Positions 1-64,000 of a stretch of 64,000 nt of DNA are shown here, in pieces. Positions within the stretch are counted from its first letter, which is position 1; each line of letters opens with the position of its first letter. This DNA is from a virus (taxonomy: Duplodnaviria; Heunggongvirae; Uroviricota; Caudoviricetes). The stretch lies in IMG/VR virus record IMGVR_UViG_3300032280_000361. One strand, written 5' to 3'. The notes under the pieces are model-generated. The model ran no database searches. It was not told where the DNA came from and saw nothing but the letters and a program-made list of their open reading frames with translations. Made by a program: the position numbers and the translations under genes.

Positions 1-590
<590 letters not shown>

Positions 591-595
591 TTAGT

Positions 596-871
596 TTAAA
601 TAATTGCAAAAATATCACTTTCTTTTAATAAAAGAAATTTATCACCATCTAATTCGATTTCAGTACCTCCGTATTTTCCGAATAGAACTATATCACCAAC
701 TTTAACTGTCATTGGTTCATCTTTTCTACCATTACCTACGGCTACTACTTCTCCTTGTTGTGGTTTGTCTTGTGCGGTGTCAGGAATAATAATTCCACCT
801 GCAGTTTTTTCAGCTTTTTCTGCTGGTTTCACGATAACTCTGTCGTGCAAAGGTGTTACGTTTACGCTCAT
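596..871 (-). CDS. groES: Co-chaperonin GroES
   Basis: [36 protein letters not shown] motifs. Confidence 0.97.
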
Positions 872-954
872 AATTTTATTTGTTTTTGTTTAATATATTA
901 TATTCAATTACTATACCAACCCATCTATGGTGACAGATTGTCAGTTTATTTACA

Positions 955-986
955 CAAAGATACGAAAAGTTTTTCAATTATCCAAA
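955..986 (-). promoter_or_regulatory. Bacteroidota sigma-A type promoter for groES-groEL
   Basis: Minus strand TTTG-N20-TATCTTTG, matching -33 TTTG / -7 TAnnTTTG. Confidence 0.8.
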
Positions 987-987
987 T

Positions 988-1530
988 TTATATCAATCTA
1001 TTAATACTATCTTTCTTAAAGTCAACTATCATATGAATTCTTCCCACATTTGAATCATTTATAACCCCATGTTCTTTACCACCATTATTTATTTCCCATA
1101 TTTCCCCAACCTTTAGATGTTTACTCTCATCACCAACCGTAAATACACATCCTTCATTTGTTTGTAATGGTATATGTGTTCTATTATGTGTTCCCAATGA
1201 GCCTCCGTAATCAATATGCAAATCAACTTTACTGAAAGCCGGCATACTAACTATCTCTATTCGTATGATATTACCTACTCCTAATATACTATTATATAAT
1301 TTGATTAATTCATTAACATCGGTTTCAAAGATATCATAGAATTTAGACCTATTTCCTATAAAGGCTGAATAATCTTCATCATATAATACGGGTATAGTTT
1401 TAGTTTGGTTATGAACTTTGTATGTATCTTGTCTAAATGTATAAGCATTCCAATCCTCATCGGTCAGAGTGTTTAACTTATTCATCCAATGTTCTGTATT
1501 ATAGTTTCCTAAAAATATAAAGTTATCCAT
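988..1530 (-). CDS. Aspartyl/asparaginyl beta-hydroxylase-like 2OG-Fe(II) oxygenase
   Basis: HxD (LHID), RTHIPL, WEINN..HGV.N..RIHMIVD pattern. Confidence 0.75.
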   Translation of the reverse strand: MDNFIFLGNYNTEHWMNKLNTLTDEDWNAYTFRQDTYKVHNQTKTIPVLYDEDYSAFIGNRSKFYDIFETDVNELIKLYNSILGVGNIIRIEIVSMPAFSKVDLHIDYGGSLGTHNRTHIPLQTNEGCVFTVGDESKHLKVGEIWEINNGGKEHGVINDSNVGRIHMIVDFKKDSINRLI

Positions 1531-2722
1531 CGATATCTTTTCTAAAAGGTTTTGACCATTTTGGTTTAATTAATTTCCAAATGATATCATCATATGGTTT
1601 CTTATCCCACATTGAAAATAATATAGGTCTTAATACATCCTGTTGCTTCATAACAAATTCAGCAAACTCTTTCTTAGTTGGCTCTGGATGTACATCACCA
1701 TATTTACCATATCGGTATCCATCGTGCAACTTACCGGCTCTTTCGCTGATATGAAAGAAACTATATCTTAAATCCATAGCAACCCGCTTTACCCAATCAT
1801 CAAACTCATCAGGTACTCTTTCTAAGAACTCATTCATATCACCTTTAGTTTTTAACAATTCCCATATATCAGTAGTTGAAAAGTTGGTAAGGATTCTATG
1901 CAATCTAACATACTCATCACCTTTGATTTTCATTCTCATTCCATTTCTGAAACGAATAACATATCCTTCTTTTGAATTTGATATCTCCCTTTTCAATACA
2001 TCAAAGCCTTCACCAAAAGTATTATACTTCATCACTACTTCAAATCCTTCATTAACCATTTCATCAATGCTGCCTTCTTCACCTGTTTCGTTATTGAAGC
2101 ATCCTAATACAACTAATTTCTCAACTCCTCCATAATCTACAACGATTCGGTTTTCAGGATATATGATTTCAAATAAGTAAGTATAGGTAGGTATCAATCC
2201 GAAATGAGTATTTAACTTATCTAACATCTCTTTACCTTTCACCGCTTGTTCTGAAATGAATGAACCTCTTGTTGCCATATGCCATTCACCTTTTGTTGTT
2301 GGAGTTGGATGATAATATGGGTCATCAAAGTTAGGAACAATACCTTCATAGTATTCCATACCGGTTTCATAGTTACCATTGAACCATAATCTATATCTTT
2401 CACTATATGTTAATTCTCTCTCATAATAGAAACAGATGCCTAAACTACCATCCATCTTCTCATACACATCAAACAACTCATTTGGAATTTCATCCGCAGA
2501 GTGCTCTTCGTAGTTAAAGAATTTAGGGAATGGTTTAGCTATCACATTACCTTCGTTATCTAATACCAACCCTCTACAATTTAAGGTAATATCATCCCAC
2601 ATCTCACCGTATTGACAAGTACGTGAATAGTTGTAGATTGATAAAGGCAACGTTGGGTGGACTTGCTTTATTATCAATCCCCTTTCTATGTAATCATTCA
2701 ATATGTTTAAATCGTATTTCAT
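1523..2722 (-). CDS. RNA ligase, T4 Rnl1-like
   Basis: CRGLVLD, PFPKFFN, motif I EKMDGSLG, ATRGSF, FEIIYPENRIVV, EGYVI, MKIK. Confidence 0.9.
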   Translation of the reverse strand: MKYDLNILNDYIERGLIIKQVHPTLPLSIYNYSRTCQYGEMWDDITLNCRGLVLDNEGNVIAKPFPKFFNYEEHSADEIPNELFDVYEKMDGSLGICFYYERELTYSERYRLWFNGNYETGMEYYEGIVPNFDDPYYHPTPTTKGEWHMATRGSFISEQAVKGKEMLDKLNTHFGLIPTYTYLFEIIYPENRIVVDYGGVEKLVVLGCFNNETGEEGSIDEMVNEGFEVVMKYNTFGEGFDVLKREISNSKEGYVIRFRNGMRMKIKGDEYVRLHRILTNFSTTDIWELLKTKGDMNEFLERVPDEFDDWVKRVAMDLRYSFFHISERAGKLHDGYRYGKYGDVHPEPTKKEFAEFVMKQQDVLRPILFSMWDKKPYDDIIWKLIKPKWSKPFRKDIDG

Positions 2723-2724
2723 AA

Positions 2725-2817
2725 TTAAAATTTACCCCATTGGGATTTATCTCTGTTTTCTTCTGCAATTTTAAATCCTACCCAAATCTCTTTGATTATT
2801 CTAACTAACTCACCCAT
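2725..2817 (-). CDS. Small hypothetical protein (30 aa)
   Basis: Manual ORF MGELVRIIKEIWVGFKIAEENRDKSQWGKF filling the gap before the RNA ligase. Confidence 0.45.
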   Translation of the reverse strand: MGELVRIIKEIWVGFKIAEENRDKSQWGKF

Positions 2818-2873
2818 AGGGTTGTTACCTAATAGGAATCGCATCCTACTATCGGATTCTAATTTTCTTTTTA

Positions 2874-3272
2874 TCATAATTTTATATTGAATCGGTTTTT
2901 CATTTGTTCTAACTTATCAGCAGGAACTCCGTGCTCATTCACACCACCATGCCTATTCTCTACGATGATTGAATATACTCTGTATCCATATTCATTTGCT
3001 ATATCGAAGTAAGGTTTCATTTCCCATTCTTGTGTAAATGTGTTTGATACTATAATCCTTTCTGAATTATCTTTACTGCTATTGATGTACATATAAGATT
3101 TAGTTCGTGTAAGGCAACTATTATGTGCCTCCCTTAATTTACTAGCATCAAATTTATATTCACCCCCTAGCATAAAGAATTGGTCAGCTTCTATATGAAT
3201 ACCATCCAATGATTTTGCCAATGTACTTTTACCACTTCCAGGTAAACCTCTCAATAAGAATAACTCTTTCAT
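2874..3272 (-). CDS. P-loop polynucleotide kinase-like protein (AAA_33)
   Basis: Walker A GLPGSGKST, EADQFF, IVSNTF, HGVP; next to RNA ligase. Confidence 0.85.
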   Translation of the reverse strand: MKELFLLRGLPGSGKSTLAKSLDGIHIEADQFFMLGGEYKFDASKLREAHNSCLTRTKSYMYINSSKDNSERIIVSNTFTQEWEMKPYFDIANEYGYRVYSIIVENRHGGVNEHGVPADKLEQMKNRFNIKL

Positions 3273-3280
3273 TATTTATA

Positions 3281-3523
3281 TTATTTATTTAAAAACCATT
3301 TTCCAAATTTGAATACTATTTTCCAACTACCCAATATTAATAACATAGGTATTATAATCGGCCAAAATATAGAGAATGCAGTAAATGCCTGTTCGTTATT
3401 TTCCCAGTCATCCCATTGCATTTTACGATTATCATAATCAAATCCAATTTTCACTCCAAAGTATTTGAAAAATGTTAGTGTTAAGAAAAATCCTATTATG
3501 TATATTGTTATTATTGTTATCAT
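3281..3523 (-). CDS. Hypothetical membrane protein
   Basis: Two hydrophobic segments; tightly packed in operon. Confidence 0.65.
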   Translation of the reverse strand: MITIITIYIIGFFLTLTFFKYFGVKIGFDYDNRKMQWDDWENNEQAFTAFSIFWPIIIPMLLILGSWKIVFKFGKWFLNK

Positions 3524-3732
3524 ATATTATTCCATTTATTTGCGAAGGTGATATCAGTTTTAAGTAGATAATCAAACTCTTCTATTTTTAATATTCTATA
3601 TTTTCCGGTAGAGTCTTCCACCAACCAATTATCATAAAGCCAATCATCTAAATCACCTACATCTGATTTTCTCCATAGTTCGTCCATTCCGTTACCATAG
3701 TTATCATATAGTGTTTCTAATGCTGTTTTCAT
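3520..3732 (-). CDS. Hypothetical protein
   Basis: ORF in co-directional packed operon. Confidence 0.6.
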   Translation of the reverse strand: MKTALETLYDNYGNGMDELWRKSDVGDLDDWLYDNWLVEDSTGKYRILKIEEFDYLLKTDITFANKWNNI

Positions 3733-3737
3733 GTATT

Positions 3738-4391
3738 TTATTTATAATTTTCGGTTATTTCGTGATGGTCTTTACTGAATAAACTTTTTACAGGTCTATC
3801 CCTCATAATAGATAATATCTCACTCATATCAATTGGATACAAATCATTACCTTCACATCCCACATCCATCATCTTACCTGCTTGTAATCTCATTGATGGA
3901 TTAAAGTGAACGTGTCCATGTAAATGAATTGCTCCTCTCGCCATATTATCCCAACTTGCAATTGGAAAGTGCATTAAAGCGAATCTTTGTTCTCCCATTA
4001 AAGGAGTTCCCACATTCCATTTAACATTTAAGTTTAGATATTTGTTTACGGAACTGAATAGAGATTGACAACCTTCTCTATCACTTTCAATGTGATGGTC
4101 GTGGTTACCTGTAATGATGTGAACATTCTTACATACAATTTGGTTTCTGAATAATTCTATTTGTTCAAATCCACCAAAACTCCAATCACCTAAGTGAAAT
4201 AGAATATCATCTTGTCCAACCATTTCATTGATATTACTTACCAATGTTGCGTTCATATGTTCCAAAGATTTGAAATCTCTTAATGTTACAGGATTAGTCC
4301 ATTGTGTTGTTGAACTACAAATGTTTCCGTGATTATAGTGTGTATCACTAGTGAACCACAATTTTTGCCCTTTATTTAATGTTATTTTCAT
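3738..4391 (-). CDS. Calcineurin-like metallophosphoesterase
   Basis: SDTHYNH, LGD, GNHD, HFP, HGHVH, DVG motifs. Confidence 0.9.
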   Translation of the reverse strand: MKITLNKGQKLWFTSDTHYNHGNICSSTTQWTNPVTLRDFKSLEHMNATLVSNINEMVGQDDILFHLGDWSFGGFEQIELFRNQIVCKNVHIITGNHDHHIESDREGCQSLFSSVNKYLNLNVKWNVGTPLMGEQRFALMHFPIASWDNMARGAIHLHGHVHFNPSMRLQAGKMMDVGCEGNDLYPIDMSEILSIMRDRPVKSLFSKDHHEITENYK

Positions 4392-5497
4392 TATTCGTAT
4401 TCTTCTCTGTTAATATTAATTACATATGGGAAACGAGGGATACCATCAGGTGTTAAATTGAAGTACTGAATAGTAGCAGATTTACCTAATAATTTATTCT
4501 TACTCTTTAGTATCTCAGCTCCTTCTTCCCAACTACACTTAACGTTTGATTTAAACCTCTTTCCTTCGATTTCAAACACCATATAACCCACCTGGCCGGT
4601 CTTATTACCTTCACCCTCGCATATATCTAAGATGGGAAATTCACTATCCTGAAACGATTTATGCTTCAATAGGAACTTACTTCTCTTATTTTCATACTTA
4701 CCATTTAATCGTAAGATTTGCCCTTCATATCCCTTTTCTACATATCCTTCATACAACTCCATTACTTCTTTCTCACTCTTACAGATATCAGTATCAACAT
4801 TTATACAATGTGAATTAAAGTAACTCCACTCCATAAATAAATCGTATAAAGCCTGGCTTCTGATTTCAAATGTGTCATCTACATTTGGTAAATCATATAT
4901 CCAATACTGAATATTTTTTTTACTTTCCGTCAAATCTTCATCAGTTGGTTTAGTTCTTTTTACCAATGATACAATCTTATTGAAATCATTAGCGAACTTA
5001 TCAGCGTACAATTCACCATCGAATATCAATTGAGGATTAGTTTCAAATAGGGGTTTCAATGATTCAAAGATATGAGGTGCTGAAATGATTGGTTTACCAT
5101 TTCTACTAAACATACCATCCTTAGTTACGATACAACGAATACCATCTAATTTAGGCTGAGAATAGATAGGATATTTAATCTTATCTTTACTATCTTCCCA
5201 CTTACTTGCCAACATCGGTTCAAAGTATTGTTGTTCGTTGATGTTATTTATATCTTCGAAGTAACCACTCTCTAATTTCTTAGTTCTTTTTGCTACCGCT
5301 TCCGCTAATGCCTGTTCATCATCAGTAGTTGAATTTGCTCTACCTATATTCTTACCAAAACAAACTGTCCATTCATTGGTAGATATTACACCACCAACTT
5401 GCCCACTCTGTGTTCGGTATTTATTACCTTCAATTTCGATACTCCACTCTTGTGTAGCACCTGTCTTTGTTTTTTTGTATATTGTTTGTAACTTCAT
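4391..5497 (-). CDS. ATP-dependent DNA ligase
   Basis: PMLA, QPKLDGIRC, FDGELY, EGQILR, RSKFLLKHK, C-terminal GIPRFP. Confidence 0.93.
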   Translation of the reverse strand: MKLQTIYKKTKTGATQEWSIEIEGNKYRTQSGQVGGVISTNEWTVCFGKNIGRANSTTDDEQALAEAVAKRTKKLESGYFEDINNINEQQYFEPMLASKWEDSKDKIKYPIYSQPKLDGIRCIVTKDGMFSRNGKPIISAPHIFESLKPLFETNPQLIFDGELYADKFANDFNKIVSLVKRTKPTDEDLTESKKNIQYWIYDLPNVDDTFEIRSQALYDLFMEWSYFNSHCINVDTDICKSEKEVMELYEGYVEKGYEGQILRLNGKYENKRSKFLLKHKSFQDSEFPILDICEGEGNKTGQVGYMVFEIEGKRFKSNVKCSWEEGAEILKSKNKLLGKSATIQYFNLTPDGIPRFPYVININREEYE

Positions 5498-5503
5498 ATT
5501 AAT

Positions 5504-5827
5504 TTAAATTGTATCAATGTATATAGGTGTACCATCCCATTGTAAATTATTCAGATACCAAACTCCTTTACTTTGTCTAATATTTACACCAGGTAATTCA
5601 TTCAATCTTTCCTTTGTAGTTTTACTATCCCACCCCGCATTTGATATCCACATTTTACCATCACTCTCTAATGCCGCTATCTTATTACCAAATAGTTTTA
5701 AATAGTATATACTATCTTCTTTAACTACTTCCGTATTATCTTTCTTAAATGGTGTTCTATCTAAAAACTTTCGTATTGATTGTTGCGTTATTTTCTTACT
5801 CATATTATTTAACTTTAGGAAATTCAT
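5504..5827 (-). CDS. Hypothetical phage protein (start may be 5803, MSKKITQ)
   Basis: ORF with GWDSKTTKERLN motif; downstream of early-type promoter. Confidence 0.65.
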   Translation of the reverse strand: MNFLKLNNMSKKITQQSIRKFLDRTPFKKDNTEVVKEDSIYYLKLFGNKIAALESDGKMWISNAGWDSKTTKERLNELPGVNIRQSKGVWYLNNLQWDGTPIYIDTI

Positions 5828-6125
5828 TATAACGATTAACTACCATCAATAATACATTAAGATAATGAAGGTATTGTTCATCCTTATCACCTTTAATCAT
5901 TTTAATAGTAAAAATGTGGTCATAATCACCATCATTTGGTTCACATACATCAAACGGAACTTCACCATCAGTTTCCCAATTTGGTGTAGCGTAAATAGTG
6001 ATATCTTTTTCTTTATCATACCATTCCAATGTACCACTAAGGTTATCATAGTATCCTACGAAAGACCCAATTACTTTAATTTCCTCTAAAATCTCCAAAG
6101 GAGAAATCCATTTACTATTACTCAT
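5805..6125 (-). CDS. Hypothetical protein
   Basis: First ORF after promoter 6148-6178. Confidence 0.7.
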   Translation of the reverse strand: MSNSKWISPLEILEEIKVIGSFVGYYDNLSGTLEWYDKEKDITIYATPNWETDGEVPFDVCEPNDGDYDHIFTIKMIKGDKDEQYLHYLNVLLMVVNRYNEFPKVK

Positions 6126-6147
6126 ATCTTTATCTTTTGTTACATAG

Positions 6148-6178
6148 TAAAGATACGAAAAACGGTGGAACTGGCAAG
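6148..6178 (-). promoter_or_regulatory. Bacteroidota-type promoter (early class)
   Basis: CTTG ... TATCTTTA followed by CTATG on minus strand. Confidence 0.7.
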
Positions 6179-6218
6179 TCTTTTACCAATTATTTTCCAA
6201 AAAAGTGAAATATTTTTC

Positions 6219-6239
6219 ATTGAGTATCAATGAGTTATG
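6219..6239. repeat. Dispersed motif ATTGAnTATCAAynAGTTATG (copies at 6219, 16291, 41860, 44115; palindromic version 41889-41913)
   Basis: Near-identical 21-mers upstream of promoters; 6201-6239 and 41841-41880 match over ~40 bp. Confidence 0.75.
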
Positions 6240-6241
6240 TA

Positions 6242-6697
6242 TTATAATTTAACCAAATGGTCTGCCGCATAGGTTGCAATAGGGCCTAAACTCTTATATC
6301 TAACCGCATACCCCATTCCTTCCACCATACCCACTGCCTGTCTAAACACTTCATTAGATTTATATCTAGGGTCAGGATTAATATCAATATCAATCCATTT
6401 AACCTTTGGTATATCAGCTTCTCTGAACTTTTCAGCTACTTCTATCGCATACCATACTTCTTGTAATAATCTAACTGAACGAACGTGTTCTCTTTGAGTT
6501 GTCCATTTATTGAATAAGACGTGTGCACCTTTACCGGTGTGATACAATGCTACTACGATTGCATATATAGTTTTGTTTCCAAAGTTCTGTGAATCGCATC
6601 CGATTAGTATTTCTACTCCTTCGTTTGCGTTCATATACTCTCTTACATATTCTATAATATCAACTTTCTCACCGCTATATAATTTTTTATATATCAT
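6242..6697 (-). CDS. RNase H-like YkuK/DUF458 family protein
   Basis: ILIGCDSQ, RLLQEV, IDIDINPD..YKSN, ATYAADH. Confidence 0.8.
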   Translation of the reverse strand: MIYKKLYSGEKVDIIEYVREYMNANEGVEILIGCDSQNFGNKTIYAIVVALYHTGKGAHVLFNKWTTQREHVRSVRLLQEVWYAIEVAEKFREADIPKVKWIDIDINPDPRYKSNEVFRQAVGMVEGMGYAVRYKSLGPIATYAADHLVKL

Positions 6698-6743
6698 AGC
6701 ATTTGTTTTTAATGTTTCATAATTAAAACATTATGGGAAAGTA

Positions 6744-7265
6744 TTAATACTGAATTAAAGATACTACATCTTTTCCTCCAATCTTTATATCACTATGTAG
6801 GAATGTTAAATCAATCAATACAATTGCTCCTACTACATTGTATCCTGCTGCGTTTAATAGATGTTCTGTTGCGGTTATAGTCCCACCGGTTGCTAATACA
6901 TCATCTACGATTATAATATCTTGATAAGTTTTTTCGTTTTCTTTTACTTCTAATATATCAGTTCCATATTCTTTGGTAGCATATGTTGCAACTTTAGGAT
7001 GTGGTAACTTTCCTTCTTTACGAATTGGAATAAATCCTAAACTATTTAATCCTGCAATTGGTGCTCCTAATATGAATCCTCTTGCCTCTATTCCTGCTAT
7101 TAAATTAACTTCCGGAAAACTATCTGATATTAATATAGATAATTCATCTAAAGCATAACCAAATGCCTTTGGGCTTGCTAATAGTGGAGTGATATCTTTA
7201 AACCCTATTCCCTTAGATGGGAAATCCTGAACCTCTTTGATGTAATCCTTTAGATTGATTTGCAT
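6744..7265 (-). CDS. apt: Adenine phosphoribosyltransferase
   Basis: DFP..GI.FKDITPLL, GIEARGF, IRKEGKLP, PRPP motif IIVDDVLATGGT. Confidence 0.95.
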   Translation of the reverse strand: MQINLKDYIKEVQDFPSKGIGFKDITPLLASPKAFGYALDELSILISDSFPEVNLIAGIEARGFILGAPIAGLNSLGFIPIRKEGKLPHPKVATYATKEYGTDILEVKENEKTYQDIIIVDDVLATGGTITATEHLLNAAGYNVVGAIVLIDLTFLHSDIKIGGKDVVSLIQY

Positions 7266-7268
7266 TTG

Positions 7269-7823
7269 TTATAATTTGAATGTTGGTAATACTTTATCTT
7301 TGTGTGATACTTTAACATCGATATCTCTTACTCCCCAATCAATCTTAAACGTTGGGTCATTATAAACAATACCACCTTCTGATTCTTTATTATAATAGTT
7401 ATCCACTTTGTAGTTGAATATTGCCTCTTTTGATAAAACTGAAAATCCATGCCCACATCCTTTAGGCACAAATACCATCTTACCATTCTTATCACTTAAA
7501 TCAATGGTGATATGTTTTCCATATGTATCCGAATCATGTCTTAAATCTACAATCACATCTCTAACTAAACCATACGAACATCTTACTAATTTAGATTGTG
7601 CCCATTCTCCTTGCTGAAAATGAATACCTCTAACAACTCCATACTTAGAAAATGATTCGTTATCTTGTAAAAATGTAACGTTATGACCTAATGTAAGCTT
7701 CAATACATCTTCAAACACATCCTTAACATATGGTGTTGAAAAGTATCCCCTTTCATCTTTATAGATTTCAGGCTTTACAATGAAACAATCTTTGATTTTG
7801 GTTTTCTCTAATTTGTATTCCAT
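7269..7823 (-). CDS. rfbC: dTDP-4-dehydrorhamnose 3,5-epimerase
   Basis: DERGYF, QDNESFS..GVVRGIHFQ, QSKLVRC, VPKGCGHGF, YKVDNYY. Confidence 0.95.
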   Translation of the reverse strand: MEYKLEKTKIKDCFIVKPEIYKDERGYFSTPYVKDVFEDVLKLTLGHNVTFLQDNESFSKYGVVRGIHFQQGEWAQSKLVRCSYGLVRDVIVDLRHDSDTYGKHITIDLSDKNGKMVFVPKGCGHGFSVLSKEAIFNYKVDNYYNKESEGGIVYNDPTFKIDWGVRDIDVKVSHKDKVLPTFKL

Positions 7824-7901
7824 AACTTATTTTTAATGATATCAAACCACGCTTATTTTAACGGATGGTGGTTTTGCCGTAAACACATATTCATTTATTT
7901 G

Positions 7902-8049
7902 CTGTAAGAGATGGACTCGAACCACCACGATGCGATTCAGTAAGTAACACTTTGCCGGCCGGCTGGTGGTCTACCCCATATTACTTACCTATTTCGTTCT
8001 CACCACCCCCGAGACAGGAGGGCTTGTCTGCCAATTTCAACACCTTACA
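7902..8049 (-). ncRNA. tRNA-Asp(GTC)-like RNA with ~79-nt extended variable arm
   Basis: Acceptor TGTAAGG/TCTTACA+G73, Leu-type D arm, anticodon arm CCCTC-CTGTCTC-GGGGG, T arm GGTGG-TTCGAGT-CCATC. Confidence 0.7.
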
Positions 8050-8054
8050 ATATG

Positions 8055-8141
8055 CGGAGGAGGTAGGATTCGAACCCACGATACCCTTTCAAGTATGTCT
8101 GATTTCAAGTCAGGTGCCGTCAACCGCTTGGCTACTCCTCC
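8055..8141 (-). tRNA. tRNA-Ser(TGA)
   Basis: Cloverleaf, loop CTTGAAA, long variable arm, TTCGAAT. Confidence 0.92.
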
Positions 8142-8150
8142 GTTATTTTA

Positions 8151-8420
8151 TTAATAGATATGAGTTTCTTCATTTCTGAAATCTCTTGTATCTAATTCAT
8201 ATTTACTTTGTCTTCTTCTAGCTTCTTCAGCTTCTTTGTACCAACGAATCCAAGTTAAGGATACATCGATTGGTGCAAGAACCCACGCCATCATCACTAC
8301 CATAATAGTATCTAATTCAGGTGAACCACCTACAGGAGAATTATCATATCTCTTATTTAGATTACGGAATAGTTGATAGAAACAATAAATAACACAAATT
8401 ACATAATAAGTAATAAACAT
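8151..8420 (-). CDS. Hypothetical membrane protein
   Basis: ORF behind promoter 8441-8472, two hydrophobic stretches. Confidence 0.65.
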   Translation of the reverse strand: MFITYYVICVIYCFYQLFRNLNKRYDNSPVGGSPELDTIMVVMMAWVLAPIDVSLTWIRWYKEAEEARRRQSKYELDTRDFRNEETHIY

Positions 8421-8440
8421 AACTTCTTTTTTAATTTAAG

Positions 8441-8472
8441 TAAAGATACGAAAATTATTTCAAACTTGCAAA
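8441..8472 (-). promoter_or_regulatory. Bacteroidota-type promoter
   Basis: TTTG-N20-TATCTTTA. Confidence 0.7.
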
Positions 8473-8480
8473 TCTTTTTG

Positions 8481-8551
8481 TTATTCGGGCTGGATTCGAA
8501 CCAGAACTAACTGCACCAAAAACAGTTGTGCTACCGTTACACCACCGAACA
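8481..8551 (-). tRNA. tRNA-Gln(TTG)
   Basis: Cloverleaf, loop TTTTGGT, TTCGAAT. Confidence 0.9.
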
Positions 8552-8626
8552 ATACCTCAGGCATTCTACTTCTCGCAACAGAAATTGTATCTTACTTAGC
8601 CCTGCTGTGCGATACGGGTACCTGAT

Positions 8627-8701
8627 TGGAGCAGATGAGAGGAATCGAACCTCCGTCTCCTACTTGGAAGGAAGGAGTAATGGCCATTATACGACATCTG
8701 C
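8627..8701 (-). tRNA. tRNA-Gly(TCC), CCA encoded
   Basis: Cloverleaf, loop CTTCCAA, U73-CCA. Confidence 0.92.
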
Positions 8702-8764
8702 TTAAAAAATGGTGGATAGAAAACATCTATCTTCCTTTCGGCACTCCACCGGATGCCCACTATC

Positions 8765-9271
8765 TTAAATCATACTCTTACTATGTTTTGGGATACGATT
8801 AATCCACATTGCTAATACTTCTCTATTTCCTTCGGTTACCTGTTTAACAGAGTGTTTAGTATTACCATCAAACTCAATCATCTCCCCCAACCCAAATGGT
8901 ATATGTTCTTTTTCTAAATAAAACTCACCACCTTTAAAAGAATCACTAAGTAACATTATATAAGTTCGGATAGATGAAAGAGTATCCGTATGTTCTTTAG
9001 CCTCTTCTCCCACTTTATAATGAATATAATGTATGGATGATAAATATTCAGTATCCTCATTTAATTGAATATACTTCTTTACTATATCAACTAATTCTTT
9101 ATTTCTTAAATCACAAAAGAATGTTTCACTACTAACTAAATCAGTATTATATCCTTTGTTATCCGACCTGAATATAAATGGGTTTTCACTTTCCTTTATC
9201 CCATTCTCTTCTCCATCTCTGTATATTTCTTTTATACGATTAATATCTTCTATTGATATAGTTTGTTTCAT
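8765..9271 (-). CDS. 2OG-Fe(II) oxygenase
   Basis: Y..G....HTD, FKGGEF, HSVKQVTEGNR. Confidence 0.8.
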   Translation of the reverse strand: MKQTISIEDINRIKEIYRDGEENGIKESENPFIFRSDNKGYNTDLVSSETFFCDLRNKELVDIVKKYIQLNEDTEYLSSIHYIHYKVGEEAKEHTDTLSSIRTYIMLLSDSFKGGEFYLEKEHIPFGLGEMIEFDGNTKHSVKQVTEGNREVLAMWINRIPKHSKSMI

Positions 9272-9284
9272 ATCATTTTGTTTG

Positions 9285-9358
9285 TGGACCAGATAGGAAT
9301 CGAACCTATGACCTTCGGCTTATGAGGCCGCCGCTCTAACCGTCTGAGCTACAAGTCC
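9285..9358 (-). tRNA. tRNA(CAT), probably Ile2 (lysidine type)
   Basis: Cloverleaf, loop CTCATAA, body resembles Ile-type tRNAs; Met not excluded. Confidence 0.8.
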
Positions 9359-9414
9359 ATATCGTTTAATTGAACGATAAAATCAAATATCGTTTTTTTC
9401 AACGATAAATAAGG

Positions 9415-9534
9415 TGCCGGAGGAGAGATTGGTTACTCACACGATGTCCACTTAGGATACATCACCTTTCTAGAATTACGGTACGTCTAATAGTTTTTAT
9501 TCGAAACTCAAACTATTCTTTCCGCCACTCCGGC
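9415..9534 (-). ncRNA. Aberrant tRNA-Leu-like RNA with D-loop hairpin insert and degenerate anticodon and T loops
   Basis: Perfect acceptor GCCGGAG/CTCCGGC+A-CC, Leu-like GTGGCGGAA...AGACG, variable arm GATGT/ACATC. Confidence 0.55.
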
Positions 9535-9540
9535 ATATTG

Positions 9541-9614
9541 TGGAGATGATAGGAGTCGAACCTATTACCCTCTGCGTGCAAGGCAGATGCTCTAGCCAAA
9601 TGAGCTACACCCCC
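9541..9614 (-). tRNA. tRNA-Ala(TGC)
   Basis: Cloverleaf, loop CTTGCAC, G3:U70. Confidence 0.93.
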
Positions 9615-9627
9615 ATAAAATTTAACG

Positions 9628-9713
9628 TACCAGAGGTGGGAGTCGAACCCACACGAGCGATTTATGCTCAACAGATTTTAAGTCTGTCATGTCTACCATT
9701 CCATCACTCCGGC
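9628..9713 (-). tRNA. tRNA-Leu(TAA)
   Basis: Cloverleaf, loop CTTAAAA, long variable arm. Confidence 0.93.
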
Positions 9714-9719
9714 ATTTTA

Positions 9720-10136
9720 TTACTTTACAACTGCGTAAAGTTTTGCGTTCTTAAATGATGTTTGTTTATCATCCTCACCAATTAAGATATCAACTCTTTT
9801 TTTATATCTCTTATTCATCACATCTCTTATAGTATAAGTACCACTAAGTTTACCGATGCCTGTAATCCTCACCTTCTTACCAAACTTATACTTCTTTTTC
9901 AAATCTCTACTCACCGCAACTATCCTATGTTTCTTTGGATTAGTAGGATTGATTTCAAACCCACTTGCGGTAATCAATGGAGTACTATCAGTTTGCTCTA
10001 CCGTAGGTGAATAAGTTGTCACCGTAACAATATCAGGCTCAATACCTTTAATCTCCATTTCAATTTCTTTCTCCATCATATTAATTTCCATTGGTAGGAT
10101 AAATAATACAAAAGATAAAATGATGTTTACATGCAT
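9720..10136 (-). CDS. 3D-domain (MltA-like) putative lytic transglycosylase
   Basis: VTTYSP..QTD.TPLITASG, IVAVSRD, D.MN.RY..RVDIL; N-terminal hydrophobic anchor. Confidence 0.8.
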   Translation of the reverse strand: MHVNIILSFVLFILPMEINMMEKEIEMEIKGIEPDIVTVTTYSPTVEQTDSTPLITASGFEINPTNPKKHRIVAVSRDLKKKYKFGKKVRITGIGKLSGTYTIRDVMNKRYKKRVDILIGEDDKQTSFKNAKLYAVVK

Positions 10137-10160
10137 AACATTTTGTTTTAAAGTTTAATG

Positions 10161-10234
<74 letters not shown>

Positions 10235-10239
10235 AAATC

Positions 10240-10404
10240 GTTGTTTCAACTTGCAAGTTTACTCTTAACATCTCTTTCTCTACAACGTCTGAATTTAATC
10301 AACATTTGTAGTCCGAATGTAGCTTTTGGGTAATTACTCCAGTGCTTCTATGTAACTCTATATACCTTGCTTTGTTACTAAGCGTGTTAAGTGTATGAAA
10401 CAAC
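10240..10404 (-). ncRNA. Candidate structured ncRNA (165 nt) between tRNA-Asp and tRNA-Arg
   Basis: Terminal stem GTTGTTTCA/TGAAACAAC continued by CTTAACA/TGTTAAG; internal hairpins. Confidence 0.5.
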
Positions 10405-10407
10405 TTG

Positions 10408-10481
10408 CGGAATGTATGGGACTCGAACCCATGACCTCATCCGTGACAGGGATGCATTCTAACCAACTGAACTAACACTCC
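10408..10481 (-). tRNA. tRNA-Asp(GTC)
   Basis: Cloverleaf, loop CTGTCAC, G73. Confidence 0.93.
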
Positions 10482-10486
10482 AACTG

Positions 10487-10559
10487 AGCCTCCCATCGGA
10501 ATCGAACCAATGACCTACTGATTACAAATCAGTTGCTCTACCTGCTGAGCTAGGGAGGC
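10487..10559 (-). tRNA. tRNA-Thr(TGT)
   Basis: Cloverleaf, loop TTTGTAA. Confidence 0.93.
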
Positions 10560-10564
10560 AATTG

Positions 10565-10636
10565 TACTCAGTACGGGATTCGAACCCGTATTACATCCGT
10601 GAAAGGGATGTGACCTAACCCTTAGTCGAACTGAGC
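10565..10636 (-). tRNA. tRNA-Glu(TTC)
   Basis: Cloverleaf, loop CTTTCAC. Confidence 0.92.
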
Positions 10637-10640
10637 GTTT

Positions 10641-11039
10641 TTAAAAAGGTAAACTGATAGAACTACTATTAAATGCACTTCTATGTTTTAACTTTTGTAT
10701 TTCCGCTATTAATGTCAAATAACTATTAACCATACTATTCTTATGTAACTCTTCACATACTTGTCTAAGAAACTGATTCATATCCCACATATCTTTCCTA
10801 CGAAATATCCTTTTGATATTAGGAGTAATCTGCGTTGGAACTATATAAGCAGTCATCCAAAACTCTGTATCTTTTGCCTGTAATGTTACTTTTAATAATG
10901 TATCTCCGATATTTTCAGAATTATCCATTTCCAATACATAGAAATCATCCTTATCCGTATAAGTAGAGGATATGGATAACCCCGCTCCACTAATGAATAC
11001 ACTCCTATACCTTAACTTATCCCACCCTTTTATTATCAT
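10641..11039 (-). CDS. Hypothetical protein
   Basis: ORF directly behind promoter 11047-11078. Confidence 0.65.
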   Translation of the reverse strand: MIIKGWDKLRYRSVFISGAGLSISSTYTDKDDFYVLEMDNSENIGDTLLKVTLQAKDTEFWMTAYIVPTQITPNIKRIFRRKDMWDMNQFLRQVCEELHKNSMVNSYLTLIAEIQKLKHRSAFNSSSISLPF

Positions 11040-11046
11040 AACTTTA

Positions 11047-11078
11047 CAAAGATACGAAAAAACATTGATATAACCTAA
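11047..11078 (-). promoter_or_regulatory. Bacteroidota-type promoter
   Basis: TTAG-N20-TATCTTTG. Confidence 0.7.
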
Positions 11079-11098
11079 TATTTCTTCATTTATTTCCG

Positions 11099-11184
11099 CA
11101 GAGAGTGAGGGGCTCGAACCCTCGCGGCTTTAACACCCTAACGATTTAGCAAACCGTCCCCTTCACCAACTTGGGTAACTCTCT
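11099..11184 (-). tRNA. tRNA-Ser(GCT)
   Basis: Cloverleaf, loop TTGCTAA, long variable arm, G73. Confidence 0.92.
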
Positions 11185-11188
11185 ATTG

Positions 11189-11262
11189 GGTGTCTAATGA
11201 GGTTCGAACTCATACTATCAGTACCACAAACTGACGTGCTGACCATTAACACTATAAACACC
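11189..11262 (-). tRNA. tRNA-His(GTG)
   Basis: Cloverleaf, loop TTGTGGT, G-1:C73. Confidence 0.92.
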
Positions 11263-11271
11263 ATTTTAATT

Positions 11272-11538
11272 CTATTCTTTAGCCGCTTCAGCCCAATTCT
11301 CATTAACCATTGACCAATAGTTTTTGTTTAAGTAGATAATATCATATCCACTATCGTTTCTATCTATGAAGATAATTCCTTTCTTAACCAATGAACCCAA
11401 AGCCCCTCTGATTGTTTTTGTTGGGATGCCCATTTCTTCACTCAAATCGTTTACATCCACATCTGAATAACCAGGTTCCGCATATAAACAACTAATGAAA
11501 GTACTCAATGTTTTGTCTTCTAACCATGTAATGTTCAT
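11272..11538 (-). CDS. Winged helix-turn-helix protein
   Basis: VNDLSEEMGIPTKTIRGALGSLVKKGII pattern. Confidence 0.75.
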   Translation of the reverse strand: MNITWLEDKTLSTFISCLYAEPGYSDVDVNDLSEEMGIPTKTIRGALGSLVKKGIIFIDRNDSGYDIIYLNKNYWSMVNENWAEAAKE

Positions 11539-11568
11539 AACTTTTATATTTTAAGGTTTATAATTTAA

Positions 11569-11790
11569 TTATCTAACTACTTCACCACGCTCTAACCAGA
11601 ATGAATCATTTCTTCTGGCATTCATCTCCCACTTAGCTCTCTCATACCTCTCATTACTAATCGCACCCATCTCAAAACAATACTCCATATTCAACTCAAA
11701 AGGAGAAACACGCAAATGCATCGCACGAGTTATTAGGAACTCACAATACTCATTAACACTCATCAAATCCAAATTGGGTAAACTATTCAT
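11569..11790 (-). CDS. Hypothetical protein
   Basis: ORF behind promoter 11826-11857. Confidence 0.65.
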   Translation of the reverse strand: MNSLPNLDLMSVNEYCEFLITRAMHLRVSPFELNMEYCFEMGAISNERYERAKWEMNARRNDSFWLERGEVVR

Positions 11791-11825
11791 ATCTTTTATC
11801 TTTATGTTTAACTCTTATTACATAG

Positions 11826-11857
11826 TAAAGGTAATACATTTTGCATTAAAAGTCAAG
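11826..11857 (-). promoter_or_regulatory. Bacteroidota-type promoter (early class)
   Basis: CTTG-N20-TACCTTTA-CTATG. Confidence 0.65.
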
Positions 11858-11877
11858 CTTTATTTCATTTATTTTTG

Positions 11878-11947
11878 TCGCATGTATGAGGTTCGAACTC
11901 ATTTGGTCATCCTTATGAGAGATAACTCTTTTCCACTAAGCCATGCA
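11878..11947 (-). tRNA. Atypical tRNA-Met(CAT) with shortened D arm
   Basis: Loop CTCATAA, T arm ATGAG-TTCGAAC-CTCAT, acceptor TGCATG/CATGCG; only 70 nt. Confidence 0.7.
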
Positions 11948-11952
11948 GTTTG

Positions 11953-12023
11953 AGGTGGATATTGGATTTGAACCAATGTAAATGGTTTTGCAGACCACCT
12001 CCTCACCTCTCGGACAATCCACC
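11953..12023 (-). tRNA. tRNA-Cys(GCA)
   Basis: Cloverleaf, loop CTGCAAA, U73. Confidence 0.92.
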
Positions 12024-12029
12024 CTATTG

Positions 12030-12101
12030 TAGCCCCTAAAGGATTCGAACCCTTACTAAAACATCCGTAGTGTTTCGTGCTATCCGTTACACCAAAGAGC
12101 C
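12030..12101 (-). tRNA. tRNA-Arg(ACG)
   Basis: Cloverleaf, loop CTACGGA. Confidence 0.92.
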
Positions 12102-12107
12102 AAATTG

Positions 12108-12178
12108 CACCCCCTGAAAGATTCGAACTTTCATCTGCGGTTTTGGAGACCGTTATGCTACCATTGCACCAAAGAGAT
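12108..12178 (-). tRNA. tRNA-Trp(CCA)
   Basis: Cloverleaf, loop CTCCAAA, G73. Confidence 0.9.
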
Positions 12179-12183
12179 GTGTG

Positions 12184-12257
12184 TTGGAATAGATGGACTC
12201 GAACCATCGACTTTCACCGTATCAGGATGACACTCTAACCAACTGAGTTATATTCCA
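12184..12257 (-). tRNA. tRNA-Ile(GAT)
   Basis: Cloverleaf, loop CTGATAC. Confidence 0.92.
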
Positions 12258-12263
12258 ATGTTG

Positions 12264-12339
12264 TCGGATAAGCAGGATTCGAACCTGCGTGCTCCACATC
12301 CCAAATGTGGCGAGATAGACCTGACTCCTCTACTATCCG
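12264..12339 (-). tRNA. tRNA-Pro(TGG)
   Basis: Cloverleaf, loop TTTGGGA, C1:G72, A73. Confidence 0.92.
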
Positions 12340-12345
12340 TTATTG

Positions 12346-12419
12346 TGAACCCGAATGGACTCGAACCATTGACTCCCTCATTAAAAGTGAGGTGCTCTAA
12401 CCAACTGAGCTACGAGTTC
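12346..12419 (-). tRNA. tRNA-Lys(TTT)
   Basis: Cloverleaf, loop CTTTTAA. Confidence 0.93.
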
Positions 12420-12425
12420 ATTCTG

Positions 12426-12498
12426 TGGAGAAAGTTGGTTACGCTCCAACTCCTGTGGATTTTCAGTCCACTGCTTCTACTAAGTTAGCTTCTTCTCC
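12426..12498 (-). tRNA. tRNA-Phe(GAA) with non-canonical D and T loops
   Basis: All stems intact, loop CTGAAAA; T loop AGCGTAA, D loop lacks GG. Confidence 0.8.
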
Positions 12499-12505
12499 TA
12501 TTAAG

Positions 12506-12587
12506 TGCCTGCAGATGGACTCGAACCACCGAACTCCGAAGAGAGGAGATTTACAGTCTCCAGCAATTGCCACTATGCGATACAGGC
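12506..12587 (-). tRNA. tRNA-Tyr(GTA)
   Basis: Cloverleaf, loop CTGTAAA, variable arm. Confidence 0.92.
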
Positions 12588-12591
12588 AGTT

Positions 12592-12685
12592 AAAAGATTA
12601 ATAACACATATAGAAGAAATCACATCTTCTCTTCCCCAAAAGAGGAATTAGTTTCATCCACATAGGCGATTTACATTAATCTTTT
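12592..12685 (-). ncRNA. Candidate structured ncRNA (94 nt) between tRNA-Val and tRNA-Tyr
   Basis: 11-bp terminal stem AAAAGATTAAT/ATTAATCTTTT, two internal hairpins. Confidence 0.45.
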
Positions 12686-12686
12686 G

Positions 12687-12760
12687 TAGAAGATATAGGA
12701 TTCGAACCTATGACTCTCGCCATGTAAAGGCGATGCTCTAACCAACTGAGCTAATCTTCT
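12687..12760 (-). tRNA. tRNA-Val(TAC)
   Basis: Cloverleaf, loop TTTACAT. Confidence 0.92.
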
Positions 12761-12765
12761 GTATG

Positions 12766-12847
12766 TGCCCCCTAAGAGACTCGAACTCTTAATCCTTTCG
12801 GTCTTGTGCCTAAAACAAGCGTGTCTACCAAATTCCACCAAAGGGGC
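12766..12847 (-). tRNA. tRNA-Leu(TAG)
   Basis: Cloverleaf, loop TTTAGGC, variable arm CC-GAAA-GG. Confidence 0.9.
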
Positions 12848-12860
12848 AACTTTCCCATAA

Positions 12861-12871
12861 TGTCAAAGAAC
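12861..12871 (-). promoter_or_regulatory. rrn-type boxA antitermination element (similar copies 14231-14240, 14553-14562)
   Basis: GTTCTTTGACA on the transcribed strand. Confidence 0.65.
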
Positions 12872-12880
12872 TTTCTTTTG

Positions 12881-12952
12881 CGTTGGTAATAGGGGTCGAA
12901 CCTATAGCCTATCGGTTAACAGCCGATTGCTCCACCATTGAGCTACACCAAC
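12881..12952 (-). tRNA. tRNA-Asn(GTT)
   Basis: Cloverleaf, loop CTGTTAA, G73. Confidence 0.93.
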
Positions 12953-12960
12953 ATACACTA

Positions 12961-12997
12961 AAACAAAAAAACCCCTAACTTTTTGAGTTAGAGGTTT
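12961..12997 (-). terminator. Intrinsic terminator (attenuator) directly upstream of the 12-tRNA block
   Basis: AAACCTCTAACT-CAAAA-AGTTAGGGGTTT followed by U tract. Confidence 0.8.
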
Positions 12998-13026
12998 CTT
13001 TATATGAATATGAGTATTTGTTCTAC

Positions 13027-13185
13027 TTATCCTACATCTGTATCCTCTAACTTTGTACTAATATAATCCACCTTGCCTAATTCTAGTTGCACCGGATTGC
13101 TTATTGTACTAAACATACGAATCCCGCACCACTCATTTCTCAATGTAGGTTGCGAATTATTTGTATGTAAGTTAAGAGTTTTCAT
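13027..13185 (-). CDS. Putative attenuator leader peptide (52 aa)
   Basis: Manual ORF MKTLNLHTNNSQPTLRNEWCGIRMFSTISNPVQLELGKVDYISTKLEDTDVG; contains AGTTAGAGG complementary to the terminator 5' arm. Confidence 0.65.
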   Translation of the reverse strand: MKTLNLHTNNSQPTLRNEWCGIRMFSTISNPVQLELGKVDYISTKLEDTDVG

Positions 13186-13229
13186 CTTTTGTTAATATAA
13201 GTATCTAATATTTTTGTTTTAAATAAAAA

Positions 13230-13299
13230 AAGTAATTCATCTTCAAAATACGCCACGTCAAGTCATGCTCCGGTTAATATAAGCCTCGATAAATTACTT
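13230..13299 (-). ncRNA. Candidate stem-closed ncRNA (70 nt)
   Basis: Terminal stem AAGTAATTTATC/GATGAATTACTT followed by U run. Confidence 0.35.
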
Positions 13300-13306
13300 C
13301 TCACTG

Positions 13307-13347
13307 CTATCATTATTGGAATCGAACCAACTCTAACCATTATGATA
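13307..13347 (-). ncRNA. Mini-tRNA (acceptor stem plus T arm, no anticodon arm)
   Basis: TATCAT-A-ATGGTTAGA-GTTGG-TTCGATT-CCAAT-A-ATGATA-G-CA. Confidence 0.6.
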
Positions 13348-13357
13348 ATAAAAAAAT

Positions 13358-14218
13358 AAGGATGAGAATACTCCATATTGTGAACCAGCTTTATAAGGGT
13401 TATTAGTTGCCTTAATTTCCACTTCCTTTTGAGAAGTACCAATTCAATGTGGGTAAGTAATGCCTACCAATCATAAAGTTACAAATTACTCTCTTCGTAC
13501 TCATTTTCTTCAAGCCTCGCAGCCTGATTAGTTCTTGCGGAATTAGAAACCTTTCGAAAGAATCACATTTACCTTGAGAGTATTTGTGGCAGGGAACAGC
13601 TCCCTACTATGTACACACCTTTCGTCTGTAACTGGCAAACACTTTTTCTTTATGATTATTAATTTTTGAAGTCAATATCAAAAGTTTTTGGTTTGTAGAT
13701 TTGTTCAAGTAGTGGTTTGCCACCAGCTCCGTTATCTTTTGAACAACAGAATACTAAACTACTCGATGTGATATCCCTATCACCATATTTTGAGTCATCT
13801 TCATTTATAAGTGTTGGTACACTTTATAAAAGGATAGTAACAGCACCATCTGTACACAGTCTTATCTTAATGGGTTTCCCCAATTTGATGTTAAGACCAC
13901 TCTAATATTGAATCACGCAATTATATGAAGGGATTAAGTTCATACTTCTTACATAAATTCTATGAGTTATTCTTATTGGTGTTCCCACCTCAACTGAACA
14001 ATCTACGTTTGCTCAGTCACCTCTACTCCTCTCCTAAAGTGTTACCCTCAGTTACTAAGCAGTTGTGATATCTCACTTGCATACTCGAGCTCACCTCCCT
14101 TACGGGGGAGAAGCCGCAGAATAGTTAACCAACTACTCCACTTTATCCTTCTTTCGAAGTTTATTTAACGACCATATGCGGCCACTCTATTGTGTAACAC
14201 TAAGTTACTATATAGAAA
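13358..14218 (-). ncRNA. Large ornate structured RNA (~860 nt), GOLLD-like
   Basis: No credible ORF, own promoter plus boxA, many GNRA-capped hairpins and AGTA/GAA motifs, inside a phage tRNA cluster; family inferred from size and context. Confidence 0.65.
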
Positions 14219-14256
14219 TTATTTCATTAAATTAAAGAACTTTTCTTTTGTTTTAA

Positions 14257-14288
14257 CAAAGATACGAAAACTTTTTCATATTTCCTAG
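14257..14288 (-). promoter_or_regulatory. Bacteroidota-type promoter for the large ncRNA
   Basis: CTAG-N20-TATCTTTG. Confidence 0.7.
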
Positions 14289-14315
14289 TCTTTTTAAAAC
14301 TTTTTTTTACAAAAA

Positions 14316-14409
14316 GTGAGAGGGGTATCCGGCTTTGTTAACCCCCTTACCATAAGGAAGTGGTCACTCATTCGGTTTTATTAGATGATGGCTTCAACCA
14401 CTCTCTCAT
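14316..14409 (-). ncRNA. Candidate structured ncRNA (94 nt) with own promoter
   Basis: Terminal stem TGAGAG/CTCTCA, hairpins GTGGT/GACCAC and CCTTA-TGG-TAAGG; followed by U run. Confidence 0.5.
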
Positions 14410-14418
14410 TTTGTTCTA

Positions 14419-14450
14419 CAAATATACGAAAAGGTTTTCACATTTCCTAA
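14419..14450 (-). promoter_or_regulatory. Bacteroidota-type promoter
   Basis: TTAG-N20-TATATTTG. Confidence 0.7.
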
Positions 14451-14473
14451 TTTATTTGTAAATATTTTTGTTG

Positions 14474-14545
14474 TTGCGGGAGAAGGATTCGAACCTCCGG
14501 CCTTTAGGTTATGAGCCTAACGAGCTACCACTGCTCTATCCCACG
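14474..14545 (-). tRNA. Initiator tRNA-fMet(CAT)
   Basis: Cloverleaf, C1xA72 mismatch, loop CTCATAA. Confidence 0.9.
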
Positions 14546-14585
14546 ATATAATTTTAAAGAACTTCTGTTAGTATTTATATATATA

Positions 14586-14617
14586 CAAATATACTATAAA
14601 AACATCGAAATTCCAAA
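14586..14617 (-). promoter_or_regulatory. Bacteroidota-type promoter for tRNA-fMet
   Basis: TTTG-N20-TATATTTG. Confidence 0.7.
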
Positions 14618-14633
14618 AATATTTTTATTTTTT

Positions 14634-14888
14634 TTAACTATGGCAATTCATAGCACACATAGATAATAGGAAGATGTTGTTTCTACAATCTGTATCTGCT
14701 CTACTCATTGCTAGGTATAAGTTATTAGCAACTACTGCCTCTACAAATCCACCACCTGCATAAGAACTCTTATCTCTGGTACACATAATTGATACCATAA
14801 TATCTATGATGTGGTTACTTACATTTTCATAACCCCACTCTTTAGCGAATTGAATAGCTCGCTCTCTATTTTGCTCTCTGATATCCAT
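14634..14888 (-). CDS. Hypothetical protein
   Basis: GGGFVEAVVANNL..A.SRAD motif; packed operon. Confidence 0.7.
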   Translation of the reverse strand: MDIREQNRERAIQFAKEWGYENVSNHIIDIMVSIMCTRDKSSYAGGGFVEAVVANNLYLAMSRADTDCRNNIFLLSMCAMNCHS

Positions 14889-14898
14889 AGTTTATATT

Positions 14899-15084
14899 TT
14901 ATTTTTTAATAATCAATTCCAAATTGTTGTCATCGAATCGTAGTCCAACAACTTCTCCACCATCACCATTAGTATTAGATTCAACTAACTCCATAAACTT
15001 TTTAAGGTCTACTGCTCTTACGAAGATACCACCCTGGCATTCTCCTTCAAATCCATCTTTCCAAAATACTTGTTCGTTAAACAT
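14899..15084 (-). CDS. Hypothetical protein
   Basis: Packed co-directional ORF. Confidence 0.65.
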   Translation of the reverse strand: MFNEQVFWKDGFEGECQGGIFVRAVDLKKFMELVESNTNGDGGEVVGLRFDDNNLELIIKK

Positions 15085-15088
15085 AATA

Positions 15089-15436
15089 TTATATTTTATT
15101 TTTTATCTGATTTATATGCTTACAACCATTACCTCTACTAAATCCATATGCTGGACAGGAACAACTCCATTTACCACTATCATTGATAACTTCATAAATC
15201 TTACCTTTACTTCCTTCAGCGGAAAAGGTTTGTTTTTTAACAGATTTTGGTAGTTTTACTACTGATATTGTCTCTTTTTTAAACTCTGGCTTTAACCACA
15301 TTTCCTTTAACTCTTTCCAACCATATTGTCTATCTACTTCAACCCAACCTAATTTAGGGTCAGTTGTTACGATATACCATTGACCGGAAATAACCGATTG
15401 AAATGAAGTTGGTGGCAAAACTGAGGTTATTATCAT
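15089..15436 (-). CDS. SWIM zinc finger protein
   Basis: GSKGKIYEV...WSCSCPAY......CKHI. Confidence 0.8.
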   Translation of the reverse strand: MIITSVLPPTSFQSVISGQWYIVTTDPKLGWVEVDRQYGWKELKEMWLKPEFKKETISVVKLPKSVKKQTFSAEGSKGKIYEVINDSGKWSCSCPAYGFSRGNGCKHINQIKNKI

Positions 15437-15437
15437 A

Positions 15438-15653
15438 TTATCTATATAAGGTTACGAAATGCCCAAAGTGGTTATCAAACACATTTACTGCGTTTTCATA
15501 ATCACCGCTCATCATTTCTTTTCTAATTGATGCACCATCTAATCCCAATTGTTTGGCTAGATTACCTGCAGTTCCAATTAAGAAAAATACATTACCTTGT
15601 GGACCTGTTAGGTCAATTTCAATTCCTGATTTTTTAATTTTACTTTTTATCAT
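15438..15653 (-). CDS. Hypothetical phage protein
   Basis: IDLTGPQGNVF...MMSGDYE pattern; packed ORF. Confidence 0.7.
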   Translation of the reverse strand: MIKSKIKKSGIEIDLTGPQGNVFFLIGTAGNLAKQLGLDGASIRKEMMSGDYENAVNVFDNHFGHFVTLYR

Positions 15654-15671
15654 TGTTTTATATTTTAAGGT

Positions 15672-15914
15672 TTACCAACACATCATATTACCTGCATCAT
15701 CCCATTGCTTACTACTACTAGCAGTTGCTTTGTGTAAAGTAGTGTAGTCCACTTTCAAGTTCGAATTACCAAACTGGCGTTTTACCTCAGCCATAAACTC
15801 TATAATGTTCTTAGCCCAAATATCATTGAACCCACCACCTATCCAATTGAATAAGTAACGATATTGCCCTTTTGAATTCTTTAATAAAGGTTCTCTTTTA
15901 ATAGATGCTCTCAT
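15672..15914 (-). CDS. Hypothetical protein
   Basis: Co-directional ORF. Confidence 0.65.
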   Translation of the reverse strand: MRASIKREPLLKNSKGQYRYLFNWIGGGFNDIWAKNIIEFMAEVKRQFGNSNLKVDYTTLHKATASSSKQWDDAGNMMCW

Positions 15915-15941
15915 AATTTTATATTTTATATTTTATGTTTA

Positions 15942-16205
15942 TTACTTAATACCTTTTTCGATAAACTGAATTGTGGTTTGGATTCGGTCCGTAATGTGGA
16001 TAGGTAATCCCAATTGTTTAGCGGATTCCAACATCTCTGTGTAAAGGTAACCATCCCATACTCCACATAACATATTGTAAACTTCATTGAACCAAGATTC
16101 GTTTTTATCTAAGTAGAAGTTCTCTACCTCTCTGAGGGTAGCAGAGTGGAATTTCATCCATTCTCCGTTGAATAATTCGTGTCGGTTAAATCTTACAATG
16201 TTCAT
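15942..16205 (-). CDS. Hypothetical protein
   Basis: First ORF after promoter 16229-16260. Confidence 0.65.
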   Translation of the reverse strand: MNIVRFNRHELFNGEWMKFHSATLREVENFYLDKNESWFNEVYNMLCGVWDGYLYTEMLESAKQLGLPIHITDRIQTTIQFIEKGIK

Positions 16206-16228
16206 AGTGTATCTCTTTTAGTACATAG

Positions 16229-16260
16229 TAAAGGTAGTGAATCTCGTTGATATATCCAAG
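16229..16260 (-). promoter_or_regulatory. Bacteroidota-type promoter (early class)
   Basis: CTTG-N20-TACCTTTA-CTATG. Confidence 0.65.
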
Positions 16261-16314
16261 CACTTTCTCATTTATTTTTAAAAATTCTTGATTGATTATC
16301 AACGAGTTATGAAT

Positions 16315-16512
16315 TTAGTTAAATCCATTGATTAGTTTTTTGTAATCAATTCCAAATAGTGAGAGGATACACATTGTTCCTGCGATTACAGCACACCCTA
16401 ACTCATTTTCAGGCCCCGCAAATGGAAGCATTGTTGGTAGTGGTCCATAGGTGATTCCCCAAAATATCCAACCCCAAACAATAACGGAAAGAATAACTTG
16501 ATAATTTTTCAT
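16315..16512 (-). CDS. Small membrane protein
   Basis: Two TM-like segments; promoter-like element at 16535-16566. Confidence 0.65.
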   Translation of the reverse strand: MKNYQVILSVIVWGWIFWGITYGPLPTMLPFAGPENELGCAVIAGTMCILSLFGIDYKKLINGFN

Positions 16513-16588
16513 ACGTTTATTTTTTATTACATTGTAAAACTACGAAAAAAGCCTGATATAAACAAGCACTTTCTTAATTATTTTTAAT

Positions 16589-16617
16589 AAAAAAGGGAAA
16601 ACTTTCGCTCTCCCTTT
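16589..16617 (-). terminator. Intrinsic terminator
   Basis: AAAGGGAG-AGCGAAAGT-TTTCCCTTT then U tract. Confidence 0.65.
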
Positions 16618-16639
16618 ATATTCACTCACCTTAAATTTT

Positions 16640-16957
16640 TTAATCTTTTTTCAATGATTCCCTTAGATACTTTATTGATATCCCTATTCCTATAATAAAG
16701 AATAGTACTGAAACATAATGTGTATGAGCATTTAACTTTTCATCCATCAACCAAAGTGTGTTAGCGGTTAACCAACATAATATGATATAGTTTTCCAACT
16801 TCTTAACACCTGAGGTATAGTTGATGACAAGAATACTAACTAATATAGCAGGTAATGCCAATATTAAACTTAACCAACTCATACCCATCATCCAACAGAA
16901 ATCTTTTAGTACCCATAGAGGAATGTGTAGAAGTTGTAATATCTTTTTAAATCTCAT
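16640..16957 (-). CDS. Hypothetical multi-pass membrane protein
   Basis: HIPLWVLKDFCWM...WLTANTLW; 3-4 hydrophobic helices. Confidence 0.7.
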   Translation of the reverse strand: MRFKKILQLLHIPLWVLKDFCWMMGMSWLSLILALPAILVSILVINYTSGVKKLENYIILCWLTANTLWLMDEKLNAHTHYVSVLFFIIGIGISIKYLRESLKKD

Positions 16958-17754
16958 TAATTTCTCTTTTTGAATTCTCTCGCCGCCTTAACCCACTCAG
17001 CACCTATTCTATTTACAATAGGTTTTCTCATAAATGCATTAATAGAGGATTGTATATCTTCCGGTGTTTTATTTCCTGTAACCGTATTATCTACAATTCT
17101 AAAGTTTTGAGTGCCAAATAGAGTTTGGAATTTACCTAAGTTGTTTTGACAATCATTCCATATTTGCTTAACATCATCATCAGGTAACACTCTCTTTCTA
17201 TTTCTATTTCTTTCCAATGCTACAGGAAGAGATGTGTTTACAAATACCATAAAGCAATCGTATCCTAAATCTTCGGCGTGGTCTTTTTTTCTACTAATCT
17301 TTGAGAAATCATCACCTGTTCCATCTATTAATAAACCCAATCTACCTTGTTCATAGAAATTTAGCTTTTTAACCGTTATCTCTTTTGCTCTATTTCTTAG
17401 TGAATCTGGATTTGATATAACTCTACCATATAATTCAGGATTTTCTGTTTTCATCTTAGCAATTTCACCAGCATCTATACCATTTCTTTCCAATGCTACT
17501 TCAAATGCGTTATCTGAGTTTACTATCTTTAATCCTCCTGCTGAAAATGATGTAATCATTCCTTTACCAACACCAAATAACTCCGCTGCTTTATAGGATT
17601 TACCACTACCCGGTCCACCTGCCATAAATACACATTTAAGGATACCTGGGTCGTCTACACCTTCTTCAATAACAGCTTCAATAATATCCTTCTCAGTCTG
17701 CGATACTTCTAAAAATAGCTTCTTTAATTCCTTAATTTCGTTTAGTAAACTCAT
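16957..17754 (-). CDS. Zeta-toxin-like P-loop kinase
   Basis: FMAGGPGSGKS, VNSD, LLIDGTG, FVNTSL.VALERN..R.R. Confidence 0.75.
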   Translation of the reverse strand: MSLLNEIKELKKLFLEVSQTEKDIIEAVIEEGVDDPGILKCVFMAGGPGSGKSYKAAELFGVGKGMITSFSAGGLKIVNSDNAFEVALERNGIDAGEIAKMKTENPELYGRVISNPDSLRNRAKEITVKKLNFYEQGRLGLLIDGTGDDFSKISRKKDHAEDLGYDCFMVFVNTSLPVALERNRNRKRVLPDDDVKQIWNDCQNNLGKFQTLFGTQNFRIVDNTVTGNKTPEDIQSSINAFMRKPIVNRIGAEWVKAAREFKKRN

Positions 17755-17776
17755 TTGATTCCATTTTGTTATATGG

Positions 17777-17784
17777 TATAAATA
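17777..17784 (-). promoter_or_regulatory. Putative phage-specific promoter motif TATTTATA (also 46157, 49846, 50646, 51832, 59656; variant TACTTATA at 13196, 24436)
   Basis: Recurs shortly upstream of start codons in intergenic gaps lacking the host-type promoter. Confidence 0.5.
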
Positions 17785-17806
17785 TAAAAAATATATTAAA
17801 AAGGGT

Positions 17807-17989
17807 TTATTCTTCCGTTGGTATTTCTACACTTACATCCTTAATTATCTTTATTGCTTCCCTAATACCTCTTAATCTTGCCGATGCAGCCCATTTAGGT
17901 TCACCATCTTTCATTCTACGGATTCTTTGCATTAATACTGATTCACTCTTTGTTAGTACCTCTAATGGGTATTCCATCTGTAATTTCAT
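17807..17989 (-). CDS. Hypothetical protein
   Basis: Packed ORF. Confidence 0.6.
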   Translation of the reverse strand: MKLQMEYPLEVLTKSESVLMQRIRRMKDGEPKWAASARLRGIREAIKIIKDVSVEIPTEE

Positions 17990-17991
17990 AA

Positions 17992-18306
17992 TTAGTCTAT
18001 GTTTTTGTTTGAAAATCTATTTAATTCTTCTTCATCTTCTTTTGTAGGATGATATGTTGATTTGTAATATTCATCATCATAGAACATATCAGTAGGGAAT
18101 ATACTATGTGAATCTAACTTATTAGTAGTTTCAATCAACCAAATCTTTTTAATAGGTTCTCCCATTAAATCAGTTGGTCCAGCAATTACATAACTCATTC
18201 TACCTTTTGTATCTACGATTTCAAAGATAACATCGTCATCGCTAAATGTAGCAGGTTCGTCTGAGCAGATGTATTCTGTATCATCAATAATAATGTTCTT
18301 TTTCAT
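17992..18306 (-). CDS. Hypothetical protein
   Basis: Packed ORF. Confidence 0.65.
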   Translation of the reverse strand: MKKNIIIDDTEYICSDEPATFSDDDVIFEIVDTKGRMSYVIAGPTDLMGEPIKKIWLIETTNKLDSHSIFPTDMFYDDEYYKSTYHPTKEDEEELNRFSNKNID

Positions 18307-18311
18307 ATATT

Positions 18312-18485
18312 TTATTTTTTATTTTTGTTTTCTATATCATCTTTTTCATCATCCCATAATCCAAATAAATCTTCTCCTTTATAATCAGGATGATTCTCCT
18401 TCATATAATCGATTCCTCTTACCCAAAAGAAGGCAATGATTGCTGATACAAATACACTGCATCCAATTCCAATTAAGTATCCCAT
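18312..18485 (-). CDS. Small membrane protein (57 aa)
   Basis: Manual ORF MGYLIGIGCSVFVSAIIAFFWVRGIDYMKENHPDYKGEDLF... filling the gap. Confidence 0.6.
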   Translation of the reverse strand: MGYLIGIGCSVFVSAIIAFFWVRGIDYMKENHPDYKGEDLFGLWDDEKDDIENKNKK

Positions 18486-18489
18486 AGTA

Positions 18490-18816
18490 TTATTTTAAAG
18501 AGTTAATAATTTCAATCAATGTATATGATAATTTATATCCAGTAAATGCTCCTAATGTAGATGGAATTGGAAATACTATTAACTTTCCTAAATCTGTTAC
18601 ATATTTTGGTCTGTTAACTATTTTACCCATAAAGAAATAATATGTAACATATCCAATCAAAACTGCTATATCAGTTCTAGTTGCAATAAATACTACTAAG
18701 GTTGCCCCTAAAAATCCAAATGTAAAATTAACTAAAACGTTTTCCCAAACTTCATAGGGGCTTGCATCTTTGTATTCTTTTATTATCTTTTGTATTTTTG
18801 CACTTTGCCTTTTCAT
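18490..18816 (-). CDS. Hypothetical membrane protein
   Basis: Three hydrophobic segments. Confidence 0.65.
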   Translation of the reverse strand: MKRQSAKIQKIIKEYKDASPYEVWENVLVNFTFGFLGATLVVFIATRTDIAVLIGYVTYYFFMGKIVNRPKYVTDLGKLIVFPIPSTLGAFTGYKLSYTLIEIINSLK

Positions 18817-18817
18817 A

Positions 18818-19315
18818 TTATGGTGTTACATTATTTAATATTCTCCCAGCTCCTTTATAATTTTTATTATACCTCGGGTCTTCCAAACTACTAACCTTTA
18901 CACCTTCATATCTGTTTGCCGCATGAACAAATAGAGTTTCACCTAAATAAACTGCACAATGCCAGCCGGATGGTGATGCTTTACTTCTAAAAAATATCAA
19001 ATCACCAATTACCAAATCAGCAATTTTTATTCGATGTGTTTGATTCCATTGTTTATAACACACATTTTCTAAATTAAGACCATATACATCTTTATATAAT
19101 CTTTTATTAAACTGAGAACAATCTATACCACTTTCAGTAGTTCCTCCTAATTTATAGGGCTTACCAATCCACTTTACAACAAACTGATTTAATGATGTAT
19201 CTGTTGTAAATGTAATTACCGAATCTTGTTTTACTTGTCCAATTGATACCTTAGCTACTAAGATAATCATTAATATTAATATTACTCGTTTCATTTTACT
19301 TTTTAATCCCACCAA
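18818..19315 (-). CDS. NlpC/P60 family peptidoglycan peptidase
   Basis: GKPYKLGG..GIDCS, GDLIFF, HCAVYLG..FVHA; signal peptide. Confidence 0.9.
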   Translation of the reverse strand: MVGLKSKMKRVILILMIILVAKVSIGQVKQDSVITFTTDTSLNQFVVKWIGKPYKLGGTTESGIDCSQFNKRLYKDVYGLNLENVCYKQWNQTHRIKIADLVIGDLIFFRSKASPSGWHCAVYLGETLFVHAANRYEGVKVSSLEDPRYNKNYKGAGRILNNVTP

Positions 19316-19881
19316 CCTCTCATATCAGTTCCATCAAATGTATCTCCCCATATCTTAGAATACTTCGTTCCTTTTAAAATATTCCATAGTTCAATCCATT
19401 CTTTATCCTCTAACTTATGTGCCTCTTTGAATATCATTCGATTATGTTTTCTTTCAGCAGGGGTATCATTATCTATCAATCTATGATTACCATTTTCTAA
19501 TTCTTCAAACTCCCAATCATGCAAAATTAACTCACCTAATTTAGCTTCAATTCTATCACTATAATCATCGTCCAATTTATGCTTAAGTAATTCTAATGCT
19601 CTCTTAATCTTTTGAACTTTCTTACCCCTACTACTATCTTCCTCAATACCATCCTTTTCTAACTTAACAACCATAATAGATAAGGAACGATATAACATCT
19701 CTAATGTATATCGATAATCCCACCACTCATGATGTGCCAATTCTTTTCTGAATCTCCATATGTTTTTAAAGAAGCGAGGTATAGTTCTTTTGATGAAATC
19801 CCATACCTTCCATAACTTAGTATCATACCAAGCTAATCTCTCTAAACTTTCAAAAAATGATTCTGATGCTTCTACTTTCAT
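19303..19881 (-). CDS. Hypothetical phage protein
   Basis: WWDY...RGWWD ending; packed ORF. Confidence 0.7.
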   Translation of the reverse strand: MKVEASESFFESLERLAWYDTKLWKVWDFIKRTIPRFFKNIWRFRKELAHHEWWDYRYTLEMLYRSLSIMVVKLEKDGIEEDSSRGKKVQKIKRALELLKHKLDDDYSDRIEAKLGELILHDWEFEELENGNHRLIDNDTPAERKHNRMIFKEAHKLEDKEWIELWNILKGTKYSKIWGDTFDGTDMRGWWD

Positions 19882-20039
19882 TATTTCTTTTTAAATAAGT
19901 CTTTTAATTTCTTTTCAGGTTTGATAGTAGTGTAAGTACCATCTTCGTTCTCTCTCATTAATGGTGCTCTCCATGCTTCATAGAAAATCCAAATCCAAAA
20001 TATAATAGAGATTAATATCAATGCCGTTGTACCACTCAT
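19881..20039 (-). CDS. Small membrane protein (52 aa)
   Basis: Manual ORF MSGTTALILISIIFWIWIFYEAWRAP... filling the gap. Confidence 0.55.
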   Translation of the reverse strand: MSGTTALILISIIFWIWIFYEAWRAPLMRENEDGTYTTIKPEKKLKDLFKKK

Positions 20040-20048
20040 AATTATATT

Positions 20049-20747
20049 TTAATCTACATCAAATGGATTATGTTCAATTGGCCAAAAATCCTCATCATCA
20101 ATTACCACACCGCTTTCCACATATTTGTATCTATCTAATTCAGAATCCCATTGTACTTCCAATCCTTCTTCATCTTGTAATATAACTTCACCATCTTGCC
20201 ATTCTACCATACCATCAACTCCGTCTGCTCTACCACAGAATCCCATGCCTTCCTCCTGAAATGTCATTTTAAATACCAATTCAGGAAATTGAGCCGATAC
20301 ATTTTCTAACCATCCAATTGGTGGAGCCCATGCGGTTTGGAAATGAATTGTCATCTCATCATCTTCTAAATCCCAATCACTTTCACACGCATCCCATTTA
20401 GTTCCCCAATTAGATACTCTCCAATTATACCAACCACTAGCCCCATATCTTTCCAATAACACTTCCATTCTAATTCTATATGTTTCATCATCCTCTCCTT
20501 CTTTTTGTGGGATGGGGTCAACATCTGCTACCAATTCCAATGGAGTAGGAAATAGCTTTTCAAATGTAAACTTTTCTCTGATTACTTCTTTCATAACAGG
20601 TTCTCCGGTTTCATCTAACACTGCATTGTAGCTTTCATCTCTTACAATTTCAGTATCTTTTACTTCTGCGATTACCCATCCTTTAAATTCGTTTACTTTA
20701 TCTGAATCTCCCGAAACATATAAAGAATTACTGCACCAATTTGGCAT
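20049..20747 (-). CDS. DUF1281-like phage protein
   Basis: MPNWCSN, WYNWRVSNWGTKWD, FQTAWAPP, EEGMGFCG. Confidence 0.75.
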   Translation of the reverse strand: MPNWCSNSLYVSGDSDKVNEFKGWVIAEVKDTEIVRDESYNAVLDETGEPVMKEVIREKFTFEKLFPTPLELVADVDPIPQKEGEDDETYRIRMEVLLERYGASGWYNWRVSNWGTKWDACESDWDLEDDEMTIHFQTAWAPPIGWLENVSAQFPELVFKMTFQEEGMGFCGRADGVDGMVEWQDGEVILQDEEGLEVQWDSELDRYKYVESGVVIDDEDFWPIEHNPFDVD

Positions 20748-20750
20748 TTA

Positions 20751-21275
20751 TTATCTGTTTAGTTTATTAATACATTCTTCAATCTTATCTCTTAATCTTC
20801 CACCAACGCCGTGGTCTCCATCAACTTGCACATGCCTCCACATTGGTAATTTTGGTGTCAACCATTTATATTGTTGGTCTAATCTCATATCATCAATTGA
20901 AATCCAATTACTGATTTTGTTATCTTTAGCCCATTTAGCAATTTGTAATGCCCTCTCATGCTCTAAAGATGTTCTACTCATCTTATTCCACAAATTTTGA
21001 TGTGTAGTTATATCCAAAATAGGAGCAGTGATTCCATAGTAACGAAAGATACGTTTTAGTTGAAGAAATGAAAAGTGTATTTTCCAATCTGAACTAACTA
21101 CCAAAGATGCATTTGTTTCTCTACAAATCTTTTCTAATGCTTGACAATCTTCTTGCACCCAAGAGTATGGTATAGTGAAGGTTTTACTACTATCATCCAA
21201 AGTAACTTTACCATCTCCCCATGTACCCCAAGCTAATGGCCCATCAACATCAATAAAGATTATCTTCCTTCTCAT
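20751..21275 (-). CDS. HAD-family phosphatase (RNA-repair-associated type)
   Basis: FIDVDGPL, VVSSDWK, R..QI..W, ISIDD. Confidence 0.8.
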   Translation of the reverse strand: MRRKIIFIDVDGPLAWGTWGDGKVTLDDSSKTFTIPYSWVQEDCQALEKICRETNASLVVSSDWKIHFSFLQLKRIFRYYGITAPILDITTHQNLWNKMSRTSLEHERALQIAKWAKDNKISNWISIDDMRLDQQYKWLTPKLPMWRHVQVDGDHGVGGRLRDKIEECINKLNR

Positions 21276-21279
21276 AAGT

Positions 21280-21311
21280 TAAATATACGAAAATTAATCC
21301 GTATTACCAAA
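21280..21311 (-). promoter_or_regulatory. Bacteroidota-type promoter
   Basis: TTTG-N20-TATATTTA. Confidence 0.6.
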
Positions 21312-21573
21312 ATTTATTGTTGTTTTTTCCTTTACCTAATTTACCTTCTTTAGCCAATTCAATTGTAGATTTACTTCGTTCTAATTTAGCTTCGGTTTGT
21401 TGCTTTTTCATAGCCTTTTCGTAATGAGGTGGGTATTTATGTTCAACCGAAATTGGTCCATTTGGAAACTTATCTAAATCATATTTCCAAACCGATTCAA
21501 CTCCATCATCATCTTTATAGATATGTTGGAATTTTCTAGGTTTATCTTTTACGTTAGGTTCTATTCTAGCCAT
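21304..21573 (-). CDS. Hypothetical protein
   Basis: ORF behind promoter 21595-21626. Confidence 0.65.
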   Translation of the reverse strand: MARIEPNVKDKPRKFQHIYKDDDGVESVWKYDLDKFPNGPISVEHKYPPHYEKAMKKQQTEAKLERSKSTIELAKEGKLGKGKNNNKFW

Positions 21574-21594
21574 ATTAATAGTAAATTAATTTAC

Positions 21595-21626
21595 CAAATA
21601 TACGAAAAATGTAGGATATATCCAAA
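21595..21626 (-). promoter_or_regulatory. Bacteroidota-type promoter
   Basis: TTTG-N20-TATATTTG. Confidence 0.7.
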
Positions 21627-21637
21627 TTTATTTAAAA

Positions 21638-22492
21638 CTAATTGTTAATCAATAGATTATGTAAGTATTGAGCATATTTTAGATTACCCTCATATCCTAA
21701 ATGGTCATCATCTACTGAAATCTCATCTTTTATTCTCCATCCATTTTCTCCTGCTAATGACCATATAGTTTGGGATTCTATTACATTTGGGTTAGAGTTA
21801 TCAAATATATTAAGCTTCTCAAAGAAATCGGTATCATTTCTAGCATCAAACATAAATGAACCTGCAAAAAATCCTTCAGTTGTATCTCTGATATATCGTA
21901 TGTTTCTTTTATCTAAATAACAATAAAAAAATGTTAATTCTCTTAAGAGTCTTTGTGCTTCTTTTTCATAATCATGATATTCTTTTACAAAATCACAAAG
22001 TATTTGATTATGTTTCTTTAATTCATCAAATTCTAAGTGTATCTCAGAATTCATATAATCTCTACTGAAAGATAATACAGAATCAATCTGACCATCTTTA
22101 GTTGTTATTGTTATTGAGTGTGGGTCTGTTAATGAATCTCTATATGATACAGAAACTACAAACCAATCTTTATAGCGTTTGGAATATACTTCAAATCTAG
22201 CAGGTTGAATTGGTATATCAAATAAAAACAAAGTAGAATCTAATTCTAATCTATTTTTTGAATTAATATATTCATATGTTTTTCGGATTATTCTATCTAA
22301 TCCCCCTCCTTGTTTGGATTCATTAATTACGTCTGCACCTAATATATTAGCTAATTGATTACCATATGATACATCTTTGGAATCATACCAATTTTCAATT
22401 CCTTTTTGTGTATAGATAGAAAAAGCCTGAGTATGGGGTTCTAATCCGCCACCACAACTCAGGCTACTTCCATTAACATATATCTGTTTCAT
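21638..22492 (-). CDS. SGNH/GDSL-like hydrolase or acyltransferase
   Basis: N-terminal GSSLSCG, NESKQGG, C-terminal DDHLG.EG...YA. Confidence 0.65.
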   Translation of the reverse strand: MKQIYVNGSSLSCGGGLEPHTQAFSIYTQKGIENWYDSKDVSYGNQLANILGADVINESKQGGGLDRIIRKTYEYINSKNRLELDSTLFLFDIPIQPARFEVYSKRYKDWFVVSVSYRDSLTDPHSITITTKDGQIDSVLSFSRDYMNSEIHLEFDELKKHNQILCDFVKEYHDYEKEAQRLLRELTFFYCYLDKRNIRYIRDTTEGFFAGSFMFDARNDTDFFEKLNIFDNSNPNVIESQTIWSLAGENGWRIKDEISVDDDHLGYEGNLKYAQYLHNLLINN

Positions 22493-22815
22493 TACACTGC
22501 AAATGATTCACCACATCCACAACTCCTACTAGCATTGGGGTTGTTAAATGCAAATCCCTTTCCGTTTAATCCATCGGAAAAATCTAATTCAGTTCCATAT
22601 AAATAAAGAAGTGATTTACCATCAACTAATACCTTTACATCTTTATCTTCGAACATCATATCACTTCCTTTAATATCAGTATCGAAAGATAAATCATACG
22701 CCAATCCACTACACCCTCCACCCTTAACTGCTACTCTAACATAAGGTGTTGTGAATCCACTTTCTTCAATTAGGGATTTAACTTTCTTAGCCGCATTTTC
22801 TGTAACTGTAATCAT
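22492..22815 (-). CDS. iscA: A-type Fe-S carrier, IscA/HesB family
   Basis: GGGCSGL.Y, F.NPNA..SCGCGESF. Confidence 0.93.
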   Translation of the reverse strand: MITVTENAAKKVKSLIEESGFTTPYVRVAVKGGGCSGLAYDLSFDTDIKGSDMMFEDKDVKVLVDGKSLLYLYGTELDFSDGLNGKGFAFNNPNASRSCGCGESFAV

Positions 22816-23460
22816 CTATTTAAATTTAAATCCTGTTAATTTTTCAACATCAGCTAACTCAACTCTGTTATTGTTAATACCATCTGGTTTAGATAAATCA
22901 TTTTCAAATAAAAATGCAAACCATTCTTTATTCCTAACTACATAAAACACCTTCCAACATTGTTTAGGTACTGAAACCTTACCTATTTTTTTAATTTCAC
23001 CAATATTACCGGCCCATATATGAACGGAATCACTTATCGTTGCAACATCTCTTGTTAGGGTTTCTAAGGATTTCCAATCTCCCGCATTTAATCTATGATA
23101 TTGTGCTACCATATTTGAATAATAGAAAGATTCATCTTGTACTGATTGAGTTTGGCATTGATTACTCTTTGCCGGCATTAGATGCCCTCTATCAAATCCA
23201 CTGCCTACATAATCCGAACCAATATTTGTTTCATTTGGTAACAATGGGTCTGGTTTGAAGTTATCCTTTCTTGCCAATGGTTTTACACAGGCCACTTTAG
23301 CCTTTGTTTCCCACCATTCTACCATTACAGGATACTTCTTTGATTTACTAAAATGTGATGTGTAGTTTATATGTTTTAATACAACTATATCTTGTGCATG
23401 CCCTCCAATTGCAAAGAATAATCCCATTATAAATAGGATTACTAATAATACTTTTTTCAT
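22816..23460 (-). CDS. DNA/RNA non-specific endonuclease, secreted
   Basis: DRGHL.PA, SF.YSN...Q...LN.G.W..LE; signal peptide. Confidence 0.9.
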   Translation of the reverse strand: MKKVLLVILFIMGLFFAIGGHAQDIVVLKHINYTSHFSKSKKYPVMVEWWETKAKVACVKPLARKDNFKPDPLLPNETNIGSDYVGSGFDRGHLMPAKSNQCQTQSVQDESFYYSNMVAQYHRLNAGDWKSLETLTRDVATISDSVHIWAGNIGEIKKIGKVSVPKQCWKVFYVVRNKEWFAFLFENDLSKPDGINNNRVELADVEKLTGFKFK

Positions 23461-23470
23461 TTAATTTATT

Positions 23471-24004
23471 TTATATAAGTTTAGGTAACTCACTCAATGC
23501 TTCGGCAAACTTAATCTGAGAGTCTTTGAAGAATACTATTACAACGTTTCTACATCCTTCCGTTATCTCAGTAACCTCATGCTTAAGCATCGATTCTATT
23601 ACATAACAATTTCCAATTTTACTTTCAAATACCTTACGTTTATCAGATGATACATCTACTATAAATTCTCCTCCAGTAAAACCATCATTTAATAATAAAC
23701 CGGCTGTATATACCCTATTATATACATTGTCATCATGCCTTCCAAACTTATCACCTACTTTATATGATTGGAAGTAAACCTCATCTAAAAGGGTATTATT
23801 ATCCCAATCTATATTACAGGTTACTTCATCTTCAATCCATTTAATAATTCTATCTAATATCCATCTATTATCAGTTTTATCAATTCGAATAGATGAGTAT
23901 GAACATCCTTTATTAGTAAAATCACGTGTAAAAGGTAAATGTTGATTGATTATAGAATCACATTCATCTTTAGTGAATAAAACTTTTTCTTTGAATAATC
24001 TCAT
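23471..24004 (-). CDS. 2OG-Fe(II) oxygenase
   Basis: Y..GD.F..HDD, GGEF, HEVTEITEG.R. Confidence 0.8.
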   Translation of the reverse strand: MRLFKEKVLFTKDECDSIINQHLPFTRDFTNKGCSYSSIRIDKTDNRWILDRIIKWIEDEVTCNIDWDNNTLLDEVYFQSYKVGDKFGRHDDNVYNRVYTAGLLLNDGFTGGEFIVDVSSDKRKVFESKIGNCYVIESMLKHEVTEITEGCRNVVIVFFKDSQIKFAEALSELPKLI

Positions 24005-24007
24005 GCA

Positions 24008-24418
24008 TTAGTGAATGGATTCCTCAAATATTAATTTATCCATTCCATTTTTCTGTCTGTAATCATTAATCGCAGATTTTATAGCATCTTCTGCTAATAC
24101 ACTACAATGAATTTTTACAGGAGGAAGTGATAACTCTTCTACCAATTCCATATTATCCATTTTAACTGCTTCTTCCAATGTCATACCCTTTAACCATTCT
24201 GTAGCTAAGGATGATGCTGCAATCGCACTTCCACACCCAAATGTTTTGAACTTAGCATCCGTTATGATATTATCATTCACTTCGATTTGCAATCTCATAA
24301 CATCTCCACACTCTGGTGCTCCTACCAACCCTGTTCCTACATTTGATTTAGATTTATCCAATGTACCTACATTCTTTGGGTTTTGATAATGGTCAATTAC
24401 CTTTTCTGAATATGCCAT
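24008..24418 (-). CDS. iscU: Fe-S cluster scaffold IscU
   Basis: YSEKVIDHY.NP.NVG, GAPECGD, FGCGSAIA, LPPVKIHCS. Confidence 0.96.
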   Translation of the reverse strand: MAYSEKVIDHYQNPKNVGTLDKSKSNVGTGLVGAPECGDVMRLQIEVNDNIITDAKFKTFGCGSAIAASSLATEWLKGMTLEEAVKMDNMELVEELSLPPVKIHCSVLAEDAIKSAINDYRQKNGMDKLIFEESIH

Positions 24419-24446
24419 ATACTATTTTGTTTTTATATAAGTATTA

Positions 24447-24686
24447 CTACTTCTGTTTCTTTCGTTTCAATTTCTTTTCTTCGATAGAGAGTTCTGATGT
24501 TACATCTGTAGAAACAACGGTATCATTCTTTACCACTGCTCTCTTCAATGTTCCTTTCCACTCACTCTTAGGGATAAATTTCCAATACCCACCCTTTACT
24601 TTCTCATCCGCATCAATATCTGATATTCTACGGATTTCATCGATTTCGTAACCTTTGGCTACTTTGATACATTTAATACACTTCAT
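24447..24686 (-). CDS. Hypothetical protein
   Basis: Co-directional ORF. Confidence 0.6.
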   Translation of the reverse strand: MKCIKCIKVAKGYEIDEIRRISDIDADEKVKGGYWKFIPKSEWKGTLKRAVVKNDTVVSTDVTSELSIEEKKLKRKKQK

Positions 24687-24716
24687 AGTTAATCTCCATG
24701 TTTATTGTTAATAAAA

Positions 24717-25022
24717 TTATTTACTTTTCCAAAATTGATACCATTTCTTCGGTTGTACGTCTGGCTTAGCAAATGGTTGAGTGTTATCCCAAATGTTTAC
24801 TATTCCTCCATATCTCACACTCATCATTTGACAAAATAATTGATGGTATTTAGGTGGTATCCTATCAAAATCTGCTAATATTTTTACATCTAATGTAGTT
24901 GATTCACCATCACCTGTCATTAACTTTAAATGGTCATGCATCTCTACAATGGTTGAACTCTTTACCGTTAAATGACTACCATCTCCAATGTGAAATATAT
25001 CGTCTATTTTTATCTGACTCAT
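24717..25022 (-). CDS. Hypothetical protein
   Basis: Ends KKWYQFWK, a common phage C-terminal motif. Confidence 0.65.
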   Translation of the reverse strand: MSQIKIDDIFHIGDGSHLTVKSSTIVEMHDHLKLMTGDGESTTLDVKILADFDRIPPKYHQLFCQMMSVRYGGIVNIWDNTQPFAKPDVQPKKWYQFWKSK

Positions 25023-25025
25023 AAC

Positions 25026-25511
25026 TTATTTAATTGAATCTCTAAGTATTTTAAATCGTTTAATTCGCTCCTCTTCACTTAACACTTCTTCATATGTATG
25101 GTCAACTTTTGCTCTAATACAGGTCTGTGGTAATTTACTATTCATAAAATAGTTGTTGATATACCCCATCATATTTGCACTACCAATTGGATTAGCGGAG
25201 TGGATATAGATTTGTGGTAGGGGTATTTTTTTAGTCATACTTTCCGCCACCAACCATTTAGCACAATCCATACCCGTTTTTTCGGTTATGTTTTTGTAAT
25301 CAATTGTATAGTTATCCCTTACATTATTATAATATTCTTGCATTGCAGTATCACCCAAATCGTGGTCCAAAGAAATCACTTCGTAATTCTCTAAACCCCT
25401 CATTCGAATATGTGCCACAAACTCTTCGTAATTTCGTACCACTTGCCACCTATCATCTGTTGGAGTTCTTACATCATCCAAATACAGATAGATTTTATTT
25501 TCTCTTTGCAT
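25026..25511 (-). CDS. Cyclic-phosphate-processing receiver-like domain protein
   Basis: LYLDDVR.P, ISLDHDLG, TGMD..KWL, IHSANP.G. Confidence 0.75.
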   Translation of the reverse strand: MQRENKIYLYLDDVRTPTDDRWQVVRNYEEFVAHIRMRGLENYEVISLDHDLGDTAMQEYYNNVRDNYTIDYKNITEKTGMDCAKWLVAESMTKKIPLPQIYIHSANPIGSANMMGYINNYFMNSKLPQTCIRAKVDHTYEEVLSEEERIKRFKILRDSIK

Positions 25512-26004
25512 CTTTTTTCTTTTTCTTTTCTACCTTAATTGGGATACCATCAAATCCACCATCCCTCGATAACTCTTCAGGAGTAGCAAATGGTTCTGGA
25601 CATTGTTCTTCCCAATATTGTTTCTCCAACTCTTCTGTCCAACCATCATTTTCTAATCCATCGTTTAAGGTTACATCCCAATCCGCATCTTCATCTGCAT
25701 TATGTTCTGCCAATGCTTCATCGATTTCTTTTTCAGATATGTTACGGAAATAATCGTCAACCGATTTTTCTAATGTTGGGTCTGGTCGATATACATCTTC
25801 CTCTCTCATCTCTTCTTCATACTGAGCTCCCAATTCAATGATACCTCTTTTGAAAGTATCTTCGTGGAATGTCATACCGATTGCTAATACCTTAACGATA
25901 TCCAAAAACTCCTCCATATCCACATCACAATGGTCAACTTCTACCGTTGTTGTTCTATCATATGAGGTAACACTAAATTTTGTTGTTTTGTTTAAATTAT
26001 TCAT
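25495..26004 (-). CDS. Hypothetical acidic protein
   Basis: Packed ORF; DWDVTLNDGLE motif. Confidence 0.65.
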   Translation of the reverse strand: MNNLNKTTKFSVTSYDRTTTVEVDHCDVDMEEFLDIVKVLAIGMTFHEDTFKRGIIELGAQYEEEMREEDVYRPDPTLEKSVDDYFRNISEKEIDEALAEHNADEDADWDVTLNDGLENDGWTEELEKQYWEEQCPEPFATPEELSRDGGFDGIPIKVEKKKKKDAKRK

Positions 26005-26013
26005 AACTTTTAT

Positions 26014-26226
26014 TTATTCAGGTGATTTGTTTCCTACTAATTGATATGCATCCCATATTTGACCGATTGCATATTCTATTTGAAATTTTATTTCTTTATC
26101 TGATTGCGATAATGGATGCTCTAAACAATGGTCATTTAATGTGCAGATTACAATATACAATCTATCCATTAATTCCAAATAGTGCCCATCATTTATCGAA
26201 TTCTTTTTTTGTTTGTTTGATGACAT
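26014..26226 (-). CDS. Hypothetical protein
   Basis: Co-directional ORF. Confidence 0.6.
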   Translation of the reverse strand: MSSNKQKKNSINDGHYLELMDRLYIVICTLNDHCLEHPLSQSDKEIKFQIEYAIGQIWDAYQLVGNKSPE

Positions 26227-26359
26227 CTGATACTGATTTAGTGGGGTTTTCTTTAGCTCTTCGAACTGCTCTGATTATGAACTCACTCAATTGATTTTTC
26301 TTATCAATCTTTTTAATTAACTCATTAAGAGTATCCAAATCCTCATAGAATTTTCCCAT
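26189..26359 (-). CDS. Small hypothetical protein (56 aa)
   Basis: Manual ORF MGKFYEDLDTLNELIKKIDKKNQLSEFIIRAV... Confidence 0.5.
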   Translation of the reverse strand: MGKFYEDLDTLNELIKKIDKKNQLSEFIIRAVRRAKENPTKSVSDVIKQTKKEFDK

Positions 26360-26363
26360 ATAA

Positions 26364-26582
26364 TTATTTTACAATTTTATTATAATCTATCCAACCATCT
26401 GGTCCAAAGTATAATTGTATCTTACTATCTGCGGTTTTACCAATACCTAAAAATCCAAATCCTTCACATATAATGGATACATAGTGGTCTGGTTTTAATT
26501 TGTGGGCTTCCTCTAATATATCAAAATCCCACGGCATTTCCGGGTCATTAATCTCACACCATTGTTTACTAAAATCTGCCAT
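26364..26582 (-). CDS. Hypothetical protein
   Basis: MADFSKQW...ICEGFG; packed ORF. Confidence 0.65.
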   Translation of the reverse strand: MADFSKQWCEINDPEMPWDFDILEEAHKLKPDHYVSIICEGFGFLGIGKTADSKIQLYFGPDGWIDYNKIVK

Positions 26583-26584
26583 AA

Positions 26585-26881
26585 TTATTCTGTTTCGTTT
26601 TCCATAAAAGTAGTAAACTCTTTTCCAGCTTTTGGGTTCACTTCGTATAGGTGTTCTAAACTTAATTCGTATCTTGCGTTTTGTACTTTAGAAATGAATA
26701 ATTCATCATGTAGTGAATCGATTAGGTTTGCTTTTTCGATATCACCCCCCACTACCACTTCAATCTTTTGCTCAGCTCGTAGTTTACTTAACTCTTTTTG
26801 TTGGAAATAACATACTACCAATACGGCAACTGCTCCAGTTCCCACTATGGCTTTTTGGTACTTTTGTATAAATTCTTTCAT
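26585..26881 (-). CDS. Membrane-anchored coiled-coil protein
   Basis: N-terminal TM segment; promoter at 26901-26932. Confidence 0.65.
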   Translation of the reverse strand: MKEFIQKYQKAIVGTGAVAVLVVCYFQQKELSKLRAEQKIEVVVGGDIEKANLIDSLHDELFISKVQNARYELSLEHLYEVNPKAGKEFTTFMENETE

Positions 26882-26900
26882 ATTCTTTTTTTAGTTAGTG

Positions 26901-26932
26901 TAAATATACGAATAATTATTCAAACTAACAAG
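26901..26932 (-). promoter_or_regulatory. Bacteroidota-type promoter
   Basis: CTTG-N20-TATATTTA. Confidence 0.6.
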
Positions 26933-26998
26933 TCTTTTTTAGGGGTAAACTATCAAAAAATTTAGGGGTTTCGAAGGACATAGGGGAAAAGGGAAGGA

Positions 26999-27781
26999 TT
27001 ACCCCCCAGCCCCCCTCGATTTGTCTCGTAACCACTCTAAAATCGATTCTGCCAACACCATATTAGCCTCTTTATTAAGATGCCCATCTCTTATAACTCT
27101 ACCTTCAAATTTTACCTCAATTACCATATTATGGGTTAGAGGGTAAAAGTATTTACCTTTATTGTTACCCATCTTAATATCAATAAATTTATCGGGTAAA
27201 AAATCATAGTAATCTCCTAACCAATCTAAATACCAATATTCAAATCCATTTTCAATTGATAATCTCTGTAATGTACTATCGATATGTTCGAAGTAATTTT
27301 TAACTCTATTTTTGAATAATGTGTTTATAGTCTCTATCCCATCTGATGAATCTATTTTTAAAATTTCTTCCTTCTCTTCATCCGTCATATGAATCATTAT
27401 CTCATCTCTTCCAAAATTAGTTAATTGAAATATTAAAATCATATCCTTTTCATTAAATAAAAAATGATTGATTGGTTCACCATCAACGTTTAGCATATCA
27501 TGTGATGATATTATAGCTAGATTACCTAAATTACTTCCTCCGTTATCAATTTTTTTAACACATAATCTATCTAATTCATTAGCAACTATTGAAGTGAATG
27601 ATAATTCATCTTTTATTTTTAAATCTGTTTCATCTATAAATTGTTGATGTTCTATCCATTGAACTCCAATCGGTAAAGTTCTCAATACTTCCGGCTTCCT
27701 CTCCACCCAACTAGGTAAATACAATCCCTGTCCCCATGTGAAACTATCACCTATAAAAGCTATGTATTTTTTATTTTCCAA
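26999..27781 (-). CDS. SGNH/GDSL-like hydrolase
   Basis: GDSFTWGQGL, NGGSN, DGHLN. Confidence 0.75.
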   Translation of the reverse strand: MENKKYIAFIGDSFTWGQGLYLPSWVERKPEVLRTLPIGVQWIEHQQFIDETDLKIKDELSFTSIVANELDRLCVKKIDNGGSNLGNLAIISSHDMLNVDGEPINHFLFNEKDMILIFQLTNFGRDEIMIHMTDEEKEEILKIDSSDGIETINTLFKNRVKNYFEHIDSTLQRLSIENGFEYWYLDWLGDYYDFLPDKFIDIKMGNNKGKYFYPLTHNMVIEVKFEGRVIRDGHLNKEANMVLAESILEWLRDKSRGAGG

Positions 27782-28457
27782 AATGAGATATTATTGAATT
27801 ACTCAGCACTTTCTGACCATCTTTATTTAAGTGTAAATCTATTATTGGTTTATTATCAACCATCAAATCAATTTTGTATTCATTTAAGAATTGATTAAAA
27901 TATTCACATCTAATTCCATTCACGCTATATTTCACAAACTGAGAAGGTGATTCTTTATAAAAATCTCCCAACCAATCTAAATAACAATATTCAAAATTAT
28001 ATAACCCAGAGAAATATTTTAAAGTATTATCAACATATTTAAATAAATTACTAACTCTATCAGCATATACCTCTTCAAATGTTCCGTTACAATTTTCAAT
28101 ACTTCCCATATTCAAATCTCTGAATTGATATCTAGATATAGAAGTAAATTGAAATACAACTTTATCTATTTCGTTTCCTAATTTGTCTATCATAGGAATC
28201 ATATCTAAAATTATATCAGTATTAGAACCACCATTCGTTAATCTCTTTGCAGATTCAAGACCATAATATTTAGATACTAATCCTGTAAAAGAATGTTCAT
28301 CTTTATATTTTACATCAGCAGTTGTCACTAAATGAGAATGAGATGGATACATACCACCTACAGAAGATGGTAGTTCTCTTTTTTCTTCCAACCATTTGTA
28401 AAAATACAAACCTTGCCCCCAAGTAAAGCTATCTCCTATAAAAAGTATCTTATTCAT
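27771..28457 (-). CDS. SGNH/GDSL-like hydrolase (tandem paralog of 26999-27781)
   Basis: GDSFTWGQGL, NGGSN, YLDWLGD, DLHLN. Confidence 0.75.
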   Translation of the reverse strand: MNKILFIGDSFTWGQGLYFYKWLEEKRELPSSVGGMYPSHSHLVTTADVKYKDEHSFTGLVSKYYGLESAKRLTNGGSNTDIILDMIPMIDKLGNEIDKVVFQFTSISRYQFRDLNMGSIENCNGTFEEVYADRVSNLFKYVDNTLKYFSGLYNFEYCYLDWLGDFYKESPSQFVKYSVNGIRCEYFNQFLNEYKIDLMVDNKPIIDLHLNKDGQKVLSNSIISHFGK

Positions 28458-29691
28458 ATGTTATCGCATCTGTGAATCCTTTTCTCCATTTTTTAAACCA
28501 ACCATTTATAATATCAAAATTATAATCCTGAGTTTTTATATTCTCTTTAACTATTTCATTCAACTCTCCAATCGGTTTATTACATATTCGTTTAAACTCT
28601 TCCATCACATCATATAACCTATCATTTGCGTGAGGCATCTCATCATATGTTTCATCAAACATATATTCATATGATTTAAATCCTAAGTTTTTTAATTCTT
28701 TCCATATTCCTGTGTATGAGAATATAAGAAATGGTTTTTTATGTACAAATGGTTTAAATGTTTTCTCCGATGTTTGCACTATGAGGTCTTCATTTGCCTC
28801 ATATATCGTTTCGAATACCATTTCAAATAATGTATCCCTAACTCTATCATAGTTGGATAAAACGGAATAATTCATAGTGTGAAAATCTTCATCTTCAAAT
28901 GGTTTAGCATAAAACTTAAATGTATCATCTATATGTTGTAAGTTTCCACCACCTCTCAATGCAACTATATAAGAATAGTTAAATCCCCATCCTAATTCAT
29001 CATACTGATGGTCGGTGAATACATTTCTATATGTGGAAAACAAAGCAACATTGTTTGAATCCCATAATTTATAATCAGTTATGTATTTGTAAAAATGTGC
29101 TCTATCTACATTCAATGAATTAGATGTACAATAAAAGTACTTTTGTGGAGTATGACCTTCTATATAATCATAGTATCCATTTTCTGTTAACTCTTTTACT
29201 AATCTCTCAATTACCATTGCGTTATGTGCAGGGAAATACTTAACTTCATCATCATATCTAAATTTTATGGAAGTTGAGAATATCTCATATGATATACCCC
29301 TTTCATCAAACCACTTTTTAAATTCGGCTTTCTTTTCATCATATTCAGACTGGCTATAATTGGTCCAACCTGTATCCATTTCCCAAAATACTATCTTCTT
29401 TATTCTATCTCTATGAGAATCAACGATTGTATTAAAATCTTCTCTCTCTATTAAATGAAATAATTCTTTAAACGATGGGTCAAACCCAATTGCTAAAGTG
29501 AAATCAGATAATCCTCCAATATCATTTTCATTTGTTATGATATTGAAATCTTTTAATACAGAAAAGAAATAGTTTTTCCTTAATGTAAAAAATTGAACTT
29601 CAGCATCATACTTAGAATCTATTCTGAAATCTTCAAATTCTAACTCATCTTTGTGATTAACTAAATAACGATAGAATACTACATTGTTCAT
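28450..29691 (-). CDS. Putative glycosyltransferase-like phage protein
   Basis: FET...SEKTFKPF...PF...LKNLGF.S....FDETYD motif shared with 34214 and 44127. Confidence 0.55.
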   Translation of the reverse strand: MNNVVFYRYLVNHKDELEFEDFRIDSKYDAEVQFFTLRKNYFFSVLKDFNIITNENDIGGLSDFTLAIGFDPSFKELFHLIEREDFNTIVDSHRDRIKKIVFWEMDTGWTNYSQSEYDEKKAEFKKWFDERGISYEIFSTSIKFRYDDEVKYFPAHNAMVIERLVKELTENGYYDYIEGHTPQKYFYCTSNSLNVDRAHFYKYITDYKLWDSNNVALFSTYRNVFTDHQYDELGWGFNYSYIVALRGGGNLQHIDDTFKFYAKPFEDEDFHTMNYSVLSNYDRVRDTLFEMVFETIYEANEDLIVQTSEKTFKPFVHKKPFLIFSYTGIWKELKNLGFKSYEYMFDETYDEMPHANDRLYDVMEEFKRICNKPIGELNEIVKENIKTQDYNFDIINGWFKKWRKGFTDAITYE

Positions 29692-30314
29692 ATCTGTGGA
29701 AATAATATTTGTTCCATAAAATACTTTGCTCTTTCTTCTCCTATCTTTGCTTTCAATACATTATAGGTTCTCGGATTCTTAGATTGAATATCACAATACT
29801 TATTCTGTATTTTTATAACATCTTCTTCCACTCCTTTTGTTCTTCTCTCTAATATACTATAAGCATACCAATCATATCTATCCACACTCCAATCACAAAA
29901 TTCAACAAACTCTTCATTTGATACAGGCTTCATCACAATAAAGTTATCACTAAATACACTAGCCCATTCTGGAATTGGTTTTTTATCACCCCACTTTTTA
30001 TGTTGATGGAAAAGGTATTGATTTATACCTGGACTTAAATCCATATAACATCCTATCACCATCTTATCAATTGTTATACAATCAAATCCATAGATAGGTT
30101 CGGGTGAATCTTTATGTGGAAAGGTGGTCACATGCAGTACTTCAATTTTATCATCTCCATATCTTTCTACATGCGCCAATCTGAATAGGTCTGATTTGTA
30201 CCTATAATTCTCCCATCCGAAATCCTCTGTATATACCTCCTCACAATTAGGTGCTTTCTTAATCAACTCTAAGAATTGACCTGCTACTATATCTAATTGT
30301 TCTCTGTAATTCAT
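29688..30314 (-). CDS. Ferredoxin-dependent bilin reductase (PcyA/PcyX-like)
   Basis: FRLAHVE, VLH...FP.....PIYGFD, DLSP, IPEWASVFS, QNKYC..Q.KNPRT, YFMEQILF; directly after heme oxygenase. Confidence 0.85.
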   Translation of the reverse strand: MNYREQLDIVAGQFLELIKKAPNCEEVYTEDFGWENYRYKSDLFRLAHVERYGDDKIEVLHVTTFPHKDSPEPIYGFDCITIDKMVIGCYMDLSPGINQYLFHQHKKWGDKKPIPEWASVFSDNFIVMKPVSNEEFVEFCDWSVDRYDWYAYSILERRTKGVEEDVIKIQNKYCDIQSKNPRTYNVLKAKIGEERAKYFMEQILFPQI

Positions 30315-30934
30315 TATAATCTTCCTAAATTTATAGGTGCTTTATTGCCACCCATTGGATTAATATTAATAGCTGTTGAATTCTGAGCTAATGTTTCGTA
30401 GTTTCCTAATTCCCACACACCATTTGGCCTTAATGTATTCCATATATTTTCCAATACATCAATGTTAAATTGGAATCCTTTATTTGCCTCATCACTCATA
30501 TCATCTGTTAAGAATGCTCTAATTACACCTACACATTCTTGCATATTATCTATCACATAGTAATCTCCCAAACCAGGTACTTTTGATTTAATCATTTGTC
30601 CACCATACACAATAGCTAAATAATTAACATAGATATGAGCCTTCCATTGCTCTTCTGTTAATGTGTTTATATAATCTATGTATTTTTTAGTAGATTCTGT
30701 TAAATCCAGTTTAAGTTTAATCAACCCACCTAAATCTTTCTCTATAGATTTACACCTATTCAATGATGGGTGTGGTAATTCATACTTACTTTCTAATGCA
30801 TTATGAATATGATACATATTGAATAGATAGTATGCATATTCTTGTTCAGGAACTGTGCCTGAAAATATCAATTGACTGAATTGTGTTTTTTCCGCTTTAC
30901 TATGTAATTCTGCGGTTGCTTCTTTTAATCCCAT
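30314..30934 (-). CDS. Heme oxygenase (biliverdin-forming, HemO/Ho1 type)
   Basis: LKEATAELHSKAE, HIYVNYLAIVYGGQMI, EANKGFQFN. Confidence 0.9.
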   Translation of the reverse strand: MGLKEATAELHSKAEKTQFSQLIFSGTVPEQEYAYYLFNMYHIHNALESKYELPHPSLNRCKSIEKDLGGLIKLKLDLTESTKKYIDYINTLTEEQWKAHIYVNYLAIVYGGQMIKSKVPGLGDYYVIDNMQECVGVIRAFLTDDMSDEANKGFQFNIDVLENIWNTLRPNGVWELGNYETLAQNSTAININPMGGNKAPINLGRL

Positions 30935-30935
30935 T

Positions 30936-31886
30936 TTATATTATTTTTTTAAGTTTTGTTTTTAATAACCAATATTCTATTGAGTTATGTAATCCTTCGT
31001 ATGAATAATTTCTATAAACACCGTTTTTGTATTTACCTTCCACTAATCCTACTAAAAAGTTTTCATATTGTTTTACAATTTCAGTATCCAATACATTCTT
31101 AGATAAATTTAATTCAGTTTCTTTTATAATAAAGTTTCTGAGTATATCTTTATAGAATAATTTATTAGAAAAATAAGATGGGTGTTGGTCTGTTTCAGAA
31201 CAATACCTAATCTCTTCTACCAAATGATTCGATGCATACTCTAACAATCCCCCATATTGACCTTTATATCTTCCGTTAATTAAATTATCCTGATTACCAA
31301 AATATTTAATTTCACTTAAATCATAATCATAATCAAATGTTACAACTTTATCATAAACTTTTGATTTTTTAAAAATTTCAATAAAGTCTTTTGTAGTTAT
31401 ATCCCACCCAAAATATATTAAAAACTTATTATAATTTTTAGAAACTACATCATATATTCTTTCTATATTATTGATATGAATAGTATAAAATTCATCCATA
31501 TTATGTATATCGTCCGTTATGTAATCATACTTAATAGTATCCTTATCAAAGGTTGGATTCATTTTTAATACAGATTCTAAACTATCTTCATTTCTTATAA
31601 TAGCGGATAACTGAACAATTGCTATATTATCAGTTCCTTCTAATGATTCTATTCTTTTATCTATAGTACTACCTATAGTAAAATTACCGTAACTACCGTT
31701 ACCAAAATTAGTTATACAATAATCTACATTATCATTATATGCTAAATCAAATTCTAAAAAATTACTCTGAACTTTTGTTATATGAGTGTGCCCCACATAT
31801 TCTTGCATAGATATAGGTCTAGTTGCTCTAAATTTACTATTAGTATTTTGAGTAAAACTACAACCAAAAAAATCTACATTTGTCAT
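30936..31886 (-). CDS. SGNH-like hydrolase
   Basis: FGCSFT, GSYGN, IVQLS..IR, DQHPS. Confidence 0.6.
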   Translation of the reverse strand: MTNVDFFGCSFTQNTNSKFRATRPISMQEYVGHTHITKVQSNFLEFDLAYNDNVDYCITNFGNGSYGNFTIGSTIDKRIESLEGTDNIAIVQLSAIIRNEDSLESVLKMNPTFDKDTIKYDYITDDIHNMDEFYTIHINNIERIYDVVSKNYNKFLIYFGWDITTKDFIEIFKKSKVYDKVVTFDYDYDLSEIKYFGNQDNLINGRYKGQYGGLLEYASNHLVEEIRYCSETDQHPSYFSNKLFYKDILRNFIIKETELNLSKNVLDTEIVKQYENFLVGLVEGKYKNGVYRNYSYEGLHNSIEYWLLKTKLKKII

Positions 31887-32617
31887 ATTGTCGTAACACC
31901 TCTTTTTTGAACCACTTTAGTGGCACATTGGTTAGCAAATTTAATTGAATCCGATATACTTTCCGTATCTATAAATTTATATACTAATGATGCCATAAAT
32001 GTATCACCTGCACCACTCAAATCTCTAACCTCAATATCATTGTTGACGGGGAATACTACATCCTTATATAAACATCCTTTCTCACTCATTGTGATAATAA
32101 GTTTATCCGCCCACTCTTCGTATTTTGCACCAGCTTTCTCACAAAGTTCCCATTCATATTCATTCATCTTAATAAATGTATAATCGGAGAATGTTTGTAA
32201 ATTAATTGGTTTCTTTGTATCGATGAATGTAAGTTCATGTCTTTTACTGATTTCATGTATATCATTCTCAGTTAAAAACCCTTTATCATAATCCGATACA
32301 ATCACTGCATCCACATCCCAATCAACTCTATTAATATCGAATGCTGGTCTAACTCTATCAATTGAATCCACTCTTAGAAACATTTGATTAGATTTAACAT
32401 CTACATATCTTGTCTTTGTTATCTGCTCTTTGTTAGTGATTAGATTCACACTAGCCCCTAATGATTCTAAGTTGGCTCTCACGTTACCTGCCATACCATC
32501 GTTGGTGACAGTTCTAGATGGTTCAAATATAGGTACGGGTGCTTCTGGACACATTCTCGTTGAATGACCATAAATGAATACATCTGTACAACTATCTCCT
32601 ATAACTAATATCTTCAT
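31883..32617 (-). CDS. PfkB-family sugar kinase, HldE/RfaE kinase-domain-like
   Basis: VIGD..D.FIYG...R..PEAPVP, GMAGNV, SDYDKG, DLSGAGDTF. Confidence 0.85.
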   Translation of the reverse strand: MKILVIGDSCTDVFIYGHSTRMCPEAPVPIFEPSRTVTNDGMAGNVRANLESLGASVNLITNKEQITKTRYVDVKSNQMFLRVDSIDRVRPAFDINRVDWDVDAVIVSDYDKGFLTENDIHEISKRHELTFIDTKKPINLQTFSDYTFIKMNEYEWELCEKAGAKYEEWADKLIITMSEKGCLYKDVVFPVNNDIEVRDLSGAGDTFMASLVYKFIDTESISDSIKFANQCATKVVQKRGVTTI

Positions 32618-32638
32618 AAACCTTTTCTGATATATATG

Positions 32639-33043
32639 TTACCAACTGATTTCCCAATCTTTAAACTCTGCCGCTAAACAATCAATCTTATAATCTTTTC
32701 TACCCCCTACAACTTCTTGTATTCGATTCTTAGCGATGTTCCGAATACCATTCAACCCATGTGTTAATGCTAACTTATTTGGCCCCTCTGAACCGTTTCT
32801 TACATTGGTTTCATTTTGCCATATATGTAAGTTCATTTGAGATAATACTATGATTGCTCTAATGGTTTCTGCAGTTATAGGCTCTTTACCTTCCTCCAAT
32901 ATTAATTGTATATCATGTTGGATATCTGCAATCTCTTTAGCATACTCTTCTTTATGCTCTGTAATGAATACTTCTTTTAATTGAATGATACTTAATCTAT
33001 CAATTAATTCTGCTAATGTAGGTAAATACTTTCGTTCGCTCAT
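32639..33043 (-). CDS. Hypothetical protein (DUF4254-like helical)
   Basis: ELIDRLSI..LK, N..IW..E...R, N..R...K..I pattern. Confidence 0.65.
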   Translation of the reverse strand: MSERKYLPTLAELIDRLSIIQLKEVFITEHKEEYAKEIADIQHDIQLILEEGKEPITAETIRAIIVLSQMNLHIWQNETNVRNGSEGPNKLALTHGLNGIRNIAKNRIQEVVGGRKDYKIDCLAAEFKDWEISW

Positions 33044-34227
33044 ATTAATGAAATGTATTGGTTAAGTGTTGATGGTATTTTTATATTATTATAATTCTGT
33101 GAAAAGATAAGATAATTTTTTAACTTTTCCAAGTATTCTTTTGTATTTGTATTATTTTCCTTTTGCAAATATATTAGTAAGTTCTCAATATCACCCAATA
33201 AGAAAGGAGAATTTTCTATTCCTTTTAGGGTATATGTTCGTTCGTAATACTCTTTAGCTTTATCCAAAACATTAAAGTTCTTCGTATCTAATATATCAGG
33301 ATATCTTACAAATTGAAATCTTATATTCGAATAATCGGTTATATAACCATTATCAATTAAGTAATCAAATGTTTCAAAAAATGAAAATACATTTAATATA
33401 GATGATGTGTATGTAAAGTCATAAACTATGTTATTATATTCTTTTCTTACATCGTTTAATTTATTTAGATTTGCCAGAAATACATCTGTCTTAAAGTTTG
33501 TTCTACCAAATTCACCAACTTCGAATAAACCATCTAAAGAAATGGAATAGATTACTTTTTTAAATCCTTTTGTTAATTCAAATATATTCTTGCCTTTATA
33601 GTTTAGTATCGATAGATTTGTTTGGAATTGTAAATCTACATTCTGAGGATGTGGTATAGTTTCTATAAAATCCCATGCCTTTTTTGTATATAATGGCTCC
33701 CCTCCTGCTATATAAACATATTCTAAATGCTCTAAATCTTCTTTACTGAAATCATTATTTAATATGTGTAATTTCTTACTATCAAATGGTATCCCATTCT
33801 TTTCATTCCACTCTTCTCTTTCATCATACCAACTCGTAGAATCTCTTTCACTACACATTCTACATTTAAAGTTACATTGGTTAGAGAATCTAATATCTAA
33901 AAATACTAAATCTTTTTTCTCCTCTCCACTTATTAACTCATCATATTGTTTATTAAAATGTGCGTTCTTTTCTTGTCTAAAACTTCTACCACCGTATTCC
34001 TCTTTCTTCCAGCATATATCACACATCTTATTCTTAACTCCACTCTTTAAATCCTCTCTTAATTTTTGATAAGATGGATTATTAAACAACTCATCAAAGT
34101 TTTTGAAATCATTATAGTTCTCATCAAAGAATGAATCGGATATACAACATGGTTTCAGCTTTCCATCTTGAAAAACGGAAAGGTGCATAAATGGTAGAAC
34201 ACATATAGTATCTTTATTCGGCATCAA
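33040..34227 (-). CDS. Radical SAM protein with N-terminal twitch/SPASM domain
   Basis: CVLPF...PCC...C..CW, CNFKCRMC, AGGEPL, SLDG. Confidence 0.9.
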   Translation of the reverse strand: MMPNKDTICVLPFMHLSVFQDGKLKPCCISDSFFDENYNDFKNFDELFNNPSYQKLREDLKSGVKNKMCDICWKKEEYGGRSFRQEKNAHFNKQYDELISGEEKKDLVFLDIRFSNQCNFKCRMCSERDSTSWYDEREEWNEKNGIPFDSKKLHILNNDFSKEDLEHLEYVYIAGGEPLYTKKAWDFIETIPHPQNVDLQFQTNLSILNYKGKNIFELTKGFKKVIYSISLDGLFEVGEFGRTNFKTDVFLANLNKLNDVRKEYNNIVYDFTYTSSILNVFSFFETFDYLIDNGYITDYSNIRFQFVRYPDILDTKNFNVLDKAKEYYERTYTLKGIENSPFLLGDIENLLIYLQKENNTNTKEYLEKLKNYLIFSQNYNNIKIPSTLNQYISLI

Positions 34228-35365
34228 ATAAGTTTATAATATTATCAATCTGTAATTGAGCAAATGTTTTAACTCGCTCTCTATTCAAATCTAATTCGTA
34301 ATGGCGTTCCTTTATCACTTCCTCTATCCCACTAATTGGGGTGTTCAACAATTTTTCTATCTCACCTAATACCATCTTCAATCTCTTCTTATCATTTATT
34401 TCTTCATCATAACTTTCATCTATCAACCAATCAAATGTAGAGAATCCCAATTCCCTAAGAGTTTTTAAAGTTCCATGTTGTGCAAATGTAATGAATGGAG
34501 TTTTGTATAGAAATCCTTTGAATAACTTTTCACTCAATACGATTCCACAATGAGAGTGGTAACGGGTTTCGAATATAGCTTGAAATGAACATTCTAAACT
34601 ATCTTGCAATGCCAGATTCTTAACATTTAATTCATTATCATATTTTAGTTTCTTTGGAACATAATTTGTTTCTATATCCATTGTTCCAAAATTAGCCATA
34701 TATTCTATTGCTCTGAACTTTTTATTACCATATCCAAACAAAGGTAAGAAGAATGATGTATTACATTTATCCCAATAATTTCCTTTCTCTAACATAGAAT
34801 ATAGATGCAATCTATCTTCTTTTACATTACAATTTGCAGAGAACATATTAAACTTTTTCTCTACACTATAATCAACTCCTTCTGTTTGTTTAAAATTATG
34901 AATCAATTGAAATGGAAAACATCCGAATCCAAACTCAGCATTAATTTTTGTAAATGCAAATCTAGAATTAAAAATGTTTCGTATAAATTTAAATCTCTTG
35001 TCAAATTTGAAAATCTCATAAAAGAAATCCTCCACTCCTAATAATCTCTCAAAGGTGTCCCAATTTACTTCATTTTGAAAAAATATAATTTGTTTATATT
35101 CCCCTCTATCCATTTTACTTTTGGCTTCTGAAAAATATCTACCTTCTTCTACTATTTGTTCGGATTGCCCGTTATATATTATAAAAAGAGTTGTATCGGT
35201 TTCCGAATAATTAAATTTAACATCAGCTAACTCTTCCAACATTTTAAACCAATAGTTATTGCCTTCCAACCATTCTCTTTGATTAAAATCTTTTATAGGT
35301 TGAAATCTGCCTGTATGAGAATTCTCATCATACAAAACTGGTAATATATTTATAACACTCCCCAT
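34214..35365 (-). CDS. Putative glycosyltransferase-like phage protein
   Basis: FET...SEKLFK..PFI...LRELGF.TF...IDESYD. Confidence 0.55.
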   Translation of the reverse strand: MGSVINILPVLYDENSHTGRFQPIKDFNQREWLEGNNYWFKMLEELADVKFNYSETDTTLFIIYNGQSEQIVEEGRYFSEAKSKMDRGEYKQIIFFQNEVNWDTFERLLGVEDFFYEIFKFDKRFKFIRNIFNSRFAFTKINAEFGFGCFPFQLIHNFKQTEGVDYSVEKKFNMFSANCNVKEDRLHLYSMLEKGNYWDKCNTSFFLPLFGYGNKKFRAIEYMANFGTMDIETNYVPKKLKYDNELNVKNLALQDSLECSFQAIFETRYHSHCGIVLSEKLFKGFLYKTPFITFAQHGTLKTLRELGFSTFDWLIDESYDEEINDKKRLKMVLGEIEKLLNTPISGIEEVIKERHYELDLNRERVKTFAQLQIDNIINLFDAE

Positions 35366-36372
35366 TTTGTTATTTCATTTTTAGTAAACAAATCCCAATA
35401 GTAGTATGATGGATGTCCATTTGTACAAAATCTACCCTCTTTCATTCTCTCCTTTGCTCTTTCTATTGGAAATATATCCTTTTCATTTATAGGATTCCCT
35501 TCTATATCCTCTACAAATAATGCTATGTATTCACTATCTCCTTCTTTGTATTGGTTTCTAGCATATACCCATTCCGTTATACCACCGTATTTTATATCAA
35601 CATCTTCGTAGAACCAAAATCCATTCAAATCCAACATCTTAAACAAATCATTTAAATACGAATCCGATTGAACAAATGTCAATGGCTTCTTTATAACTAA
35701 TTTTTTATCTAAGAAATATGATTTAAAATAAGCCTCCTCATTCTTTTCATCTAATTTAAAGATAGGATAGAATGGAATACTAAATGATTCAGTTTTACAG
35801 AAGATTTTATATGGTATATTATTTGCTTTACAGAAGTTCTGAAGCAATAGAATATGAACTAATGAGTTTATATAACAATACTCAATGGAATAGATATTAT
35901 CAGAAAATGCTTTAGCTATATCAACTATCTCTTTATAATCGGAGAATCCATCACTTACATTACTGATAGTCCCAAATTGGAAATGACCCGAATTATCATC
36001 TGTAAAAAGGTAGTTATTATTCCTAACGTTTGAGGTATCTATCCCAATATTCTTTCTTATCTGAAAATTAGAGGGGAAATAGAACGATTGGCGGGTGAAT
36101 TCCGTACATTGTAGGATGACTGATAGATTTGTATTACCTTCCTTTAATAATCGATTGGCGGTACTTATAATCGATAATACGGAGGTTGCTATGTTATTAC
36201 CTGCCATACCACTATTATATACCTTATTACCGAAATTGCGGTGAATTGCCTCCGGATATGAACCCAAAGGTGAAATACCATCGATAGGAGGAGTAATACC
36301 CTCTAATACCCTCTCTGCCTCCAATAAACGGAAGCTAGTGAAGGAACACCCTGCACATATAACATCTTTCAT
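35350..36372 (-). CDS. SGNH-like hydrolase
   Basis: AGCSFT, N.G..GNN, ILQ.T...R, NGHPS. Confidence 0.6.
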   Translation of the reverse strand: MKDVICAGCSFTSFRLLEAERVLEGITPPIDGISPLGSYPEAIHRNFGNKVYNSGMAGNNIATSVLSIISTANRLLKEGNTNLSVILQCTEFTRQSFYFPSNFQIRKNIGIDTSNVRNNNYLFTDDNSGHFQFGTISNVSDGFSDYKEIVDIAKAFSDNIYSIEYCYINSLVHILLLQNFCKANNIPYKIFCKTESFSIPFYPIFKLDEKNEEAYFKSYFLDKKLVIKKPLTFVQSDSYLNDLFKMLDLNGFWFYEDVDIKYGGITEWVYARNQYKEGDSEYIALFVEDIEGNPINEKDIFPIERAKERMKEGRFCTNGHPSYYYWDLFTKNEITKWGVL

Positions 36373-36388
36373 TTAAACCCTTTTTCGG

Positions 36389-36661
36389 TTAATAAATAGG
36401 AAGTACGGATAGTACTATTGAAGCAAAGTCTTTATAAGTTGTGTTCTCATGTGTTATATCGATGATTTCCCAATCTAATCTCTCAAATCGGATTTTACCA
36501 CCTACATTTAAACAAGGACCTCCCTCAAAGTCAAACATTGTGATACCTTCGGTATCTGAGGATTTTCGGATGAAACGGGAGTTACCCATTAATCTGATTT
36601 TGTTGTGGGAAATTCGTTCGATGGTTCTTTCTTCTCCATCGCGGTTTTTGAAGGTTTCCAT
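36389..36661 (-). CDS. Hypothetical protein
   Basis: FDFEGGP motif; co-directional ORF. Confidence 0.65.
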   Translation of the reverse strand: METFKNRDGEERTIERISHNKIRLMGNSRFIRKSSDTEGITMFDFEGGPCLNVGGKIRFERLDWEIIDITHENTTYKDFASIVLSVLPIY

Positions 36662-36691
36662 TCAATTTTGTCGTTTAGTGAAACAATAAGT

Positions 36692-36928
36692 TTAATTACT
36701 TTTATTTAAATATCTGGATAATAAGAAATACGACAACCAAAAGCAACCTGAAATTGAATAGAAAATTATATCTGCTACCCAATATGAACCACTCATATCC
36801 ATTATTAATTTGAATAGTGCGTCGTATCCAAAGGGGAGAAAGAACATTGCTAACATTAGAGATGTATCTTTGTATAAAGTTATTCTGTGTTCTCTTTCTT
36901 TTAACTTGTTTATTTTTTTTAATATCAC
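36692..36928 (-). CDS. Small membrane protein
   Basis: AMFFLPFGYDALF...FY.ISGCFW; two TM segments. Confidence 0.65.
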   Translation of the reverse strand: MILKKINKLKEREHRITLYKDTSLMLAMFFLPFGYDALFKLIMDMSGSYWVADIIFYSISGCFWLSYFLLSRYLNKSN

Positions 36929-36965
36929 CGTCGCCCATCTAAGTTTAATTTCGTGAAAGTCGTAA

Positions 36966-37283
36966 CTATTTTGATTTAATAATCAATTCACCCAATACTT
37001 CTAATCTACCTACTTCGGTTTGAAAAGTAGTCTGGTCCATATCTAATGATATCTTACCCAAAGTTTCTGTAAATTCTTTTGTAGCAGCCTCAATATCCAT
37101 CTCACCATTTTTTGCCTTCTCATAGTAAGGTAATTTTACAACAAAGTGATGGTATGTTAATAAAGCATCGCCACCCTTTTCTTTTGCATTTTGAGATATC
37201 TTCGCAGCTCCATTCATTCTGTTATTTACAAAATCAATATCTTCTACTACTTCTTCGGATAATATATGTTTTAATCGTATCAT
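36966..37283 (-). CDS. Hypothetical protein (possibly virion-associated)
   Basis: MIRLKHILSE-type N-terminus; TATTTATT upstream. Confidence 0.65.
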   Translation of the reverse strand: MIRLKHILSEEVVEDIDFVNNRMNGAAKISQNAKEKGGDALLTYHHFVVKLPYYEKAKNGEMDIEAATKEFTETLGKISLDMDQTTFQTEVGRLEVLGELIIKSK

Positions 37284-37299
37284 ATGAATAAATATAATG

Positions 37300-37959
37300 T
37301 TATTTAGTTATAGTATAATCCCAATTAGTTTCCGATGGTCTCCATTTACTATAATCTTCAGACCTCCAAACTTTAGTAGAATAACGGAAATAAGGTATTT
37401 TTGTTATATCGGCTGTTCTACTCGGTTGATACCATCGGGTTCTATTGTTTGGTTGTGCACAAAGTTGTCCGTTACTTAATTTAGATATATTATATGATTT
37501 GTGTTCGTTTGGGGTTTCACTCCACCCACAATCCACTTCATTGGGGTCAGAATGTGCAGTATCAATTGTAAAAAGATACTCTCCATCAATAACAGTCTGG
37601 TCTTTAAGAGTTGTGAAAGTTTTCGTTCCTCTTAATATTCGTTTTTCTATTACTGATATATTGTATGAAAGACAATCCCATAGTTGTAGAAAATCTAATG
37701 GGTATATTTTATCACCCTTTTCCAACTCTCTCCAACGAAATGCATGGAGAGGTAACTTGTCGTAAACTGCACCGAAATTATCAATATAAGTTTCGAAAAG
37801 AAGTGCTCTGTTTGGGATTGATTTGGCACTAACCCAATGTCCAGTTTCCCATTCACCATCTCCTAAATAATTTCCCTTTTCATCTGTTTGGAAATCGTAT
37901 AAAAATTTCTTATCTATTAATACTTCAATAGAAGGTATATTAGCAATTAAATAACTCAT
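37300..37959 (-). CDS. Conserved phage hypothetical protein
   Basis: MSYLIANIP, LQLWDC.SY, YLFTID, EHK, NGQ..AQPNNR. Confidence 0.75.
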   Translation of the reverse strand: MSYLIANIPSIEVLIDKKFLYDFQTDEKGNYLGDGEWETGHWVSAKSIPNRALLFETYIDNFGAVYDKLPLHAFRWRELEKGDKIYPLDFLQLWDCLSYNISVIEKRILRGTKTFTTLKDQTVIDGEYLFTIDTAHSDPNEVDCGWSETPNEHKSYNISKLSNGQLCAQPNNRTRWYQPSRTADITKIPYFRYSTKVWRSEDYSKWRPSETNWDYTITK

Positions 37960-37989
37960 CTAATTATGTTTATACCAATAAATATGAAA

Positions 37990-38484
37990 TTAAGAAATAA
38001 GATGTTCCAATCCCTTAGTATTTGCTCTACGATATTTTATATCAAATTCAGATGTTGTTGTACCTTGTTTTACTTGCTTTTTATACCACCAATAAAGGTC
38101 TTCCAATGTTCCTTTACCTCTTTGTCTTTCTAATGATTTTTCCCACAAATCCTTACCAAACTCTTTAGTGAACTCTTTCTGCAATCTCCATAGAATCATA
38201 TTCTCATCTCTGTTAGCTTCTATTTCCAATTTAATGGCTTTGATACGTTTCATTCTCCCCGCTTCTAATGCCGCTTCATTACGATTCTTTTCATCAGTAC
38301 CACCATAATTCTTATAAGCCTGGTCATACGCCTGTTTAGAGGATGCTCTTTGGGAAGCAGCTTCGTTAAACATATAAGAATAATCAAAGTCACCATTTCT
38401 TATCTTTAATAGTAGAGGAGCATCAGAGTTCAATGGTTTATTGGGTCTCCCCTTAGTCCACCATCTAAATGGATTGTATCCCAT
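37990..38484 (-). CDS. Hypothetical protein
   Basis: YNPFRWW...LLLKIRNGDFDYS; packed ORF. Confidence 0.7.
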   Translation of the reverse strand: MGYNPFRWWTKGRPNKPLNSDAPLLLKIRNGDFDYSYMFNEAASQRASSKQAYDQAYKNYGGTDEKNRNEAALEAGRMKRIKAIKLEIEANRDENMILWRLQKEFTKEFGKDLWEKSLERQRGKGTLEDLYWWYKKQVKQGTTTSEFDIKYRRANTKGLEHLIS

Positions 38485-38485
38485 A

Positions 38486-38749
38486 TTATAGTTGTTGAAT
38501 TTTTTCCATTACATCAGTTACATCTTCTGGTCTCAAATACCCAATCACATCATCGGTAACTGGAGTATCGTATGTTAGCCTACCTTCTGAATCCAATACC
38601 GCTATCTCATATAATCCCTTATCACCTCCATAAGTGTGTGGAGTACATACAATACTAGCACCAAAACCATTATCAAATATGATACGGCTCATCACACCTC
38701 CCATTCCGGTAGAGTGTGGTATAAATTCTAAGTCTTTAAATGTTTTCAT
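38486..38749 (-). CDS. Hypothetical phage protein
   Basis: F.NGFGAS...YGG..GLYEIAVL...Y.TPVT.DV.GYL. Confidence 0.75.
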   Translation of the reverse strand: MKTFKDLEFIPHSTGMGGVMSRIIFDNGFGASIVCTPHTYGGDKGLYEIAVLDSEGRLTYDTPVTDDVIGYLRPEDVTDVMEKIQQL

Positions 38750-39413
38750 ATAGATTAAATATTTGTTTATATTGTTTATGTAATTCTTTACAAAGTTTTC
38801 TACTTACTCCTTTACTAAATTTACTATAATCATAGTTAGTACTTAAATATGCCTGAATCTCATCATCTATTACTATTCCATTATATCCCATCTTAAATAG
38901 ATTATTTCTGAATATCTTATACTCTTTAGGTGGGATTGCAATAGTAACCTCATCAACTAATTCTCTGTATTGTTTATTAGTAGCATACAACCCATGACAA
39001 ACTTCATGTTCAAAAGTATCATCATTCGTTGAGGGTGCTCCAATAATGTAACCATTCCAATTACGGGTATTCTTTTTATTGAACATCGTCATTTCAATAG
39101 TTCGTATTATTTCATCCATCACCGCATCGTAAGGTGATTCGTATTCACTTAACTTCTCATAACAATCCCATGCAGTTTTCAATGGTATATTAAATCCACC
39201 CCAATCAAATGGGTATGTAAACACATCTTTGTTTCTTCTACTATACCATTCAATGTAATCCCAAATATTAAAGTTCTTACCTCTAAATTGTGGATTAGGT
39301 GATTCATAATATTCCTGCACTCTAAGAAATAACATTGCTCTATGGTAATGGTCTTTTACTATTACCGCAAATATGTTAGGTCTAACTTCTTCTATTTTGT
39401 AATCTATTTTCAT
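38736..39413 (-). CDS. HExxH-motif putative metallopeptidase
   Basis: FLRVQEYYES, HEVCHG, DEIQAY. Confidence 0.6.
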   Translation of the reverse strand: MKIDYKIEEVRPNIFAVIVKDHYHRAMLFLRVQEYYESPNPQFRGKNFNIWDYIEWYSRRNKDVFTYPFDWGGFNIPLKTAWDCYEKLSEYESPYDAVMDEIIRTIEMTMFNKKNTRNWNGYIIGAPSTNDDTFEHEVCHGLYATNKQYRELVDEVTIAIPPKEYKIFRNNLFKMGYNGIVIDDEIQAYLSTNYDYSKFSKGVSRKLCKELHKQYKQIFNLYENI

Positions 39414-40013
39414 TTAAATGTTTTCGGTTCGGAATATTTTTTCTAATTTTGGAGTAAGATAATCATACTTCATATTAAACTTATTACTCATTGCATTAAC
39501 TAAGTTTTTATTCTTATATGGTGAGTTTTTTGGTTTACTCCATTTTCTTGTTACCAACATCCAATTGTAAAATTGAACATAAGCATTTGCCTTTTTAACA
39601 TAGTGTACCAAATCAACTTTCAATTCAAATTTCTTAATTATTTTAACGGCTCTTTTCTCATTATCCAATTCTAAATCTCTGGCAACTCCAATATGTTTTT
39701 CAATGGTTCTACAATTTTTACCATCCAACCAATCCCATACTTTACCTAATGATACTTCTGCCTTTTTCCAAATCGGAACTTGCTCAACCCATTGTGTTAA
39801 GTGCCCATATTCATGTGCCAATATTTCAATCCAATCAGGTCGATTCATAGCAACTACTAATTCAGGTACTTCTTCATCAAACCACCCACTACATTTTACA
39901 TTACCATCCATCTTAACATACTTAGATGGTCGTAGTGAACATTTTACTCCATATGTTTTACATTCATCCTTCACAAATTGTATGAAGGCTAATTCTTTTT
40001 TTGTCTTATTCAT
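39414..40013 (-). CDS. HExxH-motif putative metallopeptidase
   Basis: LAHEYGHLTQW, LELDNE.RA. Confidence 0.6.
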   Translation of the reverse strand: MNKTKKELAFIQFVKDECKTYGVKCSLRPSKYVKMDGNVKCSGWFDEEVPELVVAMNRPDWIEILAHEYGHLTQWVEQVPIWKKAEVSLGKVWDWLDGKNCRTIEKHIGVARDLELDNEKRAVKIIKKFELKVDLVHYVKKANAYVQFYNWMLVTRKWSKPKNSPYKNKNLVNAMSNKFNMKYDYLTPKLEKIFRTENI

Positions 40014-40024
40014 TTGGTTAGGTT

Positions 40025-40056
40025 AAAAAAAGGAGGGGAAGATTTCTCCTCCCCAG
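40025..40056 (-). terminator. Intrinsic terminator
   Basis: GGGGAGGAG-AAAT-CTTCCCCTCC followed by U7. Confidence 0.65.
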
Positions 40057-40074
40057 CCTTCCGAGTTATGAAAA

Positions 40075-41325
40075 CTACCACACAATCGTATCACTATCAG
40101 TAGATGCTTCTTCTTTTACTTCATTGAAGAGAGTCTCATCTGTAGTTTTAATATATTTCTGAACTAATTGTTTCACATAAGTTCTCTCACTTTCCAATCC
40201 TCCATCTGCTGAAAAGAAAGGTAAGATAGCAACCTCAGCGGCCTCCATCAAAGTGAATCCATCGTAAAGTAATCCACCCATCTCTACCGATGCTCTCGTT
40301 GAAATCATATTAGTTAATTTAGCAACCTCTGAACGGCTAACCTCTCTGGTGTTGTGAGCAATCTCAGCAACAGCTCTCAAATCGGTCTCATCAACTTCGG
40401 GATACATCTTATTAAGTAAGGTGAACTCCTCTTCTGCGTTAAGTAAATCCATTTCAATCATTACGAAACGGTCTAAAATTGCTCTATCCAATACCCTTGT
40501 CGCAGTATATTCATTACCGATGTTTGCGGTAGCGATGAAAGTAACACCTTCAGCTACATTCACAATTGGAGAACCTTCTGCCTCATCCAAACGTAAGTAA
40601 CGTTGGTTAGCATCTAATACTGTCATTAAGATATTCCAAGCATCAGGGTGTGCTCTACTCAACTCATCCAATAACACAATTGCGTTTGGAGTTTTGATTG
40701 CCTTAATGAAAGCAGATTCAGAGAAGAAAGTTCCTTTCTCTTTAGAGAACTGAGTGTTACCAATTAAGGTTGCTCTCGGGTCTTGTGTAGAACCTAAGTT
40801 GAAGTAGAAATCAGGTCGTTGTAACTGAGTAACTAAGTGTTTAGCGGCCATTGTTTTACCACAACCTGCTGCACCTGTCATCATAATGTTCTTACCTCTT
40901 ACCGCTGAACGAATCAAATACTTCCATTTGATATCTTTGATAATTAAGTTTTCAGGCTTTAATTTCAAAGAATCTTCGTGGATGATTTTCTTAATCTCCG
41001 TATGGTCATTTGTAGGTTCAATATTAACCTCACCATTTTCTTTCAATGGTTTAATCATCATATTGTATTCCTCCAATGAAACACCTTTCCAACTTTTACG
41101 ACCTGTTTTGGAAACATGCTCTCTAAGAGCCATTGCACTCTCATAAGCATTCTTACGAGTCTTAGTGTTTGCACCACCATTACCAATGTTGATGCCTTCT
41201 GCTGTAATCATTTGGAACTGATTTCCAATTTTTTCAACTTTACAGATGTTGTTTGTGTAACCTACCGATACATCGGCCAAATTTTGATTTTTCATAACTC
41301 TATTTTTGTGTGTGTGTTTAATCAT
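40075..41325 (-). CDS. MoxR/CobS-like AAA+ ATPase
   Basis: GAAGCGKT, LLDELSRA, FIATAN.G..Y, LDRAILDRF, ISTR. Confidence 0.9.
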   Translation of the reverse strand: MIKHTHKNRVMKNQNLADVSVGYTNNICKVEKIGNQFQMITAEGINIGNGGANTKTRKNAYESAMALREHVSKTGRKSWKGVSLEEYNMMIKPLKENGEVNIEPTNDHTEIKKIIHEDSLKLKPENLIIKDIKWKYLIRSAVRGKNIMMTGAAGCGKTMAAKHLVTQLQRPDFYFNLGSTQDPRATLIGNTQFSKEKGTFFSESAFIKAIKTPNAIVLLDELSRAHPDAWNILMTVLDANQRYLRLDEAEGSPIVNVAEGVTFIATANIGNEYTATRVLDRAILDRFVMIEMDLLNAEEEFTLLNKMYPEVDETDLRAVAEIAHNTREVSRSEVAKLTNMISTRASVEMGGLLYDGFTLMEAAEVAILPFFSADGGLESERTYVKQLVQKYIKTTDETLFNEVKEEASTDSDTIVW

Positions 41326-41336
41326 TTATTACATAG

Positions 41337-41368
41337 TAAAGATAAGGAAAAGGTCTGAGACCGCCAAA
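41337..41368 (-). promoter_or_regulatory. Bacteroidota-type promoter (early class)
   Basis: TTTG-N20-TATCTTTA-CTATG. Confidence 0.65.
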
Positions 41369-41386
41369 TCTTTTTTCATTTATTTT

Positions 41387-41764
41387 TTATACCATTGGAA
41401 ATCCATTGGTATATGTGGTTGAACGATGCAAACTTTGTGAATGATTGCCCGGCTTAGATGTGTATGCCATTCTACCATAACTCTTAACCGATGCTGAGAA
41501 ACTACCCATACTATCCCAAGAACTCTCCCATTTCTCCGGTATTACCCCTTCTTTTACATAAACAAAGGGTGAATCACCAATCATCCCTGTGGAGGTAATA
41601 TCCTTATTAGCAACCTTACGGAAGATGTTTTTTCGGTTCTCCTTATCTACTTCAATGAATAGAACCGAACGAGCTTTTACCTTACATACTTTAAGGATTT
41701 TAGTTCCAGATTTACCATCTTTGGAAACTACCACGTGAACCATTTGACCAGTTAAATTTTCCAT
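41387..41764 (-). CDS. Hypothetical protein
   Basis: ORF behind promoter 41788-41819. Confidence 0.65.
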   Translation of the reverse strand: MENLTGQMVHVVVSKDGKSGTKILKVCKVKARSVLFIEVDKENRKNIFRKVANKDITSTGMIGDSPFVYVKEGVIPEKWESSWDSMGSFSASVKSYGRMAYTSKPGNHSQSLHRSTTYTNGFPMV

Positions 41765-41787
41765 ATCTCTTATCTTTTAGTACATAG

Positions 41788-41819
41788 TAAAGGTAGTGAA
41801 TGTCGCCCAATTATCCAAG
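41788..41819 (-). promoter_or_regulatory. Bacteroidota-type promoter (early class)
   Basis: CTTG-N20-TACCTTTA-CTATG. Confidence 0.65.
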
Positions 41820-41917
41820 CATTTTACCAATTATTTTTCAAAAAAGTGAAATATTTTTTATTGAGTATCAACGAGTTATGAAAACAAATAACCCATTGAA
41901 AATCAATGGGTTAGTGT

Positions 41918-44032
41918 TTATTTAGTTAAGAACATTCTATTCAAAGTAGCAGTTACTTCTGATATTGAATTGATGTTGATGAACTTAGAATCAGCACCAT
42001 ACATCGTTCTGAATCGGTCTCTAGATGAACCACCATCACCATAATCGGTAACGAAGTAAGAAAGAACTCCAATACCTCTCTCTCTAATCTTATTAACCTC
42101 TTTCTTAGTGTGTTCAGCGGCGTGTTGTCCGGTGTACTGAATATCCGAATTAGAGAAACAAGGTTCACCATCGGAGATATTCACAAAGTAAGAATCCAAA
42201 TCATTGGTTGAACTTACTAATAACTTTTGAATTGCTTCAAATGTTAATCCTTCTGGAGTAGTTCCTGATTCTCTTAAGAAAGGGAAAAGAGATTTAATCT
42301 TTTGGAATGAATCCTTTCTACTATCGTAAGCAAATAAGATAACTGGCAAATTGGAATCTGAATATCGGAATGTGATTTGTAATTCTAAGTTACCAATCAT
42401 TGAAACCGCTTTAGCTAATGCAATTGCGTTAATCATTGTTTGCTTCCATTTCTGTCCACCCATTGAACCACTCGCATCAATTGATAAGTGGATGTTTGCT
42501 TTCTTAAACTTATCTACAAAGGTTTGAGTAAATACGTTCTCATAATCGAATCCTAAAGAAGCAACCATTCTACCATCAATCTTACCATTCTTTTGGCGAT
42601 TGAAGATTGTTTCTCTACTCTCATTACGAACCTGCAATTTCTTACCCATTACAGTTCCCATTGTTTCTGCTTGAAGAAAATCGGATTCTGAAAGGTTTCT
42701 TCTTAACTCTTTTTCATTTGTTTTCCAATTAGTAGAACAATAAGCCATGTGAAAAGTACTACTCTCCATCATTTGCTTTGTAAGATTCTTAATGATGATT
42801 ACATCAACACCTTTGTTCTTACCATGTCCATTAGTAAAGTTATCAGCAACGTGCGTTATCTCTGCACCTTGAGAATCTACTGAAGTAATTTCGGATTCTA
42901 ATTGTTTGGTGATTGTTTTCTTTTTAAGCTTACCATCTAAGAAATCCTTTTGTTTCTTAATAGCTTTGTCCAACTGTCTTTTCTGAGTAGCAGAAAGGTT
43001 AGAAGGTTTTTTGTTTGAAGCATTTCCACCATCAGAATCTTTATCAGATTCTTTACCATCTCCTGATTCACCATCTTTACCACTACCATCATCAGAACCG
43101 TCCATTGGCTCACCACCATCCGCAGAAGAACTCATTCCGCTACCACCACTATTTTCTTCATCAGAATCTCCCTCCATATTTTGAGCATTTCCACCACCCT
43201 CTTCACCACCTTCTCCACCTTCACCTTGTTGGCCTTCTTGTGTTTGATTACCGGTTTCCTGAACTTCGATGTTATCTAAAATCACATCATAAATCTCATA
43301 ACACAAATCCAATACCTCTTTAGTACTTTTCAATCTACCAATATTCTTAAGGTCAATCATACCATAAATCTTTCTTAATCCTTTAAGTGCCCCTAATGTA
43401 GTATTAGAGTTAACTAAGTTGATTAATCGGAACATATATGATTCGATATCCTCATTTGTATATTCACCATCCTTAAGTGCCTTATCTACAATCTTATCAT
43501 TGAAATAAAAATCATAAAGTTTAAGGTAGTATTCTCTGTAGCCAGGAGCCTTAGTGTAAATAAAGTTATCAATTCTCCTATCCTCTACAATATTACACAG
43601 ATTTTTGATGTGGTCATTTACTGCCCATACATTAATGTTTTTAGTAAGTGCTTTATCCTTCAACTCTTGAGGAATTAAAGAATTCATTTTCTGTAATAAT
43701 TTGAAATCGGAAAGTAAAATGTGAGAACCTTCGTGCAATGCCAATCCAACCCCAACATCAAACTTTTCAGGACTATCAACATCACCACTAATTGTTACGG
43801 TTTCACCATCCGTATAACTATTCTTAGTTTCGAATCGAACTGGAATGTTTTTACCGGTAGCAATTGAAACGAAGTTTGAAATAGCTTTACGAGCAGATGA
43901 TAATCGATACTTTTTGATGGTATCTACTGCTGATTCGGAAATAGACGAGTAAACGATGGTTTCATCGAAGTCGTGTTCATCATACCAGAATGATGAGTGG
44001 TATGAGCTCTTTTTGTGTGTGTATTTTTTCAT
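41918..44032 (-). CDS. CobT-like protein: HExxH peptidase domain, acidic linker, C-terminal vWA domain
   Basis: LHEGSH, NIVEDRRID, G/D/E/S-rich linker, MIDAS DASGSM..TP..ISDGEP. Confidence 0.88.
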   Translation of the reverse strand: MKKYTHKKSSYHSSFWYDEHDFDETIVYSSISESAVDTIKKYRLSSARKAISNFVSIATGKNIPVRFETKNSYTDGETVTISGDVDSPEKFDVGVGLALHEGSHILLSDFKLLQKMNSLIPQELKDKALTKNINVWAVNDHIKNLCNIVEDRRIDNFIYTKAPGYREYYLKLYDFYFNDKIVDKALKDGEYTNEDIESYMFRLINLVNSNTTLGALKGLRKIYGMIDLKNIGRLKSTKEVLDLCYEIYDVILDNIEVQETGNQTQEGQQGEGGEGGEEGGGNAQNMEGDSDEENSGGSGMSSSADGGEPMDGSDDGSGKDGESGDGKESDKDSDGGNASNKKPSNLSATQKRQLDKAIKKQKDFLDGKLKKKTITKQLESEITSVDSQGAEITHVADNFTNGHGKNKGVDVIIIKNLTKQMMESSTFHMAYCSTNWKTNEKELRRNLSESDFLQAETMGTVMGKKLQVRNESRETIFNRQKNGKIDGRMVASLGFDYENVFTQTFVDKFKKANIHLSIDASGSMGGQKWKQTMINAIALAKAVSMIGNLELQITFRYSDSNLPVILFAYDSRKDSFQKIKSLFPFLRESGTTPEGLTFEAIQKLLVSSTNDLDSYFVNISDGEPCFSNSDIQYTGQHAAEHTKKEVNKIRERGIGVLSYFVTDYGDGGSSRDRFRTMYGADSKFININSISEVTATLNRMFLTK

Positions 44033-44051
44033 ATCTCTTTTTCTTATACCA

Positions 44052-44083
44052 TAAAGATACGAAGAAAGACTGAGACCACCAAG
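44052..44083 (-). promoter_or_regulatory. Bacteroidota-type promoter
   Basis: CTTG-N20-TATCTTTA. Confidence 0.65.
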
Positions 44084-44126
44084 CCTTTTCTAAATTATTT
44101 TTTTAATTTTTTTAATTGAGTATCAA

Positions 44127-45233
44127 TTAGTTATGAATAAGATTATAAAGGAATGTGTTAATTTTGATTATTTCGTCTAATCTTTTTCGATTTTTTGTGG
44201 TTAATATTGATAATTTTTTTAATAAACTATCATACTCACTCATTGGCATAAATGATATTTTCCTAACTAACTCTACTTTATCCTTAGATATACCATCAAA
44301 TACTTCCTTATTATAATCTCTAAACCCAAACTCTTCTAAAAATGTTCCGACCGATTTATTCATATAAATAAAAGGTTTACCTATTGATAGTAAATCTATT
44401 GTTTTTTCTGTTATCAAATCATTCATACAATCTTTTATAATATCTGATTCTGTTCCCGATTCAAAATAAATAGAAATATCACTTTTCAGAGTATGATTAT
44501 AAAGTTTATTTAATACCCAGCTATTAAAATTTTTATCAATGTCATCTATACTCAGATATTTTTTATTAATGTTTTTGATTTTATCAAACTCATCATGTAA
44601 TTCAAATTTAGTAAAATATTCCTCCACCAACTTATATGATTCTTCTGTACTTAACACAGAATTATGAACACTAATTTTAATGTTTTCGTTTAAGTGAGTA
44701 TCAATCAATCGATATAAAAATTTAATCCTATTTATTTTCTTAATTTCTCTTACAGAATAATCTACTCTGCATTCCTTTAACTTTATTGAATTGAATAGTT
44801 CATAAGCCGCATAATGATATTTACCCCACTTATCATCGTTAATCATATAATTTAGAATTAATGATAAATCAAAATAAGTATTATACAGATTATTTATAGT
44901 AGGTGATATGAAATTTAAATTAGAAGGAGTAAAATTTAATTCACTTAAATACCCGTATGATGTATTACAATCAACTATAGGAGATAATAAAAAAATAGGA
45001 ATTGTTTTGATGGATTCACATATATGCAAATCATCTGTTATGATAATGTCAACCCCATCAATATTATTATCAAAATCTTTAACTACCACTGTAATACCAT
45101 TCTTTGATAATATGTTCTTAAGAATGATTAGTGGTATATTCTCAACATCATTTTTTTCAGGAATAAATTTGGTATTCCTTAATAAAGCGTATAATAATTT
45201 CATTTCCGAAATTACTATTAAAACTTTTTTCAT
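44127..45233 (-). CDS. Putative glycosyltransferase-like phage protein
   Basis: FES...ITEKT...GKPFI...LEEFGF motif, paralogous to 28450 and 34214. Confidence 0.5.
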   Translation of the reverse strand: MKKVLIVISEMKLLYALLRNTKFIPEKNDVENIPLIILKNILSKNGITVVVKDFDNNIDGVDIIITDDLHICESIKTIPIFLLSPIVDCNTSYGYLSELNFTPSNLNFISPTINNLYNTYFDLSLILNYMINDDKWGKYHYAAYELFNSIKLKECRVDYSVREIKKINRIKFLYRLIDTHLNENIKISVHNSVLSTEESYKLVEEYFTKFELHDEFDKIKNINKKYLSIDDIDKNFNSWVLNKLYNHTLKSDISIYFESGTESDIIKDCMNDLITEKTIDLLSIGKPFIYMNKSVGTFLEEFGFRDYNKEVFDGISKDKVELVRKISFMPMSEYDSLLKKLSILTTKNRKRLDEIIKINTFLYNLIHN

Positions 45234-45241
45234 ATAATCAA

Positions 45242-45394
45242 TTAATAATCATCGTCTGGACCGAATGTATCTTCCATCTCCATTCTTTCATATAATTCCT
45301 CCAATTTAGCATGCGCACTCTTCACTAAATCCCAATTTTCAGCATCCATTGCATCTTCTAAGATGATTAGGATGTTATTTAATTTGTCTAACAT
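45242..45394 (-). CDS. Small acidic protein (50 aa)
   Basis: Manual ORF MLDKLNNILIILEDAMDAENWDLVK... Confidence 0.55.
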   Translation of the reverse strand: MLDKLNNILIILEDAMDAENWDLVKSAHAKLEELYERMEMEDTFGPDDDY

Positions 45395-45441
45395 AGTTCT
45401 TTCTATTTTGTAATTAAATATATAGATATTTTTTTTTAAAT

Positions 45442-45470
45442 AAAAAAGGAGGATTATACATCCCCCCTTT
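45442..45470 (-). terminator. Intrinsic terminator
   Basis: AAAGGGGGAT...TCCTCCCTTTTTT. Confidence 0.65.
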
Positions 45471-45489
45471 CATTTATTAATTATTTTAA

Positions 45490-46137
45490 TTATTTTTTAA
45501 ATTTAATTTTCCAATAAACACCACCTCTTAGATATGGAGAGAATGTACCATTTGTACCATCAGTTGTTCTGTTATCAACTCCTACTCCTAATTGATATAT
45601 CTTATCCTTCTTAGTATTGATTAACACACCTGCTCCTACTGAACTTACGAAATCAGCTTTATTGAATCCACCTTCTAAACCATAAAATACTTTAGTTTTA
45701 GGTAATTCTTTAACAATTGTAGTTTCTTTGATAGTTCTTTGTTTTACATTTGCATTGAAAGTTCTACCTAAGATTCTATTTTGTGAAATTGTATCAGTTA
45801 CCGCCACAGTTCCTAAAGAATCAGGTAATACTAACACATCCTTATATAATACTTTTGAATAATAATCTTTTAATAATGCTACGGTATCGATTACTGCAGG
45901 AATGATTACTTCTTTCTCAACAATTGTTTCGTGATAAATATCTTCACCTTTTTTAGTTACCACTTTAGTCTTTACAATATCAACCGTATCGATTTCGTGC
46001 TTAATTACTTCATACGCTTTGCCAGCTATGAATACTTTTTTACCAGGTAATATATCACCTGGATTAAACCACTGCAATAAAACGAATATAATCAATGCTA
46101 CGATTGCTATATTCTTAAAGTTCAACAATTTTTTCAT
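45490..46137 (-). CDS. Membrane-anchored protein with C-terminal beta-strand (outer-membrane-like) region
   Basis: N-terminal TM; ends in amphipathic strands GVGV...GGVYWKIKF. Confidence 0.65.
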   Translation of the reverse strand: MKKLLNFKNIAIVALIIFVLLQWFNPGDILPGKKVFIAGKAYEVIKHEIDTVDIVKTKVVTKKGEDIYHETIVEKEVIIPAVIDTVALLKDYYSKVLYKDVLVLPDSLGTVAVTDTISQNRILGRTFNANVKQRTIKETTIVKELPKTKVFYGLEGGFNKADFVSSVGAGVLINTKKDKIYQLGVGVDNRTTDGTNGTFSPYLRGGVYWKIKFKK

Positions 46138-46174
46138 AATCTATTTAATTTATGTGTATAAATATTGATTTATT

Positions 46175-47611
46175 TTAAAATACCATCTTAGAACCAATTT
46201 GAATATTGTTCATCAAAGAGAATTCAGGAGAAAACATCATATTTGCTCTATATGATGCCGAAAATCCAAATCTTTTACTAATTTTGTAATCATATCCCAA
46301 TCCAACCATTGCTCCAGGTGTTCTAGTAACTGAACTACTACCTGTTACGGTATTCCATGCTAATGGTGATTGCATTAAAAATACTTGTGGAGTTAGAGTA
46401 ACTTTTTTACTATACTGAAATGGTTTCATCCAAAATCCAACAAAAGATGAGAGTAAACTTACATCATATCCACCCTTATTCATATTCTGCATCATTAAGG
46501 TTATAACACCAACATTATATCCAAATGTTCCATATTTAGGATGTGGTTTAATCCACGTGTATCCATTAAGGTTCATTAGAGTTCCTTTAAGGTAAGCAAA
46601 CGTAGTTCCGTATGAATGTATTGCATTTAGTTTACCTTCTTCAAAATCCATCTTAGTAATACCACCACTCAATGCAAATTGGTCTAATGTACTCCAAATA
46701 AGCGCGGTAGCCGAATATGATTTATCTCCCATTAAAGATGATTTAGATACACCTACACTCATCATTACAGCGTAGTTACCATCTGCATCTTCCGTACCAG
46801 CCAAATCAGATGCTAACATCATTGGGTTTGCTACTGCTTTCTTTTTTTCCTCTTTTTTCTTTTCTTCCTTCTTCTCCTCTTTCTTTTCTTCTTTAGATTC
46901 TTCTTTTTTCTCCTCCGATTTAGATTCTTCTTTCTTTTCTTCTTTTTTTTCTTCTGTTTTGCTTTCTGATTTCTTTTCTTCAGTTTTAGATTCACTCTTT
47001 GCTTCCGTTTTGGTCTCCGATTTTGTTTCAGATGAAGATGAACCACCGCTAGATGAATTACTCTCTCCAGATGAAGAAGAACCACCACTAGAAGAAGATG
47101 ATGATGAGCTACTTCCACCACTTTGAGATGAACTTCCTCCACTTGCAGGCGGAGGTGGGGTAGAACCCGCTGATGAACTTGCGGCTCCACTTGCCGATGA
47201 ACTTGCGGCTCCACTTGCAGATGAAGATGCCGCAGCACTTGCCGATGAAGATGCGGCAGAAGAAGCTGCTGAACTTGCGGCATTTGATGCAGCAGTTGAT
47301 GCCGCCTGTGTTACCGTATTCTGTACGGTCTGTTGAACTACTATATTTGTAGGGCAACCCATTGTGGAATAAGCTAAGTAGGTTGTCTGTAACCATACTT
47401 GCACCATTCCTGTCTGAACTTCAAATGGTGTGAATGATTTTGATTGATTGTAAAAAGAAACTATTGCATTTCCGTTTACATATTGTGTGGTTACTAATTT
47501 CCTTTCACCGCTACACTTATCTATAAAAGATTGGGTGTATGTTTGTCCGCTCGCATTTTCAGCGAATAATAAAGTAACAATTATAGTTAAACATGATATC
47601 CATCTTTTCAT
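46175..47611 (-). CDS. Secreted protein with S/A/G and E/K low-complexity stalk and probable C-terminal outer-membrane beta-barrel
   Basis: Signal peptide, low-complexity tract, alternating strands, terminal Phe. Confidence 0.7.
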   Translation of the reverse strand: MKRWISCLTIIVTLLFAENASGQTYTQSFIDKCSGERKLVTTQYVNGNAIVSFYNQSKSFTPFEVQTGMVQVWLQTTYLAYSTMGCPTNIVVQQTVQNTVTQAASTAASNAASSAASSAASSSASAAASSSASGAASSSASGAASSSAGSTPPPPASGGSSSQSGGSSSSSSSSSGGSSSSGESNSSSGGSSSSETKSETKTEAKSESKTEEKKSESKTEEKKEEKKEESKSEEKKEESKEEKKEEKKEEKKKEEKKKAVANPMMLASDLAGTEDADGNYAVMMSVGVSKSSLMGDKSYSATALIWSTLDQFALSGGITKMDFEEGKLNAIHSYGTTFAYLKGTLMNLNGYTWIKPHPKYGTFGYNVGVITLMMQNMNKGGYDVSLLSSFVGFWMKPFQYSKKVTLTPQVFLMQSPLAWNTVTGSSSVTRTPGAMVGLGYDYKISKRFGFSASYRANMMFSPEFSLMNNIQIGSKMVF

Positions 47612-47928
47612 TAACGTTTTTCTCTTAATGCTCTGTTAGGCAAAGGTCTATTTGGAATAGTTCTTCTTTGTGGAGCAAATCTAGGAATGTAACGATTATT
47701 AGGTACTATAATAGGTCGGTTTCTTTGTATGATAATTGGATTATAATATGGAACTCTCCAATTATAATTTAAGAATATCGGAGATGGTACATATAAATTA
47801 TCATACACCACTCTTTGTTTTACTACTACAGAATCTTTAGGGTCTACATACACATATCTTACAGGTGTACAATTTGTTAAAAACATTACTACCCATAAAA
47901 ATAATAGAATTGATACTATTTTTTTCAT
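47611..47928 (-). CDS. Putative lipoprotein, Pro/Arg-rich tail
   Basis: Lipobox-like LTNC. Confidence 0.65.
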   Translation of the reverse strand: MKKIVSILLFLWVVMFLTNCTPVRYVYVDPKDSVVVKQRVVYDNLYVPSPIFLNYNWRVPYYNPIIIQRNRPIIVPNNRYIPRFAPQRRTIPNRPLPNRALREKR

Positions 47929-47932
47929 AATT

Positions 47933-48115
47933 TTATTGTTTTTGTTTTAAGGTATAATAAATCGCAAAGTATGTATGTCTTATAAATATTAAACATATAA
48001 ACCCTATCATTACCGATAATGTCTGACTAGTGAACTTATAAAATATATATCCAAATCCTGTAGCTACTAATAATGCAATCAATGTAAATGCAAGTGCTGA
48101 TAATTTTGTTTTCAT
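47933..48115 (-). CDS. Small membrane protein
   Basis: Two TM segments. Confidence 0.6.
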   Translation of the reverse strand: MKTKLSALAFTLIALLVATGFGYIFYKFTSQTLSVMIGFICLIFIRHTYFAIYYTLKQKQ

Positions 48116-48120
48116 AATGA

Positions 48121-48864
48121 TTATCTTTGATATAAATATACCATACCTTCATTATCTATACAAATAGCACTCATATTCTCAATCCAATCCCCACTATTAA
48201 GATATCTTTTTCCATCAATCATTCTATCCGCAGGTTGGTGAATGTGTCCGCAAATAACCCCATTGCACCCTTTTTTGGTGGCCATACTCAATGCAGTAAC
48301 TTCAAAATCGTTTACATAGTTTGTTGCAACTTTAACACTTTCTTTAATCTTTTGTGAAATGGATATATAAGGTAGCTTTCTCCATTTACGATATGTGTTA
48401 TAAACTCTATTTAACCAAAGAGCAAAATCATAACCAACTGCACCTATTTTCGATAACCACTTATACTTTGTTATAAAAACATCAATAACATCTCCGTGAA
48501 AAATATAGTAACTCTCATTTCTATAGATATCATCTTCTACCCAAACTTTTGTAGTAAATACATAATCCTCTCTAATTTCAATTGTACCCAAATGAGTACC
48601 GATAAATTCTTGTATAAACTCATCGTGGTTTCCTCTTATCCAAATGATTTTAGTTTTGTTTGATAATTTTAATAATTTAGATATAACTTTAGTATGCTGT
48701 TTTTTCCACTTTGTTCCTCTATTTAATGCCCATCCATCGATTATATCTCCATTAAGAATAAGTAAGTTAGTTGGATGTTTATCTAAAAATTCTATAAACT
48801 CTTCTGCTTTACTATCTTTTGTCCCTAAATGTAAATCCGATGCAATTACTACTTGATATTTCAT
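48121..48864 (-). CDS. LpxH-like metallophosphoesterase (UDP-2,3-diacylglucosamine hydrolase family)
   Basis: SDLHLG, GDIIDGW, GNHD, HGD..D, CGHIH, YLNSGDW.E. Confidence 0.85.
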   Translation of the reverse strand: MKYQVVIASDLHLGTKDSKAEEFIEFLDKHPTNLLILNGDIIDGWALNRGTKWKKQHTKVISKLLKLSNKTKIIWIRGNHDEFIQEFIGTHLGTIEIREDYVFTTKVWVEDDIYRNESYYIFHGDVIDVFITKYKWLSKIGAVGYDFALWLNRVYNTYRKWRKLPYISISQKIKESVKVATNYVNDFEVTALSMATKKGCNGVICGHIHQPADRMIDGKRYLNSGDWIENMSAICIDNEGMVYLYQR

Positions 48865-49154
48865 TTTTTAAATAATTTTTTCCAAATTTTATTATTAGGA
48901 TTACCTAACTTCATTCCAATATATTTTCCTAAAACTGAACCTATTATGTAAAAAATAACAATTCTAAAATTCCCTTTCAATAAATCATCAATTGCATAAT
49001 ATGTAGATGCTAATGCAACTAAATTTATCCAAACTGAATTTAATAATAAAGCTCCTATTTTATTTTGGTATGTATATTTTATTTCCAATACTTTGAAAAT
49101 ATTATACATTGTTTGTGCTAATAACACAATTATCTCTTTATACATTAATTCCAA
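48861..49154 (-). CDS. Small membrane protein
   Basis: Three TM segments; packed ORF. Confidence 0.65.
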   Translation of the reverse strand: MELMYKEIIVLLAQTMYNIFKVLEIKYTYQNKIGALLLNSVWINLVALASTYYAIDDLLKGNFRIVIFYIIGSVLGKYIGMKLGNPNNKIWKKLFKK

Positions 49155-49840
49155 TAATTATGAGATTGTTTAAAAAATTGTGAATTGTTTCTATTGAAGT
49201 AACATTTTACAGTTAACCAAGCCATATAAAAGAAACCTTTGTTCTTAAATCTTCTCGCTGATGTCCATACACCTTTTGTATTGTGTATTTTCATACTTTC
49301 TGCTCTTTGTGAAACCCAATAATCTTCTGCAAATAAATGTGTTTCATCATATCCTCCCGTTTTCCAATATGCTTCAATTTTCCATAGTTGGAATCCACCT
49401 ATTGCAAATGGAGTTCCTATCCAATTACTTATTTTTTGCTGAATATCGAATAATTTAAATATCCAATTATATCCCATTTCTGTTTGAAATGGTACAGTCA
49501 CCAAATCAGTATCGTATGCTAAACATTCTCCTAATACAAATTTGTTGAATAACATTATATCTGCATCTAAAAAAAGAATGTAAGGAGTGGTTACCAATTT
49601 ACTTCCCTCTAATCTTGCCTTTGCCGGAAACCCACCTTTTATTACTTCTATATTTAGTGAGTATTTGTATTCGTTTTGTGCTTTCCATAACCACCAAAGA
49701 GATTCTTCTTCATCGGAAGTATCTGCAATAATAACTTTAGTTCCAGTACATCCCACTTGCTTTGCAATAAATCCAATACATTCATATATGTTTTCATTTT
49801 CGTTTTTACAAGGGATTACAATAGTTAGTAAGTCTTTCAT
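49145..49840 (-). CDS. Glycosyltransferase family 2
   Basis: IVIPCKNE, LFLDAD, GGYDE...AED, TSARRF. Confidence 0.9.
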   Translation of the reverse strand: MKDLLTIVIPCKNENENIYECIGFIAKQVGCTGTKVIIADTSDEEESLWWLWKAQNEYKYSLNIEVIKGGFPAKARLEGSKLVTTPYILFLDADIMLFNKFVLGECLAYDTDLVTVPFQTEMGYNWIFKLFDIQQKISNWIGTPFAIGGFQLWKIEAYWKTGGYDETHLFAEDYWVSQRAESMKIHNTKGVWTSARRFKNKGFFYMAWLTVKCYFNRNNSQFFKQSHNYWN

Positions 49841-49851
49841 ATGAGTATAAA

Positions 49852-49880
49852 TAAAAAACCCCCATTATTAAATGAGGGTT
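49852..49880 (-). terminator. Intrinsic terminator
   Basis: AACCCTCATT-TAAT-AATGGGGGTT then U tract. Confidence 0.65.
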
Positions 49881-49897
49881 AGTAGATTATTAAAATA

Positions 49898-50620
49898 TTA
49901 TTTTTCAAATACACCTTTTTTAACCATCTTACCTAAAATGTTTGCACAAGCTATATCCAATGCTTTCTTTGTTGCAATACTAATAGTTGATTGATTGAAT
50001 TTAATTGGGTCTATCGTTGCATCTGAAAGGAGAGTTAATTCTCTTTTAGTAGTTGCTTCACCCAATCCACTTGCTGCTATAATAGTTCCGTTCTCCGCAT
50101 GTGTGAATCTAACTTGAAGACCAATACGAGTTACCATATTATCTTTGATACCATCTTTTAAGTTAATAGTTTCATCTTCTGATACTGAATAATCATAAAC
50201 TTCGATTTCAACAAAGTAATGTGCTAAACGGATTTTACCCATTCCATTTAATTTGTCTTCCGAAATACCTGCTTGAGAAGCCTGAAATTGTTTAACCATT
50301 CGGTTTTTAATCTCTGTCTTATCTTCCGTAAACATAAACCTGTTAAGATTATCCAAATATTCCAACGTGATATTAGCCACACCCAAACCCACTTTCTTTT
50401 CTTTGAGTTCTGGATATTGCTCATAAACTTCATCACCAATACCACATTTGAGAATTTGTATTGGGATTTGTTTACCATCATAATCTAAGAATTGAGAAAT
50501 ATCTGATTTAGTTTCGAAACTTGCTTTGAATTGTTCTGTTTTTGTTGAACCGATTGTTTGAGCAACAACCGCAACACTGCTTAATAAAAATAAGCTTAAG
50601 AATACCAATAATTTTTTCAT
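49898..50620 (-). CDS. CsgG/HfaB-like secreted protein
   Basis: Signal peptide; GLGVA.I..E.L...NRF...E, GKI..A.Y, V.D.SV, LQVRF..AENG.II pattern. Confidence 0.65.
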   Translation of the reverse strand: MKKLLVFLSLFLLSSVAVVAQTIGSTKTEQFKASFETKSDISQFLDYDGKQIPIQILKCGIGDEVYEQYPELKEKKVGLGVANITLEYLDNLNRFMFTEDKTEIKNRMVKQFQASQAGISEDKLNGMGKIRLAHYFVEIEVYDYSVSEDETINLKDGIKDNMVTRIGLQVRFTHAENGTIIAASGLGEATTKRELTLLSDATIDPIKFNQSTISIATKKALDIACANILGKMVKKGVFEK

Positions 50621-50653
50621 ATATCTTTTTCATATTTTGTTCTTCTATAAATA

Positions 50654-50683
50654 TAAAAAAAGGGAGAAACAATGTTCTCCCTT
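50654..50683 (-). terminator. Intrinsic terminator
   Basis: AAGGGAGAAC-ATT-GTTTCTCCCTT then U tract. Confidence 0.7.
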
Positions 50684-50686
50684 AAT

Positions 50687-51166
50687 TTATTTAGTTATAC
50701 TTGGTTCTTCCAAATTTTTAATATATTCATCAATCAATCTACTAACCGCTTCAGGCTTTTCATCAGCCTTAAACTTAACCTTTATTTTAGCCATACCGGT
50801 TTCGTTTGGATTAAACCCAGAATCAACCTCAATACCTTTGATATTGTGTTCGTATCCTTTCTTTTTAAATAATCCCAATAGAGATTTTTTAAGGCTAGAT
50901 ACTTCTTTTTCTTCATCACCAAATATAAGTCTACAAGAGAATTCAATATCCAGTTCCTCCAATCCAATAGATGAGTGGTCTGCTAAAATATAAAGAGGTA
51001 CAACCAAATCCTTACCACCTACATTAAAGGTTTGGGTTTTGGGTGTACCATCTTCATTGAAATAGTTTCGGAGAGCATTAATATGCTGTCTTTCACTTAT
51101 ACCTTGAGAAACCATAGCGGCCTCTAAAAGACCGCCAACTAGTTCCTCTACATTTAATCTTGCCAT
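50687..51166 (-). CDS. DUF2589-like protein
   Basis: EL..GL.EA...Q, VPLY.L.DHSS.GLEEL.IEF, E.PEAVSR. Confidence 0.6.
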   Translation of the reverse strand: MARLNVEELVGGLLEAAMVSQGISERQHINALRNYFNEDGTPKTQTFNVGGKDLVVPLYILADHSSIGLEELDIEFSCRLIFGDEEKEVSSLKKSLLGLFKKKGYEHNIKGIEVDSGFNPNETGMAKIKVKFKADEKPEAVSRLIDEYIKNLEEPSITK

Positions 51167-51188
51167 AATATAACCTTTATTTTATTTA

Positions 51189-51785
51189 TTACTTTCTTTC
51201 TTCAGTAAGTGGAATTAAAGATGGTTCTAACATTTGAGTTAGGTAATCTGATAATTTCAACATACCTTCAGTTGCCGGTAATTGCTCAGCGTGTACTTTT
51301 ACATTGTATTTAGCTGAATTATCCGTGCTTCTAGTGTTCTCTTTGTTGGTTGCAACTTTACCTGCTACTTTAGCACTAAAGCTCATACCCCACCACTTTC
51401 CACCAGCAGATGCTTCATAGCTGTTTTCAGTAGCTACTGTATCTTTTGATGCTTCTGATGTTTTAACTTCCATTGCAAATTCAATATCTGCTGAAGTAAT
51501 TGCCAATGAAGGAAGTGGAACTAATGGTAACATAGGAACTTTGCTATACAATTTTTGTATTTCTTGTTCACCTGTTTCACCGTTTGTAACCACGCGGTTC
51601 ATTTCTACGTCTAATGAACGAGCAGTTGTTTTACCTGTCTTTTCATCTTTTACGAAAGCTACTTCAGAAATGTATTTCCAAGTTACTTCGTTTAATTTTG
51701 CCTGTCCCTTAGCCATTCCAACGATAGGGGAAACAATTAGTTCCTCAATTGGAAGACCTGCGAATTGGTCTGCGATTCCTGCCAT
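51189..51785 (-). CDS. DUF2589 family protein
   Basis: F.GLPIEELI..P....AK.Q..L, VPMLPLVP.PSL.I, TRSTDNSAKY.V.V.A.Q. Confidence 0.75.
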   Translation of the reverse strand: MAGIADQFAGLPIEELIVSPIVGMAKGQAKLNEVTWKYISEVAFVKDEKTGKTTARSLDVEMNRVVTNGETGEQEIQKLYSKVPMLPLVPLPSLAITSADIEFAMEVKTSEASKDTVATENSYEASAGGKWWGMSFSAKVAGKVATNKENTRSTDNSAKYNVKVHAEQLPATEGMLKLSDYLTQMLEPSLIPLTEERK

Positions 51786-51865
51786 AAAATTTGGTTTTTT
51801 TAATTAATTAGGTTACTGTAACTTATTTGTGTATAAATATCATAAATTATTTAAATCAAACAATC

Positions 51866-52069
51866 TTATGAAAACTTAACCATTCCTTTATATTGTTTTT
51901 TTATCTTATCTATTTCAGAAACAGCTTCCGTAAAACTTTGTTTAATTTCTTCATTTACACTAAAATCCATAATAACCTCACAATGGGGACAAACTACCAT
52001 TGGGTGTTTTATGATAAATTCCAAAGTTAAGCCAATTGGTTTTCTACAAGCTGGACAAGGTAGTGCCAT
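51866..52069 (-). CDS. Small zinc-ribbon protein
   Basis: CPAC...CPHC. Confidence 0.7.
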   Translation of the reverse strand: MALPCPACRKPIGLTLEFIIKHPMVVCPHCEVIMDFSVNEEIKQSFTEAVSEIDKIKKQYKGMVKFS

Positions 52070-52091
52070 AACATTTTATTTTATATAGATA

Positions 52092-52119
52092 TAAAAAAGG
52101 GAGAAATGTTCTCCCTTTT
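52092..52119 (-). terminator. Intrinsic terminator
   Basis: AAAAGGGAGAA-CAT-TTCTCCCTTTT then U tract. Confidence 0.7.
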
Positions 52120-52121
52120 AA

Positions 52122-52961
52122 TCAAGCTAATAAATGATAATATTCTTTAAAGTGTTTGATTCTATCAGGTAATCCGATTGTTCCTCCGTTTACTCTTTTA
52201 GTAATCTTTGTTACAACTGTATCACTAGCTCCTTCATCCGCCATCTTATGTAATCCGTTTTTAGAGAAGAACCAAGCTGCTGATAATAAAGCGTATTGAG
52301 ATGCTACCTTATCAGGATTTGCTACGATATCTTCACCTATTGATTTACCAAATGCAGTATAGTTTTCCTTACCTGTCAATTGGATATATCCTCTACCTCT
52401 GAATTTGTATCCTTCACCACTTGATTCAGGTCCGTTACCCATTCTACCACCATATACTTTAGATGCAATCTTTTGTGGTTGTCTAGCATACGGAGTTGCT
52501 GCTGCTTCAGTTGGAAAATATTTCTTAAAGATACCAGCTAATCCTTTAGCTGAATAGTTTAAGTTTTCTTGTGTTGCTTTAAACCCGCCACTTTCGTGTC
52601 CACATTGTGCTAAGAAGTGTGCTAATCTCAATGGAGTATTAATTTGGAACTTAGCTGCCGTATCAGGAATCATAGCGATTACTGCATCAGGAATATGTCC
52701 CTTTAATTTATCTAATTTTAATCCACCTACCGGTGCTATTGGTGCACTTACAATTGGGGTAGGAGTTGCCGCAGATTCTCCCATTATTTTTGCCCAAGTT
52801 GCAGGTCCCACTATACCATCAGCAGTTAATCCATTTGCCGATTGCCAAGCCTTTACAGCTGCTTCAGTTTTTGGTCCAAAGTTAGTTACAGCTGGCTCAA
52901 TACCAAGCTTCTGCTGCATTAACTTTACATTTTCATTGTTGTCTCCTTTTTTTAATAACAT
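52122..52961 (-). CDS. Endolysin: peptidoglycan-binding domain plus GH19 catalytic domain
   Basis: FGPKTEAAVK.WQ...GL.ADGIVGP.TW; AHFLAQCGHESG, ENLNYS, FRGRGYIQLTG, VNGG..GL.DR. Confidence 0.93.
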   Translation of the reverse strand: MLLKKGDNNENVKLMQQKLGIEPAVTNFGPKTEAAVKAWQSANGLTADGIVGPATWAKIMGESAATPTPIVSAPIAPVGGLKLDKLKGHIPDAVIAMIPDTAAKFQINTPLRLAHFLAQCGHESGGFKATQENLNYSAKGLAGIFKKYFPTEAAATPYARQPQKIASKVYGGRMGNGPESSGEGYKFRGRGYIQLTGKENYTAFGKSIGEDIVANPDKVASQYALLSAAWFFSKNGLHKMADEGASDTVVTKITKRVNGGTIGLPDRIKHFKEYYHLLA

Positions 52962-52978
52962 AGTATTTGTGTTTTAGT

Positions 52979-53281
52979 TTATCCTTCTTCTGATTCTGCT
53001 TCTAATTTAGCTGCATCGTGCTCCGCTTTCTTATTGATAAACTTATCAACTGAAGCAATACCAAATGAACCTAAAGTTATTACCAAAAATCCGTTGAAGA
53101 TGTATTCGTTAATTAACAATGGTTTTCCCATATATCCGGTTACTAAGTCAACTACTAAAGCTAACACCATACAACCGAAAGATGCAAAACCTACAACTGA
53201 TTTCTCATTAATATCGTTGCTATCACTAAATAATTCTTTAAAAAATCCCATAATTTTCAATTTAATATATGAGTGTAACAA
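52979..53281 (-). CDS. Putative holin (start probably at MGFFKELF)
   Basis: Two TM segments, charged tail, immediately upstream of endolysin. Confidence 0.65.
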   Translation of the reverse strand: MLHSYIKLKIMGFFKELFSDSNDINEKSVVGFASFGCMVLALVVDLVTGYMGKPLLINEYIFNGFLVITLGSFGIASVDKFINKKAEHDAAKLEAESEEG

Positions 53282-53295
53282 TTATATAACTTTTT

Positions 53296-53910
53296 TTATC
53301 CAACTTGCTCAGCATCTTCATCTCTGATTTTGCCACATTTTAAACATTCTTCTTCACCATCACCATCTAAATCTCCCCATACGTGCTCACATTGTCTGTG
53401 TGCAAAATACATATCGATTTTACCATCACCATCGAAATCAATACCATCCATTGTACCATCGCCATCTTCATCCACTTCAATACCGGTTCTAGGTTTTGGT
53501 GCTTCAACGATTGTTTCTGATTCAACTTTAGGTTCTGAATGTGCATTTGAAATTGCTGCGGTAAATGCTTCTGGAATTAATGGAGTATTGTTTGGTGGTG
53601 TTACAGGCATATCTGCAGTATTACTCATTGCAGTACCATCTTCCTCATCCATTTTCTGAACTAACATTTTATCCTTATCAGTATCACTAAACCAATAGTC
53701 AATGATTTTACCATAAGAACCAATGAAGGCTCCTAATAACAATAATAGAAGTTCTTTCCATTCACCACCTATTTCATTTTTATTAATAATAGCGAAGAAC
53801 ATTCCTCCTATAATTAACATAAATCCACCCAATACTAATGCTGTGATGTACCATCTTCTGGCCATCATTTTATTTAATAGGTTTTTAAACCCGCTTGCTT
53901 GCTCTGCCAT
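53296..53910 (-). CDS. Two-TM membrane protein with DxDxDG repeats and Cys/His metal-binding tail
   Basis: LLGAFIG..GKIIDYWF; DEDGDG, DFDGDG, CEH, DLDGDG, CLKC. Confidence 0.7.
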   Translation of the reverse strand: MAEQASGFKNLLNKMMARRWYITALVLGGFMLIIGGMFFAIINKNEIGGEWKELLLLLLGAFIGSYGKIIDYWFSDTDKDKMLVQKMDEEDGTAMSNTADMPVTPPNNTPLIPEAFTAAISNAHSEPKVESETIVEAPKPRTGIEVDEDGDGTMDGIDFDGDGKIDMYFAHRQCEHVWGDLDGDGEEECLKCGKIRDEDAEQVG

Positions 53911-53936
53911 TTTATGTAAATTTTTAATACGTTAAA

Positions 53937-54251
53937 TTACCACTTAGGTGCTTCTTCTTTGAATTCATCACCTTCTTTTTTCTTAGCTGGAGCTGGTTTT
54001 TCTTTAACCGTTTCTTTTTCTTTAATAATTACAGTCTTACCACCACCTGCTGATTGAGATTGTTGGTTTGAGTTTGTAATGTTAATTACCGGTGCAGCTT
54101 GCTGAACTGGAGTTTCATCTTTATCTCCACCTGTTATTTGAGTTATACCCCAAGTTCCTAACCCCATCACTGCGGTTGTTACTACGCCGATAATAGTTTT
54201 CTTCAATCCTGATAGAGTACCATCATTTGAGTTTTCTACTTCTTCTGCCAT
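53937..54251 (-). CDS. Single-TM protein
   Basis: TM segment, PVINITN, charged tail. Confidence 0.65.
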   Translation of the reverse strand: MAEEVENSNDGTLSGLKKTIIGVVTTAVMGLGTWGITQITGGDKDETPVQQAAPVINITNSNQQSQSAGGGKTVIIKEKETVKEKPAPAKKKEGDEFKEEAPKW

Positions 54252-54272
54252 TTTTTTATTTTTTAGTTTATG

Positions 54273-54647
54273 TTATTGTAACTTATTAAAATCTGTTATT
54301 CCTAATTGTTTTCCGTTTGAATCAAACAATCCAATTCTATAAGCCGATGATGGTAATGCTGATGTATATACTTTTAATACGTTATCACCCGCTTTTACAC
54401 TCACCGTTTCTTTAGATACAACTCTATTAGCTATATCAAATATTCTAATTGTAACTGATTGTGCAGTTTCCATTTTAACATTCATAGCAACTTCCGATGT
54501 TACAAATGCAGATTGTAATTTAATACCAACTGAATTTACTATTTCAAGTTCAGATGATAATTTCTGTGGTTCTGGAAGAATTACATCTTCTTTATAGCAC
54601 CCACTTAAAAGGATTGTTGTAACCAATATTAATCCTAATTTTTTCAT
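54273..54647 (-). CDS. Lipoprotein consisting of a T9SS C-terminal-domain-like module
   Basis: Lipobox LSGC; IRIFDIANRVV...GDN...TSALPSSAYRI...TDFNKL. Confidence 0.65.
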   Translation of the reverse strand: MKKLGLILVTTILLSGCYKEDVILPEPQKLSSELEIVNSVGIKLQSAFVTSEVAMNVKMETAQSVTIRIFDIANRVVSKETVSVKAGDNVLKVYTSALPSSAYRIGLFDSNGKQLGITDFNKLQ

Positions 54648-54653
54648 TTTGTT

Positions 54654-54992
54654 TTATTTTATTAATGTTGTTTTACCTATTTCAGTTTTAGTAACATCTT
54701 CTAATACTAAGTATAAATATTGTGATTCGATTGAATTAGTATAAATCTTCTTTATGTTTTCTCCACCCTTCCCAATAAATCTCTCTCTGCTTAACACTTG
54801 CCCACTTTCTTTATCAATTAAACTTAAAGTATATGTTCCAGCAGATGGTAATTTAAAATATATATCCTGCCCATTTATTACTTTACTTTCCTTCACATCA
54901 AACACATAAGTAACAGGTGGCACTGGAAGTGGTAACTCTGGTTTAACACATCCTACTAATAAAATCAATGATATTAATATTATCCTTTTCAT
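54654..54992 (-). CDS. Lipoprotein, CTD/Ig-like, probable paralog of 54273-54647
   Basis: Lipobox LVGC; YTLSLID...GQVL..E...G.N..KIYT.S....YLYLVL. Confidence 0.6.
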   Translation of the reverse strand: MKRIILISLILLVGCVKPELPLPVPPVTYVFDVKESKVINGQDIYFKLPSAGTYTLSLIDKESGQVLSRERFIGKGGENIKKIYTNSIESQYLYLVLEDVTKTEIGKTTLIK

Positions 54993-57286
54993 TAGTTTAT
55001 CTTTACTTTTAATTGTTTACCACCTTTATTAACCGCATCAGTTGTTGATATTGAAGTTAATCCTAATATACTATTTAGAGTAACCAATGGAGTGAATGTT
55101 ATTTTATATTCAGTAGTTTTATCTAATGTAGCTGAGCCATCGGTTATCAATGAACCCAATGTTATATATGCACCCCTATTAGTTCCAAAATTAGTTGCAT
55201 TACCTTTTGTTGTAAAGTCTACCTTTTCAAATTTTAAAGCGGTATTATCATAGTTTAAATTGAATTGTGTACCAACCAATTCTTGTTGTAATGGGTCTAC
55301 AGATAGTGTTACTATAACTTTATTACCAACCAATTCACCCATAATTAAAGCGGTTACCTCATTTGAAACTGAATTACTACTCAAACTCATTGTTCTAATA
55401 GAATTACTTGTCACACTACTTACACTTTGTTGTGCGGAATGTGATAAGTTTACATCTCCTAACCAAGTTACACTCACGTTATATGTGTTATTTAAACTAC
55501 TTAATGTAAATGGAAGTAGATTACGAGTTGAATTAAATTTAGTTTCCCAATTTGATGTTGTCACCGCATCGTAATCTGATTTATTGTACAACTTCATTAA
55601 ATAAGTTAATGCAGTAGATTGCGAAAGTGATTGAACACCTGTAAGATGTTGTAATAGTTTGTAAGTATCTGACTCATTGAATACACCATTACCATCCACA
55701 TCCGCATTTAAATACTGAATACCATTTGTTAATCCCAAACCACTCTGATTTCCCAATATACCTTTATCTGATAATTCTTTGAATGCCAAATATACATCCG
55801 ATACACCTACGATACTACTATATAATGTATTTAGTTCCGTTTGACTTGAATGTGTTAATTCTATCCCATGTGGTTTGTACGCCATTATTGGTGAAAAGGT
55901 AAATTCGGCTTTCGTTCCATACCAACCATCTTGTAATCTTAATTGAGCTTGAAATGTTGATGAAGTTATTTTGGTTGTTAAATTACCAGGCATTATATAT
56001 GTTTTCCAAAATCCACTTACATTATTAATGGTAACCGGTCCATCGTATATGTCAAATAATTTAATTGATGTTATGTTGGATGGAGATACTCCCGTTCCAT
56101 CAAATTCTCTTTCATCTATTAATAATTGATGTCCACCTAAATTTGCATCATACGGATTTATTATTGCCCATTCAACTTGTCCTGCGGATGTTGTTGCTCT
56201 AATTCCATTTGCGGTTTTAGCTGTATCCAACAAACTTGTCAAATCAACTTTACCCAATCCACTCAATTGTTTAGCAGTTCCGTTTATTATATTCCAATTA
56301 TTATTTGTAAATGTGTATCCTTTTGCTGAAAATTTAGTTTCATCTATATTAGTTCCAAAATCAACATTGAATGCCGCTCTTAATACTTCTCCGTTTGAGT
56401 GAACAACACTATTACTATAAAATTCAGTAAATGTAGCATCATCGGGATTAGTCCAAGTTCCATATTCGATTACATACGGATTGTTAAAATTATTTGGCAA
56501 ATCATTCCATTGAGAACCACCACCCCATTTAGTTACTGCGTAATCTTCATTACCACTATTGTTTGGTTCACCACCTGCCCAGTTATTATATTGACCAGGA
56601 ATGTTTCCGTTTGTTTGTCCGTTATTGATTTTGATTAGAGTTCCCTTTTCAGGTCCTGCATCAATTGTCCATCTAGCTTCATCTACTTCATCCGTTAGTG
56701 CAAACCAAATATTACCTTGCGGAACATTAGCAAATATAAACGCATCTTCATCAGCAGATGTGATTGTTACTAAATATCCGGTCTGTCCTTTGAATGTTGT
56801 TAATAGTGATGCGGCTCTTGCATTTGTATAAGTTGCGGTTGTTGATATTGGTCTATAAAAGTGTCCGTTTACACCATTGTAATAATATCCAACAGGATTC
56901 ACAGTTGCTGCAACTGATAATTGAACATTACCAACTACTGAACCTGTATTTATTTTTAAAGATTCCAATGCAGTATTGATACTAGCCATTGTACCCGTTA
57001 CTACCAAACGAGTTTTATTACCACTTAAAGTAAATCCACTTGCGGCAACTAAACCTCTCGTATCGTTAAGATAGAATGTAGTATTTGTTGATGGATTAAT
57101 TAAACTGATTGATGCTAACAAGGTAGATGTTGCACTAAACCCACTTAATACGAATCCACTTCCATTTTGTGCAGTTGTAGATGGTATAAACGATTTAGAG
57201 TCCGGAGCAGATATACTCTGTCCGAACCCTAAAAGTGATGTTAATAAAAATAATAATGTAACTAATATTTTTTTCATATTATTCAA
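54992..57286 (-). CDS. Secreted protein with C-type lectin, dockerin-like and C-terminal cohesin-like domains
   Basis: NGHFY, GYLVTITSADE, YNNWAGGEPNNSGNEDY, WNDL, YVIEYG; ADVDGNGVFNESD; GTQFNLNYD. Confidence 0.8.
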   Translation of the reverse strand: MNNMKKILVTLLFLLTSLLGFGQSISAPDSKSFIPSTTAQNGSGFVLSGFSATSTLLASISLINPSTNTTFYLNDTRGLVAASGFTLSGNKTRLVVTGTMASINTALESLKINTGSVVGNVQLSVAATVNPVGYYYNGVNGHFYRPISTTATYTNARAASLLTTFKGQTGYLVTITSADEDAFIFANVPQGNIWFALTDEVDEARWTIDAGPEKGTLIKINNGQTNGNIPGQYNNWAGGEPNNSGNEDYAVTKWGGGSQWNDLPNNFNNPYVIEYGTWTNPDDATFTEFYSNSVVHSNGEVLRAAFNVDFGTNIDETKFSAKGYTFTNNNWNIINGTAKQLSGLGKVDLTSLLDTAKTANGIRATTSAGQVEWAIINPYDANLGGHQLLIDEREFDGTGVSPSNITSIKLFDIYDGPVTINNVSGFWKTYIMPGNLTTKITSSTFQAQLRLQDGWYGTKAEFTFSPIMAYKPHGIELTHSSQTELNTLYSSIVGVSDVYLAFKELSDKGILGNQSGLGLTNGIQYLNADVDGNGVFNESDTYKLLQHLTGVQSLSQSTALTYLMKLYNKSDYDAVTTSNWETKFNSTRNLLPFTLSSLNNTYNVSVTWLGDVNLSHSAQQSVSSVTSNSIRTMSLSSNSVSNEVTALIMGELVGNKVIVTLSVDPLQQELVGTQFNLNYDNTALKFEKVDFTTKGNATNFGTNRGAYITLGSLITDGSATLDKTTEYKITFTPLVTLNSILGLTSISTTDAVNKGGKQLKVKIN

Positions 57287-58934
57287 CTATTAAGTCGATT
57301 TTATTTCCTTTTGAATCAACTGCATCCGCTAATACAAAGAAGAATAAACCTGCGGTATTAGTTAGAGTTTCTTTCGGTGTGAATATTAATGTGTATGGTG
57401 TACCGGTTTTGATTCTAGCTGTCTTTAATTGGTCAATAGAACCAAATGTTAATCTACCACCATCATGCGTTGAGAAGTTAGTAATCGTAGAGCCGGCATC
57501 AAACATCACATTATCTAAAGTTAATTTACTTTGGTCATAATTCATAATAACTTGCAATCCAGCTAATTCTGCTTTTGTTAAGTTTGTAGTTAGGATTACT
57601 TTACCACCTTCCAATTTAGATGATACACTTAGTGTTGCTTTTTCAACTGCAAGTGTCTGATATGCTAAAGGAGTAGTACTCATAGATTTTATTGAATTTG
57701 TACTTTTAGCATTCACCGAATTTGTATATTGTCCACTTGCTATTTTACTAGCAATTACAGATGGGTCCGATGAATGTGACCAGTTCAAATCACCACCCCA
57801 TGCATATACCGCATCTACCGTTTGTGATGGAGCCGTAATTAATACTTTGTTTTTAACAACACCATCTAACCAATTTTGATTTAACAAACCACTATACCAT
57901 CTTACTGATGTTGAAGTTGAAGTAGGAATCATAGCAGGTGTATCCACATTAATACCCATTACATGTGCAAATAAGTAATAAGAATCATTCTCACTAAATT
58001 CGGTTTTGTTTTTTGTAATTAAACCAACTTTCTTTTCCAATAAAGGATATGTAAAGAAGTTTGGAGTTCCACTAATATCAGTTTGTGAATGACCTAAGAA
58101 AGCCTTATATGCATCTGATACCGTTACGATATTATTCATCCAAGTTTTACTAAATGCAGGTCCAACGAATACACCAACTGAATCACCCACTTTAATTTGT
58201 GTTGTGAAAAGTGCTTCACCGGTTGCATCCAATGATAATTGTGCAATAGGTTGTTTTGTCCAATCAATATCACCACTACCATCTGTTTTAAGTGGCATCA
58301 ATTGAACCTTATGGTCTGTAATTGAAGTGTATGTAGTTGGGAATAGGACTCTAACTTTGAATTGAGATGTATTTCCCGTTACATTTGTTATAGAAGACCA
58401 ACCTCCACCAAATATTGTTCCAAGACTCGCACCCGCAGTATCAGTACCGGTTGCTAAATCTATTTTGAATATATTGTTGTAAGTATTTTGGTCTTTTAAG
58501 ATATACTTTTGAGTAGCAATTGTACCACTAATAGATGCATCAGTTCTCTGAACAGTCAATTGTCCAACATTCCAATCTGCGTTTACTGCATAACCCCAAG
58601 GTGTTAATCCATGTTGAAGATTCAACTCATTATCACTCACCGTAGTGTTTGGAGTAAACTTATAGTTATTCCAACCTGTATAGAATGTTTGAACTGATGT
58701 TCCTTGATTGAATACGGTTGAAACATACGTTAATGCCTTATTGTTAAATTGGTATCTGAACCAAAGATAACGAGGATTTTTAATTATCGTTCCTTTTGTT
58801 AAGGTATGAGTAACTGTTAGAGTATCACCAACTTTTAACCCCGTTGTAGGAGCTATCGACTGAGTGATTGTTAATTGCCCAAAAGATGATAGAGATATTA
58901 AGAATATCCCTAAAAATAAGATTAGTTTTTTCAT
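57279..58934 (-). CDS. Secreted cohesin-like / dockerin-like protein (paralog of 54992-57286 C-half)
   Basis: KVGDTLTV..F.YQFNNKAL; VTVSDAYKAF; WGGDLNWSHS; GLQVIMNYD. Confidence 0.7.
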   Translation of the reverse strand: MKKLILFLGIFLISLSSFGQLTITQSIAPTTGLKVGDTLTVTHTLTKGTIIKNPRYLWFRYQFNNKALTYVSTVFNQGTSVQTFYTGWNNYKFTPNTTVSDNELNLQHGLTPWGYAVNADWNVGQLTVQRTDASISGTIATQKYILKDQNTYNNIFKIDLATGTDTAGASLGTIFGGGWSSITNVTGNTSQFKVRVLFPTTYTSITDHKVQLMPLKTDGSGDIDWTKQPIAQLSLDATGEALFTTQIKVGDSVGVFVGPAFSKTWMNNIVTVSDAYKAFLGHSQTDISGTPNFFTYPLLEKKVGLITKNKTEFSENDSYYLFAHVMGINVDTPAMIPTSTSTSVRWYSGLLNQNWLDGVVKNKVLITAPSQTVDAVYAWGGDLNWSHSSDPSVIASKIASGQYTNSVNAKSTNSIKSMSTTPLAYQTLAVEKATLSVSSKLEGGKVILTTNLTKAELAGLQVIMNYDQSKLTLDNVMFDAGSTITNFSTHDGGRLTFGSIDQLKTARIKTGTPYTLIFTPKETLTNTAGLFFFVLADAVDSKGNKIDLIVE

Positions 58935-58935
58935 T

Positions 58936-59586
58936 TTATTTTTTTTCCAATAATTTTGTTACTAGCTTATCGGAGGCTTTCTTTAATGCATTGCTTAAGG
59001 ATGTTTGGTTAAATTTACCACCCTCATCAACTATTAGTGTAGACATTGAGATTTCAGATGATGATTCTTCTACCACCACTTGCTTCTCCTTCTTACCGTC
59101 TTTATATAAGATACCTTGTAATCTAACTACTACTTCTTCTTCTCCTTTATGGAATACTGAAATATTGGTTTTTGTTGTAAGCACATCTAAGTAAACGATG
59201 TTTACTTTCAATCTCTGTGTCGCAGATGGTGATAAATCTAATCCCTTTTCCTGAAGATATTCTTCTAATATATTCTTTACTCCAAACGCTAAATTTCTGT
59301 TTCCTGCTAATTTACCAATCTTAACTTGATTTTCTACGGATTCAACCCAAATATGGTCTTCGGCATTATACCAAATATTAACCGGGTCATTCTTAAATGT
59401 ACCATCGATTCTCCACTCAATCCAATTAATAACATTTCGTTGTAGCTCATGTTTACCAGAGAATTCTAAATAAACAAAGAATAATTGAAAACATAGGGCG
59501 AATACAATCCATAACCCTGTTAAATAGAGAAATCCTAATGCTAATTTATTTCCTAAATTTGATGCTAACGCTTTAATGTAAGCCAT
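58936..59586 (-). CDS. Membrane-anchored protein, divergent paralog of CsgG-like 49898-50620
   Basis: FGVKNILEEYL vs LGVANITLEYL; KFNQTSLSNALKKA vs KFNQSTISIATKKA. Confidence 0.6.
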   Translation of the reverse strand: MAYIKALASNLGNKLALGFLYLTGLWIVFALCFQLFFVYLEFSGKHELQRNVINWIEWRIDGTFKNDPVNIWYNAEDHIWVESVENQVKIGKLAGNRNLAFGVKNILEEYLQEKGLDLSPSATQRLKVNIVYLDVLTTKTNISVFHKGEEEVVVRLQGILYKDGKKEKQVVVEESSSEISMSTLIVDEGGKFNQTSLSNALKKASDKLVTKLLEKK

Positions 59587-59715
59587 AATCGTATAATTAT
59601 TTGGTTACCAAAACCCTAATTACGAAACGATTATCAGAACACTCTTTATTACCTCTATAAATATGAGTTATCTCACCTTTACTCAAAAAACTATAGAAAA
59701 AATTCGTTTAGACAT

Positions 59716-59743
59716 AAAAAAGGTGGAGATTTCTCCCCACCTT
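59716..59743 (-). terminator. Intrinsic terminator after TBDR gene
   Basis: AAGGTGGGG-AGAAAT-CTCCACCTT then U tract. Confidence 0.7.
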
Positions 59744-59765
59744 AATTAAAACTTAATATTAAATA

Positions 59766-62700
59766 TTAGTTAAATAAGTATCTAACTCCCAATTGAATTT
59801 GGAAACGAGAACCAAATCCTACGTTATCTCTGAATGAATCAGTAAACGGAACTTTGTTTCTACCATCTAAATAAGGGAATGAGAAAATAGGTGTCTTACC
59901 ATCAGTATCCAATTTAACAAAGTTAAGTGGAGTTGTTGTGATAGGAACTTGTTGAATACCTAAATCCTTAGATATGAAATTTGTAAAGTTGTAAACATCA
60001 GCTGTGAATCTTAAAGTGTGCTTTGATTCCTTTACTTTGATATAGAAATCTTGTGTAAAGTTCAAATCCAATCTGTTAACCCAAGGTAACACTAATCCTT
60101 GTCTTTCACTCATCATACCTCTACGAGAGTTTAAGTATGGATTGTTTGAAATGAAAGCATCTAATTGATTCCACAATTCAGTTTGTGTTCTTGTATCAGC
60201 TACACCACTTACAGCAGATGCATTGGTTAATTTAATTTGAGATGCATCTTTAGGAACGAAGATTAAATCGTTACCATTGAAACCATCATTATTAATATCA
60301 CCACCATATGTGTAAGAAAGAGAAGATTGAAGAGCGTTAGGAGAAGCTTCATATAATAAACCAATTGAAGTTCTTGTGTTCTTAATCAATTCTTTACCAT
60401 AGTTCACACTAGCAATAATTCTATGAGGTAGGTAGTTATTTGATAAACCTTCCTCAAAGTTGTTAGGGTTAGTACCAGTTGGTCTAGCTCCCCACATTGT
60501 AAATGCAGTTGAACCATTGATTGTAGCATCGGTTGCAGTTTGACGAGTATAAGAAGCGGTTACCGCTAAATCTTTAAATTGTCTTTGTACCTGCAACGTT
60601 CCAAATAAAGTATAACCAATGTTTGCATTAGTCATATAAATTGCGTTACCGATGTTTGGATTTTGTGCAGTTTGTGCCGCTCCAGTTGCATCGTAAACTG
60701 AACGTTTAACGAAACGAATTCTACCATCACTTAATGTTGTGTTACCCTCTGAAGGTAATGCAACGTTTTGGAATACAGTAGCATTGATGTTCTTAATATA
60801 AGTTCCTTCCGCAGTTACTGTCCATCCTAATACTTTCCTATCAACTGCTAATGTAGATTTCCAAACTTGTGGGAATTTGTAATTAGGGTCAGTTACATTA
60901 AGAGAATATGATTTAGATAATCCAGATGTTGGGGTTGGTCTATACTTATCGATATCAGGTGAGAACATATATCCTGTTCCGTTTGTAATAGAACCAAACA
61001 ATGCCATACCACTATTAGATGCCTGATTTGAAATCCATACGAATGGAGGAGGGCCCTGGAATAATCCCGTACCACCTCTTACTTGAGTTGTTAAATCATC
61101 AAACACATCCCAGTTGAAACCAACTCTAGGAGAGATTTGTAATGAAGCCTTAGGTGCTAAACCTGTGTTCAAATTAACTCCACCATAAAATTTATCCAAC
61201 CCATCAACTACCGGATTGTAAAGGAAATTATCAGCAAAAGAAACATAATCAGCTCTAACGCCATAGGTTAAAGTTAGATTATCTTTTACTCTGAATTTAT
61301 CCTGTGCGAATAAACTTAATTCAGTATTCTTTGGTCCAACTAATGGGAAACCACCACTTAAAGAATATGATAAATCATAAACTGCCGCTGCTTTCTTTCC
61401 ATCTGCTGAAGCATAGAAATCAGCTAAACTATTAAAACGATATGCACCTGCAAATGAAGGTGAGAATCCGTTTGAATATTGTTTGAATGAATTTTGCGTT
61501 CCGAATGTAAATTCGTGCTTACCTTTGTATAAATTGAAAATGTTATTCACTTGAATTACATCGGTATTCAATACGTTACCGTATGTAAATCTTTCAAAAC
61601 CGAAAGTTGTATAAGGTAAACCATTGCCATCTAAGATATCCACTTGTGGGAAATTACCATCACTCAATGAGCTTCTGAAATCTCTTAATTGTGTAAATCC
61701 GATTTGTAATTTGTTGTTAGCTGAATTAGAGAAACGAGTATTTAATTCTCCAATTAAGATATCGGCGTTGTTGTTAATTACATAACCACTACCAAAGAAA
61801 GGTAATGCAGTAACTCCTGGTCTTCTACCATTAGATGAGTTAATTGAACCACTATTAGAAGCAGGAATATCAGCTGAAGAACGTAACATTGTATATTTCA
61901 ATGAGAACGAATTCTTATCGTTAATATTCCAATCCAACTTACCAGTCAATCTTTGTGATTTTGAACCATACTGATAACCTTGATATGAACCAGGGTTGTA
62001 TCCGTATTTTTCAATTAAGAACTTTTGTAAAGCATCTAAATCAGCTGCTTTAGCTTGTGAGATATTGATACCATTTGGAGTGTTATTAGCATCAGATGCT
62101 ATCCATTGTGTACCAGGTTCCATTCTTTCTTCTTGCTCACCATTTACAAAGAAGAACAATTTGTTTTTGATAATTGCTCCACCTGCTGTAAATCCTTTCA
62201 AGTCATAAGTGAATGGTTGTTCCGGTAATGTAATATCACCTACTTTGTAACCCTGTAAATCTTTGTTTTTAAAGTATTGATAAACCGAACCAAATGATTG
62301 ATTCTTACCACTACGAGTAACTGTATTCACCGAACCACCAGCGAATCCACCATACTTTACATCAAAAGGAGAAACGTTTACTTGTATCTGCTCAACTGCA
62401 TCTAATGAAATTGGTTGTGCCCCTGTCTGTCCACCTAACGTTCCATCTCCTAAACCAAAAGAGTTGTTGAAGTTAGCACCATCCAAAGTAACGTTGTTTA
62501 ATTGAGAACTCATACCACCGAATGATAAGTTGTTCTGAGAAGGAACTAATTTTACTAAATCTTTCCAACTTCTATTAACGTTTGGAACTCCTTCGATTAA
62601 TTTTCTACTGATAATCTCTTGAGAACCATTACGACTAGAGTTGAATACTTTACTTTGACCAGATGTAACCACCACTTCTTGTAAATCTGTAGTACTCTCT

Positions 62701-63026
62701 TTTAACGTAAAATTAGATTTGTGTGTTTGTCCCAATAACAATGTAACATCGCTTTCAGTTTCAGTTTTGAAACCAACGAATGAAACAGTAATTGAGTAAG
62801 GTCCACCGATTTTTAGGTTAGGAAGGTTATAACGTCCATCAATACGAGTTGAAGTACCATACTTCGTACCCGTAGGTTGGTGAACAGCTACAACAGTCAC
62901 ACCTGGCAATCCAGCTTTACCGTCAGAAATCAATCCCTGAATTTCAGAAGTTGTCTCTTGTGCGTTTGCTCCTAATGATACTAATGTAATCATTATCAAG
63001 AGGAGAAATTTTCCGATTTTTTTCAT
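59766..63026 (-). CDS. TonB-dependent receptor, Oar-like, with N-terminal carboxypeptidase-regulatory-like domain
   Basis: Signal peptide from MKKIGKF (63026), LPGVTV.A.H.PTG, DGANFNNSFG, PISLDAVEQIQV..SPFDV..GGF.GG..N.VTRSG, C-terminal QLGVRYLF. Confidence 0.92.
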   Translation of the reverse strand: MKKIGKFLLLIMITLVSLGANAQETTSEIQGLISDGKAGLPGVTVVAVHQPTGTKYGTSTRIDGRYNLPNLKIGGPYSITVSFVGFKTETESDVTLLLGQTHKSNFTLKESTTDLQEVVVTSGQSKVFNSSRNGSQEIISRKLIEGVPNVNRSWKDLVKLVPSQNNLSFGGMSSQLNNVTLDGANFNNSFGLGDGTLGGQTGAQPISLDAVEQIQVNVSPFDVKYGGFAGGSVNTVTRSGKNQSFGSVYQYFKNKDLQGYKVGDITLPEQPFTYDLKGFTAGGAIIKNKLFFFVNGEQEERMEPGTQWIASDANNTPNGINISQAKAADLDALQKFLIEKYGYNPGSYQGYQYGSKSQRLTGKLDWNINDKNSFSLKYTMLRSSADIPASNSGSINSSNGRRPGVTALPFFGSGYVINNNADILIGELNTRFSNSANNKLQIGFTQLRDFRSSLSDGNFPQVDILDGNGLPYTTFGFERFTYGNVLNTDVIQVNNIFNLYKGKHEFTFGTQNSFKQYSNGFSPSFAGAYRFNSLADFYASADGKKAAAVYDLSYSLSGGFPLVGPKNTELSLFAQDKFRVKDNLTLTYGVRADYVSFADNFLYNPVVDGLDKFYGGVNLNTGLAPKASLQISPRVGFNWDVFDDLTTQVRGGTGLFQGPPPFVWISNQASNSGMALFGSITNGTGYMFSPDIDKYRPTPTSGLSKSYSLNVTDPNYKFPQVWKSTLAVDRKVLGWTVTAEGTYIKNINATVFQNVALPSEGNTTLSDGRIRFVKRSVYDATGAAQTAQNPNIGNAIYMTNANIGYTLFGTLQVQRQFKDLAVTASYTRQTATDATINGSTAFTMWGARPTGTNPNNFEEGLSNNYLPHRIIASVNYGKELIKNTRTSIGLLYEASPNALQSSLSYTYGGDINNDGFNGNDLIFVPKDASQIKLTNASAVSGVADTRTQTELWNQLDAFISNNPYLNSRRGMMSERQGLVLPWVNRLDLNFTQDFYIKVKESKHTLRFTADVYNFTNFISKDLGIQQVPITTTPLNFVKLDTDGKTPIFSFPYLDGRNKVPFTDSFRDNVGFGSRFQIQLGVRYLFN

Positions 63027-63063
63027 GTGTTTTTTGTTTTTGTTTAATTGTTTATGTGTATAT

Positions 63064-63097
63064 AAAAATAAAGGGTGAGGGATACACTCCCCCACCC
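63064..63097 (-). terminator. Intrinsic terminator inside the TBDR 5' leader
   Basis: GGGTGGGGGA-GTGTA-TCCCTCACCC-TTTATTTTT. Confidence 0.75.
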
Positions 63098-63203
63098 AGT
63101 TGGTTTACTAATTTGTCTGTTCCTGCAAAGAGGACAGAATACTTCGGTTTAAACTATAATTTTCCTTAAAATTCACTAATAATAAAATATTCATATATAA
63201 CCA

Positions 63204-63235
63204 CAAAGATACGAAAATTGTTTTAAATTTCCAAA
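63204..63235 (-). promoter_or_regulatory. Bacteroidota-type promoter upstream of TBDR leader
   Basis: TTTG-N20-TATCTTTG. Confidence 0.75.
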
Positions 63236-63255
63236 TCTTTTTTCAAAAATAAGTA

Positions 63256-63987
63256 TTAATTTTTTTCTTTTAAATCGTATGGTTGCTTAGTTTCCTCATC
63301 AAACCAATACAAACTTCTATGAGGAGGGTCATCTTCTTTATGAGTAGCATCTGATACATAATAGAACAATCTGAACCCATCCCTAGTAATGTGCTCCGGA
63401 CAATTTAAATGGTTAGGATGTCCATGAAATGCGTTCTTTTCGTGTTGCCAGATAACCATATTACCATTTGATGGGTAATATTTTGTTACACATTCTTTCC
63501 TATCTTTATCCCACAATTGTATATCTCCATTCCAACTTTTTTCCCACTCAGGATTAAGATATATTACCAATGTTAACTTTCTGTGAAGTTTTAACTTTTC
63601 GTTCCAATTGAAATCAGAATGAACCTGCAGAGAATCTCCTCGATAACATCTCATATAAGATGCTCCAACTAACCAAGGGTCTGGAATTAATCCATCGATA
63701 CCAGTTACTCTTTCCAACCAATTTACAAAATACTTAGAATGTAAATCTCCTATTAGATTATGTGCAATCGGACAAATATCACCCGCTTCACATAGTTCTA
63801 CCATATGAGAACCATTCCTAGTAAAATTCTTTAATAGATTATTATGTTTTCTATAAGAATCCGTAATCTCATTCTTCATACTAAGAACTGATTCGGAGTC
63901 TAAGAAATTTGGAATTTCTAAATTGGGAAATGGTAGGTTTGATATGAACCCCTTATTGAGGGATTCATAATCACTATACCTTTCCAA
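63256..63987 (-). CDS. 2OG-Fe(II) oxygenase (start uncertain near window edge)
   Basis: PFP...I.NFL, GLIPDP, L.VHSDFN, YLNPEW...W.G...LW, FHGHP, R....FYY. Confidence 0.85.
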   Translation of the reverse strand: MERYSDYESLNKGFISNLPFPNLEIPNFLDSESVLSMKNEITDSYRKHNNLLKNFTRNGSHMVELCEAGDICPIAHNLIGDLHSKYFVNWLERVTGIDGLIPDPWLVGASYMRCYRGDSLQVHSDFNWNEKLKLHRKLTLVIYLNPEWEKSWNGDIQLWDKDRKECVTKYYPSNGNMVIWQHEKNAFHGHPNHLNCPEHITRDGFRLFYYVSDATHKEDDPPHRSLYWFDEETKQPYDLKEKN

Positions 63988-64000
63988 AAAAGAAGAGATA

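Follow-up and report, generated by a model that had tools for sequence, protein, structure and literature searches.

Between a GOLLD RNA and an array of tRNA genes in a 64,000-nt stretch of DNA from an uncultured aquatic phage (the whole of which is referred to here as the window), a short open reading frame (ORF) precedes an intrinsic terminator whose 5' arm is the exact complement of a segment inside that ORF. We propose that this element is a ribosome-mediated leader-peptide transcription attenuator, which would control read-through from the GOLLD/leader unit into the tRNA array; this assignment is likely, and it rests on in silico evidence only.

In the proposed mechanism, the leader RNA would choose among three pairings: region 1 with region 2 (A:B, the anti-antiterminator), region 2 with region 3 (B:C, the antiterminator), and region 3 with region 4 and its U-tract (C:D, the terminator). 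With no ribosome on the leader, or with a fast ribosome that reaches the stop codon and occludes B, C:D would form and transcription would stop 7 nt before tRNA-Asn; a ribosome delayed early in the ORF would instead mask A and leave B free as C emerges, so that B:C would form first. Once B:C had formed there would be no terminator, and RNA polymerase would continue into the tRNA genes; by this route, slow decoding would lead the phage to increase its own tRNA supply. Ribosome loading, a fold decided by stalling, the identity of the codons sensed, and the obedience of a host or phage RNA polymerase to the terminator are all inferred, there being no transcript or experimental data, while transcription-translation coupling and use of the terminator are assumed, the host being unknown.

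The leader module and its surroundings in the window

The genes of the window all lie on the minus strand, with a GC content of ~32%, and every part of the putative attenuator (ORF, B, C, terminator and tRNA-Asn) is on the minus strand as well. The features to which the argument refers are, from upstream to downstream:

14545-14473: tRNA-Met, upstream of GOLLD
13359..13766, minus strand: conserved 3' domain of a GOLLD RNA (Rfam RF02032, 293 bits against a gathering score of 150, model positions 1-416)
13221..13298, minus strand: conserved structured element (RNAalifold on 38 relatives, 6 pairs with compensatory changes)
13194..13223, minus strand: sigma-70-like promoter match TTTAAA-18-TATATT from a consensus scan, ending 8 nt before the ATG; weak evidence
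13027..13185, minus strand: leader ORF of 52 codons plus TAA (ATG at 13185-13183, TAA at 13029-13027), encoding a peptide that starts MKTLNLHT
13169..13182, minus strand: segment A (region 1), AAAACTCTTAACTT, codons 2-6 of the leader, complementary to B (putative anti-antiterminator)
13044..13052, minus strand: segment B (region 2), AGTTAGAGG, 5' strand of the putative antiterminator and exact complement of C
12986..12994, minus strand: segment C (region 3), CCTCTAACT, 5' arm of the terminator and 3' strand of the putative antiterminator
12960..12980, minus strand: segment D (region 4), AGTTAGGGG at 12980-12972 followed by T7-G-T4 at 12971-12960, 3' arm of the terminator and U-tract
11952..12952, minus strand: tRNA block under putative regulation (ARAGORN and Rfam), comprising Asn, Leu(tag), Val, Tyr, Phe, Lys, Pro, Ile, Trp, Arg(acg) and Cys

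Segment B falls within codons 45-48 of the leader and ends 14 nt 5' of the stop codon, and a gap of 49 nt separates it from C. The terminator hairpin has a GC-rich stem of 9 bp and a CAAAA loop; in a consensus scan, it is by far the strongest terminator-like site within 7500-16000. The match of B to C is unusually good for this sequence, since none of 200 shuffles of the upstream sequence pairs equally well with the arm (0/200). Segment A resembles segment C and, in the window, is complementary to D and the U-tract in addition to B. The first tRNA gene, tRNA-Asn, starts at 12952, which is 7 nt past the T-run and 19 nt past the stem; because the gap is this short, no promoter fits between the terminator and tRNA-Asn.

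A first-pass annotation, made from the sequence alone, had claimed a strong terminator, a 52-codon ORF, an exact 9-nt complement to the terminator arm and a tRNA block without a promoter of its own, and all of these claims held, on the minus strand. Its claim of 12 tRNAs held only in part: 11 are called by ARAGORN and Rfam, neither of which recognises the atypical 'Met' candidate at 11878-11950. It had missed region 1 with its anti-antiterminator pairing, the adjoining GOLLD RNA and the membership of the module in a conserved family. The block itself belongs to a larger region (8054-14545) whose 24 tRNAs serve all 20 amino acids.

GOLLD lies directly upstream of the leader module. Comparison by blastn with the GOLLD RNAs of LR745206 and LR756502 (uncultured phage genomes of ~640 kb) gives coverage of 14183-13354, and the whole GOLLD RNA likely spans about this interval. 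A tRNA-like T-arm/acceptor minihelix is seen at ~13348-13304, between GOLLD and the leader ORF. The structured element that follows is closed by an 11-bp stem, AGTAATTTATC (13298-13288) with GATGAATTACT (13241-13231), and encloses the invariant GAGCATGACTTG..TGGCGTATTTTGAA; a T-run (13230-13221) comes next. This element probably either closes the GOLLD unit at its 3' end or acts as a partial terminator. An AT-rich spacer separates it from the leader ORF.

The leader transcript could originate in either of two ways, by read-through from GOLLD past this stem and T-run or from the weak promoter match at the ATG. Sigma-70-like matches are no commoner in the consensus scan than in shuffled sequence, and in relatives TATATT or TATATA recurs a few bases 5' of the ATG. 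If TTTAAA-18-TATATT is used as a promoter, the leader mRNA would be leaderless or nearly so, a possibility for which the evidence is weak; no Shine-Dalgarno sequence precedes the leader ATG.

Relatives of the module and covariation of its pairings

Protein anchors taken from neighbouring genes yielded 44 related viral contigs (L001-L044), only one of which (L011) carries the tRNA/GOLLD island, most of them having no tRNAs or GOLLD at all; the island is thus variable cargo. Since flanking-gene proteins were useless as anchors for finding it, we chose a DNA anchor, the invariant motif of the upstream element (GAGCATGACTTG N2-3 TGGCGTATTTTGAA), which retrieved 32 viral and 98 metagenome loci. The module family comprises 132 modules with 78 distinct leaders on viral and metagenome contigs. 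The ORF of L011 is shortened to 30 codons by an in-frame deletion of 66 nt, and its start and last seven codons are as in the window. The GenBank phage collection contains no leader homologue, no upstream-element homologue and no copy of the anchor motif. The motif is also absent from 185,579 isolate genomes, for which reason we assign no host. The GOLLD locus of LR745206, a 635-kb phage, has tRNA-like genes and a terminator, and the leader module is absent there.

The surroundings of the module are constant across the family. The terminator was verified, sequence by sequence, in all 78 leaders, and a tRNA array lies behind every leader that has enough downstream sequence for the check; the first tRNA is most often Asn (55), then Tyr (7), Gly (6), Ile (5) and Val (1), and in nearly all of these leaders it lies 11-20 nt past the terminator. 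In all 11 related loci tested, GOLLD precedes the module, again with a full-length Rfam match above the gathering score, and is itself preceded by a tmRNA.

Each of the 78 distinct leaders contains a complement, 6-10 nt long, to its own terminator 5' arm. The B:C complementarity score averages 10.2 compared with 6.1 in shuffles (median p 0.005); because the sequences are related, p-values from shuffles make significance appear greater than it is. Helix counts for B:C were made on alignment A2, a MAFFT alignment of the B-to-D region, on which 93.1% of cells are paired versus 32-58% in slid-partner controls. Both sides have changed in 5 of the 9 pairs, with 31 compensatory cells, and the covariation score of 0.193 (0.109 in shuffles) is equalled by 0 of 500 shuffles. 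The C:D pair count on A2 carries no information, as MAFFT displaced one of the classes by a column.

The changes can be followed in individual B/C pairs, which read AGTTAGAGG/CCTCTAACT in the window, AGTTAAGGG/CCCTTAACT in L068, GTCAGGGT/ACCCTGAC in L067, GAGTTAGGG/CCCTAACTT in L140 and AAGTTAGGGT/ACCCTGACTT in L091; the compensating change in L068 alters the peptide from LEDTDVG to LRDINKG. Among the examples compared (the window, L067 and the 22-codon class), B is perfectly complementary to C where D has a G.U pair, which favours RNA pairing over a repeated DNA motif. B occurs in three registers relative to the ORF: with the stop codon 22 or 19 nt past the B anchor, with a TAG stop inside B (five leaders), or with a TAA 5' of it. 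In the 22-codon class, the TAA stop lies 3-4 nt before B, which directly follows the stop and is outside the ORF. Because B is kept in three different frame relations, it is B that appears to be selected, as RNA, with the stop codon tracking it. In every member, the stop is at B or no more than 22 nt away, and none lets a ribosome enter C or D. The in silico evidence shows the four segments and how they covary, a reading frame that is conserved, a stop codon held in fixed geometry to B, and a tRNA array that always follows; it also shows the antiterminator (2:3) and the terminator (3:4) to be mutually exclusive, which is backed by covariation.

Pairing of region 1 is weaker than that of B with C. 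Across distinct A/B pairs, the median shuffle p for A:B complementarity is 0.04, and covarying variants include TTGAC with GTCAG and, in L070, CTTGAAT with ATTCAGG; A:B has no formal column count, and the offset of the TTAAC motif differs among subclasses. In the window, the helix energies are -8.2 kcal/mol for A:B, -13.6 kcal/mol for B:C and -16.3 kcal/mol for A:D, and C:D amounts to -10.0 kcal/mol as a core hairpin or -19.7 kcal/mol with its A/U extension. The terminator is the most stable local hairpin at equilibrium.

To relate these helices to the position of a ribosome, folds were computed with and without one. When the ribosomal A-site is placed at codons 2-10, B:C arises in nascent RNA ending at C in 100%, 100% and 91% of leaders in classes I, II and III, respectively; when it is placed at the last four positions, these values fall to 0%, 0% and 23%. 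In the window leader, a ribosome mask leaves the antiterminator available when the stall is anywhere in codons 2-41 and blocks it from about codon 43 to the stop. Without a ribosome, A:B + C:D is the full-length minimum free energy (MFE) fold in 72 of the 78 leaders; the read-through form is the ribosome-free MFE in the window and in four other leaders, with B:C + A:D as the global optimum in the window (-61.5 vs. -56.9 kcal/mol). Moreover, of the 59 class I leaders, 50 already form B:C without a ribosome when the nascent RNA extends to C. Whether an untranslated leader terminates or not therefore depends on kinetics. The placement of the stop codon would let a terminating ribosome occlude region 2, as the masked folds indicate in silico, with the qualification that in class I a ribosome at the stop codon covers only the last 3-4 nt at the 3' end of B.

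These results bear on the attenuator interpretation offered by the first-pass annotation, which they support, every computational check that it had proposed having come out as predicted: folding confirmed the mutually exclusive hairpins, the position and frame of the ORF are kept in relatives despite large indels, and the covariation of antiterminator with terminator holds while the peptide diverges.

They also bear on another explanation, a plain leaky constitutive terminator that ends the GOLLD unit, with the tRNAs expressed by basal read-through and the complementarities having no regulatory role. In its favour, GOLLD lies directly upstream, the terminator is the most stable local hairpin at equilibrium, and one variant (L086) has kept the terminator alone, having lost the whole leader. 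However, it leaves unexplained the three-way covariation of A, B and C across 78 leaders and the conserved ORF, as well as the presence of a stem and T-run already 5' of the leader. We consider this explanation very unlikely.

Signs of translation in the leader and competing explanations

Apart from the L086 variant, the ORF is a constant part of the module. An ATG-initiated ORF of 22-53 codons is found in 128 of the 129 modules that lie wholly within their contig, L086 being the exception, and the ATG is invariant among all other complete modules. The distances from the ATG to B take ten values (65, 68, 74, 92, 95, 98, 104, 107, 131 and 134 nt), all of which are 2 mod 3; this count covers the class with the stop after B. 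The pN/pS of the leader is 0.52 over 56 minimum-spanning-tree edges, and the entropies at the three codon positions are 0.80/0.99/0.81, with no excess at the third position and the second position most variable. Such flat variability is as expected of a regulatory ORF and not of a folded protein. The only nearly invariant residues are Met1, His (CAT), Thr (ACA or ACG) and Trp, and the peptide can do without its C-terminal two thirds, the ORF being reduced from 52 codons to as few as 22. We interpret the leader as an ORF that needs to be read and whose spelling is mildly constrained, unlike a folded protein; this interpretation is drawn in silico, without ribosome data.

The invariant His, Thr and Trp codons are located where a stalled ribosome would cover A. 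Two further candidates for a role of the leader were tried and rejected: a TnaC-like arrest peptide, because neither the distance from Trp to Asp nor the C-terminal residues are conserved, and a universal pause hairpin (the invariant CATAC with GTATG), because GTATG is missing in about half of the leaders.

One alternative is that the leader is an ordinary small-protein gene with its own terminator, whose 22-53 aa peptide would be functional, for example in binding GOLLD or the ribosome, and in which B:C would stabilise or process the 3' end of the mRNA. This view can draw on the conserved N-terminal core (HT, W.G) with its nearly invariant His, Thr and Trp, on a pN/pS below 1 and on the constant adjacency of the peptide to GOLLD. 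On the other hand, the observed pN/pS of 0.52 would be high if the protein were functional, the second codon position varies most, the peptide can lose two thirds of its length from the C-terminal side (52 to 22 codons), and searches of Pfam and PHROG with the leader peptide matched no family. Where pairing and peptide conflict, the pairing prevails (E to R in L068), and neither the complementarity of B to the terminator arm nor the promoterless tRNA array would be explained. A small-protein gene is therefore an unlikely account of the module.

A second alternative, likewise unlikely, is a translation-independent RNA switch that would respond to a protein, to a small RNA, to GOLLD itself or, in the manner of a T-box, to an uncharged tRNA, the ORF being incidental or kept for another reason. 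Several observations favour it: the pairings of A, B and C covary as RNA, B is outside the ORF in the 22-codon class, a Shine-Dalgarno sequence is missing, third codon positions are not the most variable, and the module is always tied to GOLLD and, in relatives, to tmRNA as well. Against it stand the invariant ATG, a frame held over ten lengths, the pN/pS of 0.52 and a stop codon that is always at B or within 22 nt of it, such that a ribosome is never allowed into C or D. Furthermore, an Rfam scan of 7500-15500 at E<=1 assigns to the element no T-box (specifier loop, T-box motif) or other family; its sole match is Thr_leader (RF00506), which at 24 bits against a gathering threshold of 55 (E=0.43) is sub-threshold and covers the terminator alone.

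The ribosome-mediated attenuator thus remains the preferred reading. Apart from the missing Shine-Dalgarno sequence, the ribosome-free folds with B:C and the partial cover of B in class I, two observations count against it. Classical attenuators are marked by a tandem run of regulatory codons, and the leader has none, the peptides using 14-20 amino-acid types; and L086 has a terminator without a leader.

What the leader may sense and how it compares with known systems

Residue diversity is higher in the leaders of the family than in equal-length stretches of the proteins encoded by this phage (median P of 0.034), with P<0.05 in 54% of the leaders. Two leaders of 39 and 42 residues (L063 and L158) contain all 20 amino acids (P ~0.01), and the rare residues His, Cys and Trp are nearly always present in peptides of the family. 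For the window peptide, the first-pass annotation had counted 19 of 20 amino acids (Ala is missing) and 34 distinct codons; both counts held, the former being unremarkable (P=0.17) and the latter unusual (P=0.014). Its claim of unexpected G/C-ending codons failed, as the enrichment is not significant (GC3 of 0.286 vs. 0.207 in window genes, P=0.13). It had also noted codons matching the downstream tRNAs; family-wide, the match between leader residues and tRNAs of the downstream block is weak (0.608 vs. 0.564 in permuted leaders), with phylogeny uncontrolled. The clearest association between leader and tRNA is that of Tyr (22/3/4/23), which has several exceptions and is likewise uncontrolled for relatedness.

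A bolder reading is that the leader is a general sensor of decoding capacity, an ORF under selection to sample nearly all amino acids, the rare His, Cys and Trp among them; this is possible, and the evidence is no more than suggestive. If it is true, shortage or cleavage of any tRNA, through starvation, codon mismatch with the host or an anticodon nuclease, would stall the ribosome and elicit the full phage tRNA set, and the leader, GOLLD and (in relatives) tmRNA would together make up a phage 'translation rescue island' that regulates itself. Sensing of general decoding speed has an equally possible alternative, in which the response centres on the invariant codons for His, Thr and Trp. Whether any amino acid or only a few codons are sensed is undecided, and the claim of a general amino-acid sensor in the first-pass annotation is thus unproven, as are its link to anticodon-nuclease defence and its suggestion of a host.

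Leader-peptide attenuators are familiar from the amino-acid operons of enterobacteria (trpL, hisL, leuL, thrL, pheL and ilvL). Like the trpL type, the phage module has a short ORF followed by an intrinsic terminator, alternative 1:2, 2:3 and 3:4 pairings, a region 1 inside the ORF, a stop codon placed for occlusion of region 2, and regulated genes that lack a promoter; its helix energies are of the same order as those of the Escherichia coli trp leader. In contrast to the trpL type, it would regulate tRNAs instead of biosynthetic enzymes, is borne by a phage, is linked to GOLLD RNA, has a leader of 14-20 amino-acid types in place of a single-codon run, carries region 1 at codons 2-6 and is perhaps leaderless. 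T-box riboswitches, which sense tRNA and act by antitermination upstream of aminoacyl-tRNA synthetase and amino-acid genes, offer a second comparison. In both systems, a choice between terminator and antiterminator would report the charging or supply state of tRNA; unlike a T-box, the phage module is inferred to sense through the translating ribosome, not by direct binding of tRNA, and its output would be tRNA genes.

The association with GOLLD has precedent. A cryo-EM study of GOLLD describes the phage RNA as often near tRNA islands, with env-38 downstream of tRNA-Met (bioRxiv 10.1101/2024.12.08.627333), and the present locus resembles the published ones in its upstream tRNA-Met, its adjoining tRNA array and its origin in aquatic phage DNA (bioRxiv 10.1101/2024.12.08.627333). 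The passages of that paper on tRNA, phage and terminators do not mention an attenuator or a leader ORF in the interval from GOLLD to the tRNA array (bioRxiv 10.1101/2024.12.08.627333), and in the full-text literature searched, neither tRNA genes under leader-peptide attenuation nor an element of this kind beside GOLLD is reported. The class of mechanism is therefore known, and what would be new, as inferred in silico, is its tRNA-gene target, its phage carrier, its non-repetitive leader and its linkage to GOLLD.

Phage tRNA genes are usually regarded as cargo that is constitutively co-transcribed. If the attenuator reading is correct, some aquatic phages couple the speed of translation to their own tRNA supply, which would constitute a new class of attenuation target. 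They would do this as the attenuators of amino-acid operons do, except that the leader would sample many codons and not one. It would also offer a direct handle on how phages respond to tRNA-depleting defences and to codon mismatch. To our knowledge, the function of GOLLD RNA has been unknown since 2009; the module, if it works as inferred, would give it a first functional neighbour. At ~230 nt, the module is compact.

Variability of the tRNA/GOLLD island

Among the related viral contigs that we found through protein anchors from neighboring genes (L001–L044), those with near-identical neighbor genes, the 88-aa protein (11272–11538) reaching up to 97% identity, lack both tRNAs and GOLLD when compared with positions 8054–14545 of the window. 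The entire tRNA/GOLLD island is thus variable among close relatives, and it could represent mobile cargo.

RNA elements from GOLLD to the leader

The following features all lie on the minus strand:

13359–13766, probably 13354–14183, minus: full-length GOLLD RNA (Rfam, 293 bits)
about 13304–13348, minus: tRNA-like minihelix immediately 3' of GOLLD
13221–13298, minus: conserved element of ~68 nt with an 11-bp covarying closing stem, followed by a T-run
13167–13162, minus: leader codons 7–8, His-Thr
13131–13129, minus: leader Trp codon, TGG

GOLLD lies 3' of a tRNA-Met (14473–14545) and directly 5' of the leader. A tmRNA gene is present upstream of GOLLD in 11/11 related loci; none was found in the window. 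The minihelix combines a T-arm (GTTGG-TTCGATT-CCAAT) with an acceptor-like stem (TATCAT/ATGATA) and GCA at its end, and it is retained as an exact copy in some relatives, while unrelated sequence occupies the same place in others. RNase P or RNase Z might use it as a processing handle. The interior of the 13221–13298 element is invariant (GAGCATGACTTG..TGGCGTATTTTGAA), and the element matches no Rfam family; it might mark where the GOLLD unit truly ends on its 3' side, act as a partial terminator, or constitute a motif in its own right.

Leader variants and invariant codons

L086, a member of the related leader-module family, is a natural variant (about 250–400) from which the leader ORF and both A (the segment in leader codons 2–6) and B (the antiterminator 5' strand complementary to A) are deleted, such that the conserved upstream element is joined directly to a terminator (CCTCTA..TAGGGG + T7), followed by a tRNA. 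Across 60 aligned leaders, ACATAC (His-Thr) and TGG show no nucleotide variation, and CAC does not replace the His codon CAT in any of the 72 distinct ORFs that were tabulated. The His-Thr pair is absent from two other family members, with QT in L085 and HI in L114. Because no partner that could pair with these codons throughout the leader family was found, this invariance remains unexplained; sensor codons, a nascent-peptide motif, and an RNA contact are all conceivable.

tRNA calls at the two ends of the block

The first-pass annotation listed a twelfth tRNA (“Met,” anticodon CAT, 11878–11950, minus) that neither ARAGORN nor Rfam (E<=1) recovers. Since relatives have a called tRNA-Met(cat) at the corresponding place, after Cys, the window copy is possibly degenerate or atypical. 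At the other end, the first post-terminator tRNA of several relatives (L056, L057, L098, L124, and L150) has an odd T-arm, GGGATATCGTAATTCTC, and is an Asn tRNA with the anticodon region CTGTTAAT. ARAGORN does not call this tRNA in L057, L098, L124, or L150, where the first called tRNA begins 93–184 nt past the terminator.

What the first reader, a model, noticed from the sequence alone, without database searches (positions are those of the whole stretch)
13358..14218. ~860-nt highly structured RNA (GOLLD-like) expressed like an rRNA operon
Seen: an ORF-free stretch behind its own promoter (14257-14288) and a boxA-like site (14231-14240). On the minus strand it has many tetraloop hairpins (CTTC-GAAA-GAAG, CCC-GTAA-GGG, GGTG-GGAA-CACC, TGGG-GAAA-CCCA, GTGATA-GGGA-TATCAC, GGCT-GCGA-GGCT), repeated AGTA/GAA motifs and possible long-range pairing (TGAGTA/GAGAGTA with the 3' TATTCTCA). 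Established: GOLLD RNAs are ~800 nt, found in lake metagenomes and phages next to tRNA genes, and their function is unknown. The family assignment is inference from size and context.
Basis: partly seen in the sequence, partly recalled or inferred. Interest (0 to 1): 0.75.

Follow-up and report, generated by a model that had tools for sequence, protein, structure and literature searches.

The report
Known GOLLD RNA in lake phage
This 860-base gene-free stretch is an ordinary full-length copy of GOLLD, a known giant phage RNA that builds hollow RNA-only cages; what it adds is small: a ribosomal-RNA-type anti-termination signal in front, a tRNA-shaped tag behind, and one compensatory change that supports a cage contact.

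Summary
Confirmed, and a known family. Rfam GOLLD (RF02032) matches 13359-13766(-) over the whole model at 293 bits (cut-off 150). The 5' half, outside the model, is shared by 211 full-length relatives from viral and metagenome contigs. My covariation test found 99 significant pairs, 41 in the 5' half. The RNA (about 14217-13359, 860 nt) is lake-type, close to env-38, the solved 14-mer cage; motifs for all ten inter-chain bridges are present. Loop L21b (bridge B9) is GCGA rather than GGCA, a GC-to-CG palindrome swap of the kind the cryo-EM paper could not find. The Bacteroidota-type promoter and boxA are real: boxA precedes 101 of 105 relatives and matches rRNA-operon boxA in sampled Bacteroidota genomes. 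There is no rRNA-like leader-trailer helix. In the near clade a tRNA or tRNA-like element follows the 3' end in 44 of 47; here a 42-nt anticodon-less mini-tRNA, probably an RNase P mark (inferred). Expression could not be tested; function is unresolved. This scan has already reported GOLLD with boxA on other DNA (e1-5392366, e1-5379779). New member of a known kind; interest 0.3.

The parts
13359..14217 (-). GOLLD RNA, full length, about 860 nt (lake/env-38 type)
   Evidence: Rfam RF02032, 293.2 bits; 211 full-length relatives; 99 covarying pairs. The ends are inferred from structure and conservation, not mapped.
13767..14217 (-). 5' (cap) domain, outside the Rfam model; its first hairpin (14216-14186) lies upstream of where the env-38 cryo-EM construct begins
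   Evidence: 41 covarying pairs; alignments A1, A2; env-38 sequence read
13359..13766 (-). conserved 3' (ring) domain
   Evidence: Rfam model positions 1-416, not truncated
13649..13693 (-). variable A/T-rich linker J13/15, 45 nt, no embedded tRNA
   Evidence: 18% GC; 28-79 nt in relatives, median 48; ARAGORN found no tRNA inside in any row seen (output partly cut)
13513..13524 (-). P21b hairpin; loop GCGA is the self-kissing bridge B9 with GC swapped to CG
   Evidence: loops in 211 relatives: GGCA 135, CGCAA 40, GCGA 29, GATA 3, GGCG 2, AGCA 1, CGGCCA 1; env-38 B9 is G675-C676
14257..14288 (-). Bacteroidota sigma-A-type promoter; -7 box at 14264-14257, predicted start 14252; upstream element degenerate
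   Evidence: the same extended motif recurs at 63211, 21602, 14426, 11054 and 962; TAnnTTTG at -12 to -5 (PMC9723704); strict motif within 70 nt upstream of boxA in 60/97 relatives (no shuffle control)
14232..14241 (-). boxA (Nus antitermination signal)
   Evidence: 101/105 relatives against 0.8% in shuffles; same motif in 14/17 16S leaders and 12/12 spacers sampled from the phylum of a Bacteroidetes MAG
13305..13348 (-). anticodon-less mini-tRNA (acceptor stem, D-loop-like linker, T arm), about 10 nt after the GOLLD 3' end; candidate RNase P mark
   Evidence: 16 of 108 representatives carry it, with compensatory acceptor-stem changes; 44/47 near relatives have some tRNA-like element here against about 9 expected
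13229..13299 (-). conserved 70-nt stem-closed RNA, no Rfam family
   Evidence: 58 loci; compensatory pairs 13297:13232 and 13269:13261; no Rfam hit
13027..13185 (-). 52-codon leader ORF of the attenuator; antiterminator strand at 13052-13044
   Evidence: treated as a separate finding (e1-5595898)
12961..12997 (-). intrinsic terminator; the clearest one after GOLLD (no systematic scan run)
   Evidence: mutually exclusive folds (z -3.1 and -2.5)
12863..12872 (-). second boxA, between tRNA-Asn and tRNA-Leu at the head of the tRNA array
14316..14408 (-). separate conserved 93-nt RNA with its own promoter (14426-14419), no Rfam family
   Evidence: 112 loci, 88 distinct sequences; covarying pairs 14388:14368, 14385:14371, 14399:14324
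14473..14545 (-). tRNA-Met(CAT) upstream, with its own promoter (14593) and boxA (14563)
   Evidence: tRNA-Met is the usual upstream neighbour in near relatives, as for env-38

Best explanation
It is a lake-type GOLLD RNA of a large aquatic phage that most likely infects Bacteroidota. Steps: (1) Shown: family membership, and the two-domain secondary structure with its pseudoknots. (2) Inferred, about 85%: host RNA polymerase starts near 14252 and boxA loads the host Nus antitermination complex, which protects about 1 kb of untranslated RNA from Rho, as in rRNA operons. (3) Inferred, about 65%: RNase P cuts in front of the mini-tRNA, and trimming leaves the 3' end at the terminal hairpin (about 13359). 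The transcript runs on to the leader-peptide attenuator, so GOLLD is made whether or not the tRNA array behind it is read through. (4) Inferred, about 85%: the RNA self-assembles into a hollow dihedral cage like env-38, probably a 14-mer, through the ten bridges. (5) Function, my best guess, about 35%: an abundant, nuclease-resistant multivalent particle in the phage's translation-support kit that soaks up or distracts host RNA-attacking defences (tRNA-cutting nucleases, toxins) while the phage supplies its own tRNAs. The confidence given is for steps 1-4.
For: Rfam full-model hit, 293 bits against 150. 99 covarying pairs at E<=0.1, 93 of them at least 80% canonical. Tertiary pairs match the cryo-EM description: L27 with J24/26 (13417:13368), B7 (13647:13577; CG 63, GC 34, AT 10) and two pseudoknots (13719-13716 with 13636-13639; 14004:13697). 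Bridge residues in the paper's supplementary table 2 map by eye onto the window: B1 GAAA loop 14154-14153 with the T13606.G13590 receptor; B2 loop identical; B4 five pairs 13934-13930 with 13773-13777, all canonical in the window; B5 loops near-invariant; B7 GA/UC as in env-38; B8 loop CGCAA as in env-38; B9 palindrome kept; B3, B6 and B10 loops and receptors present. boxA 101/105, matching Bacteroidota rrn boxA. 3' neighbour: tRNA-like in 44/47 near relatives; in the far group 21 tRNA-like and 22 terminator of 54 (shuffles: 7 and 1). Context: 24 tRNAs on the same strand, tmRNA beside many relatives, endolysin and ligases in the window.
Against: Stoichiometry varies in the family (10-, 12- and 14-mers), so 14 is a guess. 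B4 is only partly conserved among relatives (13930:13777 paired in 42%). The bridge mapping was done by eye on machine-read text with dropouts. The host is inferred from promoter and boxA only. Many far relatives have few or no tRNAs in the fetched DNA, which weakens a strict tie to tRNA supply. Nothing here tests step 5.
Confidence: 0.85

Rival explanations
1. Same RNA and cage, but its job is to hold cargo: it encloses or binds ribosomal subunits, tRNAs or proteins as a storage or hibernation compartment.
For: The env-38 cage is 380 A wide and empty; the paper cites ribosome pull-down with GOLLD and tRNAs embedded in the linker of other GOLLDs. rRNA-like expression signals would suit ribosome-scale amounts.
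Against: This copy and its relatives have a short (28-79 nt), unconserved, A/T-rich linker with no tRNA seen, so the tRNA 'inhibited storage' model does not apply here. The solved cages are empty.
Confidence: 0.3
2. GOLLD is a scaffold that recruits tRNA-processing or repair enzymes (RNase P, ligases) and so helps mature or repair the neighbouring phage tRNAs.
For: It heads the tRNA unit, is followed by a tRNA-like element in 44/47 near relatives, and an RNA ligase is encoded at 1523-2722.
Against: In the far group 22 of 54 end in a plain terminator and many have no tRNA nearby. No protein partner is known.
Confidence: 0.15
3. It is a new class of large RNA, only superficially like GOLLD.
For: The 5' 450 nt have no Rfam match.
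Against: RF02032 models only the 3' domain (416 positions), and that domain scores 293 bits. The 5' half is collinear with the published env-38 GOLLD.
Confidence: 0.01
4. The boxA and the mini-tRNA serve the downstream tRNA array, not GOLLD, and are incidental to it.
For: boxA also stands before tRNA-Met (14563) and inside the array (12872).
Against: boxA sits just upstream of GOLLD even in relatives that end in a terminator and have no tRNA in the fetched DNA.
Confidence: 0.1

Closest known systems
GOLLD env-38 (Rfam RF02032; 833 nt; PDB 9MEE; Kretsch et al. 2025, PMC12286853)
   Same: Same two domains, same stem order, short disordered linker, upstream tRNA-Met, and motifs for all ten bridges. 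By eye, env-38's P21 region matches L243, which is 84% identical to the window RNA.
   Different: About 30 more bases at the 5' end (a hairpin upstream of the construct's start); L21b loop GCGA instead of GGCA; A-U instead of U-A at the B6 receptor. boxA and the 3' tRNA-like tag are not mentioned in the sections I read.
Streptococcus agalactiae GOLLD (700 nt, PDB 9L0R, 12-mer; review PMC12990946)
   Same: Conserved 3' domain; next to tRNA clusters.
   Different: That RNA lacks P9, P11a-c and P21b; the window RNA has P21b, P11a and a full-length 5' domain.
Mycobacterial GOLLD with an embedded tRNA (PMC6582537; PMC12990946)
   Same: 3' domain; located in tRNA arrays.
   Different: No tRNA in the linker here; the tRNA-like piece lies behind the 3' end.
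Bacterial rrn operon (boxA, NusB-S10 antitermination; PMC13753749)
   Same: Host promoter followed at once by boxA, then a long untranslated structured RNA and tRNAs; a second boxA further down.
   Different: No leader-trailer helix; no rRNA; an attenuator sits between GOLLD and the tRNAs.
MALAT1/mascRNA and mitochondrial t-elements (own knowledge)
   Same: A small tRNA-shaped element directly behind a long RNA, able to direct RNase P and so define its 3' end.
   Different: Analogy only; no cleavage was shown here.
ROOL RNA (PMC12286853)
   Same: Phage RNA cage near tRNA islands.
   Different: Unrelated structure; no Rfam ROOL, OLE or HEARO hit in the region.

Membership tests
GOLLD (RF02032) | 3' domain matches the covariance model above the gathering score | tested here: met
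   293.2 bits against 150, E 8e-83, model 1-416
GOLLD (RF02032) | About 800 nt or more, with a variable structured 5' domain | tested here: met
   860 nt; 41 covarying pairs in the 5' half
GOLLD (RF02032) | Pseudoknots and tertiary pairs (L27 with J24/26; L20 with J13/15) | tested here: met
   13417:13368, 13647:13577, 13719-16:13636-39, 14004:13697
GOLLD (RF02032) | Variable unstructured linker between the domains | tested here: met
   45 nt, 18% GC, unconserved
GOLLD (RF02032) | Phage or prophage location near tRNA genes | tested here: met
   24 tRNAs; endolysin and ligases; relatives on IMG/VR contigs
env-38-type GOLLD cage | Sequence motifs of bridges B1-B10 | tested here: met
   mapped by eye; conservation counted; B4 only partly conserved among relatives
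env-38-type GOLLD cage | Forms a 14-mer particle | not testable with these tools
   needs mass photometry or cryo-EM
GOLLD (RF02032) | Expressed as a discrete, abundant RNA | not testable with these tools
rRNA-operon-like expression unit | boxA directly after the promoter | tested here: met
rRNA-operon-like expression unit | Leader-trailer helix for RNase III | tested here: not met
   window duplex -12.6 against -14.4 kcal/mol shuffled; mean z +0.3 over 105 relatives
ROOL, OLE, HEARO | Rfam match | tested here: not met
   no hit up to E 10 in 7800-15000

The most novel reading that the evidence does not exclude
Lake-type GOLLD has a dedicated, rRNA-like production line: Nus antitermination from a near-invariant boxA, and a 3' end made by RNase P at an exchangeable tRNA-like tag. 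It is produced ahead of a translation-sensing attenuator, as the constitutive part of a phage translation-rescue operon, and the cage acts on ribosomes or on tRNA-cutting defences. If so, the boxA, tag and bridge mutants named here would make GOLLD's unknown function directly testable in Flavobacterium.
Probability: 0.2. Interest if true: 0.7.

Novelty: new member of a known kind. Interest (0 to 1): 0.3.

Why it matters
The RNA itself is not new, and hundreds of close relatives exist in public data. GOLLD's function is an open question, so details of how it is made have some value. Three are worth passing on. (1) boxA precedes 96% of the lake-type GOLLDs sampled; I found no statement of this in the papers I could read. 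(2) The 3' neighbour alternates between a tRNA-like tag and a terminator, which points to how the 3' end is made. (3) Loop L21b switches among GC, CG and AT and keeps a self-complementary dinucleotide in all 211 copies; Kretsch et al. wrote that B9 was too conserved for such a test. These refine a known system; they do not reveal a new one.

Tried and rejected
A leader-trailer helix was rejected. An embedded tRNA was not found. One search used a hand-typed structure that was out of register; disregard it. The pattern scan of GTDB genomes gave 10 hits; only L286 (1.6-kb contig in a Cyanobium MAG) reached the GOLLD cut-off, and L288 (2.1-kb contig in a Bacteroidetes MAG) has the 5' part cut by the contig end. 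Both are probably mis-binned phage pieces. The archaeal hits gave no GOLLD match (some lie near locus ends). A genome search with RF02032 rang nowhere, not even in controls, so it is uninformative. Among annotated phage records only two uncultured 635-642 kb genomes matched; no cultured phage was found at that sensitivity. Weinberg 2009 and Morgado 2020 were not retrievable. I considered an RNase P-like or ribozyme identity for the 93-nt upstream RNA and found no support (no Rfam hit). The covariation test is my own G-test with a tree-based null of only 12 simulations, not R-scape. Relatives were fetched mainly with one 5'-domain motif, so all counts apply to lake-type GOLLD only.

Full report
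Verdict. The stretch is a real, highly structured RNA gene and a full member of the known GOLLD family. It is a new member of a known kind.

Observation. The six hairpins are present on the minus strand, and the region folds better than shuffles (z -4.8). Only two short TTG frames touch it. Rfam gives one non-tRNA hit above cut-off in the whole window: GOLLD RF02032 at 13359-13766(-), 293.2 bits against 150, all 416 model positions. ROOL, OLE and HEARO do not match. The model covers only the 3' domain, so the 5' 450 nt needed their own test.

Setting. The window looks like part of a large phage: nearly all genes on one strand, endolysin, RNA and DNA ligases, and 24 tRNA genes at 8054-14545, all on the minus strand. 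An extended TAnnTTTG motif recurs in front of transcription units (63211, 21602, 14426, 14264, 11054, 962). This is the -7 box of Bacteroidota sigma-A promoters, placed at -12 to -5 (PMC9723704), so the host is probably Bacteroidota and the start is near 14252 (inference). Relatives lie on viral contigs of up to 483 kb and in two uncultured 635-642 kb phage genomes.

Relatives and structure. Pattern scans gave 281 loci; 211 hold a usable full-length copy, reduced to 108 representatives at 55-84% identity. A G-test with average-product correction and a tree-based null (12 simulations; my own code, not R-scape) gave 99 pairs at E<=0.1, 93 of them canonical in at least 80% of sequences and 41 in the 5' half. 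They include two pseudoknots (13719-13716 with 13636-13639; 14004 with 13697, joining a 5'-domain loop to the start of the linker) and the tertiary pairs 13647:13577 and 13417:13368. The linker (13693-13649) is 45 nt, 18% GC and unconserved, and no tRNA was seen inside the RNA.

In the GAGAGTA register, G13489:T13368 turns into G.A in 47 of 107 relatives without compensation, while 13368 covaries perfectly with 13417 (AT 59, TA 48). The terminal loop therefore pairs with J24/26 (13420-13417) and with TG at 13446-13445, in line with the cryo-EM paper's description of L27. The TGAGTA register has an invariant T.T mismatch.

Comparison with the solved cage. Kretsch et al. (PMC12286853) solved env-38 GOLLD, 833 nt, as an empty 14-mer held by ten bridges. 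Reading their sequence (machine-read text, compared by eye), env-38 belongs with the window's nearest relatives; its P21 region matches L243. Motifs for all ten bridges are present: B1 (GAAA loop 14154-14153 and T13606.G13590 receptor), B2 (loop identical), B3, B4 (five canonical pairs in the window, only partly conserved elsewhere), B5 (near-invariant loops), B6, B7 (GA/UC as in env-38; covarying CG 63, GC 34, AT 10), B8 (loop CGCAA), B9 and B10. The paper says B9 was too conserved for covariation. Here the loop is GCGA instead of GGCA. Over 211 copies the loops are GGCA 135, CGCAA 40, GCGA 29, GATA 3, GGCG 2, AGCA 1 and CGGCCA 1. Each keeps a self-complementary dinucleotide (GC, CG or AT), and one-step non-palindromic loops such as GGAA, which would be stable GNRA loops, never occur. 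GCGA appears at six places on the tree, but some copies share near-identical flanks, so recombination is likely and I count at least two origins, plus GATA.

How it is made. boxA lies at 14241-14232, 11 nt after the predicted start. It is found within 150 nt upstream in 101 of 105 representatives, against 0.8% in shuffles. The same motif stands in 14 of 17 16S leaders and 12 of 12 16S-23S spacers from genomes sampled in the phylum of a Bacteroidetes MAG. boxA loads NusB-S10 and blocks Rho (PMC13753749), which a long untranslated RNA would need; that step is inferred. Unlike rRNA, the flanks do not pair. Ten bases after the terminal hairpin lies a 42-nt mini-tRNA with acceptor stem and T arm but no anticodon arm; its acceptor stem shows compensatory changes in 16 representatives. 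In the near group (65% identity or more) some tRNA or tRNA-like element occupies this place in 44 of 47 (about 9 expected from shuffles): mini-tRNAs, odd Gly-like tRNAs or others. In the far group the place holds a tRNA-like element (21 of 54; several are weak calls that also have a terminator) or an intrinsic terminator (22). That exchangeability suggests the element's job is to define GOLLD's 3' end through RNase P (inference). Further down come a 70-nt conserved RNA, a 52-codon leader ORF and a terminator with an alternative antiterminator fold, then tRNA-Asn, a second boxA and the rest of the array. GOLLD thus lies before the attenuator and would be made whether or not the tRNAs are read through.

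What it does. Not shown for any GOLLD. My best guess (about 35%) is a stable multivalent decoy against host RNA-attacking defences, part of the same kit as the tRNAs and the tmRNA seen beside many relatives. Cargo or ribosome binding (30%) and a processing scaffold (15%) are the rivals. The tRNA-storage model proposed for mycobacterial GOLLD does not fit this copy, whose linker is empty.

Novelty. The family, its cage and its tRNA-island setting are published. This scan has reported GOLLD with promoter and boxA on other DNA (e1-5392366, e1-5379779, e1-2366708), and the attenuator and mini-tRNA in this window are separate findings (e1-5595898, e1-5595900). I had noted both from the alignment before those look-ups. 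I found no mention of these in the papers I could read, but the library lacks Weinberg 2009, Morgado 2020 and most subscription papers. Limits: no expression data, host inferred, relatives selected mainly by one motif, bridge mapping by eye. Interest 0.3.

Noticed in passing
window 14316-14408 (-): Conserved 93-nt RNA with its own promoter, between tRNA-Met and GOLLD: near-invariant core, variable hairpin, covarying stems, possible loop-CCG/CGG pseudoknot; 112 loci, some with no GOLLD in the fetched DNA; no Rfam family.
   Followed up: partly
window 13229-13299 (-): Conserved 70-nt stem-closed RNA just before the leader ORF, 58 loci, with compensatory changes; no Rfam family.
   Followed up: partly
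window 12961-13185 (-): Leader ORF with antiterminator/terminator switch in front of the tRNA array; conserved in L003, L005, L008-L011. Already followed up as e1-5595898.
   Followed up: partly
L003, L005, L006, L008, L009, L011 (alignment A1 columns 585-630): A further small conserved element of about 50 nt, with its own promoter-like site, sits between the 93-nt RNA and GOLLD in many relatives but is absent from the window.
   Followed up: no
L005 about 8670-8990; L019, L088, L241, L267 just after GOLLD: Odd Gly-like tRNAs with GTCCA or TTCCA anticodon loops and degenerate T loops, often missed by ARAGORN, take the place of the mini-tRNA.
   Followed up: no
L001 5775-5895 and 6837-6910; L002 5660-5756 and 6856-6950: In the two 635-642 kb phages, duplicated tRNA-like genes with unusual anticodon loops lie on both sides of GOLLD, and L002 has extra inserted hairpins in the 5' domain.
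   Followed up: no
window 11879-11946 (-): Degenerate 25th tRNA-like gene (20.5 bits, below cut-off; CAT anticodon) at the end of the dense tRNA block.
   Followed up: no
   Followed up: no
L286, L288: GOLLD-bearing 1.6-2.1 kb contigs inside a Cyanobium MAG and a Bacteroidetes MAG, probably mis-binned phage DNA.
   Followed up: partly
window 14563, 14241, 12872 (-): Three of the four minus-strand boxA matches in the 64-kb window fall within 1.7 kb, each before a non-coding unit.
   Followed up: partly
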